NCBI RefSeq assembly: GCF_003918875.1
Contig: NW_025766625.1
Span: 868,001 to 932,000, forward strand
Origin: Haliotis rubra
Lineage: Eukaryota
Reading direction: 5' to 3'
Length of the DNA stretch: 64,000 nucleotides
In this document: positions 1 to 64,000 of the stretch, piece after piece
Layout: every line of letters begins with the position of its first letter
Position numbering within the stretch: the first letter of the stretch is position 1
Translations under genes and position numbers: made by a program
Notes under the pieces: model-generated
Told to the model about the DNA's origin: nothing
What the model saw: only the letters and a program-made list of their open reading frames with translations
Database searches by the model: none

Positions 1-784
1 GAAATATTCTCAAGCACGACGTTAAAACCCAATTTCACCTCACCTCACCCAAATGGAAGTTGGGCATAAAGTGACAATTTTGAGGTTTTGGCACTTAACC
101 TGTTTCCAGGTGTATATCTTGACTATCTCGTAGATTCGGGCACATCCACTGTGTCTAACATTGATTAATACATTCATTTCCTCGACTATGTATTTATGAA
201 CAATCAATAATTCAGTCTAGAATCTACCATATGAATCATCCAATTCAATTACATGCATATTTCAGGTGACTGCATCATGAATTTATCCTGACCGCGTACT
301 ACGATTATTGGTTTTATTCAAATCAAAGCGTCAATACCTTGATATTTTCATGTGTGATCCTCTGTCTAGGAACACAACCATAACATTGTTAACCATAAAT
401 GTAAAACATTATACATTTAGAAATATTTAGAACGGACAAATATGTATGTTATTGTTGAGGAATAAAAATAAAAATGATAAATAATATCTTAAACGTGGAA
501 TATGAGACATTTACATTCAGATGTTATGCAAGTATATATTGCGGAAACTCATAAAACCTAATTAAAACATGCAATATTTATTGGCGAGGATTGCACTTAC
601 TATATGAACGTGGCTACGAATACGATTGCCATGCACTACAAGTACGCACTGTCTTCAACAAGAGTGACCGAATATTGCTTAAAGCCGCATCAGCATCATG
701 TTCAATTTGTTTGAATAAATAAAGATAATGAAACTTTGTTGTACCACGTACTCTTGATTTGTCCAAAATACCGAAATTTATTAC

Positions 785-1145
785 CTACGAGGGCAAAATA
801 TCGGGGTTAATATTATTCATACGATGCCCTGGGACAAAATATCACTTTGTCATGGTGACGTGACGTCATGAACAATGCTATGACGTCACGTTTCTTCTGT
901 GACGTTGCGTTCTACATGCGGCGACGGCGGGTGGCCAGCCTATGTGTGAAAGTAGATTTGGGTTTATTTTCCATAATTTCACGACTTCGGTAATAGACAG
1001 AATATTATATTCGTGCCAATATCACACTATGTTTACGACACTCGTGCCTAAATATCGCTATATCGCTCGCTCTCGCTCGGGAAATACCAACATTTAGGCA
1101 CTCGTGTAGTATGACATGGGCACTCATATAATATCCTCTATATAC
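785..1145. mobile_element. Probable non-autonomous DNA element remnant (MITE/Crypton-like) with subterminal hairpin
   Basis: Inverted repeat GTGCCTAAATATCG / CAACATTTAGGCAC (~1044-1101) around a CGCTCGCTCTCGCTCG loop, repeated CACTCGTG motifs, CpG-rich TGACGTCA block, and an AATATCCTCTATATA end. Family assignment is tentative. Confidence 0.4.
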
Positions 1146-1870
1146 GTAAACAATATTTAAAGTAATACCCTGTTGGAAAATACAAGTATGTTTAAGTTTA
1201 TTAAACTGTTAAAATGTGAAAACAGTTTTGAAGCATTTAAAGCTGCAAAGTGTATTTATCATATCTTAGATGAAAGAAACAAAGTTGAATTTTTGGGATA
1301 TTTTGCATACATACATCCTCACCCTTGGGCAATAATATTACTATGATTGTTGTCTATATATGTACCTCGCCATGTGCACATGCAAATATTTCATTTAGTT
1401 GAAATGTATTGGTTCTTGACCTAATATATCTTGACTCTTGACTCTTATATGATAGATTGAATCTTAGTCAGTACATATTATCCAGTCTTTATGGTGACAT
1501 AGGTAAGTATATTTTTCACAATAACCTTTAAACATTAACAGAATGTGATAGCGTCATTTTCTAAAGAAGTACCAAGTTTGGACATTTTCATGTCAATCAG
1601 TGGTCATGTGATACGCAGGTTCATGTGTTGTACAATTTGATATTTTTGTTTGTTTCAAAGATGTTTCACATTAAACTCATTTCAGCTAATATTTCAAATC
1701 CCCAAAGTCAAATTAACCACAAGAAGTACGAAAAGAAAACGAGTTCCCATATCTAATTAGATATACAATTGCTTCAAGGCCTTCCCAAAATGAATCTCAA
1801 ATGTAGATCAGACGGTATCAGTTACATGTATTTGCACACAACCTTATTCTGTATATAGATCGTTACTCAC

Positions 1871-2011
1871 CCTGTGTGATGTGCAGCTTCGACGTGGGTG
1901 TACGTGTTTCGGATGACGAAGTCGTTCTAATGCTGATTCACCATACGATGGACTTCAGTGGCTTTCCCTTCGGAAACATACACGCTTTCCTAAATACCTT
2001 TACTTTTTATA
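1871..2011 (-). promoter_or_regulatory. Candidate TATA promoter and non-coding first exon of a minus-strand gene
   Basis: Minus-strand TATAAAAA at 2011-2004, GC box at ~2059-2064, three CCAAT motifs at 2320-2339, local CpG enrichment, and a consensus donor CAGG|GTGAGT at 1871/1870. Confidence 0.4.
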
Positions 2012-2571
2012 CACAACAACTAAGCCGGCTAGGATGGAAGGCTCACGTAGCTGCCACAGGGCGGTGCAGATGTTGCCGTCGACGTGCTCCTCGCGAGAAC
2101 GCCAGCGGTATGGGGTCACTCACAGCCTTACAGCGTGCCGCAGTCCATTGCCGCTGCTATTCTGCGTTCACTATTGATGGCAAAAACAATTGTCACAGAT
2201 ACAATTGAGTTAGTTGGAAACAACGGGTTATGTCAAACGATAAGTTCCTTTTCCAGCTCTATCAAATGTCACTTCATATTCGTAATTAGTTCCAATACAT
2301 GTATGCCAGATGTACAATGATTGGATATTGGTAGATTGGCCGCATTGCTGGAGCATTAAAGTTGGCGGATTGCAAGAGTAATTAGTAATGGTGATGCTTG
2401 CTGTTCTTGATGACAGCGTCCCCTTAGGATACAGACATTTCGGCCACCCCATTGAGCATAGATCTCCTGAATGTTCATCTTGTACTGCATGATATCTACG
2501 TGATGTACTGATCTTAGTTAAATGCACCTTCTATGTTGCCAGTTGTGTTGGACATTTACCACTTGGGATCT

Positions 2572-2813
2572 ACACGTGAAGATCCGGTTTAGAACTGGTT
2601 TTCAGCAACCCATGCTTGTCGTTAGAGGCGACTGAAGGGATCGGGTGGTCAGGCTCGCCGACTTGGTTAGCACATGTCATCGTATTCACCTTGCGTAGAT
2701 CGATGCTCATGCTGCTGGGGTTGTCTGGACCAGATTCGTTTATTTACAAACCGGGGCCATATAACTGGAATATTGCTGAGTGCGGTGTTAACAACAAACA
2801 AAAAACAAAAAGA
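2572..2813 (+). mobile_element. SINE-like family B (structured 5' end), full-length copy
   Basis: Colinear with copies at 16460-16679, 33105-33342 and 41830-42079. Ends in the GGAATATTGCTGAGTGCGG.GTTAA tail plus an (AAAC)n tract. Confidence 0.85.
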
Positions 2814-2969
2814 CTTTAGAATTGGTACCCAGGACCCCGCGATCGTTGTATGGATTGTGTGGTGACGGTATCTAACGTGGTTCATGGCGTTGAGGTTGAT
2901 GTGTAGTCAATATGTACTCGATTTCTTTACAGGTCGCCCTATTATAGAAGAAAAATAAACAAATACATA

Positions 2970-3100
2970 NNNNNNNNNNNNNNNNNNNNNNNNNNNNNNN
3001 NNNNNNNNNNNNNNNNNNNNNNNNNNNNNNNNNNNNNNNNNNNNNNNNNNNNNNNNNNNNNNNNNNNNNNNNNNNNNNNNNNNNNNNNNNNNNNNNNNNN
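2970..3100. other. Assembly gap (N run)
   Basis: Run of N. Confidence 0.99.
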
Positions 3101-5245
3101 TATTTGAGCCATATTGTGACTTCATAAAACGATGATCGATTGAAATGGCAATGGAAGAGACGCACCAGAATCTATTGATTATGTTTATATGTTCAAATTG
3201 TCAAATTAATGAAAACGTTTCAGGGTGAGTAGAGAAAGGTTCTTCACAATTACGTCTTGCTGACAATTAACAGATTCCCACTCTATAAACATGTCTGGTC
3301 GAAGCTGTGGTACGTCAGAGATTATGAAATACGCAGGTCTGTTACAAAACAGCATTTATAAGGCGTAAAAACACCTAGCAGAATGCTTACGAATGTTAGT
3401 GGGATTACCACCTTACGTTACATTAATACATAGACAATAAAAAATATTGAGCTATTTGTGACCGAGATATATAAGTGAGGAGGTCTATTTTGTTGATTTA
3501 CCTTCGATTGCCTGACTTGAAGCACACTTTTATAGCGTCCCTGTTATGCCTACTTATCGAGTTATATTATGTAAAATGACATTTATTTTCATGTGAGTGC
3601 ATGTGATCATTGAGTATACTGATATTTGTTAAACGTCCACACCTGGCAGAGACAATGAGGTTGTAGGAAAGTAAAGGTACAAAATATGTTTGTGAATTAT
3701 GAGGATCTAAATAAAAGCGAACATGGTGTTCATATTTAGAGCAGTTTTCGATGAAGGGTTCTATTGAACATTACAGGAGATATCTTTCACCATCAGCACA
3801 ATCAGGTCATTATCGTTAACGGTATTTAATGTTATCTGTTTCTTAATGCCATATTTCCCCATATCGTGTTATATCTAGCTTTACCAAACTGGAACGTATA
3901 ACAGTGAAGCAAGGCAATTCCAGTCCATCGGGTTTTGCTCAAGTGTCTCCCAGTCTTTAAATAACGCTCGATGGCTTCCTTCATGGCTTATAAAACAACC
4001 ATTGTGCATCCAAAAACATCATGCAAACTCTCAATATCACAGTGACCAGACGGGTCTCAGACTGCATCTTTAAACACAAAGGAGGAGTATTGTATTGCTG
4101 TGTCTAATCACCTGCGGACCACTGGCTCCGGACAAGTGAGATTTATATAGAACAGTTACATTCGTGTAAATTCACTTTCCCCTTGTAGGGTTAAAAATTT
4201 TATGTAAACAATTTCATTTTCCTACCTACATTAATCTAAAGAACTGAACATTCTATGCTATAAAGTTTGATTATAAAAATTGTTAATTGTCGCGTGACGT
4301 AATTTTCGCGTCGCGTTTCTTGTTTGCGATGCCATACTGAACTAGTTCTAACCATCTTATATTCGTTGCTATTTGTAAATCAATGACGTCCGATGTATTG
4401 TTTTAAAGCAGACATTAAATAATTTGGGATTAGCTACGAGGTATATCCATTTTATATTATGAAAAACGTATTTAAGGATATCATTATTTTTAGAACCCTA
4501 CGGTCAGTTTAAATTCTCTCCTTTTCGGGCAGTTTATGACAAACCTCCGGCTTCTGCAATTAATAATACCATGAAAAACAAACCCACTCTTATAATATGA
4601 AACTCCAGTAGTTCTATTATCAAGCGTAACGTTATATTTCACGAGTGACCATAATTTGAAATATATATCAGGTCTAAACTTATCAATCTTCCTTTCCCAC
4701 TCCGACTGACAGATAGACAAACCAATGCAATAATACCTACACAAACAGGCAAAGGTTATCGTCGCTGGCAGAGGTTGTGTGCCCCTGGCGGATCATTACA
4801 AAACTACCGGAGGATATTGATGCAATAAATCGACGATATCAAGTGCAGGGTTATTCCCCCTGGGCCCAGAACTCTCCTGATTTGATAAATGAAAGAAATG
4901 CCAATCACGCCATCTTTGATTCTGGAAGTTTCGTTATGAATTAGATTAACTACGACATAGGTTCTGATGCAGGGCATTGAGGAGAGTGGATCTGGAGATT
5001 ATCTATTACATTTACTGTCCCTAGGTCAGTCGTATAGTAGAGCAACACTTTAGTGTGAAACTATACTGGACATTTGGAGTAGATGGTCAAAAGGGGCCCC
5101 ATCGGACGTGTCATATATATGGTGAAATAGGCCTGCACTGTTCGAGCTTGATGCTGTAGCGTAGTTACATATCTTGTCATTAGTGAATTGAATGTTTGGT
5201 GTTATTTGATATTGCATTATTTTGTAAATATGTTGTCATTGGTGA

Positions 5246-7552
5246 TTTGATATGTTATGCAGAAACATTGGATGAACTAGTTCTGAGATTAAGAATGATT
5301 TTTCAGAGGTGTAGAGACTACAATCTGAGGTTGAATAAATCAAAGCAGCATGGTTGTAAACTTGGACTAACAGAGATTGAAGTGTTAGGACATGTTGTAT
5401 CACCTTCAGGATTTAAGCCTAATCCAAAGAAAGTACAGGCAGTAGAATTAGCTTCCCCACCAACGAATGTGTCAGAACTTAGATCATTTCTTGGTACGTG
5501 CAACTATCTCATGAAGTTTGTGCCTAATTTTGAAGAATTATGTGAGCCATTGAGAAAGTTGACTAGAGCTAGTATTCCGTGGAAGTGGGATGCTCATGTT
5601 GATACTGCATTCAATACTTTGAAGAAAGCTATTAGTGAAAGTGCTTCTTTAGCATACTATTATTTGAATGCTACTACAGTTCTCATTACTGATGCTAGTC
5701 CAGTTGGTCTTGGGTCTATACTGTTACAAGAACAGTCAAGTGGTCCCATGAAACCGATAGCTTTTGCAAGTCGTTCTCTCACTGAAACAGAGAGGAAGTA
5801 TTCACAGATTGAACGTGAAGCGTTAGGATGTGTTTGGTCAGTTGAACATTTTCACAAATATCTGTTGGGTAGGAAGTTTGTTTTGTAAACTGATCATCGT
5901 CCTTTGATTCATATGTTGACTCAACAGAAAACTGTTCAGTTACCTCCACGCATTCAGAGATTTGCTTGGAGTGAGTGAGTGAGTGAGTTTAGTTTTGGAA
6001 TATTGCAATGGCGGCGGGGTATGATCCAGAGATTTGACATTGTTCATACCTGACATTGGAAAGGATTTGTAATATTACTGACGTTTTGTCTAGACAACCT
6101 TTGTCATCAAAGAAATCTGAAAATGTTGCAGATCTTTATGTTTAGGTCTGTGGTTGATACTTGTGTTTTGGATTTGAATTCAGTTTCACTGGTTGAGTTG
6201 AGAGATGCTACTTTGCATGATTCAGAGCTTGTAAAAGTAGGGAATTCAGTTGATTCTGGAATTTGGAATTGTGAAAGTGAATATTTTAGATACAAAGATG
6301 AACTCTCTATGTTTGAATCATTATTGTTGAGAGGAGAAAGAATAATTGTGCCAACGGTGTTGAGAAAGAAAATTCTGGACATTGCACATGAAACTCATCA
6401 AGGAATAGTCAGGACAAAACAGTTTCTACGAGCAAGATTCTTCTGGCCGAAGATGGATTCAGATGTTGAACATTTAATCAATAACTGTACATCATGTGTA
6501 TTGAATCAACCGCTCCAGGATGATACTCTGTTACAACCTGTTGAACCAGCGCCTGAAGTTTGGTCGAAGATTGCCATTGACATTGTAGGACCTATTGGAT
6601 CAGACTATTTATTAACTGTGATTGACTATTATTCGTCATATCCGTTCGCAGTTGTGATTAGAGACATTACATCATCTTCAGTGATTGAGAAGATTGAAAG
6701 GATATTTTCAGAGCATGGATTTCCTGAAAGCATTGTTACTGACAATGGCCGACAGTTTGTTAGTTCAAAGTTTTGTAAATATCTGAAGATGGCAGGTATT
6801 TCACACATCAGATCTTCACCATATTTTCCTAAAAGTAACCGGAAAATTGAACGTTTTCAGAGATACCTTAAGAAATCTTTCAGAACTGCAACCAGTGATG
6901 GAAAGGATTGGAAAGTACAACTTCCAAGAATTCTGCAAACTTACTGAGCTACAACTCATCGTTCAAGTGGAGAAACTCCAGCTATGTTATTTCTTAACAG
7001 GGACATTAAGACAAAATTACCTGTGTTGAAATCTACAAAGGTTGATCCTTTATTATCTATGAAATTGGAGTATGCAGAGAAAATAAAGACCTATGCTGAC
7101 GAGAAACGTTATGTGAAACATCATACATTTGATGTGGGCGATATTGTGTACGTAGCAAACATTGTGCGTGGAAAGTTAGAACCGACATTCAACAATGTGA
7201 GACATGTTATCTTGCATAAGAAACAGAAAGACTGTTACCAGATTGTTAATTGCAATACTGGAGTGATCACTGTCAGAAATGTGAATATCTGACATACGTC
7301 CCATGTATGGAAAGTTATTCAGAGATATTAGAAGAAACCATCCAGGAACTGGTGCCTCGAGCTCCGAATATACATGTTTCACTACCTGCTCCAGAGCAAC
7401 CTAACCCTGTTGACACTGGACTTGGTGAGACAGAACATTCAGATGTTGGTCCAGAAGTACCAATATCGAACGATCTTCAGGTTAGAGAACCACGACGTTC
7501 GCAGAGAATCAGAAAACAACCTGAACAATTTCACGACTATGTCTTGAAATGA
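5246..7552 (+). mobile_element. pol: Ty3/Gypsy LTR-retrotransposon pol fragment (RT C-terminal half, RNase H, integrase), pseudogenised
   Basis: RT thumb LGHVVS...ELRSFLGTCNY; RNase H TDASPVGLG...FASRSLTETERKYSQIEREALGCVW...(stop)TDHRPL; integrase HHCC (HETHQG...CTSC); DDE core IDIVGP / TDNGRQF / SNRKIERF; C-terminal RRSQRIRKQP. Domain order is RT-RH-INT. In-frame stops at 5886-5888 and 6945-6947, with frameshifts near 6000-6120 and ~7290. Confidence 0.95.
5970..6020 (-). mobile_element. SINE 3'-tail fragment inserted in Gypsy RNase H
   Basis: (GAGT)n-TTAGTTTT...AATATT...ATGGCGGCGG interrupts the reading RIQRFAW...FDIVH. Confidence 0.6.
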
Positions 7553-7671
7553 ACTTTGAATTGTCAGCGAATATATCTGAGTGACTGAAAACATTGAGAA
7601 CTAGTTTACTCTTAAACTTTCTGTATAATGTGTATATAATATATCAGGAAATCAATTCTTTGATATTAGGC

Positions 7672-7787
7672 TGGTGTTATTTGATATTGCATTATTTCGT
7701 AAATATCTTGTCACTGGTGAATTGAATGTTTGGTGTTATTTGATATTGCATTATTTCGTAAATATCTTGTCATTGGTGAATTGAATG
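7672..7787. repeat. 59-bp tandem repeat (2 copies), with a further ~1.3 copies at 5169-5245
   Basis: TGGTGTTATTTGATATTGCATTATTTCGTAAATATCTTGTCA.TGGTGAATTGAATG starts at 7672 and 7731. The same sequence occurs at 5169-5245. Confidence 0.9.
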
Positions 7788-9109
7788 AAAGTATGTTCAC
7801 TGTATCAAGAGTAAACAAATATATATTAATACAACATTTATTGATAAGCTCTACAAATGTTATATATTTTTATATTAACATTTTACAGTTGTTGAGAGAA
7901 TGATCAGAACCAACTCGTTTGTGAGGCGTGTGAATGATTAAACATGGGAGGAATGTAGCGTAGTATATTATACATCATGTGATGTAATGTGATGTAGTGC
8001 GCATTTGCGTGGCGTACCGGATGCTCTGGCACTCGGGAAGTAAAAGGCTTATCGTAAACACTTAGTTGTGTCGTCTCTCCTCCTGGGAACAGCAAGTCAT
8101 GCAGTGAAGGACCCATAGAACACTACAGAAGCTAATTGATCAATTAACGAGTTCGTCTTTGTGCGAGTTTTCGTTTTGTCCCTTCAGTAAAATTGTTATT
8201 CAGTTTATCTGTTATTTTCATATCAAATGTGTGCTTATTTATATGTTATTTAATGGTCCGTGTGAAAGTCCGGTAACTAGTTGTCTGGACCACGTGCTTT
8301 GTGTACATGTACCTCACCGACAAGTGTAAGTTGACAAGGCTCTCATGACCGAAAACTATGAATATACAGAACCTTTTAGAAAGTGGTCAAATGTAACAAA
8401 TATACACATTGGTCATTTGCATATACACACAGGTACATATGATCAGCAATAAAAAGCACAGAATGATCCATTTAGTGGCATACAATCCAGGTCTTATAAG
8501 CTGAAATGATTGAATCTCAATCTCAAACAAACCAACCTGGTGACACATAGAAATCGTTCTTAAATCGGTATACGATACATCATAACACATGACATTTTCT
8601 GTTAGGGTACAAAAACGCCCAACCTAAGAAGTGAAGAACTTATGACATTGTTCAACATCGGGATCAAAGAACAGTTTTTCTTAATGACTACATGCCATCG
8701 TTGACGAAGGCAGTATCGATGGACATTCAGTACGGTATTTACTCAACTTACTGACACCAGTGACACGCTTCTTAATGACATCTTCTTAATTATCTTAATA
8801 ATAAAGGATAGCACATGGAAGAAGGTGACATGGGCATACCGTCCTGCTTGAACGATACTTGTCTGTAAAATTATCAATATCACAAATGAAAACTATTTGA
8901 TAAACGAATATACTCAAAGAGATCATGTAAGGATTCCGATATACGTGACGCTATGGAAACTAGAAACACATCATTTCATGTGCAGATGGGTGTTGTTGTA
9001 ATAGCCAGATGTTAAAGGGCAGGTACACGTTTTACTGACAAGATGGCCAGTGATGAAATGAAATGTTTTTACACCATGACGTTAGAGTGAGTTTCTTCAA
9101 AGGGTCACT

Positions 9110-9708
9110 ATTAATGTCCACTTGTATGGCGCCGTTTCCACACACTAGTGTATGCTCATGTGTAAAGCTTAAAAACTGCAGCAATTGTACAAGTCATTCG
9201 TAATATTTCCTGAAAAGATGGGTCTTCAATGAAGATTTGAATAAGTCAAGAGATTTTGCTGTTTTGATGGTTATGGGAAGACTGTTCCACAGTGAAGGAG
9301 CAGCATAGCTGAATGATCTGTGACCATAGTTCTTGAGATTGACAGGGGGTGTTGGTAGGAGGAACTGTTGGTGTGATCTCAGCTGTCGTGGTGGTATGTA
9401 CACTGAGATGAGTTCAGAGAGGTACTGAGGCGCTAGGTCATGTAGACATTGGAACACAATGGTCAAGATCTTGAATTCGATTCTGGCTTGGATGGGCAAC
9501 CAGTGAAGAGACTTTAGGACAGGGGTTATGTGAGATCTTTTAGATGTTAGGGATACAATGCGGGCTGCAACGTTTTGGATTTTCTGGAGTTTTGTCAAGT
9601 GTGCAGAGCTGAGTCCAAACAGAATGCTGTTTGAATAGTCCAGTCTAGATAGAACGAGAGACCTGACGAGAGTATGGGCTGCATCTGTTGTTAAATTATG
9701 ACGAATGT
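9110..9708 (-). mobile_element. 5'-truncated LINE (L2/CR1 group): ORF2 C-terminus plus 3' UTR
   Basis: Minus frame reads IRHNLTTDAAHTLVRSLVLSRLDYSNSILFGL...KLQKIQNVAARIV...HITPVLKSLHWLPIQARIEFKIL...RSFSYAAPSLWNSLP...FKSSLKTHLF, with stop at 9194-9196. It is followed by a short 3' UTR with a GAGCA-hairpin-TGGA..GGCGC motif. Confidence 0.92.
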
Positions 9709-10164
9709 CACTAGCAGCGATATCAGCGAAGATTTATCTGTTGTGAGCATGTATGTTCAGCTATTTTCAGTAACACCATATCCAACAATTACCAGTGTAA
9801 CACAAGCGTGTGGAAAGCACAGACATAGTCACTTGACTTACAAACACCTACAATGTGCTACATACGGTGCACTCAATGACGGGAGGATTGGAAACTGAAA
9901 CCATTTCAACGTGGTGACAGGGAATCTAACTGTGTTTAAAGAGGTATATGTGTAACAAACGGGTTCATATGTACACATTGCAACAAATAGATTTTATGAT
10001 TGAATGTGTAAGGCAGACGTATATGATTGTACGTGTAACAAACCTAGCTGTTTGATGGTACATGTCAAGCAGGAAGAGTGTGTATGTGGGTGGTATATAT
10101 AACGCAAATACGTCTAGTAGGGTCAGATGGGTGTACATTAAACACATAGTGGTTTATATGCATG

Positions 10165-11870
10165 CATGGCATAAAGAGGTTTAATGCCCACGTAGCACAA
10201 AGGGGTCCATAGGCACGCATACCATAAAGAGGTTTAATATACACGTAGCACAAAGAGGTTCATAGGCACGCATACAATAAAGAGGTTTAATGTACACGTA
10301 GCACAAAGAGGTTCATAGGCACGCATACCATAAAGAGGTTTAATGCACACGGAGCAGAAAGAGGTTTATATCCACACGTAGCACAAAGAGGTTTAATGCA
10401 CAAGTAGCACAAAGAGGTTCATAGGCACGCATACCACAAAGAGGTTTAATGCACAAGTAGCACAAAGAGGTTCATAGGCACGCATACCATAAAGAGGTTT
10501 TTTTAATCCACACGTTGCACAAACAGGTCCATTTGAACATATAACATTAAGAGGTTTAATGGACTAAGAGGATCATAAGCACGCATACCATAAAGAGGTA
10601 TAATGCACACGGAGCAGAAAGAGGTTTATATCCACACGTAGCACAAAGAGGTAGCACACACCAGGTTTAAAGAGGGTTAATTACACAGTAAAAAGAGGTT
10701 CATAGGCACGCATACCATAAAGAGGTTTAATGTACACGTAGTAAAAAGGGGTTCATAGGCACGCATACCATAAAGAGGTTTAATGTACACGTAGCACAAA
10801 GAGGTTCATAAGCCCGCACACCATAAAGAGGGTTAATGTACACGTAGTAAAAAGAGGTCCATAAGCCCGCACACCATAAAGAGGTTTAATGTACACGTAG
10901 TAAAAAGAGGTTCATAGGCACGCATACCATAAAGAGGTTTAATGTACACGTAGCACAAAGAGGTTCATAGGCACGCATACCATAAAGAGGTTTAATGCAC
11001 ACGTAGCACAAAGAGGTTCATAGGCAAGCATACCATAAAGAGGTTTAATGTACATGTAGCAAAAAGAGGTTCATAGGCACGCATACCATAAAGAGGTTTA
11101 ATGTACACGTAGCACAAAAACGTTCATAGGCACGCATACCATGAAGAGGTTTAATGCGCACGTAGCACAGAGGTTCATAGGCAAGCATACCATAAAGAGG
11201 TTTAATGTACATGTAGCACAAAGAGGTTCATAGGCACGCATACCATCAAGAGGTTTAATATACACGTAACAGAAAGAGGTTCATAGGCAAGCATACCATA
11301 AAGAGGTTTAATATACACGTAACAGAAAGAGGTTCATAGGCAAGCATACCATAAAGAGGTTTAATGTACACGTAGCACAAAGAGGTTCATAGGCACGCAT
11401 ACCATAAAGAGGTTTAATGTACACGTAGCACAAAGAGGTTCATAGGAACGCATACCATAAAGAGGTTTAATGTACACGTAGCACAAAGAGGTTCATAGGA
11501 ACGCATACCATAAAGAGGTTTAATGCACAAGTAGCAGAAAGGGTTTAATGCACACGTTGCACAAAGAGGTCCATTTGAATACATATCATTAAGAGGTTTA
11601 ATGCACAAAGAGGTTCATAGGCACGCATGCCATAAAGCGGTTTAATGCACACGTAGCACAAAGAGGTTTATATCCACACGTAGCACAAAGAGGTTCATAA
11701 GCACGCTTACCATAAAGAGGTTTAATGCACACGGAGCAGAAAGAGGTTTCATGCACACGTTGCACAAAGAGGTTTAACGCACAAGCAGCAGAAAGAGGTT
11801 TAACGCACAAGCAGGAGAAAGCGGTTTAATGCACACGTAGCCAAAAGAGACTTATGTTCAAGTAGCACAA
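10165..11870. repeat. Minisatellite, 53-bp unit (dimer of 27+26-bp subunits)
   Basis: AAAGAGGTTCATAGGCACGCATACCAT + AAAGAGGTTTAATGTACACGTAGCAC; period 53 (e.g. 10251 to 10304). Diverged monomers at ~9945-10160 and ~12575-12735. Confidence 0.97.
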
Positions 11871-14439
11871 GGAGTGTATTTGTGTGATACGTGTGATATG
11901 TTTGTGTGAAAAAAAGACGCACCAACGTGTACTTTCCTCCCTGCCTTTGTTTTCTGTGCACATGAATCAAAGTTGCTGCTCGGATTTGCAAAGGCCAATT
12001 TGGACAACTTAGTTTTCAATCATCACAAACTTACTCATTCCCTGCCACTGATGGTCTCACCTGAACCTGAAATGGAGACCCTGAGACCACTTCCTATCTG
12101 TTTCCTATCTGTATCTCTGCATACAAGACTGTAGGACAAGAGCGGTGATTTCAGCTTCCGTTTATGTGGATCTTTGATGTCTACATTTCTGAACTTCAGG
12201 GGTAGAATCGAGCCTTTTCAATCTACGAGGATTTCATACGTCTCCTGTTACAAAATTGTTGCAGCGTTTGAACACTGAAGGTCTAAGTACAGCTTTCCTT
12301 CATGGGGGACATGGGGAGACACTTACACATGCATCAATGATTAAAATGATGTCCGAAAGAATTCCCTGTTTTGAACCTGTATTCCTGTGTGTGTTTCAGA
12401 TGAACACTTGACTTGCCTTTGCATGTGTTTATTGTGGGTGCTACACTGCATTTCACAAACACCTAGTAACACCACTAACTGGTAGCGATCCATAAACATT
12501 CATTGTACAGTCAGAATATTCCTTATGGATAGGGACAGGTGTGTCGCTTTTATTTTCAAATCAAAATGTGTTTTATGTACGTGTAAAACAGAAAAGGTTT
12601 TATGCATAAGTAGCACAAACACGTTTACATGTACGTATGAAACTAAGAATGTTTTGTAAATAAAGGGGCAATATGTACATGTAACACAGAGGGGGTTATG
12701 CATACACGTAGAACAAACGGGCTACCATATGTACGTGGGAATGAGGATGGTTTTACGCCGTTTTTAACACTAGGCTACCCCTCCGCCCTATATGTAAGTG
12801 TACAGCAAAGAAGGTAAATGTTGTATTGTCAACGAACTGTATGCAAACATCGATTCTCTAACTGTTTTTTCTGCCGCATGGAAAGCAGCAAAAGGGTAAA
12901 TTTATCTATCAGCAGAAATGCTAGTGTTCGATTTTGATATGAGGCCTATGAATTTAATGTCAGATATAAACAGAACCGCCTCAAACTATCAGAACTATCA
13001 GAACTGCCTCAAATTTCTTGACCCAAAGGCGACAAAACTCATGTTTACGCAGCTCTGATGGAATCAATATACACACCTGTAATCAAATGTGACAAGCCGC
13101 CATTTATGATATATTTCTCACGTTCCATTATGTATTTACTCTTCATCTATCAAATGTCAACTTCATTTATCATTCACATGCCGGCGTCTAATTTCCTCAT
13201 ACCACAGAGGAGGCACATCCAATAGAGACGTCAGCCTTTGTTACATCTCCTTCGTCGCCTGTTTGATGAAACAAACAATTCCCAGTGCAACTCAAACATG
13301 TAGAAAGTAGAGTGCTCGTTTGTATAATTGCAACGTACTCCTCATACGTCATTACGCGACTAATAGTTGTGGTTCTTATATTTGTATCTCAAACATACGT
13401 GGAAATCGATCGAATGGTGGTCCAAACTTTCAAACAAACTCCGGAATAAAACCTATTGTCATTTTGAATACATTGTCCCGAAAATATATCCTATGCTATG
13501 AATATTGTGATTAATTTAATGAAATACACATTTTATGGCATATCGGCGGATGATATAACGCTCTTAAAACTGCATAGCCAATCTAAAAAATCCAAAGGCC
13601 GGAAATTTGAATGTCCTCTCCACCAATAAGTTTAAAAAAATCAATTTAGCCAAACCATAGATCGAAAGCGTCAATATCTCACTTCATAGGCTCAACAGAA
13701 CATCTCTTTTGAGTTGATTACAACAGGGTCCCTTGAGGCCTGGCGCCGGGAATAAAGTCGCAGTTAGAAGCGACGCTTTATATGTGTGGATGGCCGTGAT
13801 AAAGGGCCGCTATCACTGGGGCCGATTAGGAGGGTTGTTGAGATAACACGTCTCCTGCTGAGAACCACCATCAGAACATATTGAGAAACAAAATGAGCGT
13901 TTGTTTAACGGCTTTGGATAATTTTGTTTTTCCAAAGTGTAAACATATTTTCAGTCGTAAGGATTTAAATTGTTCAAAAACATGCTTTACAAAGTGTGTC
14001 AAGCGAGCCGGTTTTTGTTCAGAAAAAATAAGTCTTCTTTTTTCAAACAATGTCTGCTTGTAAAGAATAGGGAATAGCTTCACAAAATTGCTCATCTATT
14101 GTTAATAACTCCCTGTACATCTGTTTTGTGTTCTTTGTTTTCAATTAGGCAGTGAATCTAACCAGAGCTATCTTGTGCATGAAGTCTTAATAAAAGGGGG
14201 AAAAAATAAACATCACTAATGGTGAATTTTCATGAACATGGAATCATGAAATTTTGTTTACAAATGGGATAAATCACTCATTCCTTTGTAATAAATGAGT
14301 CGTACATTATGCCCTATGCATTAAACGAGTGGTTCACAATGTATTATGATTGTGATAACTGAATAGGTCACAGATCCTTCTGTAATAAACGAGTAATTAT
14401 AATAGCTGCAGTTTACAAAGACATGTGTAAAAACTAACT

Positions 14440-15450
14440 TGTTCACAGAGCCGTATGTAATGACTGAGAAGTTCACAGAGACCAGTGTAATATGTTGTTT
14501 ACAGAGCCGTATGAAATGACTGAGAAGTTCACAGAGACCAGTGTAATATGTTGTTTACAGAGCCGTATGAAATGACTGAGAAGTTCACAGAGACCAGTGT
14601 AATATGTTGTTCACAGAGCCGTATGAAATGACTGAGAAGTTCACAGAGACCAGTGTAATATGTTGTTCACAGAGACCAGTGTAGTATGTTGTTCACAGAG
14701 CCGAGAAATGACTGAGAAGTGTAATAAGTGTGTTGTTCACAGAGCCGTAGTGTAATGACTGAGAAGTTCACAGAGACCAGTGTAATATGTTGTTCAAAGA
14801 GACCAGTGTAATATGTTGTTCACAGAGACCAGTGTAATAAGTTGTTCACAGAGCCGTATGTAATGACTGAGAAGTTCACAGAGACCAGTGTAATATGTTG
14901 TTCACAGAGACCAGTGTAATAAGTGTGTAGTTCACAGAGCCGTATGTAATGTAATGACTGAGAAGTTCACAGAGACCAGTGTAATATGTTGTTCACGGAG
15001 ACCAGTGTAGTACCAGAGACCAGACCAGTGTAATATGTTGTTCACAGAGACCAGTGTAAAAGTGTGTAGATGTTCACAGATCCCTGTGTAATAAGTGTGT
15101 AGTTCACCGTATGTAATGACTGAGAAGTTCACAGAGACCAGTGTAATAAGTGTGTAGTTCACCGAGACCAGTGTAATGTGTGTGTAGTTCTGTGTAGAGT
15201 GTGTAGTGAAATAGTGTGTGTAGTTCACAGAGACCAGTGTAATAAGTGTGTAGTTCACAGAGACCAGTGTAATACGTGGGTGGTTCCCAGAGACCTGTGT
15301 AATAAGTGAGTAGTTCACCGAGACCAGTGTAATAAGTGTGTAGTTCACAGAGATCAGTGTAATAAGTGTGTAGTTCACAGAGACCAGTGTAATAAGTGTG
15401 TAGTTCACAGAGATCACTGAAATAACTGTATACTTGTAGTTCACAGAGTC
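14440..15450. repeat. Minisatellite, 28-30-bp units, partly as 58-bp dimers
   Basis: GTTCACAGAGACCAGTGTAATAAGTGTGTA units, and alternating GTTCACAGAGCCGTATG.AATGACTGAGAA / GTTCACAGAGACCAGTGTAATATGTT units. Degenerate copies lie on both flanks. Confidence 0.95.
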
Positions 15451-16459
15451 TCATGCGATAAACGAATAGTGCATTGTGTAATATATGAAAAGTGAACAGT
15501 GTAATAAATAAGTATTCCTCAATGTGAGTAGTTCAAAACGCCTTGTGTAATAAATGGATAGTTCACAGAATTCACGAGTCATCCACAGTTCCTTGCGCAA
15601 TAAATGAGTAGACCGCCGTGAAGGAAATGAATCACCCATGGTACCTAATGAAATATATAGCTTGTTCATATTGCTTTCATAATATAGGATATGTTCACAG
15701 TAATGTTTGGTCCCAAACATTAATGCACAGTGCCTGTTACGTAAATCACTAATTGAGGCTAATAAGTTGTGTGATCACTGGCATACCATTCAGACAGCTT
15801 AGTTAACGGAATGCACCACAAACAGACAGTGCTTTGTTCACCACATTGATGTATTTAGTTAGATCAGTAAATCACATTCACATTCAATACTTAGTAGGCC
15901 AGTAATGCAAGGAAGTATGACTGTAACATCGATCATTAAAAGAGACGTGTTCAGTATGTTGGCAATGCAAAGTTCCACCGTCAAGTTATGTCATTATATA
16001 CTTGTACTTGCCACTAAATCATGCCACAAAACACTCCACGCATTTACATTGCGAACATGTTGTACCATTCCAAGCAAATGTGGAAAGCTGTACTTTCACA
16101 CCTGCGTCAAAACATCACAATACACAATAAACTGTAATGTATTTATTGTGTTAAGTGATGTTTTCAATATCTACCTAATTTCTCATCTTGCCTTCTTGAA
16201 AATGATAAACGCTGAACACAAAGCATGTCTTCTGCTTAAAACTAGAAGCCACAAATCCCGTTCCATGATCCTATTTTATGAAATATGTGAATAAGCGGTA
16301 CCGAATAAGAAATCTTCCTTTCGACGATTCTGACTGTAACACTGGCATGCGATTCGGACTCACTATCAAAACATTGACGACAATAATGAAAAGGTAAGGC
16401 TATTCAAGCCCATCTGTGTCACAAACACAGAAAAAGGCAAGTCAATTCTTCACAGAAGA

Positions 16460-16679
16460 AGTGAGTGAGTTAGGTTTAGGCCGCACTCAGCAATATTCCA
16501 GCTATGTAGATAATCGAGTCTGGACCAGCGATCAACAGCATGAGCAACGATCTACGCAAAAGGGATAATACGATTACATGTGTCAACCAAGTCAGCGAGC
16601 CTGACCACCTGACCCCGTGACACCTCTTACGACAAGCATGGGTTACTGAAGATCAATTCTAACCGGAATCTTTACGGGT
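16460..16679 (-). mobile_element. SINE-like family B, full-length copy with TSD
   Basis: Reverse complement of the family B consensus; flanked by the direct repeat TTCACAGAA(G/A)AAG; (GAGT)n tail. Confidence 0.9.
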
Positions 16680-18747
16680 TCACAGAAAAAGCCTTCACTT
16701 GAACATATGGTACAAATCAAAATAAGGAATTGCCTCAGACATGTGTTCTGTTAATAATATATCAAAATAGACTGTCTACCCTAAACCCTTTTGAAAGTGC
16801 CTAAGGCCTAAATAACTGTGAACCTGATCAAACAACCTTGGATTAGGAGTCGTATGATATCTTTGAAATATTTTAAGCTAAAGCATACTTGCAAAATGTA
16901 GAGACCTAACGCTTTTAGCAGCTGGAATATCGCTCTACACAGAGGGCAAGTTGACTTGTTTGATGGTTATTGAACGATATCAGATCGTCGATACTGCTAA
17001 AGCTTCATTTTAACTTCTCGGCTAAATTCATTTATTTTCATTTTACTACTGTTAATGCAAAATACAGGAATACTCAATAGCATGTCCTTGCCATTCAGCA
17101 ATTAACAATACATCATCTTCTCTTATTTTAAACGTACCACGCGATTTGCGAAGCAGTGTTCCTTAATGAAGCCTTTCGTCGCTGGCCTACTGGTGACCCT
17201 CCACTAGTTCATCAAAGTCAATCGAAGTGTCTGTTGTACTAATTGCAAGTGTGTCCGCTGGGACGCCCAAAGTCCTGTATTTCCGGCGTTGTATTCATCT
17301 CCCTGTGCACCCATAAAGAGGCGTATACAGTTTCAGGTTTCGTGTTGTTCAAGCCGCTTGGAAAACGCTTATGCCTGTGGACAATGAATGGAACTCACCG
17401 CACCATGTTGCCTTGCATTTGTCTGTTTTGATGGCACATATTTTCAATTTGGTCCACATTTGCCACGTTTCCTATATAAACATTGGTACCTTTGCTTAAT
17501 GGAAGTTTTATTTTCAGACACATTTTTGGGGTTGGACTGTTTTGAAACGCTCCAAGAGACAACATTTGTATTCATAAAGCCCAGATTAAACAGTACTTAA
17601 TAATCCCATTGCAGATATAGTGGCTTGACACGGACCTAGCACACGGCAGACTGGCATTCATCACTGTTGCCATTAGGAGTCTGTAACCAGCTATCTTAGC
17701 AAATCGTCACGGCTATCACGGATATAGGCTATTATCAAAGCGTTAATCGGTTGGCGAAAATTGGAAAATTGATAGTGTAATGATATAACCGACTAATATA
17801 AAGTGTTCTCCAGAAAGCATGATTCATACAGTACTCGCTATGAACGACTCTCATATTACATCTGCTATTTATATTCATTGTCATTAATACAATAGATGAA
17901 ATGTGATATTTTCTTATGTGCGCTTTATCAAGGGTTATTTGATACCTTTCATTTAAAAGATATAAACGTTTAAATTAGAAGGTACAGTACTATTTCATGT
18001 TTCAGAAAGCTGTACAAATGTTGAATAGAAAGGTTACTGTGTTTAGTGCATCACGAGTAGTGGTACATGTAATCATGACTCTCAGTATTGTCGGTCAATT
18101 TGTCAACAAGGCTATCTAATTGATTAATGGATATAAGTGAAAACTAATAAAACAACTATGTTTTGATTGATTGTCCTAAGTCAGTTTGTATTGTATTTGT
18201 AATATATCCCGCGTTTATGTATGTCTGTCTTCTCAGCTATCTGTATGTGTGATATCACCGGTCTAAATGCATCATATCTTTTAACGACATTTTAATGAGA
18301 GAGAGAGAGAGAGAAATAGTCAGTAAGTGATATCCTCTCTTTATATCTTTCTGATATAAAGCGACTTGTCATTTTCCAGCAATGGAAACTAATTATCTTT
18401 CTAAAACAATAAAATATATTTTCAGTAAACTGCTATCAAACTTAACGTAATCTAACACATCAGATGTCATAAAACAAAATTTTCTGTACTGTAGCAATTC
18501 TTGGAAAATGGACCGTACGAAAGATGACTCATACTATTTGTAGACAGCTAGTGATTATATCACAGTGTCTTACTTCTTGAGATATGCCAGGTGGGGTATG
18601 CCCAGATTCTTTGTTACGCACCTCACCCACATTGTTTCCAAACTACCCAATCCCACAATCACACACTCGCAGCATCCATCCTGGTTCGTGTGCTCCTGGG
18701 GCAGGCATTAATGGGATACATTGTACAACCCTTCTTGACTACGCGCT

Positions 18748-18902
18748 NNNNNNNNNNNNNNNNNNNNNNNNNNNNNNNNNNNNNNNNNNNNNNNNNNNNN
18801 NNNNNNNNNNNNNNNNNNNNNNNNNNNNNNNNNNNNNNNNNNNNNNNNNNNNNNNNNNNNNNNNNNNNNNNNNNNNNNNNNNNNNNNNNNNNNNNNNNNN
18901 NN
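18748..18902. other. Assembly gap (N run)
   Basis: Run of N. Confidence 0.99.
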
Positions 18903-19344
18903 AGGACAAGGGGTGGTTGCGGGGGAGAACAAGGACTGAGTAAGGGGATGGGTGTGTTGGAGATATGTGCTCTGGTATATCGGGCGCTTCACCGACCTCG
19001 TGCAATCAGACCTATTCTTATACTCTGAGTTATTGTATTTCCATTAGAGTTGGATCTCATAAAACACCTTACATCTCTACAGTGATAAACATAGCTGGTG
19101 GTGCTGTATCGTGGGAACAATCTAAAGTTGGGGCGATTGAAAATTTTGAGAAATAGGAGTTCTGGATAATTTTTATAGGAGGCCCGATAATATGCGATAT
19201 ATTTCACAATGATGTAAGGATGTAGATCATGTACAAACCAACCGTATGTGACGCTAGTAATGGAATCAAGAATATATAGTACATCATGATAAACATATCA
19301 GACAGTACATGAACACTTATCTTGCCTCACACATACATGTCGTT

Positions 19345-19785
19345 TTCTGATTGGCTGAGAGCTCTTCTATTATTTTCAATGTACCCCGCTTACAAGCGAG
19401 TAACATTTTCTATGTACCCCGCTGGGAATGCCGGACTCATTTGGTACTTCGTAGTAGTAATTCTTTGTCTCGAATAACATTGAATCACGTATGATGTTCG
19501 GAAATTATCGATGTTTTGCGAATGCAAATCAAGGGAGGGAAGATAACTCTAAAAAAATTGTTCTTGTCGTCTGGTACTCCATACTGTGATCCGATACCCG
19601 TGCTTCAAACAGTTCAAAATTACCATTGGGGTTAGATAAATACGTTGTTAACTGGTCCCTCGGGGCCCATTGGTTGATGTTCATGTTGTTTATGTTCCCT
19701 GAGCCCGAAGGGCGAGGGGAACAGAAAGAACCATCGAGGGTACATCAGCCCATGCCCCCCTCGAAACCAGTGAACAACTTATAAT
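19345..19785. mobile_element. Possible non-autonomous DNA element remnant with subterminal GC hairpin
   Basis: TCTGATTGGCTGA start. Hairpin GTTCCCTGAGCCCGAAGGGCGAGGGGAAC (~19695-19722) is nested in imperfect inverted repeats ACTGGTCCCTCG...CCCTCGAAACCAGT. Confidence 0.35.
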
Positions 19786-22415
19786 ATCGGCATAAACATG
19801 CATATGGATACATCTTCATCAACAGACACAGATTATATATACGATACCGAACAGGAAGAGGTACAGGTAAAATATGTAAACACGTAAACAATATATATGC
19901 AGACACAGATCCAAATACAGGAAAGACACAAACAACGAAAATAAACAACTAAAGATACACTCAGTTGCTATGTTGATAATTCATCTTTGTGCCTCTAGTT
20001 TCCTAATTTACTGATGGTCTGCCTCTAATCTTTATTGGTACCATCTTCATAACTATCGACCTACTGTCTGTCTGTCTATCTGTCTATCTGTGAGGCTATC
20101 CGTCTGCACACTTCTGCCTACTCAATTTCTACCTATTTACCACGCTACCATCTATTGGCCATTGTTTATCTATCTATTTGTCTTATTACTATTAACATGT
20201 CTGTCTGTCTATCCGTCTGCCTATTTATTCAAGAAAGCATCCTTGGAAAACCTTTTGCCAGGTTTTGAGAAAATGTTCAATAAATATTGTTTCTTATGCT
20301 GTTCACAAGACCTCACTAAATTAAGAACCTATGTCAGCGTGCAGATCTACTGCGATCTCGCAAGTGTCATTTCCTTACTTCCGGTCGTTCACAGACCGAG
20401 CCTGATGGGATACCTTTCTGTTTAATGTCTGTCGCCCAAATGAGTAGCACTAGTAAAAGAGGTACACACGACTGCGGAAATTAGACGGTTACTCCAGGAC
20501 CAGTATCGTGTCACCCCAAAGACCTTTAGATAATTGTTAATGTTAAACTTCATCGGTCCTATGTGACTTAAGTCTTCACGATTAACCCAAAATACGGTAT
20601 ATTGACAAAAATGTGTTACGATAACAATAACGTCATTTTATTGTTATTTTCTTTACCTTATTCGGAGTGCCGCTATTCAAATTGAACGATAATGTAAAGA
20701 ACACTTGTTGGTATATCTAGACACTGAAAACAAACTGTGCAAACATTTTTGTGACTTTGAATTTTGTGACTCATTTGAGGTATGTTTGACCAGAGCAGAA
20801 ACACTGAAAGCCAGCACAAATCCAAGTGTACCACTTTCACATAATTATGTTCCGGTATAGTAAGATGACCAACTTGAAACCTCCATGTCATGGCAATTGT
20901 TTCAAATTCGTACAGGACGTTTCAAGGCACTTTAGCTGTACTCCAAACCATGTTTCTGTTCTTGCCCTCAAGACAATTTATAAACCTTTTGGACATCCAA
21001 GATCTACGATCCCTGCACACCCCCGTGGGATATGGTTGATTGACACGATGCTCAATGATCAAACCATGCCACTGTCTATTCTAAATCATTGGTAGACCCA
21101 TCCCACTACCGTCAGACGCCGGCTGGGATTAGCATGTACCGAGTACGACGTCCACAACGTCGTCTACGATGGCTTAATCACAACATCCACCATCTTGGTT
21201 ATAGTTAGGTAACATCTTGTTCACAGATGAATCCAGATATCACATTTAAATAAAGAATGGTATCAAAAATGTTCTTTCTGTGCACAATAAGTATATATTT
21301 CTCAGAGACATACACCTTTCCTTACTAAAATACACACACAACAATAATTAATCTTATTTTTTGTGTACAAATACGAGAGGAATTTAAATGAGTATGGCTC
21401 ACGTCAATTACGTATTCAAGACTGTGTGGACTTTCGGTCTTTAGCCTTTACGAAATCTCTCTGCGTAAAGGTAATGTTGGAATGACATTTTCCCCTTTGT
21501 GTATCTGATACCAAGATCATTCACTGATGAGGACAACATCACGATGATCAGCTAGCGAATGTTATTTTCACTCTAAAACGGATATGATTATTTTGTTTTA
21601 TGCTGAGTTGGCGTTTGCGGAGATGCAAAAGCACTCTATGATGTTTTGGTAGTGAATATGTATGTAGGGATCAGTTTGAACATAATTCAGACTGTTGTGA
21701 AATTGTCACGACCTTGGGATATTATAGCTTTGTGTGGAACAAGGCTTTGAAATGATGTGGGTGTCGTGCGTCTACCTTGTGAAATAATTCTAAATGGGGG
21801 ACATGTACATGTGACGTAATCTGATAACGACGGACAACTGAATCTTTGAATGGCATTTAGAAGTAGAATTTACAGAAAAGAAGATTTGTGGATGTCAACT
21901 TCGTATCGTGAATGACGTTGAATTCTATATCCTGTCACATCTATTACATGTTGTTTCAGTGTATCACTGGCCTCATGTATATGTTACAAAGGTTTTTCTG
22001 TAGTGCTCAAATGTATATATATGATTTTGTCAGGAATTATGAGTGAATACCGGGGTTCGAGCCCATACGGTTTCATTTGAGAACCTATATTTCTACACCT
22101 GAACTGCACCGACATACGGTGTTCTATTAAATGGTAAACTCTACACATTTCCAAATAATTCCATAATCCTTGAAAGCTCAGAAAATATTTTGTATAAAAT
22201 GATGTGTCCTGGTAGTTTACCAATAACAAAGTTCATCCTTGAAGCGATTAGAAAATCTTTGATGATGAAATGATTATTCAGATAAATACACACACACACA
22301 CACGCATGCACGCACGCATTATTGTGATGTAAACATATTAATTGTTCCACAAAGGTAATACGTTTCTATTACTGGATAATGACAACTTTTTCTATCTGAA
22401 AGATGTAAGGAGAGG

Positions 22416-22420
<5 letters not shown>

Positions 22421-22447
<27 letters not shown>

Positions 22448-22451
22448 CTCA

Positions 22452-22491
<40 letters not shown>
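22421..22491. repeat. Compound microsatellite (TA)n(CT)n(CA)n
   Basis: Direct reading of the sequence. Confidence 0.95.
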
Positions 22492-22494
<3 letters not shown>

Positions 22495-23107
22495 CCTTGT
22501 TCTGGTGACTATATTTGTTATAATCCTCGTAAGCATGTATTTACAACATGCAGGCCATTGAAATAATACCACCCCAGGACCCTATGAAAGCGTGGAGAGC
22601 CTTGCACAATGTATGTTAAATATCAATATAGCTAAAGCATTTCTGACAGCTCACACAAGGGCAAAGAATACTGTATAAATAAAGAACACAAAGAATTCAC
22701 AGAATAGCACAAGCTACTTAACAAGAATTAGTTTAGGCGCTTGTTCATGAAGGGATTTTATTCAGAATTGGCCAGGCATTAAACGAAATAACGAAAGTAA
22801 CGAAGGCAACAGTCGCTCAATAGATACGCATGGGCTGCGGTGGAAAAAAACGACATACCAAGATTTCACATGATTCAGTTTAAGTGCCTCATGAAGGACC
22901 TGAAACGTGAAATGAAGATGTCAGATGAATGACAGGTTGCGGATATTAAAAGGTCATACAGGAAGGCCATTCAAATATGTAGTACTCGCCGTGAGATCGT
23001 CAGTCAGCTCCAAGCTGATGCTTACAGACCATGGGAAACTGTAGTTCAAGCTGTTGAAGTAAATGAGTGAGTGAGTGAGTGAGTGATTACACCGTTTACA
23101 AGTTATA

Positions 23108-24606
23108 TCCCAAAACTTCCACATCCCAATATTACCACACATTGTTGCCTTGAGTCCAATTTCGCCTACATCCCATTTTGCCAACAGAAAACATGTACAA
23201 ATGGACTAGAGACAGACAGATGGACAGGCAGTTCCTGGTGGTGGCTATTCTTGACGGCATAGATGTTGACCTCAATGGACTGACAGAGTTCTCCTGTTCA
23301 CCACTACTGAGATGGACACTATTGCTGAAGCTGAGACTTTGTATATGGATGGAACTTTCTTTGCTTGTCCCAGTCTATGGCGCCAGGTGTATGTTATCCA
23401 CAGTATGGTAGAAGGCAAGATACACCCTATGGCGATTTCCCTTCTGCCAAACATGACCACAGTAACCTACACCAGGCTCTTCCCACACCTGAAGGACTTA
23501 GTTGCTACTACAGAGACAGAGACTTGAAAGTGGAAGAAGATCGTCTATTCAGTTCCTGGACGCAGCAGGTCACTTAATGAAGCTTCAATAAACTCAGACA
23601 TCCATGAACTCAAGTACAGTGTACTAGTTAACAGCCAGTGCCATTTTGATTATTGTATTGTATTGAATTGTATTGTATTGTCATTTTATATGAATAAAAA
23701 TATGAAAGAAAAACTTTGTTTTAATGCAAAAAGCCATTTTGTCTACATGTGCTAAAAATCAAATTAAATGAAAACTAAGTTAGATTCCATTTATATCTGA
23801 AGGGGGGTAAAGTCATACTCATGCATGAAATACCAGTCACCAGACCATAAATTGTTGTTTTAAGACATGTCCTTTTTAGGAAATAGGATGTAGGAAGAAA
23901 TGGGAACATGAAGCAACGCTCTACTACCAAACATACTTGCACTACAAATTTCAGACATAAACACATAAATCAATTTTAATTAAATAAGGAAATCGATAAT
24001 GTTGTGGTATGGACACTGACATTAATTGTTATGGTAGTGACACAATAACGGTAGTGACATTTTTAGTAATAGCCAGTTTTATATGTTTACTTTTAAAGAT
24101 AATTTAATGAAATTTGTCAGTCAGATATTTCAGAATGTTTAAAGAATATGTAATAGGCAACAAATTTACTTATGGATGTCCCTGTCATGTAAAAACATGC
24201 ATGTTACCGCAGTGACACTGTGACTGTATATAATGTCACTACAGTAACAACCCTATCACAGCCGTGTTCTTCTACGCCAGACTCTTCAGGTGCATCAGAG
24301 ACAGAACCGTCCACTTGTTCCAACAACAGTACACAGTGACAGGGTTATGACCGTCAAATGTGCGGGTGAAATCTTAGACACTATAGGACATAAGTTCTAT
24401 ATAAATGTTCTACATAGACTGTTATATCTTACCAGAAAACATATGTATTTTTGTTAATATATTACTAAGTGATTGTTTGTATTCATTACTGATTAATGGG
24501 TTAAACCATTACAGACTGAGGTAATCAGTATGCTCAAGTGTGTGCAGTCAACCAGAAATGTTGTTGTTATAAGCTGTGGAAGTTTTGGGATGTGAAAGTT
24601 TTGGGA
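23108..24606 (+). mobile_element. Internally deleted Mutator-like (MULE) DNA transposon
   Basis: ORF 23312-23527 reads LYMDGTFFACPSLWRQVYVIH...HPMAISLLPNMTTVTYTRLF, matching the MULE transposase DGTF..P...Q.Y.IH motif. ~32-bp imperfect TIRs at 23108-23139 and 24575-24606 are built from TCCCAAAACTTCCACA subrepeats. Confidence 0.8.
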
Positions 24607-24684
24607 AGATACCGACAGCTTGATATACTCAACAGGCAAGGAGGATATTACAGCGTTGGGGGTAACTAAGTTACTACGGTAACT

Positions 24685-24851
24685 GACTGACTGACTGAGT
24701 TTGGTTTTACGCCGTTTTTAGCAATATTCCAGCAACATCACGGCGGGGACACCAGAAATGGGCTTCACACATTGTACCCATGTGGGGATTCGAACCCGGG
24801 TTTTCGGCGTGACGAGCCAACGCTTTAACCACTAGACTACCCCACCGCCCC
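24685..24851 (-). mobile_element. tRNA-derived SINE family A, full-length, 12-bp TSD
   Basis: A box and B box (GGTTCGAATCC) in a tRNA-Asp-like head; TSD ACTACGGTAACT at 24673-24684 and 24852-24863. Confidence 0.93.
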
Positions 24852-25043
24852 ACTACGGTAACTAAGATGTTCAGTGATATAACGTCGGATCATTACAACT
24901 TTCTTTTGTCATAATCATGCTCCTTTCTTGAACATTCCCTTTCAAGTATCTACGGATATATAACAGAGGAACTTTATGTTATTATGACTTTATTTATATG
25001 ATGACTACACATATTGTCAATTCATTCTTGAATGTTCTCTTTC

Positions 25044-25184
25044 GAGTGAGTGAGTATGGTTTTACGCTAGCAAAATTCCGGCACTATCACGGCGGGGAAC
25101 ACCAGAAATAGCCTTCACACATTGTACCCATGTGGGAAATCGAAACCCGGGTCTTGAGCGAATGCATTAACCACTAGGCTACCC
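25044..25184 (-). mobile_element. SINE family A copy (diverged)
   Basis: Homologous to 26218-26384; (GAGT)n tail. Confidence 0.85.
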
Positions 25185-25392
25185 TGTTTTCTTACGAGCG
25201 TCCTTAGATGATGATACATGTATACACTGGTTGATAATTATTGGAGTCCTCTGCATCTCACACACACAAGACATGCTTTAGTACAACCATATCCAAACAT
25301 TCGTGTACCAGTACCTCGTGGGTGAGCACTGGTCCCCGGGATCTGATGCCTGTTGTAAACATCGAACATGTGGATCGACTGGTCATTACGTG

Positions 25393-25553
25393 TGTAGTGG
25401 CCATACAAATTCCGAGTCCCTTGCTGGGATTCGAACAATGGACCTTCTGATCCGAAGTCGGACGCCTTGTCCACCTGACCATAGAGGTTAACCCCGTCAG
25501 CAAGCTGACAAGGTAAGGATGTCATCTGTGGGATGACTCCACGCTCTGCTACA
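25393..25553 (-). mobile_element. 161-bp TG...CA element carrying a tRNA-Arg(TCG)-derived sequence, 4-bp TSD
   Basis: Termini TGTAGTGG...CTGCTACA flanked by CGTG on both sides (25389-25392, 25554-25557). Internal minus-strand TGGACAAGGCGTCCGACTTCGGATCAGAAGG...TTCGAATCCC. Second copy at 46139-46286. Confidence 0.75.
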
Positions 25554-25703
25554 CGTGCATCGTGTCCTGATGGCTTGAGATGTCGGTCCCCAAATCACTT
25601 GTTTGTCTGGTCCAGATTTGCAGGACGTCTTGATACACGTATACGTATACTATTGTTGATTCCCTAGCAAGCAGTAATTTGCTGTAACGTACTGAAAAGG
25701 AGA

Positions 25704-25782
25704 CTGACTGACTGACTGAGTTTGGTTTTACGCCGCTTTTAGCAATATTCCAGCAACATCACGGCGGGGGACACCAGAAATG
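25704..25782 (-). mobile_element. 5'-truncated SINE family A copy with 12-bp TSD
   Basis: 3' half only; TSD CTGAAAAGGAGA at 25692-25703 and 25783-25794. Confidence 0.85.
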
Positions 25783-26217
25783 CTGAAAAGGAGATATACA
25801 CGCACATTCTCTTTACTTTCCGACAGAAAAATCCCCATACTTGTAAGCTGCGGTGTAATTCAAACGAGGATACACCCTGTCGAGTCATGAGAATGACTAG
25901 ATTGATGATTGATTCGTTTTGTTTTTACGGGCTATAGTTGCAAGGCAGAAGTACTTCTGTGCGACTCATGGCACAGTTACTTTTGTATGGAACTTGTATA
26001 GTGTGAGTTGCTACCAGGAGAACAAGATGTGCATACGTGTCTCGGGAACACCTGTCGTCACCACTGATTTACAGTGATTCATTTAAATAATTTCACGGCT
26101 ATTTTACGTACAAATGGAATCTATTTCGACAGATAATCTGGCGGTGACGTTCTGTACATATTTGCTGCCGCATCGTTCAGCTGTCTAAGGTCGTTGTGTT
26201 ATTGACCTTTTTTAAAA

Positions 26218-26384
26218 GGGGCGGTGGGGTAGCCTAGTGGTTAGCGCGTTCGCTCGTCACGCCGAAGGCCCGGGTTCAATTCCCCGCATGGGTGTAATGT
26301 GTGAAGCCCATTTCTGGTGTCCCCCGTCGTGATATTGCTGGAATATTGCTACAAGCGGCGTAAAACCAAAAATCTCTCACTCAC
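26218..26384 (+). mobile_element. tRNA-derived SINE family A, full-length
   Basis: A box TAGCCTAGTGG, CGTCACGC anticodon-loop remnant (Asp-like), B box GGTTCAATTCC, body TGTGAAGCCCATTTCTGGTGTCCCCCG, tail GATATTGCTGGAATATTGCT...GCGGCGTAAAAC-(CTCA)n. Confidence 0.93.
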
Positions 26385-26671
26385 CTATTTTAAACCGTGA
26401 CACAAATATCATTCTTGCACGTTCAACATTCTGGGAATTTAGATTAACGTGACTTTGAAGAATATATCAGTTATACAATGTGTCAGCTTAATGTGGGAAG
26501 AACGCCCCGAGCCCCGAGCTGAGACGGCTTACCGCGTTGCTGCTGAAACCATAGAAGCACACCCGGGATAAAATGGGATTCAAACTCACAATAAAAGATT
26601 TCTGATACGCTTTAGTAATGCAGCTCTGCATGGTCGACTAGGTCACCACCCTCTATTCGTCAATTTCCATG

Positions 26672-26741
<70 letters not shown>

Positions 26742-26748
26742 TGTGTGT
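26672..26748. repeat. Compound microsatellite (CT)n(GT)n
   Basis: Direct reading of the sequence. Confidence 0.95.
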
Positions 26749-28722
26749 TATGTGTAAGAATGCTGAATCGCTGACATAACAACGTCGGGTAGGGTTGTTA
26801 CATAACACGCACGCCCAGTTCCAATATTTGTTTCCTTCACTCTCCTGCAATCTATTGTTTGCCCAGTAAGTTTCACAACTGACAAAATCCATATTACAAC
26901 CATAATCTTTACTTTTTCATCCTTCATGTGTAATCCGTTAGCTCAAGATCACCATTTGACATATAAGAAATACACCAAGTTTTCCCAAGTGCGTATCTAT
27001 ATGTTGTGACAGCGGTAACGCACGATGATTATCTAGCTCGGAATAGAATCAAGTCTCGTAAACAAATCAGATATAATCGAATCAATGTCTTTGAAAGAGG
27101 GACCCAAATTGCCCCAAGTCGAACAGCAGGGTCTGATAGTATCTCTTGTATAATTATAAAAAGGGCCACAAGTTTGCAAACCATCGAGAATATTGATTAT
27201 CAATTTCATCGCACATTTCTTCTAAATATAGCAGCGACTAAAACGCCAAAGATGGACTGATGTCGGCACTGTTTACTTATATGACCTGAGCCGCGTCGAG
27301 CAGGGGTCACCAATCTTTATGTCGTTTCGCTAAATTGATCCAAACTTTTCGTCTTATTTCTGTGTTTGGTAGACACTTAGAGTGGGTGATGACTAGCATT
27401 TTCCTCCCCATTTGCGACGGTGTCGTTATGTGTGCTTAACCCCAAGCAAATAATGTCCTAGACATTTCATATGTATTTAGTTTCCATGTAATCGTTTCCA
27501 TCACGATTAAGTACAGTTTTTAGAGTCAATCAGTACTTCATCGTGTTTTAAAGCCATCGGAGCAAGACGTTTCGGGAAACTAGGTGTTTGTTTCCCGTTT
27601 ATATTTTATCTGTAAAGTTATACGAGACTTTAAAGACTGACGGCCATTATTATGAGATTCGCCCCAGTGCGGGATGCCCGAGTGATAAATTGAAAGGGAA
27701 TTGTCAACTCCTGTTTCGCTGCGTGTAACTAAACCCTGGATTAGACACAGTCACATAAGTTCTGAACTCAAAAGCGTATCTTCTGTGTGTTTGTAATCTT
27801 ATGGTCTCGGTTTGAATATGAAAGGGAAAACTCTTTTGTAATGGGAAAATTTGTTCATCTGATGCATCCATCAAAACTAGGCAATGATCATTCTTACAGG
27901 ATCCTAATAACAGTAGTGTCACTAAAATCAAACCTTTTAGCAGGTCAAATGTCAATACATTCGATGAAAGGGGATCCCACATACATTTCCATGTTTTGTT
28001 GGTTGTGTTGTAGCAGGTGACTTCTCTGTTGTTGACAACAGCATTTGTTAGTTGTTGACACTGAACAAATGAACAATGGACAAGAGGAAAAATAACTACA
28101 ATGTTTTTAGACGAATGTGCCCTAAAAGATAAAATGTTGAATGTATTCAATTGAGAGTGATGCTGTCATTGGTAGAATGCATATTAATCTTATAAAGACG
28201 AAACAGAATCGAAAATAATCCAACATTCTGTTAAACTCAGTTGACATTAAAAGTTTGAATGATTTACATGAGTTGTTTGTGTTCGTCCGAAGACAATGCC
28301 TCAAATAACACATATCAATCTTTATGTTTAAGTTTTAGTTTGTTTGATTGAAGAATTTGGTATAAGTGATACGCATGAATGCCGCATGCAAGTACAGAAT
28401 GTAGAGTAGGGAATCTTGAACTAACACCGGAAGATATTACTAACGGAAAAAGGTTACTGTGCATAACATAAAATTGCATAAGATAAAAGTGATGAAAAAA
28501 CCCTGAATAAACATGTAGCAAAGCACTTTGCATGAAACTTGATGTCACGTATCGCGCGTGGCACTTGTACTTTGTGCACAATGAATCTACTCACTTTTTG
28601 CATGCTTTTTGACACCTGAAGTTCACACACATGATATTGAAAATCGAGGAACGGTTTATTATTCTCTAGCCTCTGAATGTTGTGGAAAACACGTTAACTT
28701 CAACCTAAACTGCGCGTACGTC

Positions 28723-29560
28723 ATTCCACGGGTTACAGAAAATCAGCGTGTCAGCGCCGTGGGTAAGCTGGAGACTGGCCCACAATGAAGTGGCTACACA
28801 TTTTAGTGTCCATCGAAACACGATCACATGTCTATGGAGACTTTGTCATCATAATGGGAACACGAGAGATTTTCCTCGGACCGGCCGTCCATGCGTGACG
28901 TCACGTCAGCAAAACAACTACATTCGGTTGACCCATCTAGGGAATCGATTCCAGACTGCCAGTTTGACTGGTCGGACCATTCCTTACGCCCCCCGAGTTC
29001 CAGGACTGTACGGAACCGACTGAGAGAGCACAACATCCGGCCCCACGGCCTGCAATACATCCAGTCTTGTTCCAACGTCAACGACAGGCACGTCTTGCCT
29101 GGTACAAGTTAGGTAGGGTGTTTTGTTCACTGTCGTGTCGAGGTTTTATCTGGACAGCGCAGACAGCGAAGTGAACGGTACGGAGACGCGTGCTTTGTTC
29201 AATGTCGACAGTTTGGTGGCGACAGCGTTATGGTATGTGGGTCATTGGACCTTATGTGTAGCCGTTCATTCAAGGACAGAGACAGAACTTCACGCTTCAG
29301 CAAGATAATGCCCGTCCACATGTCGTTCGTGTTGTGACACTTCCTGAGACAGCAGAACATCCCGGTACTCCCCTGGCCAGCTGTTTCTCCGGACCTGTCC
29401 TCTATAGACCACGCTTGTAATGAAATGGAGAGACGTTTACGTCAAGCTCAGAATCAGCCATTGACGTAAGCTGAATTGGCACATGTTCAGACATGGAACA
29501 ACATTTCCCAAACTTTTTTCAAACGCTTAGTGTCGTCTATACGTCGTCGTTGTAGTGTCC
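28723..29560 (+). mobile_element. Decayed Tc1/mariner transposase pseudogene
   Basis: Across frameshifts: PRVTENQRVSAVGKLETG; EVATHFSVHRNTI...RTGRPCVTS (paired-like HTH and GRP motif); RTVRNRLRE; VLFTVVSRF (normally VLFSDESRF); FGGDSVMV; QQDNARPH; LPWPAVSPDLSSIDHA; IRRRC. Confidence 0.9.
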
Positions 29561-31165
29561 CTATGTGTTTATTCCAGTGGTATATATCAATTCCACCTTT
29601 GAATCAAGTCCTGAAAATGCATACCCGCACAGAATCACACGAAAGGGTATTCAAAGAGTCAAGGGAAAGAGTAATCATGAAAAGGGCATTGCAGTGAAAC
29701 CACTTAATGTCTTCACGATATGCTGTCCAGGCCAAGCAAAAACGATTCTGTTTCTATGATGAGGCCCATCTGATAGCATGATGATTTGGTACAGGTGGAA
29801 CCACCATCACCACAGTAACGTTCTTCTCTTCTGTTAGAAAACACATTAGAACTTTGCATTTATATGACGTATAAAGTGCAAAAGTAAAAATATAACACCA
29901 TGATGCCGTGAAAATCGATATATTCTATTTAGGTTAAAAAATCCAAAATAGTTATTTGAAATTGTTTTAGAAACGTGTTTATCAGCTGTAGACATTATTC
30001 TCCGATCGGCATTAATGTAAGGGGCATTTTTCTGATCACGATGTAACAATTGGCTATATTTGGCTTGAGATTGCGTATTTTCTTCTTCCGTAATATTAGG
30101 AATAATTCCAACCTAAAACATAATATGTATCAGCTGTCTAAAAGCTATATGTATGTAAATTACTGAATTTTCACCATACGTAATAAAGATATTTAATGTT
30201 TACATAGGATCAATATAATCATAAAAATGAGAAAAAACTTTCACTTTTTGCAAATAAGCATCCATGATATCTCAGACTGCATGGCTTGGTGGATAAAATG
30301 TCTGTACATATGAAACACTGGGAGTGACCTCTTTGCTATAATACTTTCCCACGTTCTTGTTCGCAATGTAGTCATAGAATTACATATCATTTGACATTAA
30401 CTAACTTGAACTTATTATACTTTTGTGTGAAAATATTGACATCACAACTGAAAATCGAGCATCCACACACCTACCTTTAGAACTGGCTAGCCATAATATG
30501 AGAACCGTGCGTTATATAGATCGGCTGATTCGTTTGCGTCTGGAACAATAATTGAAAACTACTAGAGAAGAGAGATATGTCTAGTGCAACAGATACCAAC
30601 CGACACGTATCATACTTCTGCCTAAACTCATCATTGGACGTTTAACTCCAGTAAATCAAAAAGTGGGCGATGAATATCATATGCACCTTGCGATTGGCAT
30701 CGCTAATCTCCCGTAGACAGACATTGATCTTCTGGGATAAAATGAAACGTTCATTTCGCTTCAGATAAGTGCGTGAATATTGTCTCTGTGTAAGATTACA
30801 ATGATCATAGGGTACGTTATGAATACATTCCACTTTCTGTTGGCATTGCCATGATGATTGTCATTATAATGTTTTAATAATTTAAAAATTCAACACAGTT
30901 ACAAAGAAAATAGCATACAATCATCTCAGTGGTGACATCGAGTGCCCATCATCGGTTCCGCGCCTCCTCACCAAATGCTATTATCCCTCCTCCGTCCTGT
31001 GGATGGTATATTGCTAAAACGTCTGAAGGTCGTACAAGCTCACACACTGTCTCACAATTTTGTAAAAGGCCTCAGAATTCTGCATCGTGCAATTTTTTTT
31101 CCAAAGGATCCATACTTGAAATCAGTTATAGAGATCTTAATGTTATTCTCTTACTTATCCTGAGT

Positions 31166-32455
31166 AAGCTGTCGACATTGTGTGTTAGTGTTGATGTTAG
31201 TCAGCTGAACTTGCCGTTAATACAAGATGTTTAAAGCTGTCGACATTGTGTGTTACTGTTGATGTTAGTCAGCTGGACTTGCCGTTAATACAAGATGTTT
31301 AAAGCTGTCGACATTGTGTGTAAGTGTCGATGTTAGTCAGCTGAACTTGCCGTTAATACAAGATGTTTAAAGCTGTCGACATTGTGTGTTAGTGTTGATG
31401 TTAGTCAGCTGAACTTGCCGTTAATACAAGATGTTTAAAGTTGTCGTTAGTCATTTGCCGTAATACAAGATGTTTAAAGCTGTCGACATTGTGTGTTACT
31501 CAGCTGAACTTGCCGTTAATACAAGATGTTTAAAGCTGTCGACATTGTGTGTTAGTGTTGATGTTAGTCAGCTGAACTTGCCGTTAATACAAGATGTTTA
31601 AAGCTGTCGACATTGTGTGTAAGTGTTGATGTTAGTCAGCTGAACTTGCCGTTAATACAAGATGTTTAAAGCTGTCGACATTGTGTGTTAGTGTTGATGT
31701 TAGTCAGCTGGACTTGCCGTTAATACAAGATGTTTAAAGCTGTCGACATTGTGTGTAAGTGTCGATGTTAGTCAGCTGAACTTGCCGTTAATACAAGATG
31801 TTTAAAGCTGTCGACATTGTGTGTTAGTGTTGGTGTTACTCAGCTGAACTTGCCGTTAATACAAGATGTTTAAAGCTGTCGACATTGTGTGTTAGTTTTA
31901 GTCAGCTGAACTTGCCGTTAATACAAGATGTTTAAAGCTGTTCGACATTGTGTGTTAGTGTTGGTGTTACTCAGCTGAACTTGCCGTTAATACAAGATGT
32001 TTAAAGCTGTCGACATTGTGTGTTAGTGTTACTCAGCTGAACTTGCCGTTAATACAAGATGTTTAAAGCTGTTGACATTGTGTGTTAGTGTTGATGTTAG
32101 TCAGCTGAACTTGCCGTTAATACAAGATGTTTAAAGCTGTCGACATTGTGTGTTAGTGTTAGTGTCGGCTGACTTGTTAGTCAAGCTGTTTAAAGCTTCG
32201 ACCGTTAATACAAGATGAACTTGCCGTTAATACAAGATGTTTGTCGACATTGTGTGTTAGTGTTGATGTTAGTCAGCTGAACTTGCCGTTAATACAAGAT
32301 GTTTAAAGCTGTCGACATTGTATGTTAGTGTTGGTGTTACTCAGCTGAACTTACCGTTAATACAAGATGTTTAAAGCTGTCGACATTGTGTGTTAGTGTT
32401 GATGTTAGTCAGATGACCTTGCTGTTGAAACTAGTTGTTTAAAGTTGTCGACATT
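31166..32455. repeat. Minisatellite, 68-bp unit, ~19 copies
   Basis: AAGCTGTCGACATTGTGTGTTAGTGTTGATGTTAGTCAGCTGAACTTGCCGTTAATACAAGATGTTTA; GTCGAC at 31171, 31239, and onward. Confidence 0.97.
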
Positions 32456-33104
32456 TTCACCACTAAGTTTTAGTGTGTGGTGTCTGACCTCAAACTTTTG
32501 ATTCGCTCCTTACACTAACATGTGTTAAAAGTACAACTGAACGACCAAACCATTTCCATAATCATGAGAAACTATAGGAACAGTCGTATAATATAGTGCA
32601 TCTTACGATTCCGATTTAATCATCATTATGTCTTCCCGAATTATTGCAATGACTAGACTTAGCATATGATTATAATGGTCGCCACCGGTGGGACAGGATA
32701 CGTTCACCTTTTCTCGAACCCCTGGTATCATCACTATTTCATAGTGATTCATAAACACATGCTCTGTAATCGTATCGCATGGCGACAATAACTGGATTGT
32801 CTGGTCCAGTCCCGATTTGTTTACAAACATGATCGTACAACTGAAACAAATATATACTCATGATATAGACACAAGCTGTTAGCAGAGCTTTCACATGGAT
32901 ATTTATTTATCACTAACAAACAGTGAGTGATGAAATCAGGTTTTCGTGCAAAGATGTGCGTATTTTGTCATATATCGTATAACCTAATACAGTTGGCATG
33001 ATTTTGTTACCGATGAGTCCGCAACAAGTCTACCATAATACGGTTGGAACATGAAGCCTTTGAAATGTTGAAGTTAGTGCTCATGTGAAACAATCGTGTG
33101 GATA

Positions 33105-33342
33105 ACCCGTGAAGATCCGGGTTAGAATTGATCTTCAGAAACCCATGCTTGTTGTGAGAGGCGACTAACGGGATCGTGTGGTCAGGCTCGCCGACTTGGT
33201 TGACACATGTCATCGTCCCAATTGCGTAGATCGATGCTCATGCTGTTGATCACTGGATTGTTTGGTCCAGACTCGATAATTTACAGACTGCCGCCATATA
33301 GCTGAAATATTGCTGAGTACGGCTTTAAACAATCAACTAACC
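33105..33342 (+). mobile_element. SINE-like family B, full-length copy
   Basis: ACCCGTGAAGATCCGGGTTAGAATTGATCTTCAG...GAGGCGACTAACGGGATC...CCATATAGCTGAAATATTGCTGAGT tail. Confidence 0.9.
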
Positions 33343-34285
33343 CAGCAGTTTGGTCCCCGATTAATTGTGTGATGCAGATGTTTCACCGGTCTCTGTTATT
33401 TCTGGCGGAGGTGAATAAATCCCTTGAATGGAATTCAACTGGTTACAAATTTTGGCAAAATTCATTTCAGTTCATTTCAGCAATCCAGCAGGATCTTCTC
33501 GTATGCACAACGAGATAGACCAGCACAGCTGGTGTTGGTTGTGATAGCCGCTTCATGTTTTAATATCCGATAGGTCCATCATTTAACGTACTGTTTTCTC
33601 TGTGAATTTCAAATGACATTTGCTTTCATTTAATGACAAATCGACTCCCTCTTTGCAGAAAAAGAACTAACTATAGTCAGTTTTCAGTGAAAACGTACCG
33701 ATGAATGTCACTTTAAACCAAAAAGTAAAACAAATAAAGTGAAATTAAGACTGCGAATCCTCATGATTTTACCTTGCCAATTGAACATTTAAATCTCAGA
33801 ATTTTATTCAACTTAGGATAAAAGTTGTTTAACAAACGATCATAATTTCACATCGCTATTACTGGTTTGTATTACAAGGGCGTATGCACATCAAATGAAA
33901 CACCGAGAACGACAAGGGTTGTTATAGGTTAACGCTCTTCACGTACCGCACTTGCATTTGTTTCACTGTTCCAACTACTGCGCTTACCCCATTGTAATTC
34001 ACTTCAATTAGACTACGGTTCAGATCATACAAACTTTCTTTGACATTAGGAAACAAATAATTCATTTTCATCAACATTTTTTACTGGAACATCCGGGATT
34101 TCCTTACGTGTGAAAGACATAAAAGAACTATCGATATTTTAGTTTCATCACCCGATCTACATTACACTTCGCAGATCAGATAACAAATATTCTCATGAAA
34201 ATATGTTTTTTGTTGTTTCGTCCACAAACGTCTGTTGGACACGTCTGTAATAGTAAGTAAACCATCAGGTTAGATAGTTTTGGGT

Positions 34286-34440
34286 GTGAGTGAGTGAGTG
34301 AGTTTAGTTTTACTAGTATTATGGCAGTACTCCAGCAATATCACAGCGGGGGACACCAGAAATGGGCTCCACACATTGTACTCACGAGTCTTCGGCATGA
34401 CAAGCGAACGCTTTAACCACTAGGCTACCCCACAGCTCCA
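34286..34440 (-). mobile_element. SINE family A copy with internal deletion
   Basis: Homology to family A; flanking direct repeat GT(T/A)TTGGGTGTGA. Confidence 0.85.
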
Positions 34441-34544
34441 GTATTGGGTGTGAAACAATGTAAATCAATGGTAATCTTGCAGTTTAAATTATCGATGTAG
34501 TTGGGACAGAAACAAGTGTTACAAAATGTATTTAACTGCTGAAA

Positions 34545-36150
34545 AGAGGGATTAAGCAGAGCAAAAGTGGGGACTGAGCAAGATAGAGACGGGGATTAAG
34601 CAGAGCAGAAGTGGGGACTGAGCAGGGCAGAGACAGGGATTAAGCAGAGCAGAAGTGGGGACTGAGCAGGGCAGAGACAGGGATTAAGCAGAGCAGAAGT
34701 GGGGACTGAGAAGGGCAGAGACAGGGATTAAGCAGAGCAGAAGTGGGGACTGAGAAGGGCAGAGACAGGGATTAAGCAGAGCAGAAGTGGGGACTGAGCA
34801 GGGCAGAGACAGGGATTTAGCAGAGCAGAAGTGGGGACTGAGAAGGGCAGAGACAGGGATTAAGCAGAGCAGAAGTGGGGACTGAGAAGGGCAGAGACAG
34901 GGATTAAGCAGAGCAGAAGTGGGGACTGAGAAGGGCAGAGACAGGGATTAAGCAGAGCAGAAGTGGGGACTGAGCAGGGCAGAGACAGGGATTAAGCAGA
35001 GCAGAAGTCGGGACTGAGAAGGGCAGAGACAGGGATTAAGCAGAGCAGAAGTGGGGACTGAGAAGGGCAGAGACAGGGATTAAGCAGAGCAGAAGTGGGG
35101 ACTGAGCAGGGCAGAGACAGGGATTAAGCAGAGCAGAAGTGGGGACTGAGAAGGGCAGAGACAGGGATTAAGCAGAGCAAAAGTGGGGACTGAACAAGAC
35201 AGATACGAGAATTAGGAAGAGCAAAAGTGTGGACTAAGCAGGACAGATACGGGGATTAAGCAGAGCACAAGTGTGGACTAAGCAGGACAGATACGGGGAT
35301 TGAGCAAAGCACAAGTGTGGACTAAGCAAGACAGATATAGGGATTAAGAAGAGAAAACGTGTGGACTAAGCAAGACAGATACGGGGATTGAGCAGAGCAC
35401 AAGTGTGGACTAAGCAAGACAGATACGAGAATTAGGAAGAGCAAAAGTGTGGACTAAGCAGGACAGATACGGGGATTGAGCAGAGCACAAGTGTGGACTA
35501 AGCAAGACAGATACAGGGATTAAGAAGAGCAAAAGTGTGGACTAAGCAGGACAGATACGGGGATTGAGCAGAGCACAAGTGTGGACTAAGCAAGACAGAT
35601 ATAGGGATTAAGAAGAGCAAACGTGTGGACTAAGCAAGACAGATACGGGGATTGAGCAGAGCACAAGTGTGGACTAAGCAAGACAGATACAGGGATTAAG
35701 AAGAGCAAACGTGTGGACTAAGCAAGACAGATACGGGGATTAAGAAGAGCAAAAGTGTGGGCTAAGCAAGACAGATACAGGGATAAGAAGAGCAAAAGTG
35801 TGGGCTAAGCAAGACAGATACAGGGATTAGGAAGAGCAAAAGTGTGGACTAAGCAAGAAGGGATTACAGGGATTAAGAAGAGGAAGAGCAAAAGTGTGGG
35901 CTAAGCAAGACAGATACGGGGATTGAGAAGAGCACAAGTGTGGACTAAGCAAGACAGATATAGGGATTAAGAAGAGCAAACGTGTGGACTAAGCAAGACA
36001 GATACAGGGATTAGGAAGAGCAAAAGTGTGGACTAAGCAAGACAGATACCGGGATTAAGAAGAGCAAAATTGGGGATTGAGTAAGACAGATACGGGGATA
36101 AGCAGAGCAAAAATGGGGTTTGAATAAAACAGATACGGGGATTAAGTACA
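34545..36150. repeat. Purine-rich minisatellite, 44-bp unit (dimer of 22-bp subunits), two sub-arrays
   Basis: GGGATTAAGCAGAGCAGAAGTG-GGGACTGAGAAGGGCAGAGACA up to ~35190, then the variant GGGATTAAGAAGAGCAAAAGTG-TGGACTAAGCAAGACAGATAC(A/G). Degenerate copies at 36290-36445. Confidence 0.97.
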
Positions 36151-38279
36151 GAAAAAGTGAGATGTGATATTATCTACTTAACTATATATTCATTTATATT
36201 GCACCCCCTGCTACTGTATGTTAAATGTACTATAGGCCTACGGCCTCTTCAGTACTGTAAATAAAGATTGATTGATTGATTGATTGAAGTGAGGATTAAG
36301 CAAGGAAAAAGCAGGGACAAAGCAAGACGGAAACGGGGACTAAGCAAGATAAAACAGGAACTAAATAAGACAGAGACGGGGATTAAGCAAGACAAAACAC
36401 GGACTAAGCATGAGCAAGTCACGAAAAAGCTAAGAATTGGACTGAACAGTTTTCCCTGACACGGAAGTAAAAGTGCCGACACTGGAGCTTGCTTATTTAA
36501 GTTCTGTTATTCAATATTTATTTGTTTAAAAATAGAACGTTGGAACATTTATTGCAATCACATCGTACACGTGTTAACGTCTCCCCCACCGCTTTCCTCA
36601 GAATGAAAAAATACAATATATTTCTTAATTTATATAGTCAAGTTTGAAAAAATGAACATTTATGCCTTTACTGTTTCATCTCGAGATTGAAGGGTAAAAC
36701 TGACCAACCTTATTGCTGCGTCGACTAGCAATGGTGATGATAAGGAAGCCCGATGCTTTGAAATATATTAGCATAATAATTCTTCTGAAATACGATTGAA
36801 AAATTGTACAACGTACAAATGTGATCGAATGGTTTCTTAGTGATGAAGACGGGTTTGTAAACGAGATTCAAGAAAAATCTGAGAGGCCAGAATCGATTAA
36901 ATATGCTACATTTAACGCGTAAAACCAATTGTCACGAAGATGATTTTTTCCCCGTGTGGGCTGAAACGAATATGATTAGTCTGATTCACTTTTAACGATA
37001 TTAGACAGTTCTGCGCGTGACTTCCATGTGTTAACTTCTAGTTATTGGGTGTCACATTCCAACAGTATTACGTTACCCGACTTGTCTTCGCATTTCAACA
37101 AACTTTGTTTCTCACGAATTTGTAGGGAGGATCGACATATGTGTGTTTGTGTTTATAATGGTCAATACGTACGGTTGGAATTAAGTGTACAGCAGTACAG
37201 GAGTCCCCAGGAGTATGAAAATAACCTGTGACGACAAAGCTTTTCAGGCTCATAAATTGTATTCTCCTGAGGATGTTGTTCATGAGAATGCAAATTATAT
37301 AATATTTCCATCAATAAGGTTTGGGCATGTCTGATTTGAGTTTAGAACTACTGGAATCGAATCTCATTTATTGCAAATATTCCTACTACTAACGTTGTTG
37401 CTATATAACTGGTACAAAATGACAGAATAATTACACCCAAGTGTATTTTAACCACGGCAGCTCATCATAGTCCTGATTAAAAAACAATTTCACCAATAAT
37501 CAATATTCCTTGGTGATAATGTTACATTACCAAACATCAAATGTGGCCATCTATGTCCGCCAGACAATATACATTTTTAACATATACCGTTGTAATGAAT
37601 ACCGTTCCATACGGCCTCGTCCAATCTCAAGATCAATGAATTTGCTGGGAACATCACTTTGGTCACAATACCCAGACTACGTCTATTTGTTTCAATTTGT
37701 ACCATGTGTGAAAAATAAAACATAAAAATAGCAGAAAAACATGAGGCTGAATACACGAAACCTTTTGATATATTTGGGATTGAGTAAAGGGAAAGTGCAA
37801 TATAACGTATGCTACATTAAACAAGGAAGTGTAGAAAGATTTCAGTCTAACCTACTGGGACTGCCAATTAACTTGAGCCAAGTGCCCCTTTATGAAAGTT
37901 CGTTGGGGTGCAATTAAAGATGTACAGTACAGAGGTTATTTTATTCCGTGGGATAGGTGAGTACCGTCGTGGTCAGAGTGTTTAGGTTCTCAGTCAAGGT
38001 TCGCTTCCCAGTATGGCACATTGGTTGAAGTCCATGCGCTTCACGGTGATAATGTTAAGAGATGCTTAAAAGCCGACGGTTTTACCTTCCGGCACCCGGG
38101 GTGTCCGCGACCTGGCTCTCAGTGTGCACGGTTGTACTATCGATTTTCTGCTCGTGTTATCAGCCTTGAAGTAAGCTCCAGAGTGACTTTGAAGCGTTAC
38201 AATACGTCGCTGGACGATAAAGAATGAGAAATGACAATTTGGTGACCGGTGTTAACGTCAGGCAGTAACAAAGTCCAAT

Positions 38280-38560
38280 CAGGTAATCCCCACTGAGTAA
38301 ACACTTCACTATTGTACAGTAGAGGGCGGAATACGAACACAGTACCTGTTTGAAAACTAGTCGCTTTATTGAACAGTTTGATGAAACGCCATCATTTGGA
38401 AGCATCGATAGATTCATCAGCGGATGTTTGAGACGGGCGTTCTTCGTGACGCAACGCGCCGGCTGGACATTGCTGGGCGGCCAATAAGCTGTCTGTGAGT
38501 GGGAAGTGTGGGCTGGCCTAGTCTTAAAGGAAGGCACTCCAGCTTCCGAGAGTTGTGCTA
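38280..38560 (+). promoter_or_regulatory. Candidate Pol II promoter
   Basis: GC/CpG-enriched island with GGGCGG at 38324-38329 and 38475-38480, CRE-like TGACGCA at 38447-38453, CCAAT at 38481-38485 and TATA-like CTTAAA at 38523-38528. It lies upstream of a signal-peptide exon. Confidence 0.55.
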
Positions 38561-38832
38561 AGCCTATGCTGTGTTATGGACTTGCTCGCCCGCTCTTAAC
38601 ACTGCATCAATACTATCGCACAGACCGGGGGCGGCCGTGTTAAACAACCCAGCTTGGGTGCCTTGCTCAGTGACGGAACGATAAGGCTTGAACGAACCTT
38701 GTAAGAGCTGGGCTGGCACAATTTATGAAATAAAGTCGGAAAAAAATTAAAGACGTATTAGGCAGTTCTGTGATAGCGAACAAGGAGTTTAAGTGAAAAG
38801 ACAGTAAAGATCAAAGAAACTTGATTACAGGT

Positions 38833-38908
38833 ATGGATTCCCAACATTCGTGGTGCATCTCCTTCACAGCATTGATCTACCTGGCGCTCCTTCTTCAACC
38901 TGCAACAG
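38833..38908 (+). CDS. Probable first coding exon (signal peptide) of a secreted or membrane protein; downstream exons not identified
   Basis: ATG at 38833 gives MDSQHSWCISFTALIYLALLLQPAT plus 1 nt, followed by the strong donor CAG|GTAAGA (phase 1). It has a hydrophobic h-region and a P-A-T c-region, and promoter motifs lie upstream. Confidence 0.65.
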
Positions 38909-41119
38909 GTAAGAATTGTATTCTTGTAACTGGAAAGTAGCTTGATACCTGACTCTGTTAAATCTTTGGATACACGTTATTGCAAAGCATAAAGATATGA
39001 ACGTGTGTTTACCGACATAGGTTTAAGACATATATGAATCCTCTTCTTGTAAGACTTGGTACATGTATTACAGGAATAAACTTTGATCGGCAATGCAAGG
39101 AATGTTTGCCTGTAATTGAACGTAAGAGTTTCATTTAGAAACAAAATATCGCTTGAAAAACTGATACACGTGTATGTTTACAAAATGGGCTGAATATTCA
39201 AAGTGAGCACATTATCACGCCGGGACATTGATCAGCCCCAAGGTATATTCCCTGTTTTACTTTATGACAAGATTCCAATTGTCAAGGAGTGTGCTAAATA
39301 CCCCCTAGCCGTAGTTGTCACATCACCTTGCGGGATATTGTGCTGATGGTGTTTCCAGATTGGTTCCCTGTAAAGGCCCCGACTGAAAACATTCAACCAA
39401 TGCAAATTACCTTGGGAAAATGAGTATTTCTTTTTATTGATTAGTTTCTAAGTAAGCTAAACGGAATAGATAAAGCAGTATATGAAAAAATATTCCGATA
39501 TATTGTCACAGTTATATAAAGTTGTCGTAACTCCCCGTCAGTAGCAAACTTAACGAAGAATCTTGAAAAACCTATGAGTGTCCGCTGAATCATGATGCCA
39601 AGCACGTCTTCAGCGACGTGACAATTGACAGGTTCACCAAACTCACGCTTTTCCACATGTATTTCAACTAACTGATCTCTGGAGTGAGGAAGACGTGTTT
39701 CAAAGACGTTACAGTAACCATTATCACTATCAGATTTCACAGTATCCAAGATACACACGGGATGGCCTTAGTAGAAGTTAATAATTACAAATCTATATAG
39801 CACGTACAGGTATGCTAATCTATGTATAAACAAAGCATGATAGCAATGATTGGATGTGTAGCGAAATAAACTAAAATAAAGAACATTTGGACCGTGATGT
39901 TAAAATACTACGTATATTCTTGATAAAACCGTGTGACAAGAAAGGGGACTCTTTTAACATGTAAAGGTGAAAAAGGTCACATCCAAACTAATTTTGTGGT
40001 CAAGTGATGATAGCAGGATCCGGTACGTTAGTAAATAATATGCATCGAATCGTATTTACATTGAAAACTTCTGAAACCGTTTCTATGAACATGTGCACCA
40101 TTTTGGGGTGAAATATGATAACGCGTTCGGGATAAAGTTTAGAAAAAAATATGTTTGATTTTACAATCTGCTAATAAAAATTAATTTTGGATTAAGTTGA
40201 TCTGCTATTGCCGCTGATATTGCTGGTCTAGTGAGATTTGAACTTTCACGAACGTATTTCACTACGACCAGAATCCATGCACAGCATTCGTATCATGGTT
40301 TCAAAGATACGTGTGTATTTCGTGTCAGCAAAATTCCAGTGGTACTATAGCAATATAGCTTCAATTAAACCGTTAGTAAACTAGCCTGAGGTTTTGTTTA
40401 ATGAAACATTAGAAAGCACCATTTAATTGGATAGGCAGATTATTGCCTAATGCTGGTGTTATTCTAAAACATCATTATGAAATCAACTGAAATCATAAAC
40501 ACGGATGAAGAAATGCTCTTGGGTTTCCACGATGTAGTTTAAAATGACAGATTTGTTTATTCATTTGTCAGGTAGTCTAAGGAGGGAATTGACTTGTGGA
40601 TTTTATAATAACTAAAGGATCACACTTTCAATTTGCGGTATAACACGTTCACGAATATCACGAAGTTCTCTTTCTCTCGCTTTCCCATATACCCTCAAAT
40701 CCGTTAGCAGGACGTTTGATGCAGAATGAATGATTCCAAAAATATATGCATACTCGAAATATCTATTTATCATATAACGTCAACGTCATAAATTAACCAG
40801 TCTCACTTTTTCGCTTGAACAGATGTCTTTGAAAGTAAAAAGCAAAACAGGGCTCAAATAAACATGAAAAGATAATTGCAAATCAATTATTTCAGATGGG
40901 TAAACAGACAGATGAACACACCGACACACAAACACATCTAAAAAATGATTAAATGAAATTTACAACTCTGTCTAGTTATACGTCATCACGACGATTAATG
41001 GCATGGATCGAGAAGTACGTTACTTGACGGGATACAGTAATGACATATACGTCATATCGAACATAAGTGATGACATGAAGGCCTCTTCATGGTAAGATGG
41101 AAAATGTTTTCATGACGAC

Positions 41120-41353
41120 ATGTATTGACAACATGTGACGACTTCATGACGAGTTAGGGTAATGACATGTCTACCGGCCGTCAGGACACGTTCCGCATGT
41201 ATTGACAACATGTGACGACTTCATGCCGAGTTAGGGTAATGACATGTCTACCGGCCGTCAGGACACGTTCCGCATGTATTGACAATATATGACGACTTCA
41301 TGACGAGTTAGGGTAATGACATGTCTACCGGCCGTCAGGACACGTTCCGCATG
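41120..41353. repeat. 77-bp tandem repeat, 3 copies
   Basis: ATGTATTGACAACATGTGACGACTTCATG...GGACACGTTCCGC starts at 41120, 41197 and 41274. Confidence 0.95.
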
Positions 41354-41829
41354 CAGCGTAACAGAGACAGACACGGTATGTTCAAATCCTCTGAGGTTTA
41401 ATAAGATACTTTCTGACCACATGTGTCATTGCAGAGACGTAACCAGCATGATAACGTCCTTGTCAACGGCTTTATATCCTACTAATGGCCATTTGGCCAT
41501 TCCGGTGTCTCAGCAGGACATGCCCCAGACAGCAATGGTCGCCCACTTGGGGAACATCTCGCACACTCTTCATATCTAAGTGCTATTTTAAATATATCTC
41601 ATTTCACACATGTGTTACACGTCATCGTGAATTGCGACGTTAAGCGTGTCCGATTTTAAGTAATACAGCGGGGCACCTATTTACCAACCATGGACAAAGA
41701 CACAGACCCAGGTTGTGCTTTGTGTCATTTTTGTCTGACGTTAACTGACATTATTATGAAGATATGTTTTTGTGAAATCTGATCAGATCATGTCATAATA
41801 GTCACGGTCATATCCTTAAGTTTGTGTTT

Positions 41830-42079
41830 GAGTGAGTGAGTGAGTGAGTGAGTTTAGTTTTACGCCGCACTCAGCAATATTCCAGCTATATGGTGGCGGT
41901 CTGTAAATAATCGAGTCTGGACCAGACAACCCAGGGATCAACAGCATGAACATCGAACATTAGGATACGATGACACGTGTCAATCCAGTCAGCGAGCCTG
42001 ACCACCCAATCCCGTTAGTCGCCTCTTACGACAAGCATGGGTTATTGAAGATCAATTCTAACCTGGACCTTCACGGGTC
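41830..42079 (-). mobile_element. SINE-like family B, full-length copy with TSD
   Basis: Reverse complement of family B; TSD TGTGTTTGA; (GAGT)n tail. Confidence 0.9.
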
Positions 42080-42884
42080 ATGTGTTTGAAGGAGAAGCTA
42101 ATCTGTTTCAGTTAACACACCATTAGGCAGTATCCCTTTAAGACCTCGAACAACTTTACTAAAATGAAACTGTAACAGTATTAAACGGTATGGCGAGATT
42201 CCAGCCTCATTGTGGGCACTCCTCCTTCAAGCGTATGTATGTGTAGTTCCACAGGGGAGACATTCACACGCAGCCGAGACCATGCCTGTTTAACAAACAC
42301 GAGAACAAGGCCTGCTAATCTATTATGCAGGCTAACATTTCACAGCTTGTTGAGCACAAGCATGGAAACTCTAGTATGAGAGTTGCTGACACACTGATTG
42401 AATTTATGATTGGCTTTCATCACTCCAGTATTGTTCTTCCATGGTATAACTCCATTCAACCAAGAAGTCTTTTCTTTTCCACGCCTATCAATGTATTTCT
42501 ATATTTAAAACAGAATAATGACAATCAATAGTCAATTTCCAGTTTGAATACAACCCCTCCCCATTAGCTTGAGCCCATCCCGTTTGTCAAATACATGTAA
42601 CCGTTCCAGACCCGACCCAGCGGGGGGATTGGGTGCAAGGGGCGCCAGTACTAGAGGTCATCAGATAGGGCACAGGTCCAGTTGATTGCAACAGTCAATT
42701 GAGTCTGCTGTCGTGGGCGATAAGTTTACATAGTGACATTGCAAAGTCAAATTCATTTTCAACATTTCAAATCTCCAGACAATAAGCTTGAATCTTATGT
42801 TGTACTTATTTGAATCCTTTTAGCCTTTAACTTACTCTCCTTTCAAACATCCTGTCGTTGTTTATCAATACGTCGGTAAGGTTT

Positions 42885-44870
42885 CATCTTCTGACTACCC
42901 ATGCATCGTCACGTCTCATCTACTGACTACCGTACGTCGTCAGTATCATCATCTACTGACTATCGTACGTCGTCAGTATCATCATCTACTGACTACCGTA
43001 CTTCGTCAGTATCATCATCTACTGACTATCGTACGTCGTCAGTATCATCATCTACTGACTACCGTACGTCGTCAGTATCATCATCTACTGACTACCGTAC
43101 GTCGTCAGTATCATCATTTACTGACTATCGTACGTCGTCAGTATCATCATTTACTGACTACCGTACGTCGTCAGTATCATCATCTACTGACTACCCTACG
43201 TCGTCAGTATCATCATCTACTGACTACCCTACGTCGTGCGTGTCTTTATCTACCGTACGTCGTCCGTATCATCATCTGCTGACTACCCTACGTCGTCAGT
43301 ATCATCATCTACTGACTACCCTACGTCTTGCGTGTCTTTATCTACCGTACGTCGTCAGTATCATCATCTACTGACTACCGTACGTCGTCAGTATCATCAT
43401 CTACTGACTACCTTACGTCGTCAGTATCATCATCTACTGACTACCGTACGTCGTCAGTATCATCATCTACTGACTACCGTACGTCGTCAGTATCATCATC
43501 TACTGACTACCGTACGTCGTCAGTATCATCATCTACTGACTACCGTACGTCGTCAGTATCATCATCTACTGACTATCGTACGTCGTCCGTGTCTTTATCT
43601 ACCGTCTTTATCTACCGTCTTTATCTACCTTATGTCGTCCGTATCATCATCTACTGACTACCCTACGTCGTCAGTATCATCATCTACTGACTACCCTACG
43701 TCGTCCGTGTCTTTATCTACCGTACGTCGTCAGTATCATCATCTACTGACTACCGTACGTCGTCAGTATCATCATCTACTGACTACCGTCGTCTACCGTA
43801 CGTCGTCAGTATCATCATCTACTGACTACCGTACGTCGTCAGTATCATCATCTACTGACTACCCGTACGTCGTGACACCGTACGTCGTCAGTATCATCAT
43901 CTACTGACTATCGTACGTCGTCCGTGTCTTTATCTACCGTGTCTTTATCTACCTTATGTCGTCCGTATCATCATCTACTGACTACCCTACGTCGTCAGTA
44001 TCATCATCTACTGACTACCCTACGTCGTCCGTGTCTTTATCTACCGTACGTCGTCAGTATCATCATCTACTGACTAGCGTACGTCGTCAGTATCATCATC
44101 TACTGACTACCTTACGTCGTCAGTATCATCATCTACTGACTACCGTACGTCGTCAGTATCATCATCTACTGACTACCGTACGTCGTCAGTATCATCATCT
44201 ACTGACTACCGTACGTCGTCAGTATCATCATCTACTGACTATCGTACGTCGTCCGTATCATCATCTACTGACTATCGTACGTCGTCCGTGTCTTTATCTA
44301 CCGCACGTCGTCCGTATCATCATCTGCTGACTATCCGTAAGTGGTCCGAGTCATTATCACTCATATATTGCCACGTCATTATGTGCTTACTGTCACTGTC
44401 ATCTACTGAATAGCCGTACGTCATCATTGTCATCGTCTATTGAGTAGCTGTACGTCGTGACGTAATCATCTACTGATTACCCTTACGTCTTCACGTAACC
44501 ATCTACTGACTACCCGTACGTCTTCACGTAATCATCTACTGACTACCCGTACGTCTTCACGTGACCATCTACTGACTACCCGTACGTCTTCACGTAACCA
44601 TCTACTGACTACCCGTACATCTTCACGTAATCATCTTCTGACTACCCGTACGTCTTCACGTGACCATCTACTGACTACCCGTACGTCTTCACGTAACCAT
44701 CTACTGACTACCCGTACGTCTTCACGTAACCATCTACTGACTACCCGTACGTCTTCACGTGACCATCTACTGACTACCCGTACGTCTTCACGTAACCATC
44801 TACTGACTACCCGTACGTCTTCACATAATCATCTACTGACTACCCATACGTCGTTACGACATTATGTATT
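42885..44870. repeat. CpG-rich 33-bp minisatellite, two related sub-arrays
   Basis: CATCATCTACTGACTACCGTACGTCGTCAGTAT at ~42915-44335, with shorter GTGTCTTTATCTACC variant units; CATCTACTGACTACCCGTACGTCTTCACGTAAC at ~44465-44855. Confidence 0.97.
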
Positions 44871-45499
44871 GAGTACTCGAATATCGTCACATCAGTATCT
44901 ACTAACTGCCACTGCGTCGTAATGTTAGCGTCTACTGACTGTTCGTACACCTTCAGGTCATTATTCACGGAATATCCGTACGACGTTCTTACAACCAGCC
45001 TGATAACAGATCATCATCACATCAGTCCTAATAAAGCGTTAACAATGAAAAATGCTTCAGTCTATACCTTGAAGATAACTTCGTAAAACCGACTCAAATA
45101 CAGTCCCTTCATTGCATTTTAGATAATCAATATTAACAGTTCGATGGGAGGTAATCAACTGTGTTTTGCTATAATCAATCACAGGCGCAATGATGTAAGA
45201 TTAGATATGTCAACAGATCTGCCTTGTGACAAGATGACAAGGTCTCCAGACCGTACGAGGTTGCCTAAGAGATTAGCGGCCTTTACGTGAGATTACTGAC
45301 ACAGTCAAATCCCGGTTGCATGCCTGTCTGATGAAATGTCAGCATCACGAGGTGGGCAATACTCTCTCAGAAGATTAAATACCATTTTGAGGACATGTGA
45401 AACGCATTACCACGTTCCTTATTCCATTTCATTTTGCGCAAAGCCTGCTATGAGCCCATGACTGGCAGACCTGAAGAAATACGTGGACTAAATACGTAA

Positions 45500-45662
45500 C
45501 GGGCGACGGGGTAGCCAAGTAGTTAAAGCGTTCGCTCGTCACGCCGAAGACCTGGGTTCGACTCCACACATAGGTACAATGTGTGAAACCCATTTCAGGT
45601 GTCCCCCGCCGTGATATTGATGGAATATTGCTAAAAGCGGCGTAAAACTAAACTCACTCACT
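45500..45662 (+). mobile_element. SINE family A, full-length, 12-bp TSD
   Basis: TSD CTAAATACGTAA at 45488-45499 and 45663-45674; A and B boxes present. Confidence 0.93.
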
Positions 45663-45863
45663 CTAAATACGTAATAATGGCATCTCTTTCTGCGTACATC
45701 AGCAATACATTACTTTGACTGAACCTGCCGCGCAACTATACAACGTTAAAGAATATCCGTCCTTAACTATCACAGAACAGATAACAATTGGTGTAAAGAA
45801 CAAAATAGCTGTGATCATTGTTTTAACAGACCCTGAAAATCAGTGACGACATCAGATGTTCGC

Positions 45864-46019
45864 GGGATGTTGTGGTAGCAAAGGTTTAAAGCATTCGCTC
45901 GTCACGCGAATTCGATTCTCCACATGGGTACAATGTGTGAAGCCCATCTCTGGTGTCCCCCGAGGGTGATATTGCTGGAATATTGAAAAGCGGCGTAAAA
46001 CCCAACTCACTCACTCACC
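45864..46019 (+). mobile_element. SINE family A copy
   Basis: Family A homology; imperfect TSD CAGAT(G/A)TTCGCG. Confidence 0.88.
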
Positions 46020-46138
46020 CAGATATTCGCGAAAAGGGCAAGTAAACCTGCCCTACCGGTAGCAGTCGCCCTTCACACAATTTGCCTATAAACGTAAGTA
46101 TTTACAAACAACGCCACTCAGTACTCCTGCCATGCACA

Positions 46139-46286
46139 AGTAGCAGGGCGTGGAGTTATCCCACAGATGACATGCTTACTGACGGGGTTAACCTCTTTGG
46201 CCATGTGGACAAGGCTTCTGACTTCGGATCAGAAGGTCCGTGGTTCGAATCCCAGCACGGGACTCGGAAATTTTATGGCCGCTACA
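46139..46286 (+). mobile_element. Second copy of the tRNA-Arg(TCG)-carrying TG...CA element
   Basis: (A)GTAGCAG...CCGCTACA termini; internal TGGCCATGTGGACAAGGCTTCTGACTTCGGATCAGAAGGTCCGTGGTTCGAATCCC; colinear with 25393-25553 except for a 13-bp indel. Confidence 0.75.
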
Positions 46287-47863
46287 CAAAGGTGGCCTGT
46301 AAACAAACCACAAACGTGATGGACAAGCGTTTAATGATGGATTTCAACAGCAAACAATTAATTGAGAAAATAGTGTACAATGTCCCACACAGCGTCTACA
46401 CCTAAGCCGTTTTTTGAAATCACCCTTGACACGCCCATGTCAACTGTGCTGTTTCCAAGAGGGTTACCAAGGTAACTGACAAGAATGAGTGTTAGTTAGA
46501 AATGACGATCTTTCAACGAATATGAGGTCTTGCCTACTCTGGTGAATGTAGGTACAGATATGTCAAGTGCGAGGTCTCGTCTACTTGACTCGCTTGATCA
46601 ATGATAATTGAAATTCTGCAACATATTAGAAATGTTTCGGACAGTATGCAGAGTTTTATAACCATGTTCAAAGAAAAAATACCTTAACACAATGGACTTT
46701 GTCATTCTGTATAGCTTTTCATGTACGTTTTCTTCACCCGCAGGCGATTCAATGTTATACCCAAGTCGGTACGATGAAGTATAGATATCTTGATTGTCAA
46801 TGAACATGCCCATGTATGTAGACATAACACGTATTCTTGTATTTTTTCCTTACTTCCGTGCCTTGTTAAAACCTTCTTTGAATTCATTTGTCTCAGGAAG
46901 TAATAAAATCATTGTATGTACAACGTGAGATGGTCGTTTCATTAATATATGATGTTTATTTGAAAGACCCACATTCCTGCCTAACAATTCCTTCCTCCAT
47001 CTATAGTTGCGATGTCATGATGGCAGGTACTTGATGTAGCACTTACAATTAAATTTTCATAAGTTGCCCTCCTATGAATATACAAAACAGCCCACAGCAT
47101 TGCCTCTTTTTACAGCGAGATTAGCTATCAGAATGGAACAATGGACATTCGAGCAGCAAATCAAAGTCGCTTAACCTTATCTGTCGAAAAGCTGCTACAA
47201 CGCATGGCATTATAACGAGGTTCTTCCTCGGTCTCACATTGACTCATTACACAATTCCAGGGTTTCAAATTAAATTTAAGCTTCAGCGCACAAACTGCAA
47301 ACGTATCACATGATAACATATTTGGCGAAATCTTGGGGGAGAGATTTGTCTCCCTTTATTTCTTCCCTTGCATAAAACTAAGCTGTCAGCAGCCTGATAT
47401 CGGATGAAATGCTCAAATTTGAGAGGTTATAACCCTTTATGTTGGGTGATCATCAGAAGTAAAGGTTTTCATTTTTTGTCAGTGAGGCGTTTCTGGCTTT
47501 CATTTTATCTTTCGCGTTTTTATCGATCAAATCTATCCGAAATTATAACCAGTCAACCAACGGGGAGGCTGTTTGATGAAAGAAGAGAACATTTGTCATA
47601 ATGAACAGCCCTTTCCGTCCCTACCATTTTGTCCATCTACACATTTCTCATTAGCGGGTGCGTGTGATTGTTCATTAAGCTCTTCAAGTAGGCATTTGTT
47701 TCATTGGGATGTTTTATTACCCCACAATTAACACTTCTTTTTGTTGTTGTAAGAATAGATTACAACTGTGTCATGAGCATGTGTTAATGAATCACTATCA
47801 GATAGTGATAATGATACGAGTTCGCGAAAAGGTGAGCATATCCTGACACACCTGTGTCACATG

Positions 47864-48020
47864 AGGGCGGTGAGGTAGCCTAGATGGTAAAGCGTTCGCT
47901 TGTCACGCCCGTGTTCGATTCCCCACATGGGTAAAGTGAGTGAAGCCCATTTGTTATATTGGTGGACTATTGCTAAAACCATACTCACTCACTCACTTTC
48001 ACTCACTTACTCACTCACTC
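47864..48020 (+). mobile_element. SINE family A copy (deleted/diverged)
   Basis: GGGCGGTGAGGTAGCCTAG...GTTCGATTCCCC...(CTCA)n tail. Confidence 0.8.
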
Positions 48021-48828
48021 GTCACAAACACAAACGCAAATACAAATCGGTTGTTTACCTAAAAAGCAAACAACACCTAGTACAGTTAACTAAATGGGAT
48101 AAAGGAACGTCCTTCACGAAACAGTTTGATAATCATGCGAATAGGTATGAACAAAACAAGAGCATCCCAGAAACAATGTCTTTTTTTGAGCGAATAATTA
48201 AGATCCTGAGTAAATTTAAAACTTAGCAAAAAGCCAAGTCCAAGCAGCATCACTAGCGATAGTGTTTATTACCTATCGATAAACCAACGGCTCGCGACAC
48301 TGATGGAAACTGGACAAAATACATCCGGCTGCAGATTTCCAATCTACCCTCAATAGGTATGTAAGTATCGAGATACAATAAATATTTCGCTTACACTGTA
48401 GATACGGGGTTTGCCTGCATGCTGTCCTCATATCTCCCAGACAGAAACCATGATCGTATTTATCTGTCTTTAGACATGATAACTATAATTATAATGCTGT
48501 TATTAGTTAGTCAAATGTCAGCTGTTTATTGTCTCTGACAACGGTCATCTAATTTGTTCAAACCAATGCTATGAGATCCAATAGTGCTATGAGATCTCCA
48601 ATCGTCTATATTGCTATATTTTCACATATTCATTCATGAGATCTATTAGTTAAACTAGGTGGGTGCTATAATGTTCACATATATATATATTAATAATAGT
48701 CACTAATAGGTGAAGCATGAAATCATTGTAGTTATCAACAGTTAAAGTACATGGTTGATTCTTAGTTACGAAAGGCATTGGGTGCGAAAGATGATGGCTT
48801 GTGAACCATCAATGACATCGTCGCCACC

Positions 48829-48968
48829 GGGGGGCGGTGGGGGTAGCCCTGTGGTTAAAACGTTCGCTCGTCACGCTTAAGGCTTTTGTTAAACAATTCT
48901 GGTGTTCCCTGTCGTGATGTTGCTGGAATATCGCTAAATAGCTGTGTAAAACCTAACTCACTCACTCG
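48829..48968 (+). mobile_element. SINE family A copy (internally deleted)
   Basis: Family A head and tail are present; B-box region is missing. Confidence 0.8.
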
Positions 48969-49059
48969 TCGCCAGCGGTTAAAGTCAAACCACGAAAAGT
49001 CAGATGTACTGTCCTGCCAGTGTTTTCTACAGTTGTTGATGTGTCGTTTTCCGTCAGAC

Positions 49060-49192
49060 TTCGCAATACTCCGGCTATATGACTCCAGTCTGTAAATAAT
49101 CGACCCAAGACAAGACATTCCAGTGACTGACATCATGAGCACCGATCTATTGGAAATGGACCAAGCCATCGGTCCTGATCATCCGATCCCAT
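49060..49192 (-). mobile_element. Old diverged family B fragment
   Basis: GCAATACTCCGGCTATATG...TCTGTAAATAATCGA...CCAGTGA...CATGAGCACCGATCTA...CCGATCCC. Confidence 0.6.
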
Positions 49193-49204
49193 AAGTCCCA
49201 TAAG

Positions 49205-49233
49205 GTGTGTGTGCATACGGGCATGTGTGTGTG

Positions 49234-49277
<44 letters not shown>

Positions 49278-49500
49278 TATGTGTGTGTGTGTGTGTGTGT
49301 GTGTCTGGTAGCTTGTGTGTGTATATGTGGTTGTTTTTGTGTATGTGTGGTTGGTTTTGAGTGTTTGTGTGTGTGGGCCTGTCTGTGTCTGTTTGGTTGG
49401 CTGTGTCTGTTTGGTTGGTTGGTTGTGTGTGTTGTTGGTCGGTTTTGTGTGTGTGTGAGGTTGGTTGTTTTTTGTGTGTATGTATATGTGTGTGCGTTTC
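49205..49500. repeat. (GT)n/(GCGT)n microsatellite and GT-rich low-complexity tract
   Basis: Direct reading of the sequence. Confidence 0.95.
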
Positions 49501-50633
49501 CATGGCTTCATAAACATTGCTCATTATGATACACTATGTTGTTCGCTGTCAAAGTAACATCCCTTCATGATAAACGTCCTTCTGGAAATCGTTCTCTTAT
49601 CAGTAGTCATGAGAGCTTCTGGTCATTTCCTATTATGCACCTCTTTGCTCATCAGAAAATAACTCAACAGACCGTCTCGATTAGCTAGTAACTAGAACAG
49701 GGACATTATTCGTTACATTTATACCATAAACTGCATTGACGTCTGGCTCATCATTACTACGAGCTCAGAATGACGCTCCAGTTTGCAAAGTAATTACGAG
49801 ACTTTGGGCATAAAGCTGTAATCTCTGTCCATGTAAATACACATCTCCTGTTTTATAATAAGTTGGATTCACAGTCAAAAAAAATCTGATCATGAGGGAC
49901 TGGTCATTTATATTTGGAGGTGGTGGATTGGAAGGGTGGGGGAGCAGTGAGATGACGGGGGTCATGCAAAAATGCCTCAGCGAAAGAGAAGGGGATGTAA
50001 GAAAACTAATCACAACTATGAGGTAGGGTTCGGGATGGATGAACAATGGTCAGTCCTCTTTGTATATTTTCAAGAGTTTGAGCACTTTTGGAACTGGTAA
50101 TTTAGTATAAAGACGCCGGAGACATGTTCCATGAAGGGGAGATGGGGTGGGCAAAATATGGTACAGGTACTCTGAAAACAGATCATCAGGAACAGAAACG
50201 AAATGTGCCAAATATTCCCGACGTTCTCACATTCGTGGTCTTGACAGTAACAAGGCATAGAGGGGCGTATTTTCACCGATATCTTGGTTTTACGCCAAAT
50301 GAAATTTGTTTTGTAGCGTAAACGAAACTGGTTATTCTCTGGTGTTGACTCTTCATGTGACAATTAAGTCTACGTTGTACATTTTCGCTGTCACAGTTTA
50401 GGAATAACACGTGTAAATTGAAGTCCTGATTGACATGTATTCCCGGCCTTGACTTAACAGGTTTTTAAACGTCCTCGAACATCAACACATATTCACACTG
50501 GGAACAACAGCCGGGAGACAGGGGATTAGATGAACGAGAATTGGTTTTCAGTGATGTTTTGTACTTTTTGTAGGCCAGTGGTCATAAGAAACGTTGACGA
50601 AAAGCAGTGTCCATGGTACGATTCCGATTAAAC

Positions 50634-50872
50634 CATGCATTGAATAAAATCCTGAGCATACATGCATTGGATAAAACCCGGACCATACATGCATTGAATA
50701 AGCCCCTGAACATACATGCATTGGAAAAACCCTGAGCATGCATTGAATAATATCCTGAGCATACATGCACTGGATAAAACCCTGAGCATGCATTGAATAA
50801 AACCATGAGCATACATGCACTGGATAAAACCCTGAGCATGCATTGAATAACACCCCGATCATGCATTGAATA
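50634..50872. repeat. Minisatellite of 23-27-bp units
   Basis: CATGCATTG(A/G)ATAAAACCCTGAG(CATA) repeated about 9 times. Confidence 0.9.
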
Positions 50873-52489
50873 GTGAAGACACCGGGTGGTCATGAAAAGG
50901 TGACGGTATCCTGGTGTTGATTATCTGCCGACACCGGTTCTGGACTTGGGAGGTGAAATAGCAGTATATATCAGTATAGGCTGATGATGCTGGGATAGTG
51001 CTCGACATAAACAGGAAGATGACTTTTGGAAGGTTGAGTGAGTGAGTGATTATTGCTTAACGCTGACTCGACAGTTATGAAACTGCCACAGATGATATGA
51101 GAAACATGGCGTACCATAGCAGCTCATATAACATTAGTGCGTAGCCTTTGACTGAATGGTGTGAATGCGATCTCAGCAAATATATTTCTTATAGAAAAAC
51201 AAGGAAATGTATACTTTGCTATGGCAGTCGTGAATACTGGTGAGTTATATCGTTTATCCCGTCACCATGGTTGCATTTCAGTATCTTCATCCTCGAAAAG
51301 CGTTCAGCAAAATATTACATTGTTATAAATCGGTGTTTCACAACGTAATCTCGTCCAATATATTTTATGAAATATTTGTTATCTCGTCCAATATATAATA
51401 TGAAATATTTGTTATCCACACCTAACATTTGATTACTTTCGGATGATCTTCAGCGTCAAAGGAGACGGGAAGGTCACGCAGAAATCAAATTTTGAGAAAA
51501 TGATGATGATTCATATAAGTTGACTTTATTGACAAATGGTATTTGCGCAGATTTATCAACACATTGCTCAATACTTCTATAAATCTGATTTTAGAAAAAA
51601 TCCGATATTCTATCTTGTAAATGAGAACATTGAGTTATGTTTGTTGGGAATTAATGGAACTACGCAACTACAAATATAGACATCTGCCGCCAAGTTATAT
51701 ATATATTTCATCTCGATGAATTACGATTGACCTATGCTATTTGGTCAGTACTTCGACTGAAAGATTTGATTGCTTTTAAACCGTGAAGAACTCCAGCAAC
51801 AGTGATTTGTAATCTGGCCCGTTATAGAAATTGCATCGATCTGCTTGTACACACATGCTTTATAAAGAGGGATACAAAACAATCAATGGTCAATTGATTA
51901 CTGCTAATCTGGCTCTAGATCGTACCAGTGTTGCTGGAACCAACATGTAATACCCCGCTGTTCCTACTAAGCATGTAGACAAAGGGAAATTAAGTTAAAT
52001 AGTGCAAATGTGTATTTAAAAGGGAACTGCGACTACAAAAGGGAGACTTGGCGATTTCTGTAATGGATTGCTCTCGTATGAAAATATTGATAACGTTCCC
52101 TAATGGGGGTGCTACTATATCTCCGTCAATATATAGCCTGGCTTAGATTTGAAACTCTTTTCGTCTTTCATTGGCTATTAAGGCCCGGTGATGTGGTCAA
52201 TAACTTAATCCTTTATTGAACACGGGGTTTGAACAAACATAACATGTTTTTCATTCCTGATTCTCCATACGGTGTTGGGATAATTTTTCGAAGGTCGACA
52301 TTAATGAAAGTCATCAGGATAAACGTACTGTAGTTGTGTCTAAAAGCTCCTGCTTTTAGGTTTCTGAATGCACTGTCTTCATCATTTGCTGCATCCTTTT
52401 ATTGGTGAGATGAATGAAAGCAAACGAAAAGAGGAGATGAAGTGCTGTGGGATTTAACATCGTGTCCAAGATTATTGCACTTATATATA

Positions 52490-52850
52490 CTGTGTTTATG
52501 TTAGTGTGTTTGTGTGTATATGTCTGTGTGTTTTGTGTGTATGTGTGTTTGTGTTTATGTGTGTGTTTGTGAGTGTGTATGTGTGTTTGAAGGTGTATTT
52601 GTGTGTGAATAAAAGCAAGAATAAAGGTGAAATGAGGTGCTATTGGGTTAAGTGAGGTATTGCACTTATGTACGCATGTATGTATGTCGTTTATTTGTTT
52701 GCGTGTGTAGCTGTTGCTTGTTTGCGTGTGTGTGTTTGTGCGTGCGTGTGTGTGTGTGCCTATATGCGTGCGTCTTTGTTTGGGTGTAGGTGTGTGTTGC
52801 TTGTTTGCGTGTATGTGTTTGTGTGTGTATATGTGTGTGCACGTTTGTTG
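52490..52850. repeat. Degenerate (GT)n low-complexity region
   Basis: Direct reading of the sequence. Confidence 0.9.
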
Positions 52851-53679
52851 GCTGCTTGCACTAGTACGGACTGTGAGCACCGAACTGTATACAGTATAGT
52901 TACCGCATAACCAACCAAGAACAAGGCACGGTAACAAAAAGTACCATCGTTTAGCCTCTTTTGGTATGACTTGATCTTCCGCAGCCAAAGCAAAAGACGT
53001 GTACCGCGGCTGTATTGAAGAAATGAGAGCGTAGATACTACCTGCTGACTGTGCTACCTAATTTCCAGAATTTGTTAATAGCCTAATCAGGTTTAAGTCA
53101 AGCAAGACAAATACCTCATGTAATCAGATGGAGACGACTTCCAGTTAGGTAAATATTGCTAACGAAAGGAATGACATGCCTTGTCACCTTCGTCTGATCT
53201 AAACGTTCATAATACTTAAGTACAGAAATACATTAAGTGTTCCGGATAACGCTAAGATGGCTCCCCAGGGGTTCTCCAGGCACACAGGTACTTATTTGCG
53301 AATAAATGATTTGCAGTGTCCATATCGTTGCTCAGAACGGGAAAGTACCATACCAGAGTAAATTGACTTTAGATAATTTAACTTGTGATTTTCTCTTTAA
53401 TGGGATTACGAGTCTCATGAGTACGTTTCTCATGTTGAACATGCACTTTGTTATATTTCAACTGCGTATTTGAATTTTAAGCTTCGCGAGCTGGCACGTC
53501 TTTTGGTAATAATATTACAAGGACATACGTCTGTACAGTATATCCAGCTTTAAAAGTATAACCACTAACCTGTTATTGATATACAAAGTTGGAAATGGTC
53601 AGTCAAGGGATGGGAGAATGAGTCGATGGAGGGATTGACAGATTGGCAGATGCACAGAACTGTGTGTGTGAGGGGAGGA

Positions 53680-53848
53680 AGTGAGTAATTGAGTGAGTAC
53701 AGCTTTACGCCGCGTTTAGCAATGTTCCAGCAGTATCAGGACGGGGGCACCAGAAATGTGCTTTACACATGGTTCTCATATGGGGAATCGAACCCGGGTC
53801 TTTGGCGTGACGAGCGAATGCTTTAACCACTAGGCTACCCGCCGTCCA
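53680..53848 (-). mobile_element. SINE family A, full-length diverged copy
   Basis: Reverse-complement homology including the A box (CCACTAGGCTA) and B box (GGAATCGAACC). Confidence 0.88.
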
Positions 53849-56800
53849 AGAGGGAGAAATAGTGTGAGAGAGAAACTAAGTGATTCGGACACTTTATCTG
53901 TGTGTAAATGAGTGAGTGCGTGTATGTGTGACCGAGTGTGCATCTTCGTAAGTGGATGTGTGTGTGTCCGTGTAAGTGTGTATGTGTTGCGTGTTAGTGT
54001 GACTGATTATTTGTGTATTTCACAATAGGCTAACCTCGACATAACGACATTAGTAATCCCTGTAACATATGGCCAGTATTATGACGGGATATCTCGTTTC
54101 ATGTATTACCAGGAAAGGGTGCTGTGTGCTTTATATCAGCCATTAGAAGGTCTCAGTGCCCGCATATCTCATGTCCCCCATGTGCACGAGCTACAACTTG
54201 TTTGCTGATTTTATCAATCCCCACGCCTGGACTGTTGTGTTTCACAAATGTATTTCTCTGACACTGACGTTTCAAACTAATTACTCATGTGTCCAAAACA
54301 CGTGTGGCAATGTCTATTCGCGACACATCGGAAACATAAACACCAGTATCACGTTCATTGTGTGATCGTATCATTCTGTCCATAGATAGAACTGACTGCC
54401 ATTAGTGCCATGACAATGCTCTCTAGATTTCCTATCTGGGACAGAGAGACCTCTGGAACGGACCAGTTTCAATATTCAAGCGGCAGTAGCCTCATAAATA
54501 TAGTCCCTAAAGACAACTGTCCCACATTTTGCAGAATTGTGTAATACATGCACATTTAAAATCTCGTGTATGTAGTCGTGTGGCTATGGATCTATGATAC
54601 AAGAATACTTGATATGTTTGTCTGTCCATGTCTCGCTGTATCGAATGTCCTTTATCTCGACATTACAGATAGCGGATATTGTTCCACAGTAACTTTGGAA
54701 CTCAATTTTACATGTTTTAGAGATATTTGAAAAGCGTTATCATTTATTTTTACACATTTTTCTTGAGCTGTTTTACAGTAATGCAATGAAGATACTTTTT
54801 ATTTCGATATCCAACTTCCTTTGAAATTAATAAATGCATCCCTATATACGACTTTATAATACCAAATGTATCATAACATTTAATCATATCCTCAATACTA
54901 ACATAAAATATAGCAAGGAGATAACTCTATCACACATCTGTCATTATCTTTCGAATCACAATACATGTTTAGGGGTCTGTTGCTTTCTTGTGCCATGGAA
55001 ATAAATTAGTTGACATATTCGAATACGTCATAAGGCCACCTTAGAGCCATTTGGTGAGAATGGTCTCCACTGCAAACAGTAATATTTCACACAATGGCCC
55101 CGAATATAACACGTCATCAGATTATCAATGCAGAACCACATTTCTCATACAATGGTATGGCTTATAGGACAAAGAAGAGTGGGAAAGGTTGTCTGAACGG
55201 CGCACATGGATCAATATACTGTACGTAGCTAGTATGAGTTTATTTGTTTTTACTGAATTATTTCACATGTTTAACATGCTATTCAAGACGGGCGTTAACT
55301 CAGTGTGTCTACCGTGGCATGTTGAATTATCCATAGTTTAACACAAGATACGTTTCAAAACTAAGCCATATCCTTACCAACGTACAGGTAGGCTGCCCTA
55401 AAAGATATAGCCAGTACATAGGGTTACTGGTTGTGTGGTCGTACTCTACGTTTAGTATGAAGTGGATCTCCCATGTAGATATCGGTTGACATGTTCTAGT
55501 GTGTCGTTGATTGCGTGCCAGGGTATGTCAACTAAAGCTTACCTCGCAATAAGCTTCCGGATATGTATATATTAGAGTTATAATTGACAGGGAAGTTTTA
55601 TCACATCTAGCTCTAATGACTAGCATGCTGCTGGTGATTTCGCTACAATTCAAGCGGTCCCTGCTGAGGATATATTGAGGTTACACTGAAGGACTAAACA
55701 CTGTTTGACTAAATACACGTACGTCGTTCACATCGGATGAAAGGTATACAAGGAAAACTGGTTCTGATTTATTCATCTGGTATTGTTGATGAGACGATCA
55801 GAGTGAGATCAAGATTGAATACGCATATAGCTACTTGATAACTAGCAGAAGACCAGCTCGCTGTTCACCATGGCTACCAGTAAATATAACCTCTTACATG
55901 TACAATAATGTTCTTAAGGGTTGTGCAAGAAACGTGACATTCAGCTTACACAGTTGCTGAATATAACTATATGTACACCGTGCAAGTTAAACACGGATGG
56001 ACGGATCAATCTGTGGACATGATTCCAGGACATTGTCCAGACTTTGGACTTCAGACTTCATCATCATGGCATCAACACGCCTCTGCAGCTATAGCTTCAG
56101 CCCAAGTCTCCGGATAATGCTGGTCGTTAATACCAATATACGCGGCCAGCGTAATGTATAACTTAGATATCTGTGCTCAGTGAGGCTGTCACTTCATAAA
56201 GGAAACAATAGATTTATAGATGTTGATTGGTGCCCTGGGAGCGGTTCCAAGAAACACTGCACCTACAAAGCTCGAGAGATTGAAAAGTAAAATGTTAAAA
56301 GTGACTTCTATTTTCTCGCCTGACGGATTCATCACCATGGCAATCCATCACTTCACTCACCCAATTGCCACCATATAGCACTGCTGTTTAATTTTCACAG
56401 AACAACCGACGAACGTACAGCTGATTTTGCAGTTTTTGTTGCTTAATGATTGGTTATTAAATAAAAATAAAATTAATAAAATATAGGAATTAACCTTATC
56501 CCTTAAGAGGTCTGTAGAATGTATATTCCAGGGTAGCTTTTGCATATCCCCTCAAGGGAATGACGAATACGGACATTTATTAGGCCTCTATTCATCCTGG
56601 TGTATGATTTGTTATCTGAATATAGGCGACAGCGAGTTCAAGGCTCAGCGATTCAAAAGCTGCAATGACAATTCATGATTTTGTATTAATTTCTGTTGAA
56701 GGTGTTAATTATTTTTGGTTGTTTATCGCGGCACATAGTAATAATCAAATGCAATGACGCCAGCCTGTAAAGGGTCGAGTGTGGACAAGAAAAACAATGG

Positions 56801-59799
56801 TGGATATTATGAACAACGATCAACAGACTCGGGGTCCGGCACATGACATATGAACACGATCTTTCCACATTAATATCCACTGTGACATAAACATGCAAGA
56901 AACACAGAGAGTGAACGTCTTATATGTCTGAACATTCATTAAACCACACTGATGCAGAAAGTATTAAAAATGACCATTTGGGAAAAGGCAATAAAAGCGT
57001 AATGCTGCAAAATCAAAGTTTCAATTCAATTTGTTTTCTAATGAGTTCCAATAGATTTGAGGAACAATTTCCCAAATGGATTATTTTTTTCCATGTCTTG
57101 TACGGCGCACTGGACATTAAACCGAAGAGTAATCTTACACGGGCTGTTAGGACGTAAGATCCATCGAAATAGATGAAAAATGAAGACTTCATTGCAGAGT
57201 ATAAGACACTGTCACTTGATACTGGTTGAAATTTGAAAGATTCCTTTGCAATACGATGAAAGACGTCACAATCAGTGGTATCCGTGATATAAATTATCAG
57301 GGTATGCCTGCTTATCGTTGTTTTACTACAACTCCTTGTATCGTAACGTCATCTTGGAACATCTCACTCGTAGTTATGACTCTGTGCCTTATATCAGTGT
57401 GTTACCATATAAGGATGTATGGCTTATTGTGATGACGTTTTCTCTGAAACAGACAAAACCAATTTCATGTGTCATACACATGACAAATAGAAATTTCACG
57501 TATTGACAAGTGTCGTTAACGTCGTTGCACGTAATGTTATTGCGTATGATATTCATGCCTTCATGTCATCCATTAAACGCAAAAAAATGCCGTTAATATA
57601 TAAAGAGTTTCCACGTTGGATCTATGTTGACGTCACGCGTTTTAATATCGTGGCTTTTGTTGTGGGGGAGGAGAATCATCAGATTGTTATTGATACTAGT
57701 AATATGAGACTACTGATTGATATTTATTGAGATGGGCATGTACTAAGTAAGCACGGTTTTAATGTACCTTTATCATTGTCAGAAATTATCAGTTGATATT
57801 GCGTGGGTAATATAGTATAGTCTTTTAGGCTAGTAAAAGCCAGAGGCTACTTTTGAGTTCTGTTAACGAGATTGAGAACACATTAAGAATATCATCTTTC
57901 AAAGTGAAACTGAAAATTGGTGTTCATTTTTAATTCAAACCATTATACTGTTTTTGACATCAGTTATTGTTGTACACGTGTATGAAGATGTACTTCCTTT
58001 TTGACATTTTTCAGGGTATCAAGCTTCTGCTACTAAAAGTCAGTGAGTGAGTGAGTGAGTTGGGGTTTACTCCGATTTTAGCAATATTCAAGCAATTCTT
58101 GAACTTTGTATCTCAAACAATCGGATTGATTACATCTGTGTATGTTATTGTCATATTCCTTTGGCAAACATTGTGCCTTTCCTGAACCTCGTATGTGTAA
58201 CAATTAGGTTAATTATATCTGAGTTTGTATGGTATTGGCATTGGTTACTTTCCTTGGCAAACACTGTGCCATTCTTGAACTTTGTAGTTCAAACAAGCTT
58301 GTACAACTCTATTCAGATACATTACATCTGATCGTATATAGTATTGGCACACTGCCACAGTTACTTCCCTTTGCAAATCTTGTGCCTTGATCTTTGTATC
58401 TCAAAGAAGCTTGCACAACTTTAATCAGAGCCTTGTTACAGCCATAGAGTTACTTCCCGTTGCTTTCATTGTCGATCTCTAGAACTTCGTTTCGCAAACA
58501 AGCCTGTACATCTGTTCATGTCCATGCGACTGTACCTACATTCAACTATGCTGGAATTAAAAAAAATAATAATAAAAACTATTACAGCAATATCACGGCC
58601 GGGGACACCAGAAATGGGATTCACTCAATGTACTCAATGTACCCACCGCCCCTCTGCTACAAGTAGTGTTTAGCGATACTAAGCGTTAATGTTTCATAAT
58701 CATGTTTCTGAACTTATGAAACTCATCTATCTGTAAATGACACCACTGATGAGAAAGCGGTTATTGTCTGCTAGTTTATATGGTTTACAGTTACACTGTC
58801 CATTATGGCATTGGGCCCAAAACTAATAACACTCAGCGACATATATAGAAGTATCTTGACAACTGTTTCTTCGAATAGACAGACCTCAGCTGGCTCGGTA
58901 TGAACTTTCAAAGTGACCTGCTTTCTGTATGGTGTCGTGTGTCGTGTTGCAGTGATCGATAAGCTGCTCCTGACAAAGATGAAAGTTCTACCGTTACTAA
59001 GGCTTCTGTTTAGTCGGCGATGTGTGCCCACAATGAAAGTCTTCATCACGAACCTGCCACGACAGAGGTGGACAGACAATGTTGTGCTTGTACTTGGCTG
59101 CAATGAAACTGGTTAATTTGAATTGTACAGTTCAAAACATGTCCTTGGTACCTGATCTGGACAGGTGGTTTTCATGTTAAAAAGACGAAATAATTCGATT
59201 TGGCTAATGCTATAGACCTCAAAGTGATGAAATGGATAATAAAGTATGGTTTATAAGGTTGAATGATGGGCTACGAGGCATACTTCTCGAATGATTGAAA
59301 TTATCTCGTTTACGCATGGCCACAGATAAGACGCAAGTTCCTGGTTTAAGAAAAGGCTCTCGAGGAGATATTGATGTTAGTCAATGTAGACATTCTTATT
59401 AAGGTAAAAGTATTCCTTTCATCTCTGAAGTTTGCTTTATCAAGTGATCAATGTTGCAATAAAACTGCTCGAGAATCTTCTGTCGTGATGAAAAGTCATG
59501 TCCGTGAATCTACATGGAGAACATTTCCCCATATATCATGCAAAGTCCATGTATATCGATACATAAACATAATTAGACCAGTTCGGATATAGTTGAGAAT
59601 TCGTTAAGGTTTTCAACATGTATTACATGTCGTTACTGCTGCCGTATGTTCTTGATGAAGCTATAACTTCAATCTTGTACACGAACCTATTTTATCCAGG
59701 AAAGTTTTCAGTTTCAGCGATATGAGGTATTGTACAGAAATAGTGAGTTTAAGAGTTTGGTAATGAGAGAATGTCTTTAAGACAGTGTCACATCGTAGA

Positions 59800-60525
59800 A
59801 AATAGAACAGTGTAAAGTCGTAAAAAAACAACGAAGTGTAACACAGGTTAAAATCATTGAAAGATGTAACGTCCTACAAAAGTAACACAGTTTAACGTCA
59901 TAACAAAATTAACTCAGTGCAACGTAGTACCAAAGTAAAAACGGTAACGTCATATAAAAGACACAGTTTAACGTCATACAAAAGTAAATTAAATTCAGTT
60001 TAACGTCATGCAAAAAACAACACAGTTCAACGTCAAACAAAAACAACACAGTTTAACGCCATACAAAAACAACACAGTTAAACGTGATGCAGAAGTAACA
60101 CAGGCTAACATCACACAAGAGCAACACAGTTTAATATCACACAAAGGTAACACGGTTTAACGTCATACAAAAACAACACAGTTTAACGTCAGACAAAAAC
60201 AACACAGTTTAACGTCAGACAAAGGCAGCACAGTTTAACGTCGTACAACAGTAATACAATGTGACGTCTTACAAACGTAACACAGTTTAACGTGATGCAA
60301 AAGTAACATTGGTTAACATCGCACAAGAACAACACAGTTTAATGTCGTACAAAAGTAATAAGTTTAACGTCATACAAAGGTTACATAGTTAACGTCATAC
60401 AAGAGCAACACAGTTTAACGTCATACAAAAGTAACACATTGAAACGTCGTACAAAGAGAGCACAGTTTAACGTCGTACAGCAGTAATAATATGCAACGTC
60501 GTTGAAACGTAACACAGTGTAACGC
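59800..60525. repeat. Diverged 26-bp minisatellite
   Basis: AACACAGTTTAACGTCATACAAAAAC-type units with period 26 (60181 to 60207). Confidence 0.9.
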
Positions 60526-61816
60526 CGCGTTTCATAACATCTCATTGAGTAAAGACCCGAGGTCTTATAAAGGTAACATGACATAGTAATCCAGCTAGCG
60601 TCTTACGAAGGAAACACCGTGTGTTGTACACAAAGTTAACGCAGTGTGATGTGTTATTATGTTGAAGGACGTTCAATGTGGTGAACTGCGAAGTCGTAGA
60701 ACAGTGTGTAGAAAACACACCAGTGTGGCCACTCTACACGTAGACCGTGCACTACGGGTATGTTACAGATATACATTTATATTCATGTGTATAACGAGAC
60801 GATGCAGATCGTACTATTGCACGGTATTAAACTGTGTTCCTTTGGTACCACGTTACATACTGTCGCGCTTTTGTTCCACGTTAAACTGTTCAACGTTTCA
60901 TTGTGTTATTTTTGTGCGCTGTTACACCTTGTTACATCTGTAGAATTTTAAGTTTCTGTCGTCCAATAGTACATTGCCTTTCTTTTGTATATACATGTAC
61001 ATACACGTTTATCGCAGGGCGGATGTAGATAGACCATGATAAAAATCTGAGGATACCCGAGCTGGAATACATTGCATCGTTCAGGAATCAATGTAGTTCT
61101 TTTTCTAAATTCTCGCCTCGAAAGAAGCTGTTGCTGCAGCAACACTATGGCCGCTCAATACACGTCTCTTGATCCCTGGAGCTAACACTCGAAGCAGATC
61201 TGGCCAGTGGTAGCATGTTCTTTGTGTGCAAACATGATGAATTACTCAATTACACACACGTGACTTAAATAATGAAATACTGAAGAACGGTCGCTATTAA
61301 GCTTGGCACAAGTTACGTTCTTTGATAAAATAATTCGGTAATCACGTTCAGCTTATTACCTGAAAGTAAAATAAAAATTCTTTTTGTTCATTTTTATCTT
61401 GCTGAAATGATTACGCTGTTACGTACTAGTAGTCGCTAATGCACACATTATCAATGCATCTGCGAGTAAAGCTTATATTGATGAAATTGACAGAACATCG
61501 GCTTATAGTACGTATTATCACGATTCTGGGGCAGCTACACCTCCACATAGAACGTTGCAAGCCAATACCTGACAACTGCCTCTGAGAAAAGGTACTAGGA
61601 AAAGAGGAATTTTCAAGTGTTTTTAATTTATTATCGTCATAAAGTCCATATATTTGTTCACTCAGTTGGTGATTTATTTCTGATGTTTATGTAAATGATA
61701 TGGAATATGAGAGTACCTCTATCAAAAGATGAGTATAAGACATATAAAAGCGTAAGGTACAATCTCTCATCGTGTCATCAGACCTTACTTGAATTTCGGG
61801 GAGGGTTTTGTCTAAC

Positions 61817-61983
61817 GTAACATATGTTATATTTGGGATTACACTTTCTTTGTAAAGTACAGATTCTAGTGCTTTTGTTGGGTTGAGTCCCATGCGGGAT
61901 TCAAACCCACACCCTCAGATTCGGGCACCTAATCGCCAACAGACTTACAAAAAAAGTGTAATCCCAACTATAACATATGTTAC
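61817..61983. mobile_element. Foldback/MITE-like element with 39-bp inverted repeats enclosing a tRNA-like fragment
   Basis: 61817-61855 and 61945-61983 are reverse complements (2 mismatches in 39). The inside reads GTGGGTTTGAATCCCGC on the minus strand (B-box-like). Confidence 0.7.
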
Positions 61984-62477
61984 ATTTGACCACTTTCTAA
62001 ATGGCATTGTGTAATCAAGGGTTTTGTCGCTTGCGTTCATCTGAGCATCTTAAGAGACTCTATTAACGAGTGAACACATTCAAAGACACAATGGGGTCAT
62101 GGTAGAAAGCACAGAGCTTGCAACACAAGACAAGGCAATCTGTTATCGCGTTTCACGTCACCTGATTTAGCTCATATACTTTTACGTGTGTAGTCTTAGG
62201 AAACAAGCATTAATCCTCGATCAATCTTCCCGAGTTGGCAGAACTTCTGCTAGTATAACTGACACCGTATGTGTAGAGGTCTAAGCCTGGCAACGAGACA
62301 CTACTTTATAACAGGTCTTAAAACAATTAATTTCAATGAAAACCCTGGCATGAAAGCTTATTTCTTCTTCGACGATTATTCTGCAGCAATTTATTGGTGG
62401 AAGACTCCACAGAGACGAAAGAATTTTGCTGTCACGAAAGGGCGAACGTAAGGCGGAATTGAGAACAATAATTGTGC

Positions 62478-62868
62478 TTCCCAAGGTAGTGAGTGCTTCT
62501 CTCCATTAGGCTGATTTATCTTACCGATATCAACACCGCAAGATATGACATTAATGCTTGAGAGGGATATTTCTATGTGATAAATGCCGTCAAAACTGAT
62601 TACGAGGGTCAATTTGTTTGTGCCGATAATTTCAAATCAAGGCAAGCGGCTGTCCTTTTCTGTCACAACTAGGGATAGTCTAGAATTCCTAAGGTAGCGA
62701 GTGCTTCTTTCCATCAGACTGCTTCATCTTACTGACGTCAGCACCACAAACTATGACATTAACACCTGAGTGATACAAGGTGTTGTAAATGAATGTTGGT
62801 CGATTTATTTGTGTCGAAAATTCAAAATCCATTCCCGCGATTAATTGCATTTCTGTCACAACTAGGGA
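62478..62868. repeat. Old ~200-bp tandem duplication
   Basis: TCC.AAGGTAG.GAGTGCTTCT.TCCAT.AG...TATGACATTAA...TTTCTGTCACAACTAGGGA occurs twice (~62478-62676 and ~62687-62868). Confidence 0.75.
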
Positions 62869-63271
62869 CCCTGAGCCTCCAGTCAAGTATAAATGAAATG
62901 CAGGCTTTGTATGAAATTCGAACTGATTAATGCCTAAAGAGGGGAGTGTGGATTTGTCTGGAATATTTATTTTGTTCCGGCAGTATCAGGAACGGCAGCT
63001 AACTCACGTGAATGTGAATACTAGTTTAATAGAAGAAAACATTATGAAGTCGAATATATCTGTCAGCCATAACTACGCCAGACATAATGAAGTCAGATAT
63101 AACAAAAGCAGATGTTACACTATAAAAAAAGTAGTTTAACAATGTCATTAGACCAGTCACTTACAATTAGGTCAGTTATAACAAAGAGAAATAATGTCGA
63201 TACAACTGAGTCAGATATCATAAAGCCGAAGACAAGTTAGATATAATTTAGTGGATGTAACGACGTTCTAT

Positions 63272-63415
63272 NNNNNNNNNNNNNNNNNNNNNNNNNNNNN
63301 NNNNNNNNNNNNNNNNNNNNNNNNNNNNNNNNNNNNNNNNNNNNNNNNNNNNNNNNNNNNNNNNNNNNNNNNNNNNNNNNNNNNNNNNNNNNNNNNNNNN
63401 NNNNNNNNNNNNNNN
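63272..63415. other. Assembly gap (N run)
   Basis: Run of N. Confidence 0.99.
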
Positions 63416-63507
63416 CCCTGAGCTGATGATGAGCCTTACCAGCCTGACTGTGCCAGGATCACCCGAACCCTCTCTGATGCATTTTCATCTTTAATCTGTA
63501 AAACATA

Positions 63508-63784
63508 AATGATAATAATGCTAATTTTTGCGCCTAGAATCCAACACGATGCTGCTCTCTGGCGTTACATTATTACCCAGACGAAATTGTAAATGAAAGT
63601 CGCTACTGAGCGCTTCGCGCGACCCGGTTCTCAGATACCCATTTTGAACAGCTGAGTGGACTGAGTGCAATGTGGACAAACACAGTATGAGACCCAGGTC
63701 ACAAATTTTGGTGTCTCCACCGGGAATCGAACCGGGCCTTTGGCGTGAGAGGCCAGCATGCTAACCACTACACAACTGTGCTCC
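63508..63784 (-). mobile_element. tRNA-derived SINE family C (Glu/Asp-like head, conserved-core-like body, L2/CR1-like tail)
   Basis: Minus strand: GTGTAGTGGTTAGCA...CCTCTCACGCC...GGTTCGATTCCC head; CTCAGTCCACTCAGCTGT..AAATGGGTATC body; GAGCA-hairpin-TGGA...GGCGC...ATTATTAT tail. Confidence 0.75.
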
Positions 63785-64000
63785 AACGAAGTGAGATATA
63801 ATGTAGTGGATGTAACGACGTCCTATATAATATATGGGGTATAACGAAGTGAGACATAACTTAGTGGATGTTACGACATCCTATATAATCTATGGGGTAT
63901 AACGAAGTGAGATATTATTGAGTGGATATAACAACGTCCTATATAATGGATGGGGTATAACAAAGTGAGACATAATTTATTGGATGTTACGACATCCTAT

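What the first reader, a model, noticed from the sequence alone, without database searches (positions are those of the whole stretch)
25389..25557. Miniature TG...CA element carrying a tRNA-Arg(TCG) Pol III unit: candidate tRNA-bearing solo LTR/TRIM
Seen: two copies (25393-25553 minus, 46139-46286 plus) share sequence both upstream and downstream of a tRNA-Arg(TCG)-like core that retains the D-arm, the CTGACTTCGGATCAG anticodon arm and the GTTCGAATCC B box but has a broken acceptor stem. Homology stops at short inverted termini TGTAG...CTACA. The first copy has a perfect 4-bp TSD (CGTG); the second has CACA/CAAA. There is no LINE-type or simple-repeat tail, and the tRNA is internal, unlike a SINE. 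Established: TG...CA ends with 4-6-bp TSDs mark integrase-type insertion, and plant Cassandra TRIMs carry 5S rRNA Pol III promoters in their LTRs. Inference: this is an animal analogue using a tRNA promoter inside a very short LTR, or a Ginger-like TGT...ACA MITE with a captured tRNA.
Basis: partly seen in the sequence, partly recalled or inferred. Interest (0 to 1): 0.75.

Follow-up and report, generated by a model that had tools for sequence, protein, structure and literature searches.

The report
Abalone mini-retrotransposon LTRs carrying a tRNA relic
The two 161-base elements are leftover end-repeats (solo LTRs) of a roughly 428-base non-coding retrotransposon, abundant in this abalone genome, that carries a decayed arginine-tRNA gene in each end-repeat; this kind of element was already described in 2024 under the name Helenus, so this is a new family of a known kind.

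Summary

- **Window copies:** both (25393-25553 minus, 46139-46286 plus) are solo LTRs. The family gave 1226 first-look candidates in this 1.38-Gb genome, which earlier scan notes call blacklip abalone.
- **Full elements elsewhere:** LTR (161 bp), internal region (105-107 bp), LTR. The internal region opens with an 18-19-nt primer-binding site perfectly complementary to the genome's own tRNA-Lys(CTT). It ends in a GGGGG(A/T)G polypurine tract.
- **Insertion signature:** 31 of 41 sampled elements have perfect 4-bp target duplications. The target consensus is palindromic, WTG|CWWG|CAW.
- **LTR core:** it derives from tRNA-Arg(TCG), with A box, B box and a T4 run, but is not a functional tRNA.
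- **Published kind:** this matches Helenus/TRIMp3 (Kojima 2024, PMC10886601). That paper lists only pteriomorph bivalves among molluscs and no Arg-TCG-derived LTR.
- **New here:**
  - This is the first gastropod family.
  - It has a different tRNA source.
  - A candidate Ty3/Gypsy partner (8.5 kb) shares its primer site, polypurine end, LTR termini, duplication length and target preference.

Two first-reader notes elsewhere in this genome flagged the same family.

The parts
25393..25553 (-). Copy A: complete solo LTR (161 bp, TGTAG...CTACA) of the tRNA-Arg-bearing TRIM
   Evidence: It is 93% identical to LTRs of full elements. The homology edges coincide with those of the genome-wide copies.
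25554..25557 (-). Copy A upstream target-site duplication (CACG in element orientation)
   Evidence: The flank gATG|CACG fits the family's target consensus WTG|CWWG.
25389..25392 (-). Copy A downstream target-site duplication (CACG in element orientation)
25414..25488 (-). Copy A tRNA-Arg(TCG)-derived core (LTR positions 66-140). It includes the A-box-like TGGTCAGGTGG (25471-25481) and the B-box-like TGTTCGAATCC (25427-25437, first G changed).
25405..25409 (-). Copy A remnant of the T run. It reads TTTGT here and TTTT in most copies.
46139..46286 (+). Copy B: older solo LTR (148 bp) with a 13-bp deletion and its first base changed T to A
   Evidence: It is 83-88% identical to reference LTRs.
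46135..46138 (+). Copy B upstream target-site duplication (CACA)
   Evidence: It differs by one base from the downstream copy.
46287..46290 (+). Copy B downstream target-site duplication (CAAA)
46191..46268 (+). Copy B tRNA-Arg(TCG)-derived core, with A box TGGCCATGTGG (46198-46208) and B box GGTTCGAATCC (46242-46252)
46271..46274 (+). Copy B TTTT run just downstream of the tRNA-like core

Best explanation
Both window copies are solo LTRs of a non-coding LTR retrotransposon in miniature (TRIM) of the Helenus/TRIMp3 kind. A full element is about 428 bp: LTR (161 bp), then T plus an 18-19-nt site that binds the 3' end of the host tRNA-Lys(CTT), then about 70 nt of leader, then a GGGGG(A/T)G polypurine tract plus TA, then the second LTR.

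Shown here:
- The element architecture.
- The exact fit of the primer site to the host tRNA.
- 4-bp target duplications and a palindromic target consensus, both typical of integrase.
- The tRNA-Arg(TCG) origin of LTR positions about 66-140.
- The loss of tRNA function in that segment.
- Solo LTRs and three-LTR tandems, as expected from LTR-LTR recombination.

Inferred with good support: the element has no genes of its own and is copied by the proteins of a Ty3/Gypsy family. One copy of that family is at C2661:157543-166019: 8477 bp, 818-bp LTRs, gag-protease-RT-RNase H-integrase. It shares exactly the cis sites those proteins need, namely the primer site, the polypurine end, the first 10 and last 6 bases of the LTR, the 4-bp stagger and the target preference.

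Inferred only (about even odds): the tRNA relic supplies an internal RNA polymerase III promoter (A box at LTR 73-83, B box at 117-127). Transcription would start near LTR position 60-66, read through the weak T4 run of the 5' LTR, and stop at the T4 run (146-149) of the 3' LTR. This gives a genomic RNA of about 355 nt with an R region of about 85 nt and a 12-nt U5.
For: - Architecture and PBS/PPT.
- Primer-site fit: the own tRNA-Lys(CTT) genes end ...GAGCCCCACGTTGGGCG, whose complement with CCA added is the PBS.
- TSDs: 31 of 41 perfect and 3 with one mismatch; none of the 41 elements shows a 3-, 5- or 6-bp duplication.
- Target consensus: WTG|CWWG|CAW.
- Activity span: LTR pairs within elements are 89-100% identical, so activity was long-running and recent.
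- tRNA origin.
- Loss of tRNA function.
- Promoter-like motifs: of 67 sampled LTRs, 49 keep TGGTCATGTGG, 50 keep GGTTCGAATCC and 46 keep TTTT. The three young elements checked have TTTT only at LTR 146-149, and no AATAAA or TATAWA.
- No coding capacity.
- Partner: shared GGGGGTGTA|TGTAGCAGGG...GCTACA and PBS+CTG; domain order; 4-bp TSDs on 4 of 5 complete solo LTRs of the Gypsy family. Four other LTR-element families with the same PBS do not share the termini.
- Published kind with the same features, including 4-bp TSDs and Gypsy partners in animals: PMC10886601.
Against: - Pol III use is therefore untested.
- A T4 run sits inside the 5' LTR and would stop much Pol III transcription after about 90 nt.
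- The A box departs from the usual TRGCY (it reads TGGTC).
- The partner copy examined has its pol split over several frames, and its own flanks do not match (AACT/GCAT). No intact source element was shown.
- Shared short termini and PBS argue for partnership but do not prove it.
- The organism name rests on earlier scan notes, not on my own test.
Confidence: 0.85

Rival explanations
1. It is the same TRIM, but its genomic RNA is made by RNA polymerase II, from a promoter in the first 60 nt of the LTR or by read-through from host genes. On this reading the tRNA relic is a passenger, or serves another role such as TFIIIC binding or a chromatin boundary, or an RNA processing or packaging signal.
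For: The T4 run inside the 5' LTR should end most Pol III transcripts early. The tRNA-like part no longer folds as a tRNA. Ordinary TRIMs manage without Pol III promoters (PMC10886601).
Against: The element has no TATA box and no AATAAA. The A and B boxes and the single T run are kept in most copies. The same design recurs independently in Cassandra, Ajax and other Helenus lineages.
Confidence: 0.4
2. It is an ordinary tRNA-derived SINE mobilised by a LINE.
For: It has a tRNA-derived core with A and B boxes and is short. Haliotis is known to hold MESC SINEs, a superfamily whose head in Littorina derives from tRNA-Arg (PMC4758252).
Against: The tRNA part is internal, about 65 nt from the 5' end. 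There is no A-rich or repeat tail. The duplications are fixed at 4 bp. The unit occurs as direct terminal repeats around a PBS/PPT-bearing core.
Confidence: 0.01
3. It is a Ginger-like or other cut-and-paste MITE with TGT...ACA ends that captured a tRNA.
For: It has short inverted termini TGTAGC/GCTACA and a 4-bp TSD.
Against: Two-LTR and three-LTR forms with a tRNA primer site and a polypurine tract are the retrotransposon design. The termini, PBS and PPT are shared with a Ty3/Gypsy element.
Confidence: 0.01
4. It is a 268-bp satellite or tandem repeat that happens to contain a tRNA pseudogene.
For: Tandem Repeats Finder reports period 268-271 arrays of 2.6 copies.
Against: In the sample, arrays never exceed three LTRs, always begin and end with a complete LTR, and are flanked by 4-bp duplications. 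Most copies are dispersed singles or pairs. Short three-LTR arrays are also reported for Cassandra and for the Helenus family LTR-11_DR.
Confidence: 0.01

Closest known systems
[quoted passage not shown]
   Same: It has two short LTRs, a PBS and a PPT, and no genes. The LTR carries a tRNA-derived core that keeps box A and box B but is not a functional tRNA. It makes 4-bp TSDs as in animal Helenus. Some bivalve Helenus also use a tRNA-Lys primer. Its partner is of Gypsy type, and it forms solo LTRs and short tandem arrays. Its size (428 bp) lies within the published range of 311-1263 bp.
   Different: The host is a gastropod; the paper lists only pteriomorph bivalves among molluscs and has no mention of Haliotis or Gastropoda. 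The tRNA source is Arg(TCG); the string cttcggatcag is absent from all the published Helenus sequences held. The PBS matches the primer over 18-19 nt, against about 12 nt in the bivalve examples shown. [quoted passage not shown]
Cassandra (plant TRIM with 5S rRNA sequence, Pol III promoter and terminator in its LTRs)
   Same: It has a small-RNA gene relic with an internal Pol III promoter and a T-run terminator inside each LTR. Short LTR-internal-LTR-internal-LTR arrays occur.
   Different: Cassandra carries 5S rather than tRNA and lives in plants. According to PMC10886601, its Pol III transcription is experimentally supported and its TSDs are 5 bp rather than 4 bp.
tRNA-derived SINEs (SINE2), including the molluscan MESC SINEs, whose head in Littorina derives from tRNA-Arg (PMC4758252)
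   Same: It has a tRNA-derived A/B-box segment, is a short non-coding element in high copy number, and may share the source of the tRNA relic (SINE insertion into an LTR is Kojima's proposed origin).
   Different: It has no LINE-type tail, a fixed 4-bp TSD, an LTR/PBS/PPT design, and is mobilised by an LTR element rather than a LINE.
Plant retrozymes (TRIM-like elements with hammerhead ribozymes in their LTRs)
   Same: It is a non-coding LTR element whose LTRs carry a small structured-RNA module and do not resemble the partner's LTRs overall.
   Different: No ribozyme was found: Rfam at E up to 10 gives only weak tRNA hits. There is no evidence of circular RNA.

Membership tests
TRIM (terminal-repeat retrotransposon in miniature) | Two short direct terminal repeats (about 100-300 bp) with TG...CA ends around a short internal region, under about 1 kb in total | tested here: met
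   LTRs are 161 bp, the internal region 105-107 bp and the total 425-430 bp in 12 or more elements.
TRIM (terminal-repeat retrotransposon in miniature) | A primer-binding site next to the 5' LTR and a polypurine tract next to the 3' LTR | tested here: met
   The PBS TGGCGCCCAACGTGGGGC(T) is the complement of the genome's own tRNA-Lys(CTT) 3' end plus CCA. The PPT reads GACGGGGG(A/T)GTA directly before TGTAG.
TRIM (terminal-repeat retrotransposon in miniature) | No coding capacity | tested here: met
   There is no Pfam domain. One sense frame is stop-free in some copies but not in others.
TRIM (terminal-repeat retrotransposon in miniature) | Short target-site duplications of fixed length | tested here: met
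   The 4-bp TSD is perfect in 31 of 41 elements and has one mismatch in 3. None of the 41 elements shows a 3-, 5- or 6-bp duplication.
Helenus / TRIMp3 (Kojima 2024) | A tRNA-derived sequence inside the LTR | tested here: met
   Alignment to the genome's own tRNA-Arg(TCG) gene scores 46, against 14.3 +/- 2.2 for shuffles. Rfam tRNA hits fall in every LTR at 16-17 bits.
Helenus / TRIMp3 (Kojima 2024) | Conserved box A (TRGCY...YGG) and box B (GGTTC) | tested here: met
   The A-box region TGGTCATGTGG occurs in 49 and the B box GGTTCGAATCC in 50 of 67 sampled LTRs. Box A reads TGGTC, one base off TRGCY.
Helenus / TRIMp3 (Kojima 2024) | Animal members make 4-bp TSDs and resemble Gypsy elements at the PBS | tested here: met
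Helenus / TRIMp3 (Kojima 2024) | Transcription from the Pol III promoter (the meaning of 'p3') | not testable with these tools
The paper itself says this is unproven for Helenus.
Functional tRNA-Arg(TCG) gene | Cloverleaf with an intact acceptor stem and T stem, scoring above the model threshold | tested here: not met
   ARAGORN finds none. Rfam gives 16-17 bits against a threshold of 29, over model positions 8-63 only. The fold is no better than shuffles, z = -0.89.
tRNA-derived SINE (SINE2) | tRNA head at the 5' end, a LINE-derived or A-rich/simple-repeat tail, and variable-length TSDs | tested here: not met
   The head is internal, there is no tail, and the TSD is fixed at 4 bp.
MITE / Ginger-type DNA transposon | Terminal inverted repeats as the only terminal structure, with no PBS/PPT and no direct terminal repeats | tested here: not met
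   Direct LTRs with PBS and PPT are present.

The most novel reading that the evidence does not exclude
This would be an independent, gastropod-specific birth of a Pol III-driven LTR element: a tRNA-Arg gene or SINE head with its T-run was captured into the LTR of a Gypsy-dependent TRIM. It would also be the first animal case with the autonomous partner pinned down by shared integrase and priming sites. That would give a directly testable pair in which a Pol III transcript is reverse-transcribed and integrated by the proteins of a Pol II-transcribed Gypsy element.
Probability: 0.35. Interest if true: 0.5.

Novelty: new member of a known kind. Interest (0 to 1): 0.3.

Why it matters
The finding matters mainly for annotation and for transposon biology. 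The family scatters on the order of a thousand tRNA-Arg-like, A/B-box-bearing sequences through an abalone genome. These can be mistaken for tRNA pseudogenes or SINEs, and they may recruit TFIIIC or Pol III near genes. It extends Helenus/TRIMp3 from bivalves to gastropods with a different tRNA source, which supports repeated independent origins of this design. The candidate Gypsy partner shares the LTR ends, PPT and PBS. That gives a concrete pair for studying how a gene-less element hijacks an autonomous one, a link reported only at the PBS level for animal Helenus. It does not open a new category.

Tried and rejected
2. Partner search by junction spacing: I looked for LTR-PBS and PPT-LTR junctions several kb apart. 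The candidates on C2795, C2313 and C2506 turned out to be segmental duplications carrying TRIMs, not long elements.
I went on with small fetches.
4. A first Gypsy family with the same PBS was considered as partner and rejected (C330, C935, C2522; LTR ...GTCTTACA). Its LTR start (TGTGACG) and PPT (AGGAGGGG) differ from the TRIM's.
5. Three loci with a TRIM-like internal region but odd upstream sequence (L085, L066, L078) were checked as possible tRNA-less ancestors. They are old rearranged copies.
6. The stop-free sense frame across the 428-bp element has no domain, is broken in most copies, and is judged to be chance.
7. The Cassandra PNAS 2008 paper is not held, so I used PMC7215508 instead.
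8. Repbase and Dfam could not be queried, so whether this exact abalone family is already deposited is unknown.
9. No consensus of the TRIM or of the Gypsy element was built. Only natural copies were compared; the short consensus lines printed automatically by the alignment tool were not used.

Full report
**1. Observation**

Copy A (25393-25553, minus strand) and copy B (46139-46286, plus strand) align from TGTAG to CTACA and not beyond.
- Copy B is 148 bp. It has a 13-bp deletion, its first T is changed to A, and its flanks are CACA/CAAA.

A search of the window's own genome (G000, 1.38 Gb, 2855 contigs) with copy A plus flanks gave 1226 first-look candidates. In nearly all of the 68 scored matches homology begins and ends at the same two bases, query 13-173. 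The window holds no other fragment of the family. ARAGORN and Rfam at gathering threshold find no tRNA in the window.

**2. What it is**

Many genomic copies sit in pairs or triplets with a 266-271-bp period. Reading two of them shows the anatomy.
- Directly after ...GCTACA comes T, then TGGCGCCCAACGTGGGGCT.
- Directly before the next TGTAGCAG comes GACGGGGG(A/T)GTA.
- The genome's own tRNA-Lys(CTT) genes form tandem arrays of about 300-bp period on C692 and C2098, confirmed by ARAGORN. They end ...GGTTCGAGCCCCACGTTGGGCG.
- With CCA added, their 3' end is the exact complement of that 18-19-nt site.

So the spacer is an internal region with a primer-binding site and a polypurine tract, and the 161-bp unit is an LTR. 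In thirteen two-LTR elements examined, ten were parsed cleanly. In eight of those ten the internal region is 105-106 bp. Their LTR pairs are 89-100% identical, so the family has been active for a long time and until recently.

**3. Insertion signature**

I sampled 41 distinct elements with complete outer ends: solo, two-LTR and three-LTR forms.
- 31 have a perfect 4-bp duplication and 3 have one mismatch.
- None shows a duplication of 3, 5 or 6 bp.
- An offset control matched once.
- The seven exceptions are truncated elements, an old copy, or the odd class described under loose ends.

The target consensus is palindromic about the 4-bp stagger: A/T at -3, T at -2 (28 of 34), G at -1 (22), C at TSD1 (22), G/A at TSD4, C at +1, A at +2 (24), A/T at +3. 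In short, WTG|CWWG|CAW. That is the signature of a symmetric integrase complex. Both window copies fit it (gATG|CACG and cATG|CACA).

**4. The tRNA relic**

A pattern search for the anticodon arm found one real tRNA-Arg(TCG) gene (L036:134-208, ARAGORN). All other hits examined were LTR copies.
- The LTR aligns to that gene from the D arm through the T loop: 82% over 45 nt, score 46 against 14.3 +/- 2.2 for shuffles.
- Weaker likeness extends to the 5' acceptor strand and to the 3' trailer with its T run.
- Rfam's tRNA model matches each LTR at only 16-17 bits (threshold 29), over model positions 8-63.
- The segment does not fold as a cloverleaf, and its folding energy is no better than shuffles.

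So it is a dead tRNA that keeps an A-box-like TGGTCATGTGG (LTR 73-83), a perfect B box GGTTCGAATCC (117-127) and TTTT at 146-149. Of 67 sampled LTRs, 49, 50 and 46 respectively keep these. In the three young two-LTR elements checked, that is the only T4 run, and there is no AATAAA and no TATAWA. Copy A has a weakened B box (TG for GG) and a broken T run; copy B keeps both.

**5. Candidate autonomous partner**

The exact 18-nt PBS occurs 93 times in the genome and 0 times in the reversed control. Of the roughly 43 sites not already matched to a TRIM LTR-PBS junction, 40 were fetched. Nine of these are further, mostly degraded, TRIM copies. The rest belong to several other LTR-element families.

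Only one of these families also shares the TRIM's ends.
- Its LTR begins TGTAGCAGGGTGG (TRIM: TGTAGCAGGGCGTGG) and ends CCCGGCTACA (TRIM: GGCCGCTACA).
- Its PPT-LTR junction GGGGGTGTA|TGTAGCAGGG is identical over 19 nt to that of TRIM copies such as L004.
- The PBS plus the next two bases (CTG) are shared.

One copy, C2661:157543-166019, is 8477 bp with 818/817-bp LTRs that are 99.4% identical. Its open frames carry PNMA-type gag, aspartyl protease, RVT_1, RNase H, and integrase H2C2 plus rve core, in the Ty3/Gypsy order. The pol region is split over several frames in this copy.

Of five complete solo LTRs of this Gypsy family, four have perfect 4-bp duplications (TTGA, CTAG, TATG, CATG) and one has a single mismatch. 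Their flanks resemble the same WTG|CWWG target.

A second Gypsy family with the same PBS (C330 and others) differs at the LTR start and PPT and was set aside.

The shared features are exactly the cis sites that reverse transcriptase and integrase need, while the rest of the LTRs are unrelated. That is what is expected of a parasite and its provider. It remains an inference.

**6. How it most likely works**

*Shown:* it is a gene-less LTR element primed by tRNA-Lys(CTT) and inserted with a 4-bp stagger at a palindromic target. It later decays by LTR-LTR recombination to solo LTRs (the two window copies) or grows to three-LTR tandems.

*Inferred (about even odds):* the tRNA relic acts as an internal Pol III promoter.
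- Transcription would start near LTR 60-66, pass the four-T run of the 5' LTR at some frequency, and end at the same run in the 3' LTR.
- The RNA would be about 355 nt, with R of about 85 nt and U5 of 12 nt. This is enough for the first strand transfer.
- Every solo LTR, including copy B in the window, would remain a potential transcription unit of about 90 nt.

The main rival is Pol II or read-through transcription, with the relic as a passenger or with another role. The premature terminator in the 5' LTR is the chief argument for that rival. No RNA data could be obtained.

**7. Comparison with what is known**

Kojima (2024, PMC10886601) defined Helenus as TRIMs with a tRNA-derived sequence in the LTRs and grouped them with Cassandra and Ajax as TRIMp3.
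- He reports them in fungi, one plant and six animal phyla.
- Animal members have 4-bp TSDs, PBS-level similarity to Gypsy elements, conserved A and B boxes, mostly non-functional tRNA parts, solo LTRs and tandem arrays.
- Their lengths range from 311 to 1263 bp.

The abalone family meets every definitional feature I could test.

In Mollusca the paper lists only five pteriomorph bivalve orders. Neither Haliotis nor Gastropoda appears in the text or supplement. The Arg(TCG) anticodon-arm string is absent from all the published Helenus sequences held. This is therefore a new family in a new host class with a different tRNA source, most simply an independent origin.

The MESC SINE superfamily, whose head in Littorina derives from tRNA-Arg, is also present in Haliotis (PMC4758252). 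Kojima's proposed route, SINE insertion into a TRIM LTR, is therefore possible. The likeness to the tRNA gene's 3' trailer hints instead at capture of a gene or primary transcript. This is unresolved.

Cassandra shares the promoter-plus-terminator-in-LTR design and the short three-LTR arrays.

**8. Earlier notes of this scan**

Two first-reader notes on other pieces of this genome (s1-339841, a 414-bp TRIM; s1-349502, a 362-bp miniature LTR element) describe the same family. Neither had a follow-up. The organism name, blacklip abalone, comes from follow-up notes on other windows. I did not verify it.

**9. Loose ends**

Three loci carry elements that end in LTR plus TTGGCG(C/T)CCAAC. This is the spacer T plus the first 11 nt of the PBS, equal to the tRNA's acceptor 3' strand plus CCA. 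Unrelated flank follows, without a clean TSD. This may reflect aberrant cDNA ends that kept the plus-strand copy of the primer. It was not tested.

**10. Verdict**

The MITE alternative is rejected. The element is a new member of a known kind, of modest interest.

Noticed in passing
L033:764-935 and L033:2655-3093 (C2489:1475559-1477900); L031:1778-2180 and L031:7872-8308 (C2795): Some elements end in LTR plus TTGGCG(C/T)CCAAC (spacer T plus 11 nt of the tRNA-Lys PBS), then unrelated flank, with no clean 4-bp duplication. Two of them face each other 1.7 kb apart. They may be aberrant cDNA ends that kept the copy of the primer tRNA.
   Followed up: partly
41 sampled insertion sites, including window 25389-25557 and 46135-46290: The target-site consensus around the 4-bp duplication is palindromic, WTG|CWWG|CAW. 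The candidate Gypsy partner's solo LTRs show the same preference.
   Followed up: yes
G000:C2098:1021659-1048992 and C692:22607-28031 (L041-L044): There are long tandem arrays of tRNA-Lys(CTT) genes at a period of about 300 bp: 97 exact matches to the 3' half, and 7 genes called in 3 kb by ARAGORN. This tRNA is the primer for this TRIM and for at least five other LTR-element families.
   Followed up: partly
L066-L105: At least five distinct LTR-retrotransposon families in this genome carry the identical 18-nt tRNA-Lys(CTT) primer-binding site, with different LTR ends and leaders.
   Followed up: partly
L051 (C330:210450-216300), L045-L050: A second Ty3/Gypsy family has the same PBS (LTR about 447 bp, ...GTCTTACA). 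The C330 copy repeats with a 5752-bp unit and lacks the RT domain between gag and RNase H. Two quite different LTR variants share the last 14 nt or so.
   Followed up: partly
L031 (C2795:275500-285499), L032 (C2313:310500-319500): Segmental duplications of 1-1.6 kb, about 6 kb apart, each carry a TRIM copy together with its flanks. They mimic long elements when only the junction spacing is examined.
   Followed up: yes
L004:1508-1933 and other two-LTR copies: One sense reading frame is stop-free across the whole 428-bp element in four of twelve two-LTR copies examined. LTR plus internal is 267 bp, or 3 x 89. It has no Pfam domain and is judged to be chance.
   Followed up: yes
window 31166-32455, 34547-36159, 41119-41353, 42916-44854: Several minisatellite arrays lie between the two solo LTRs: 68-bp period (about 19 units in all), 44-bp period (36.5 units), 77-bp period (3 units) and 33-bp period (59 units).
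   Followed up: no
window 33105-33175: An earlier first-reader note (s1-349445) flags a SINE-like family with a structured 5' end here. I did not examine it.
   Followed up: no
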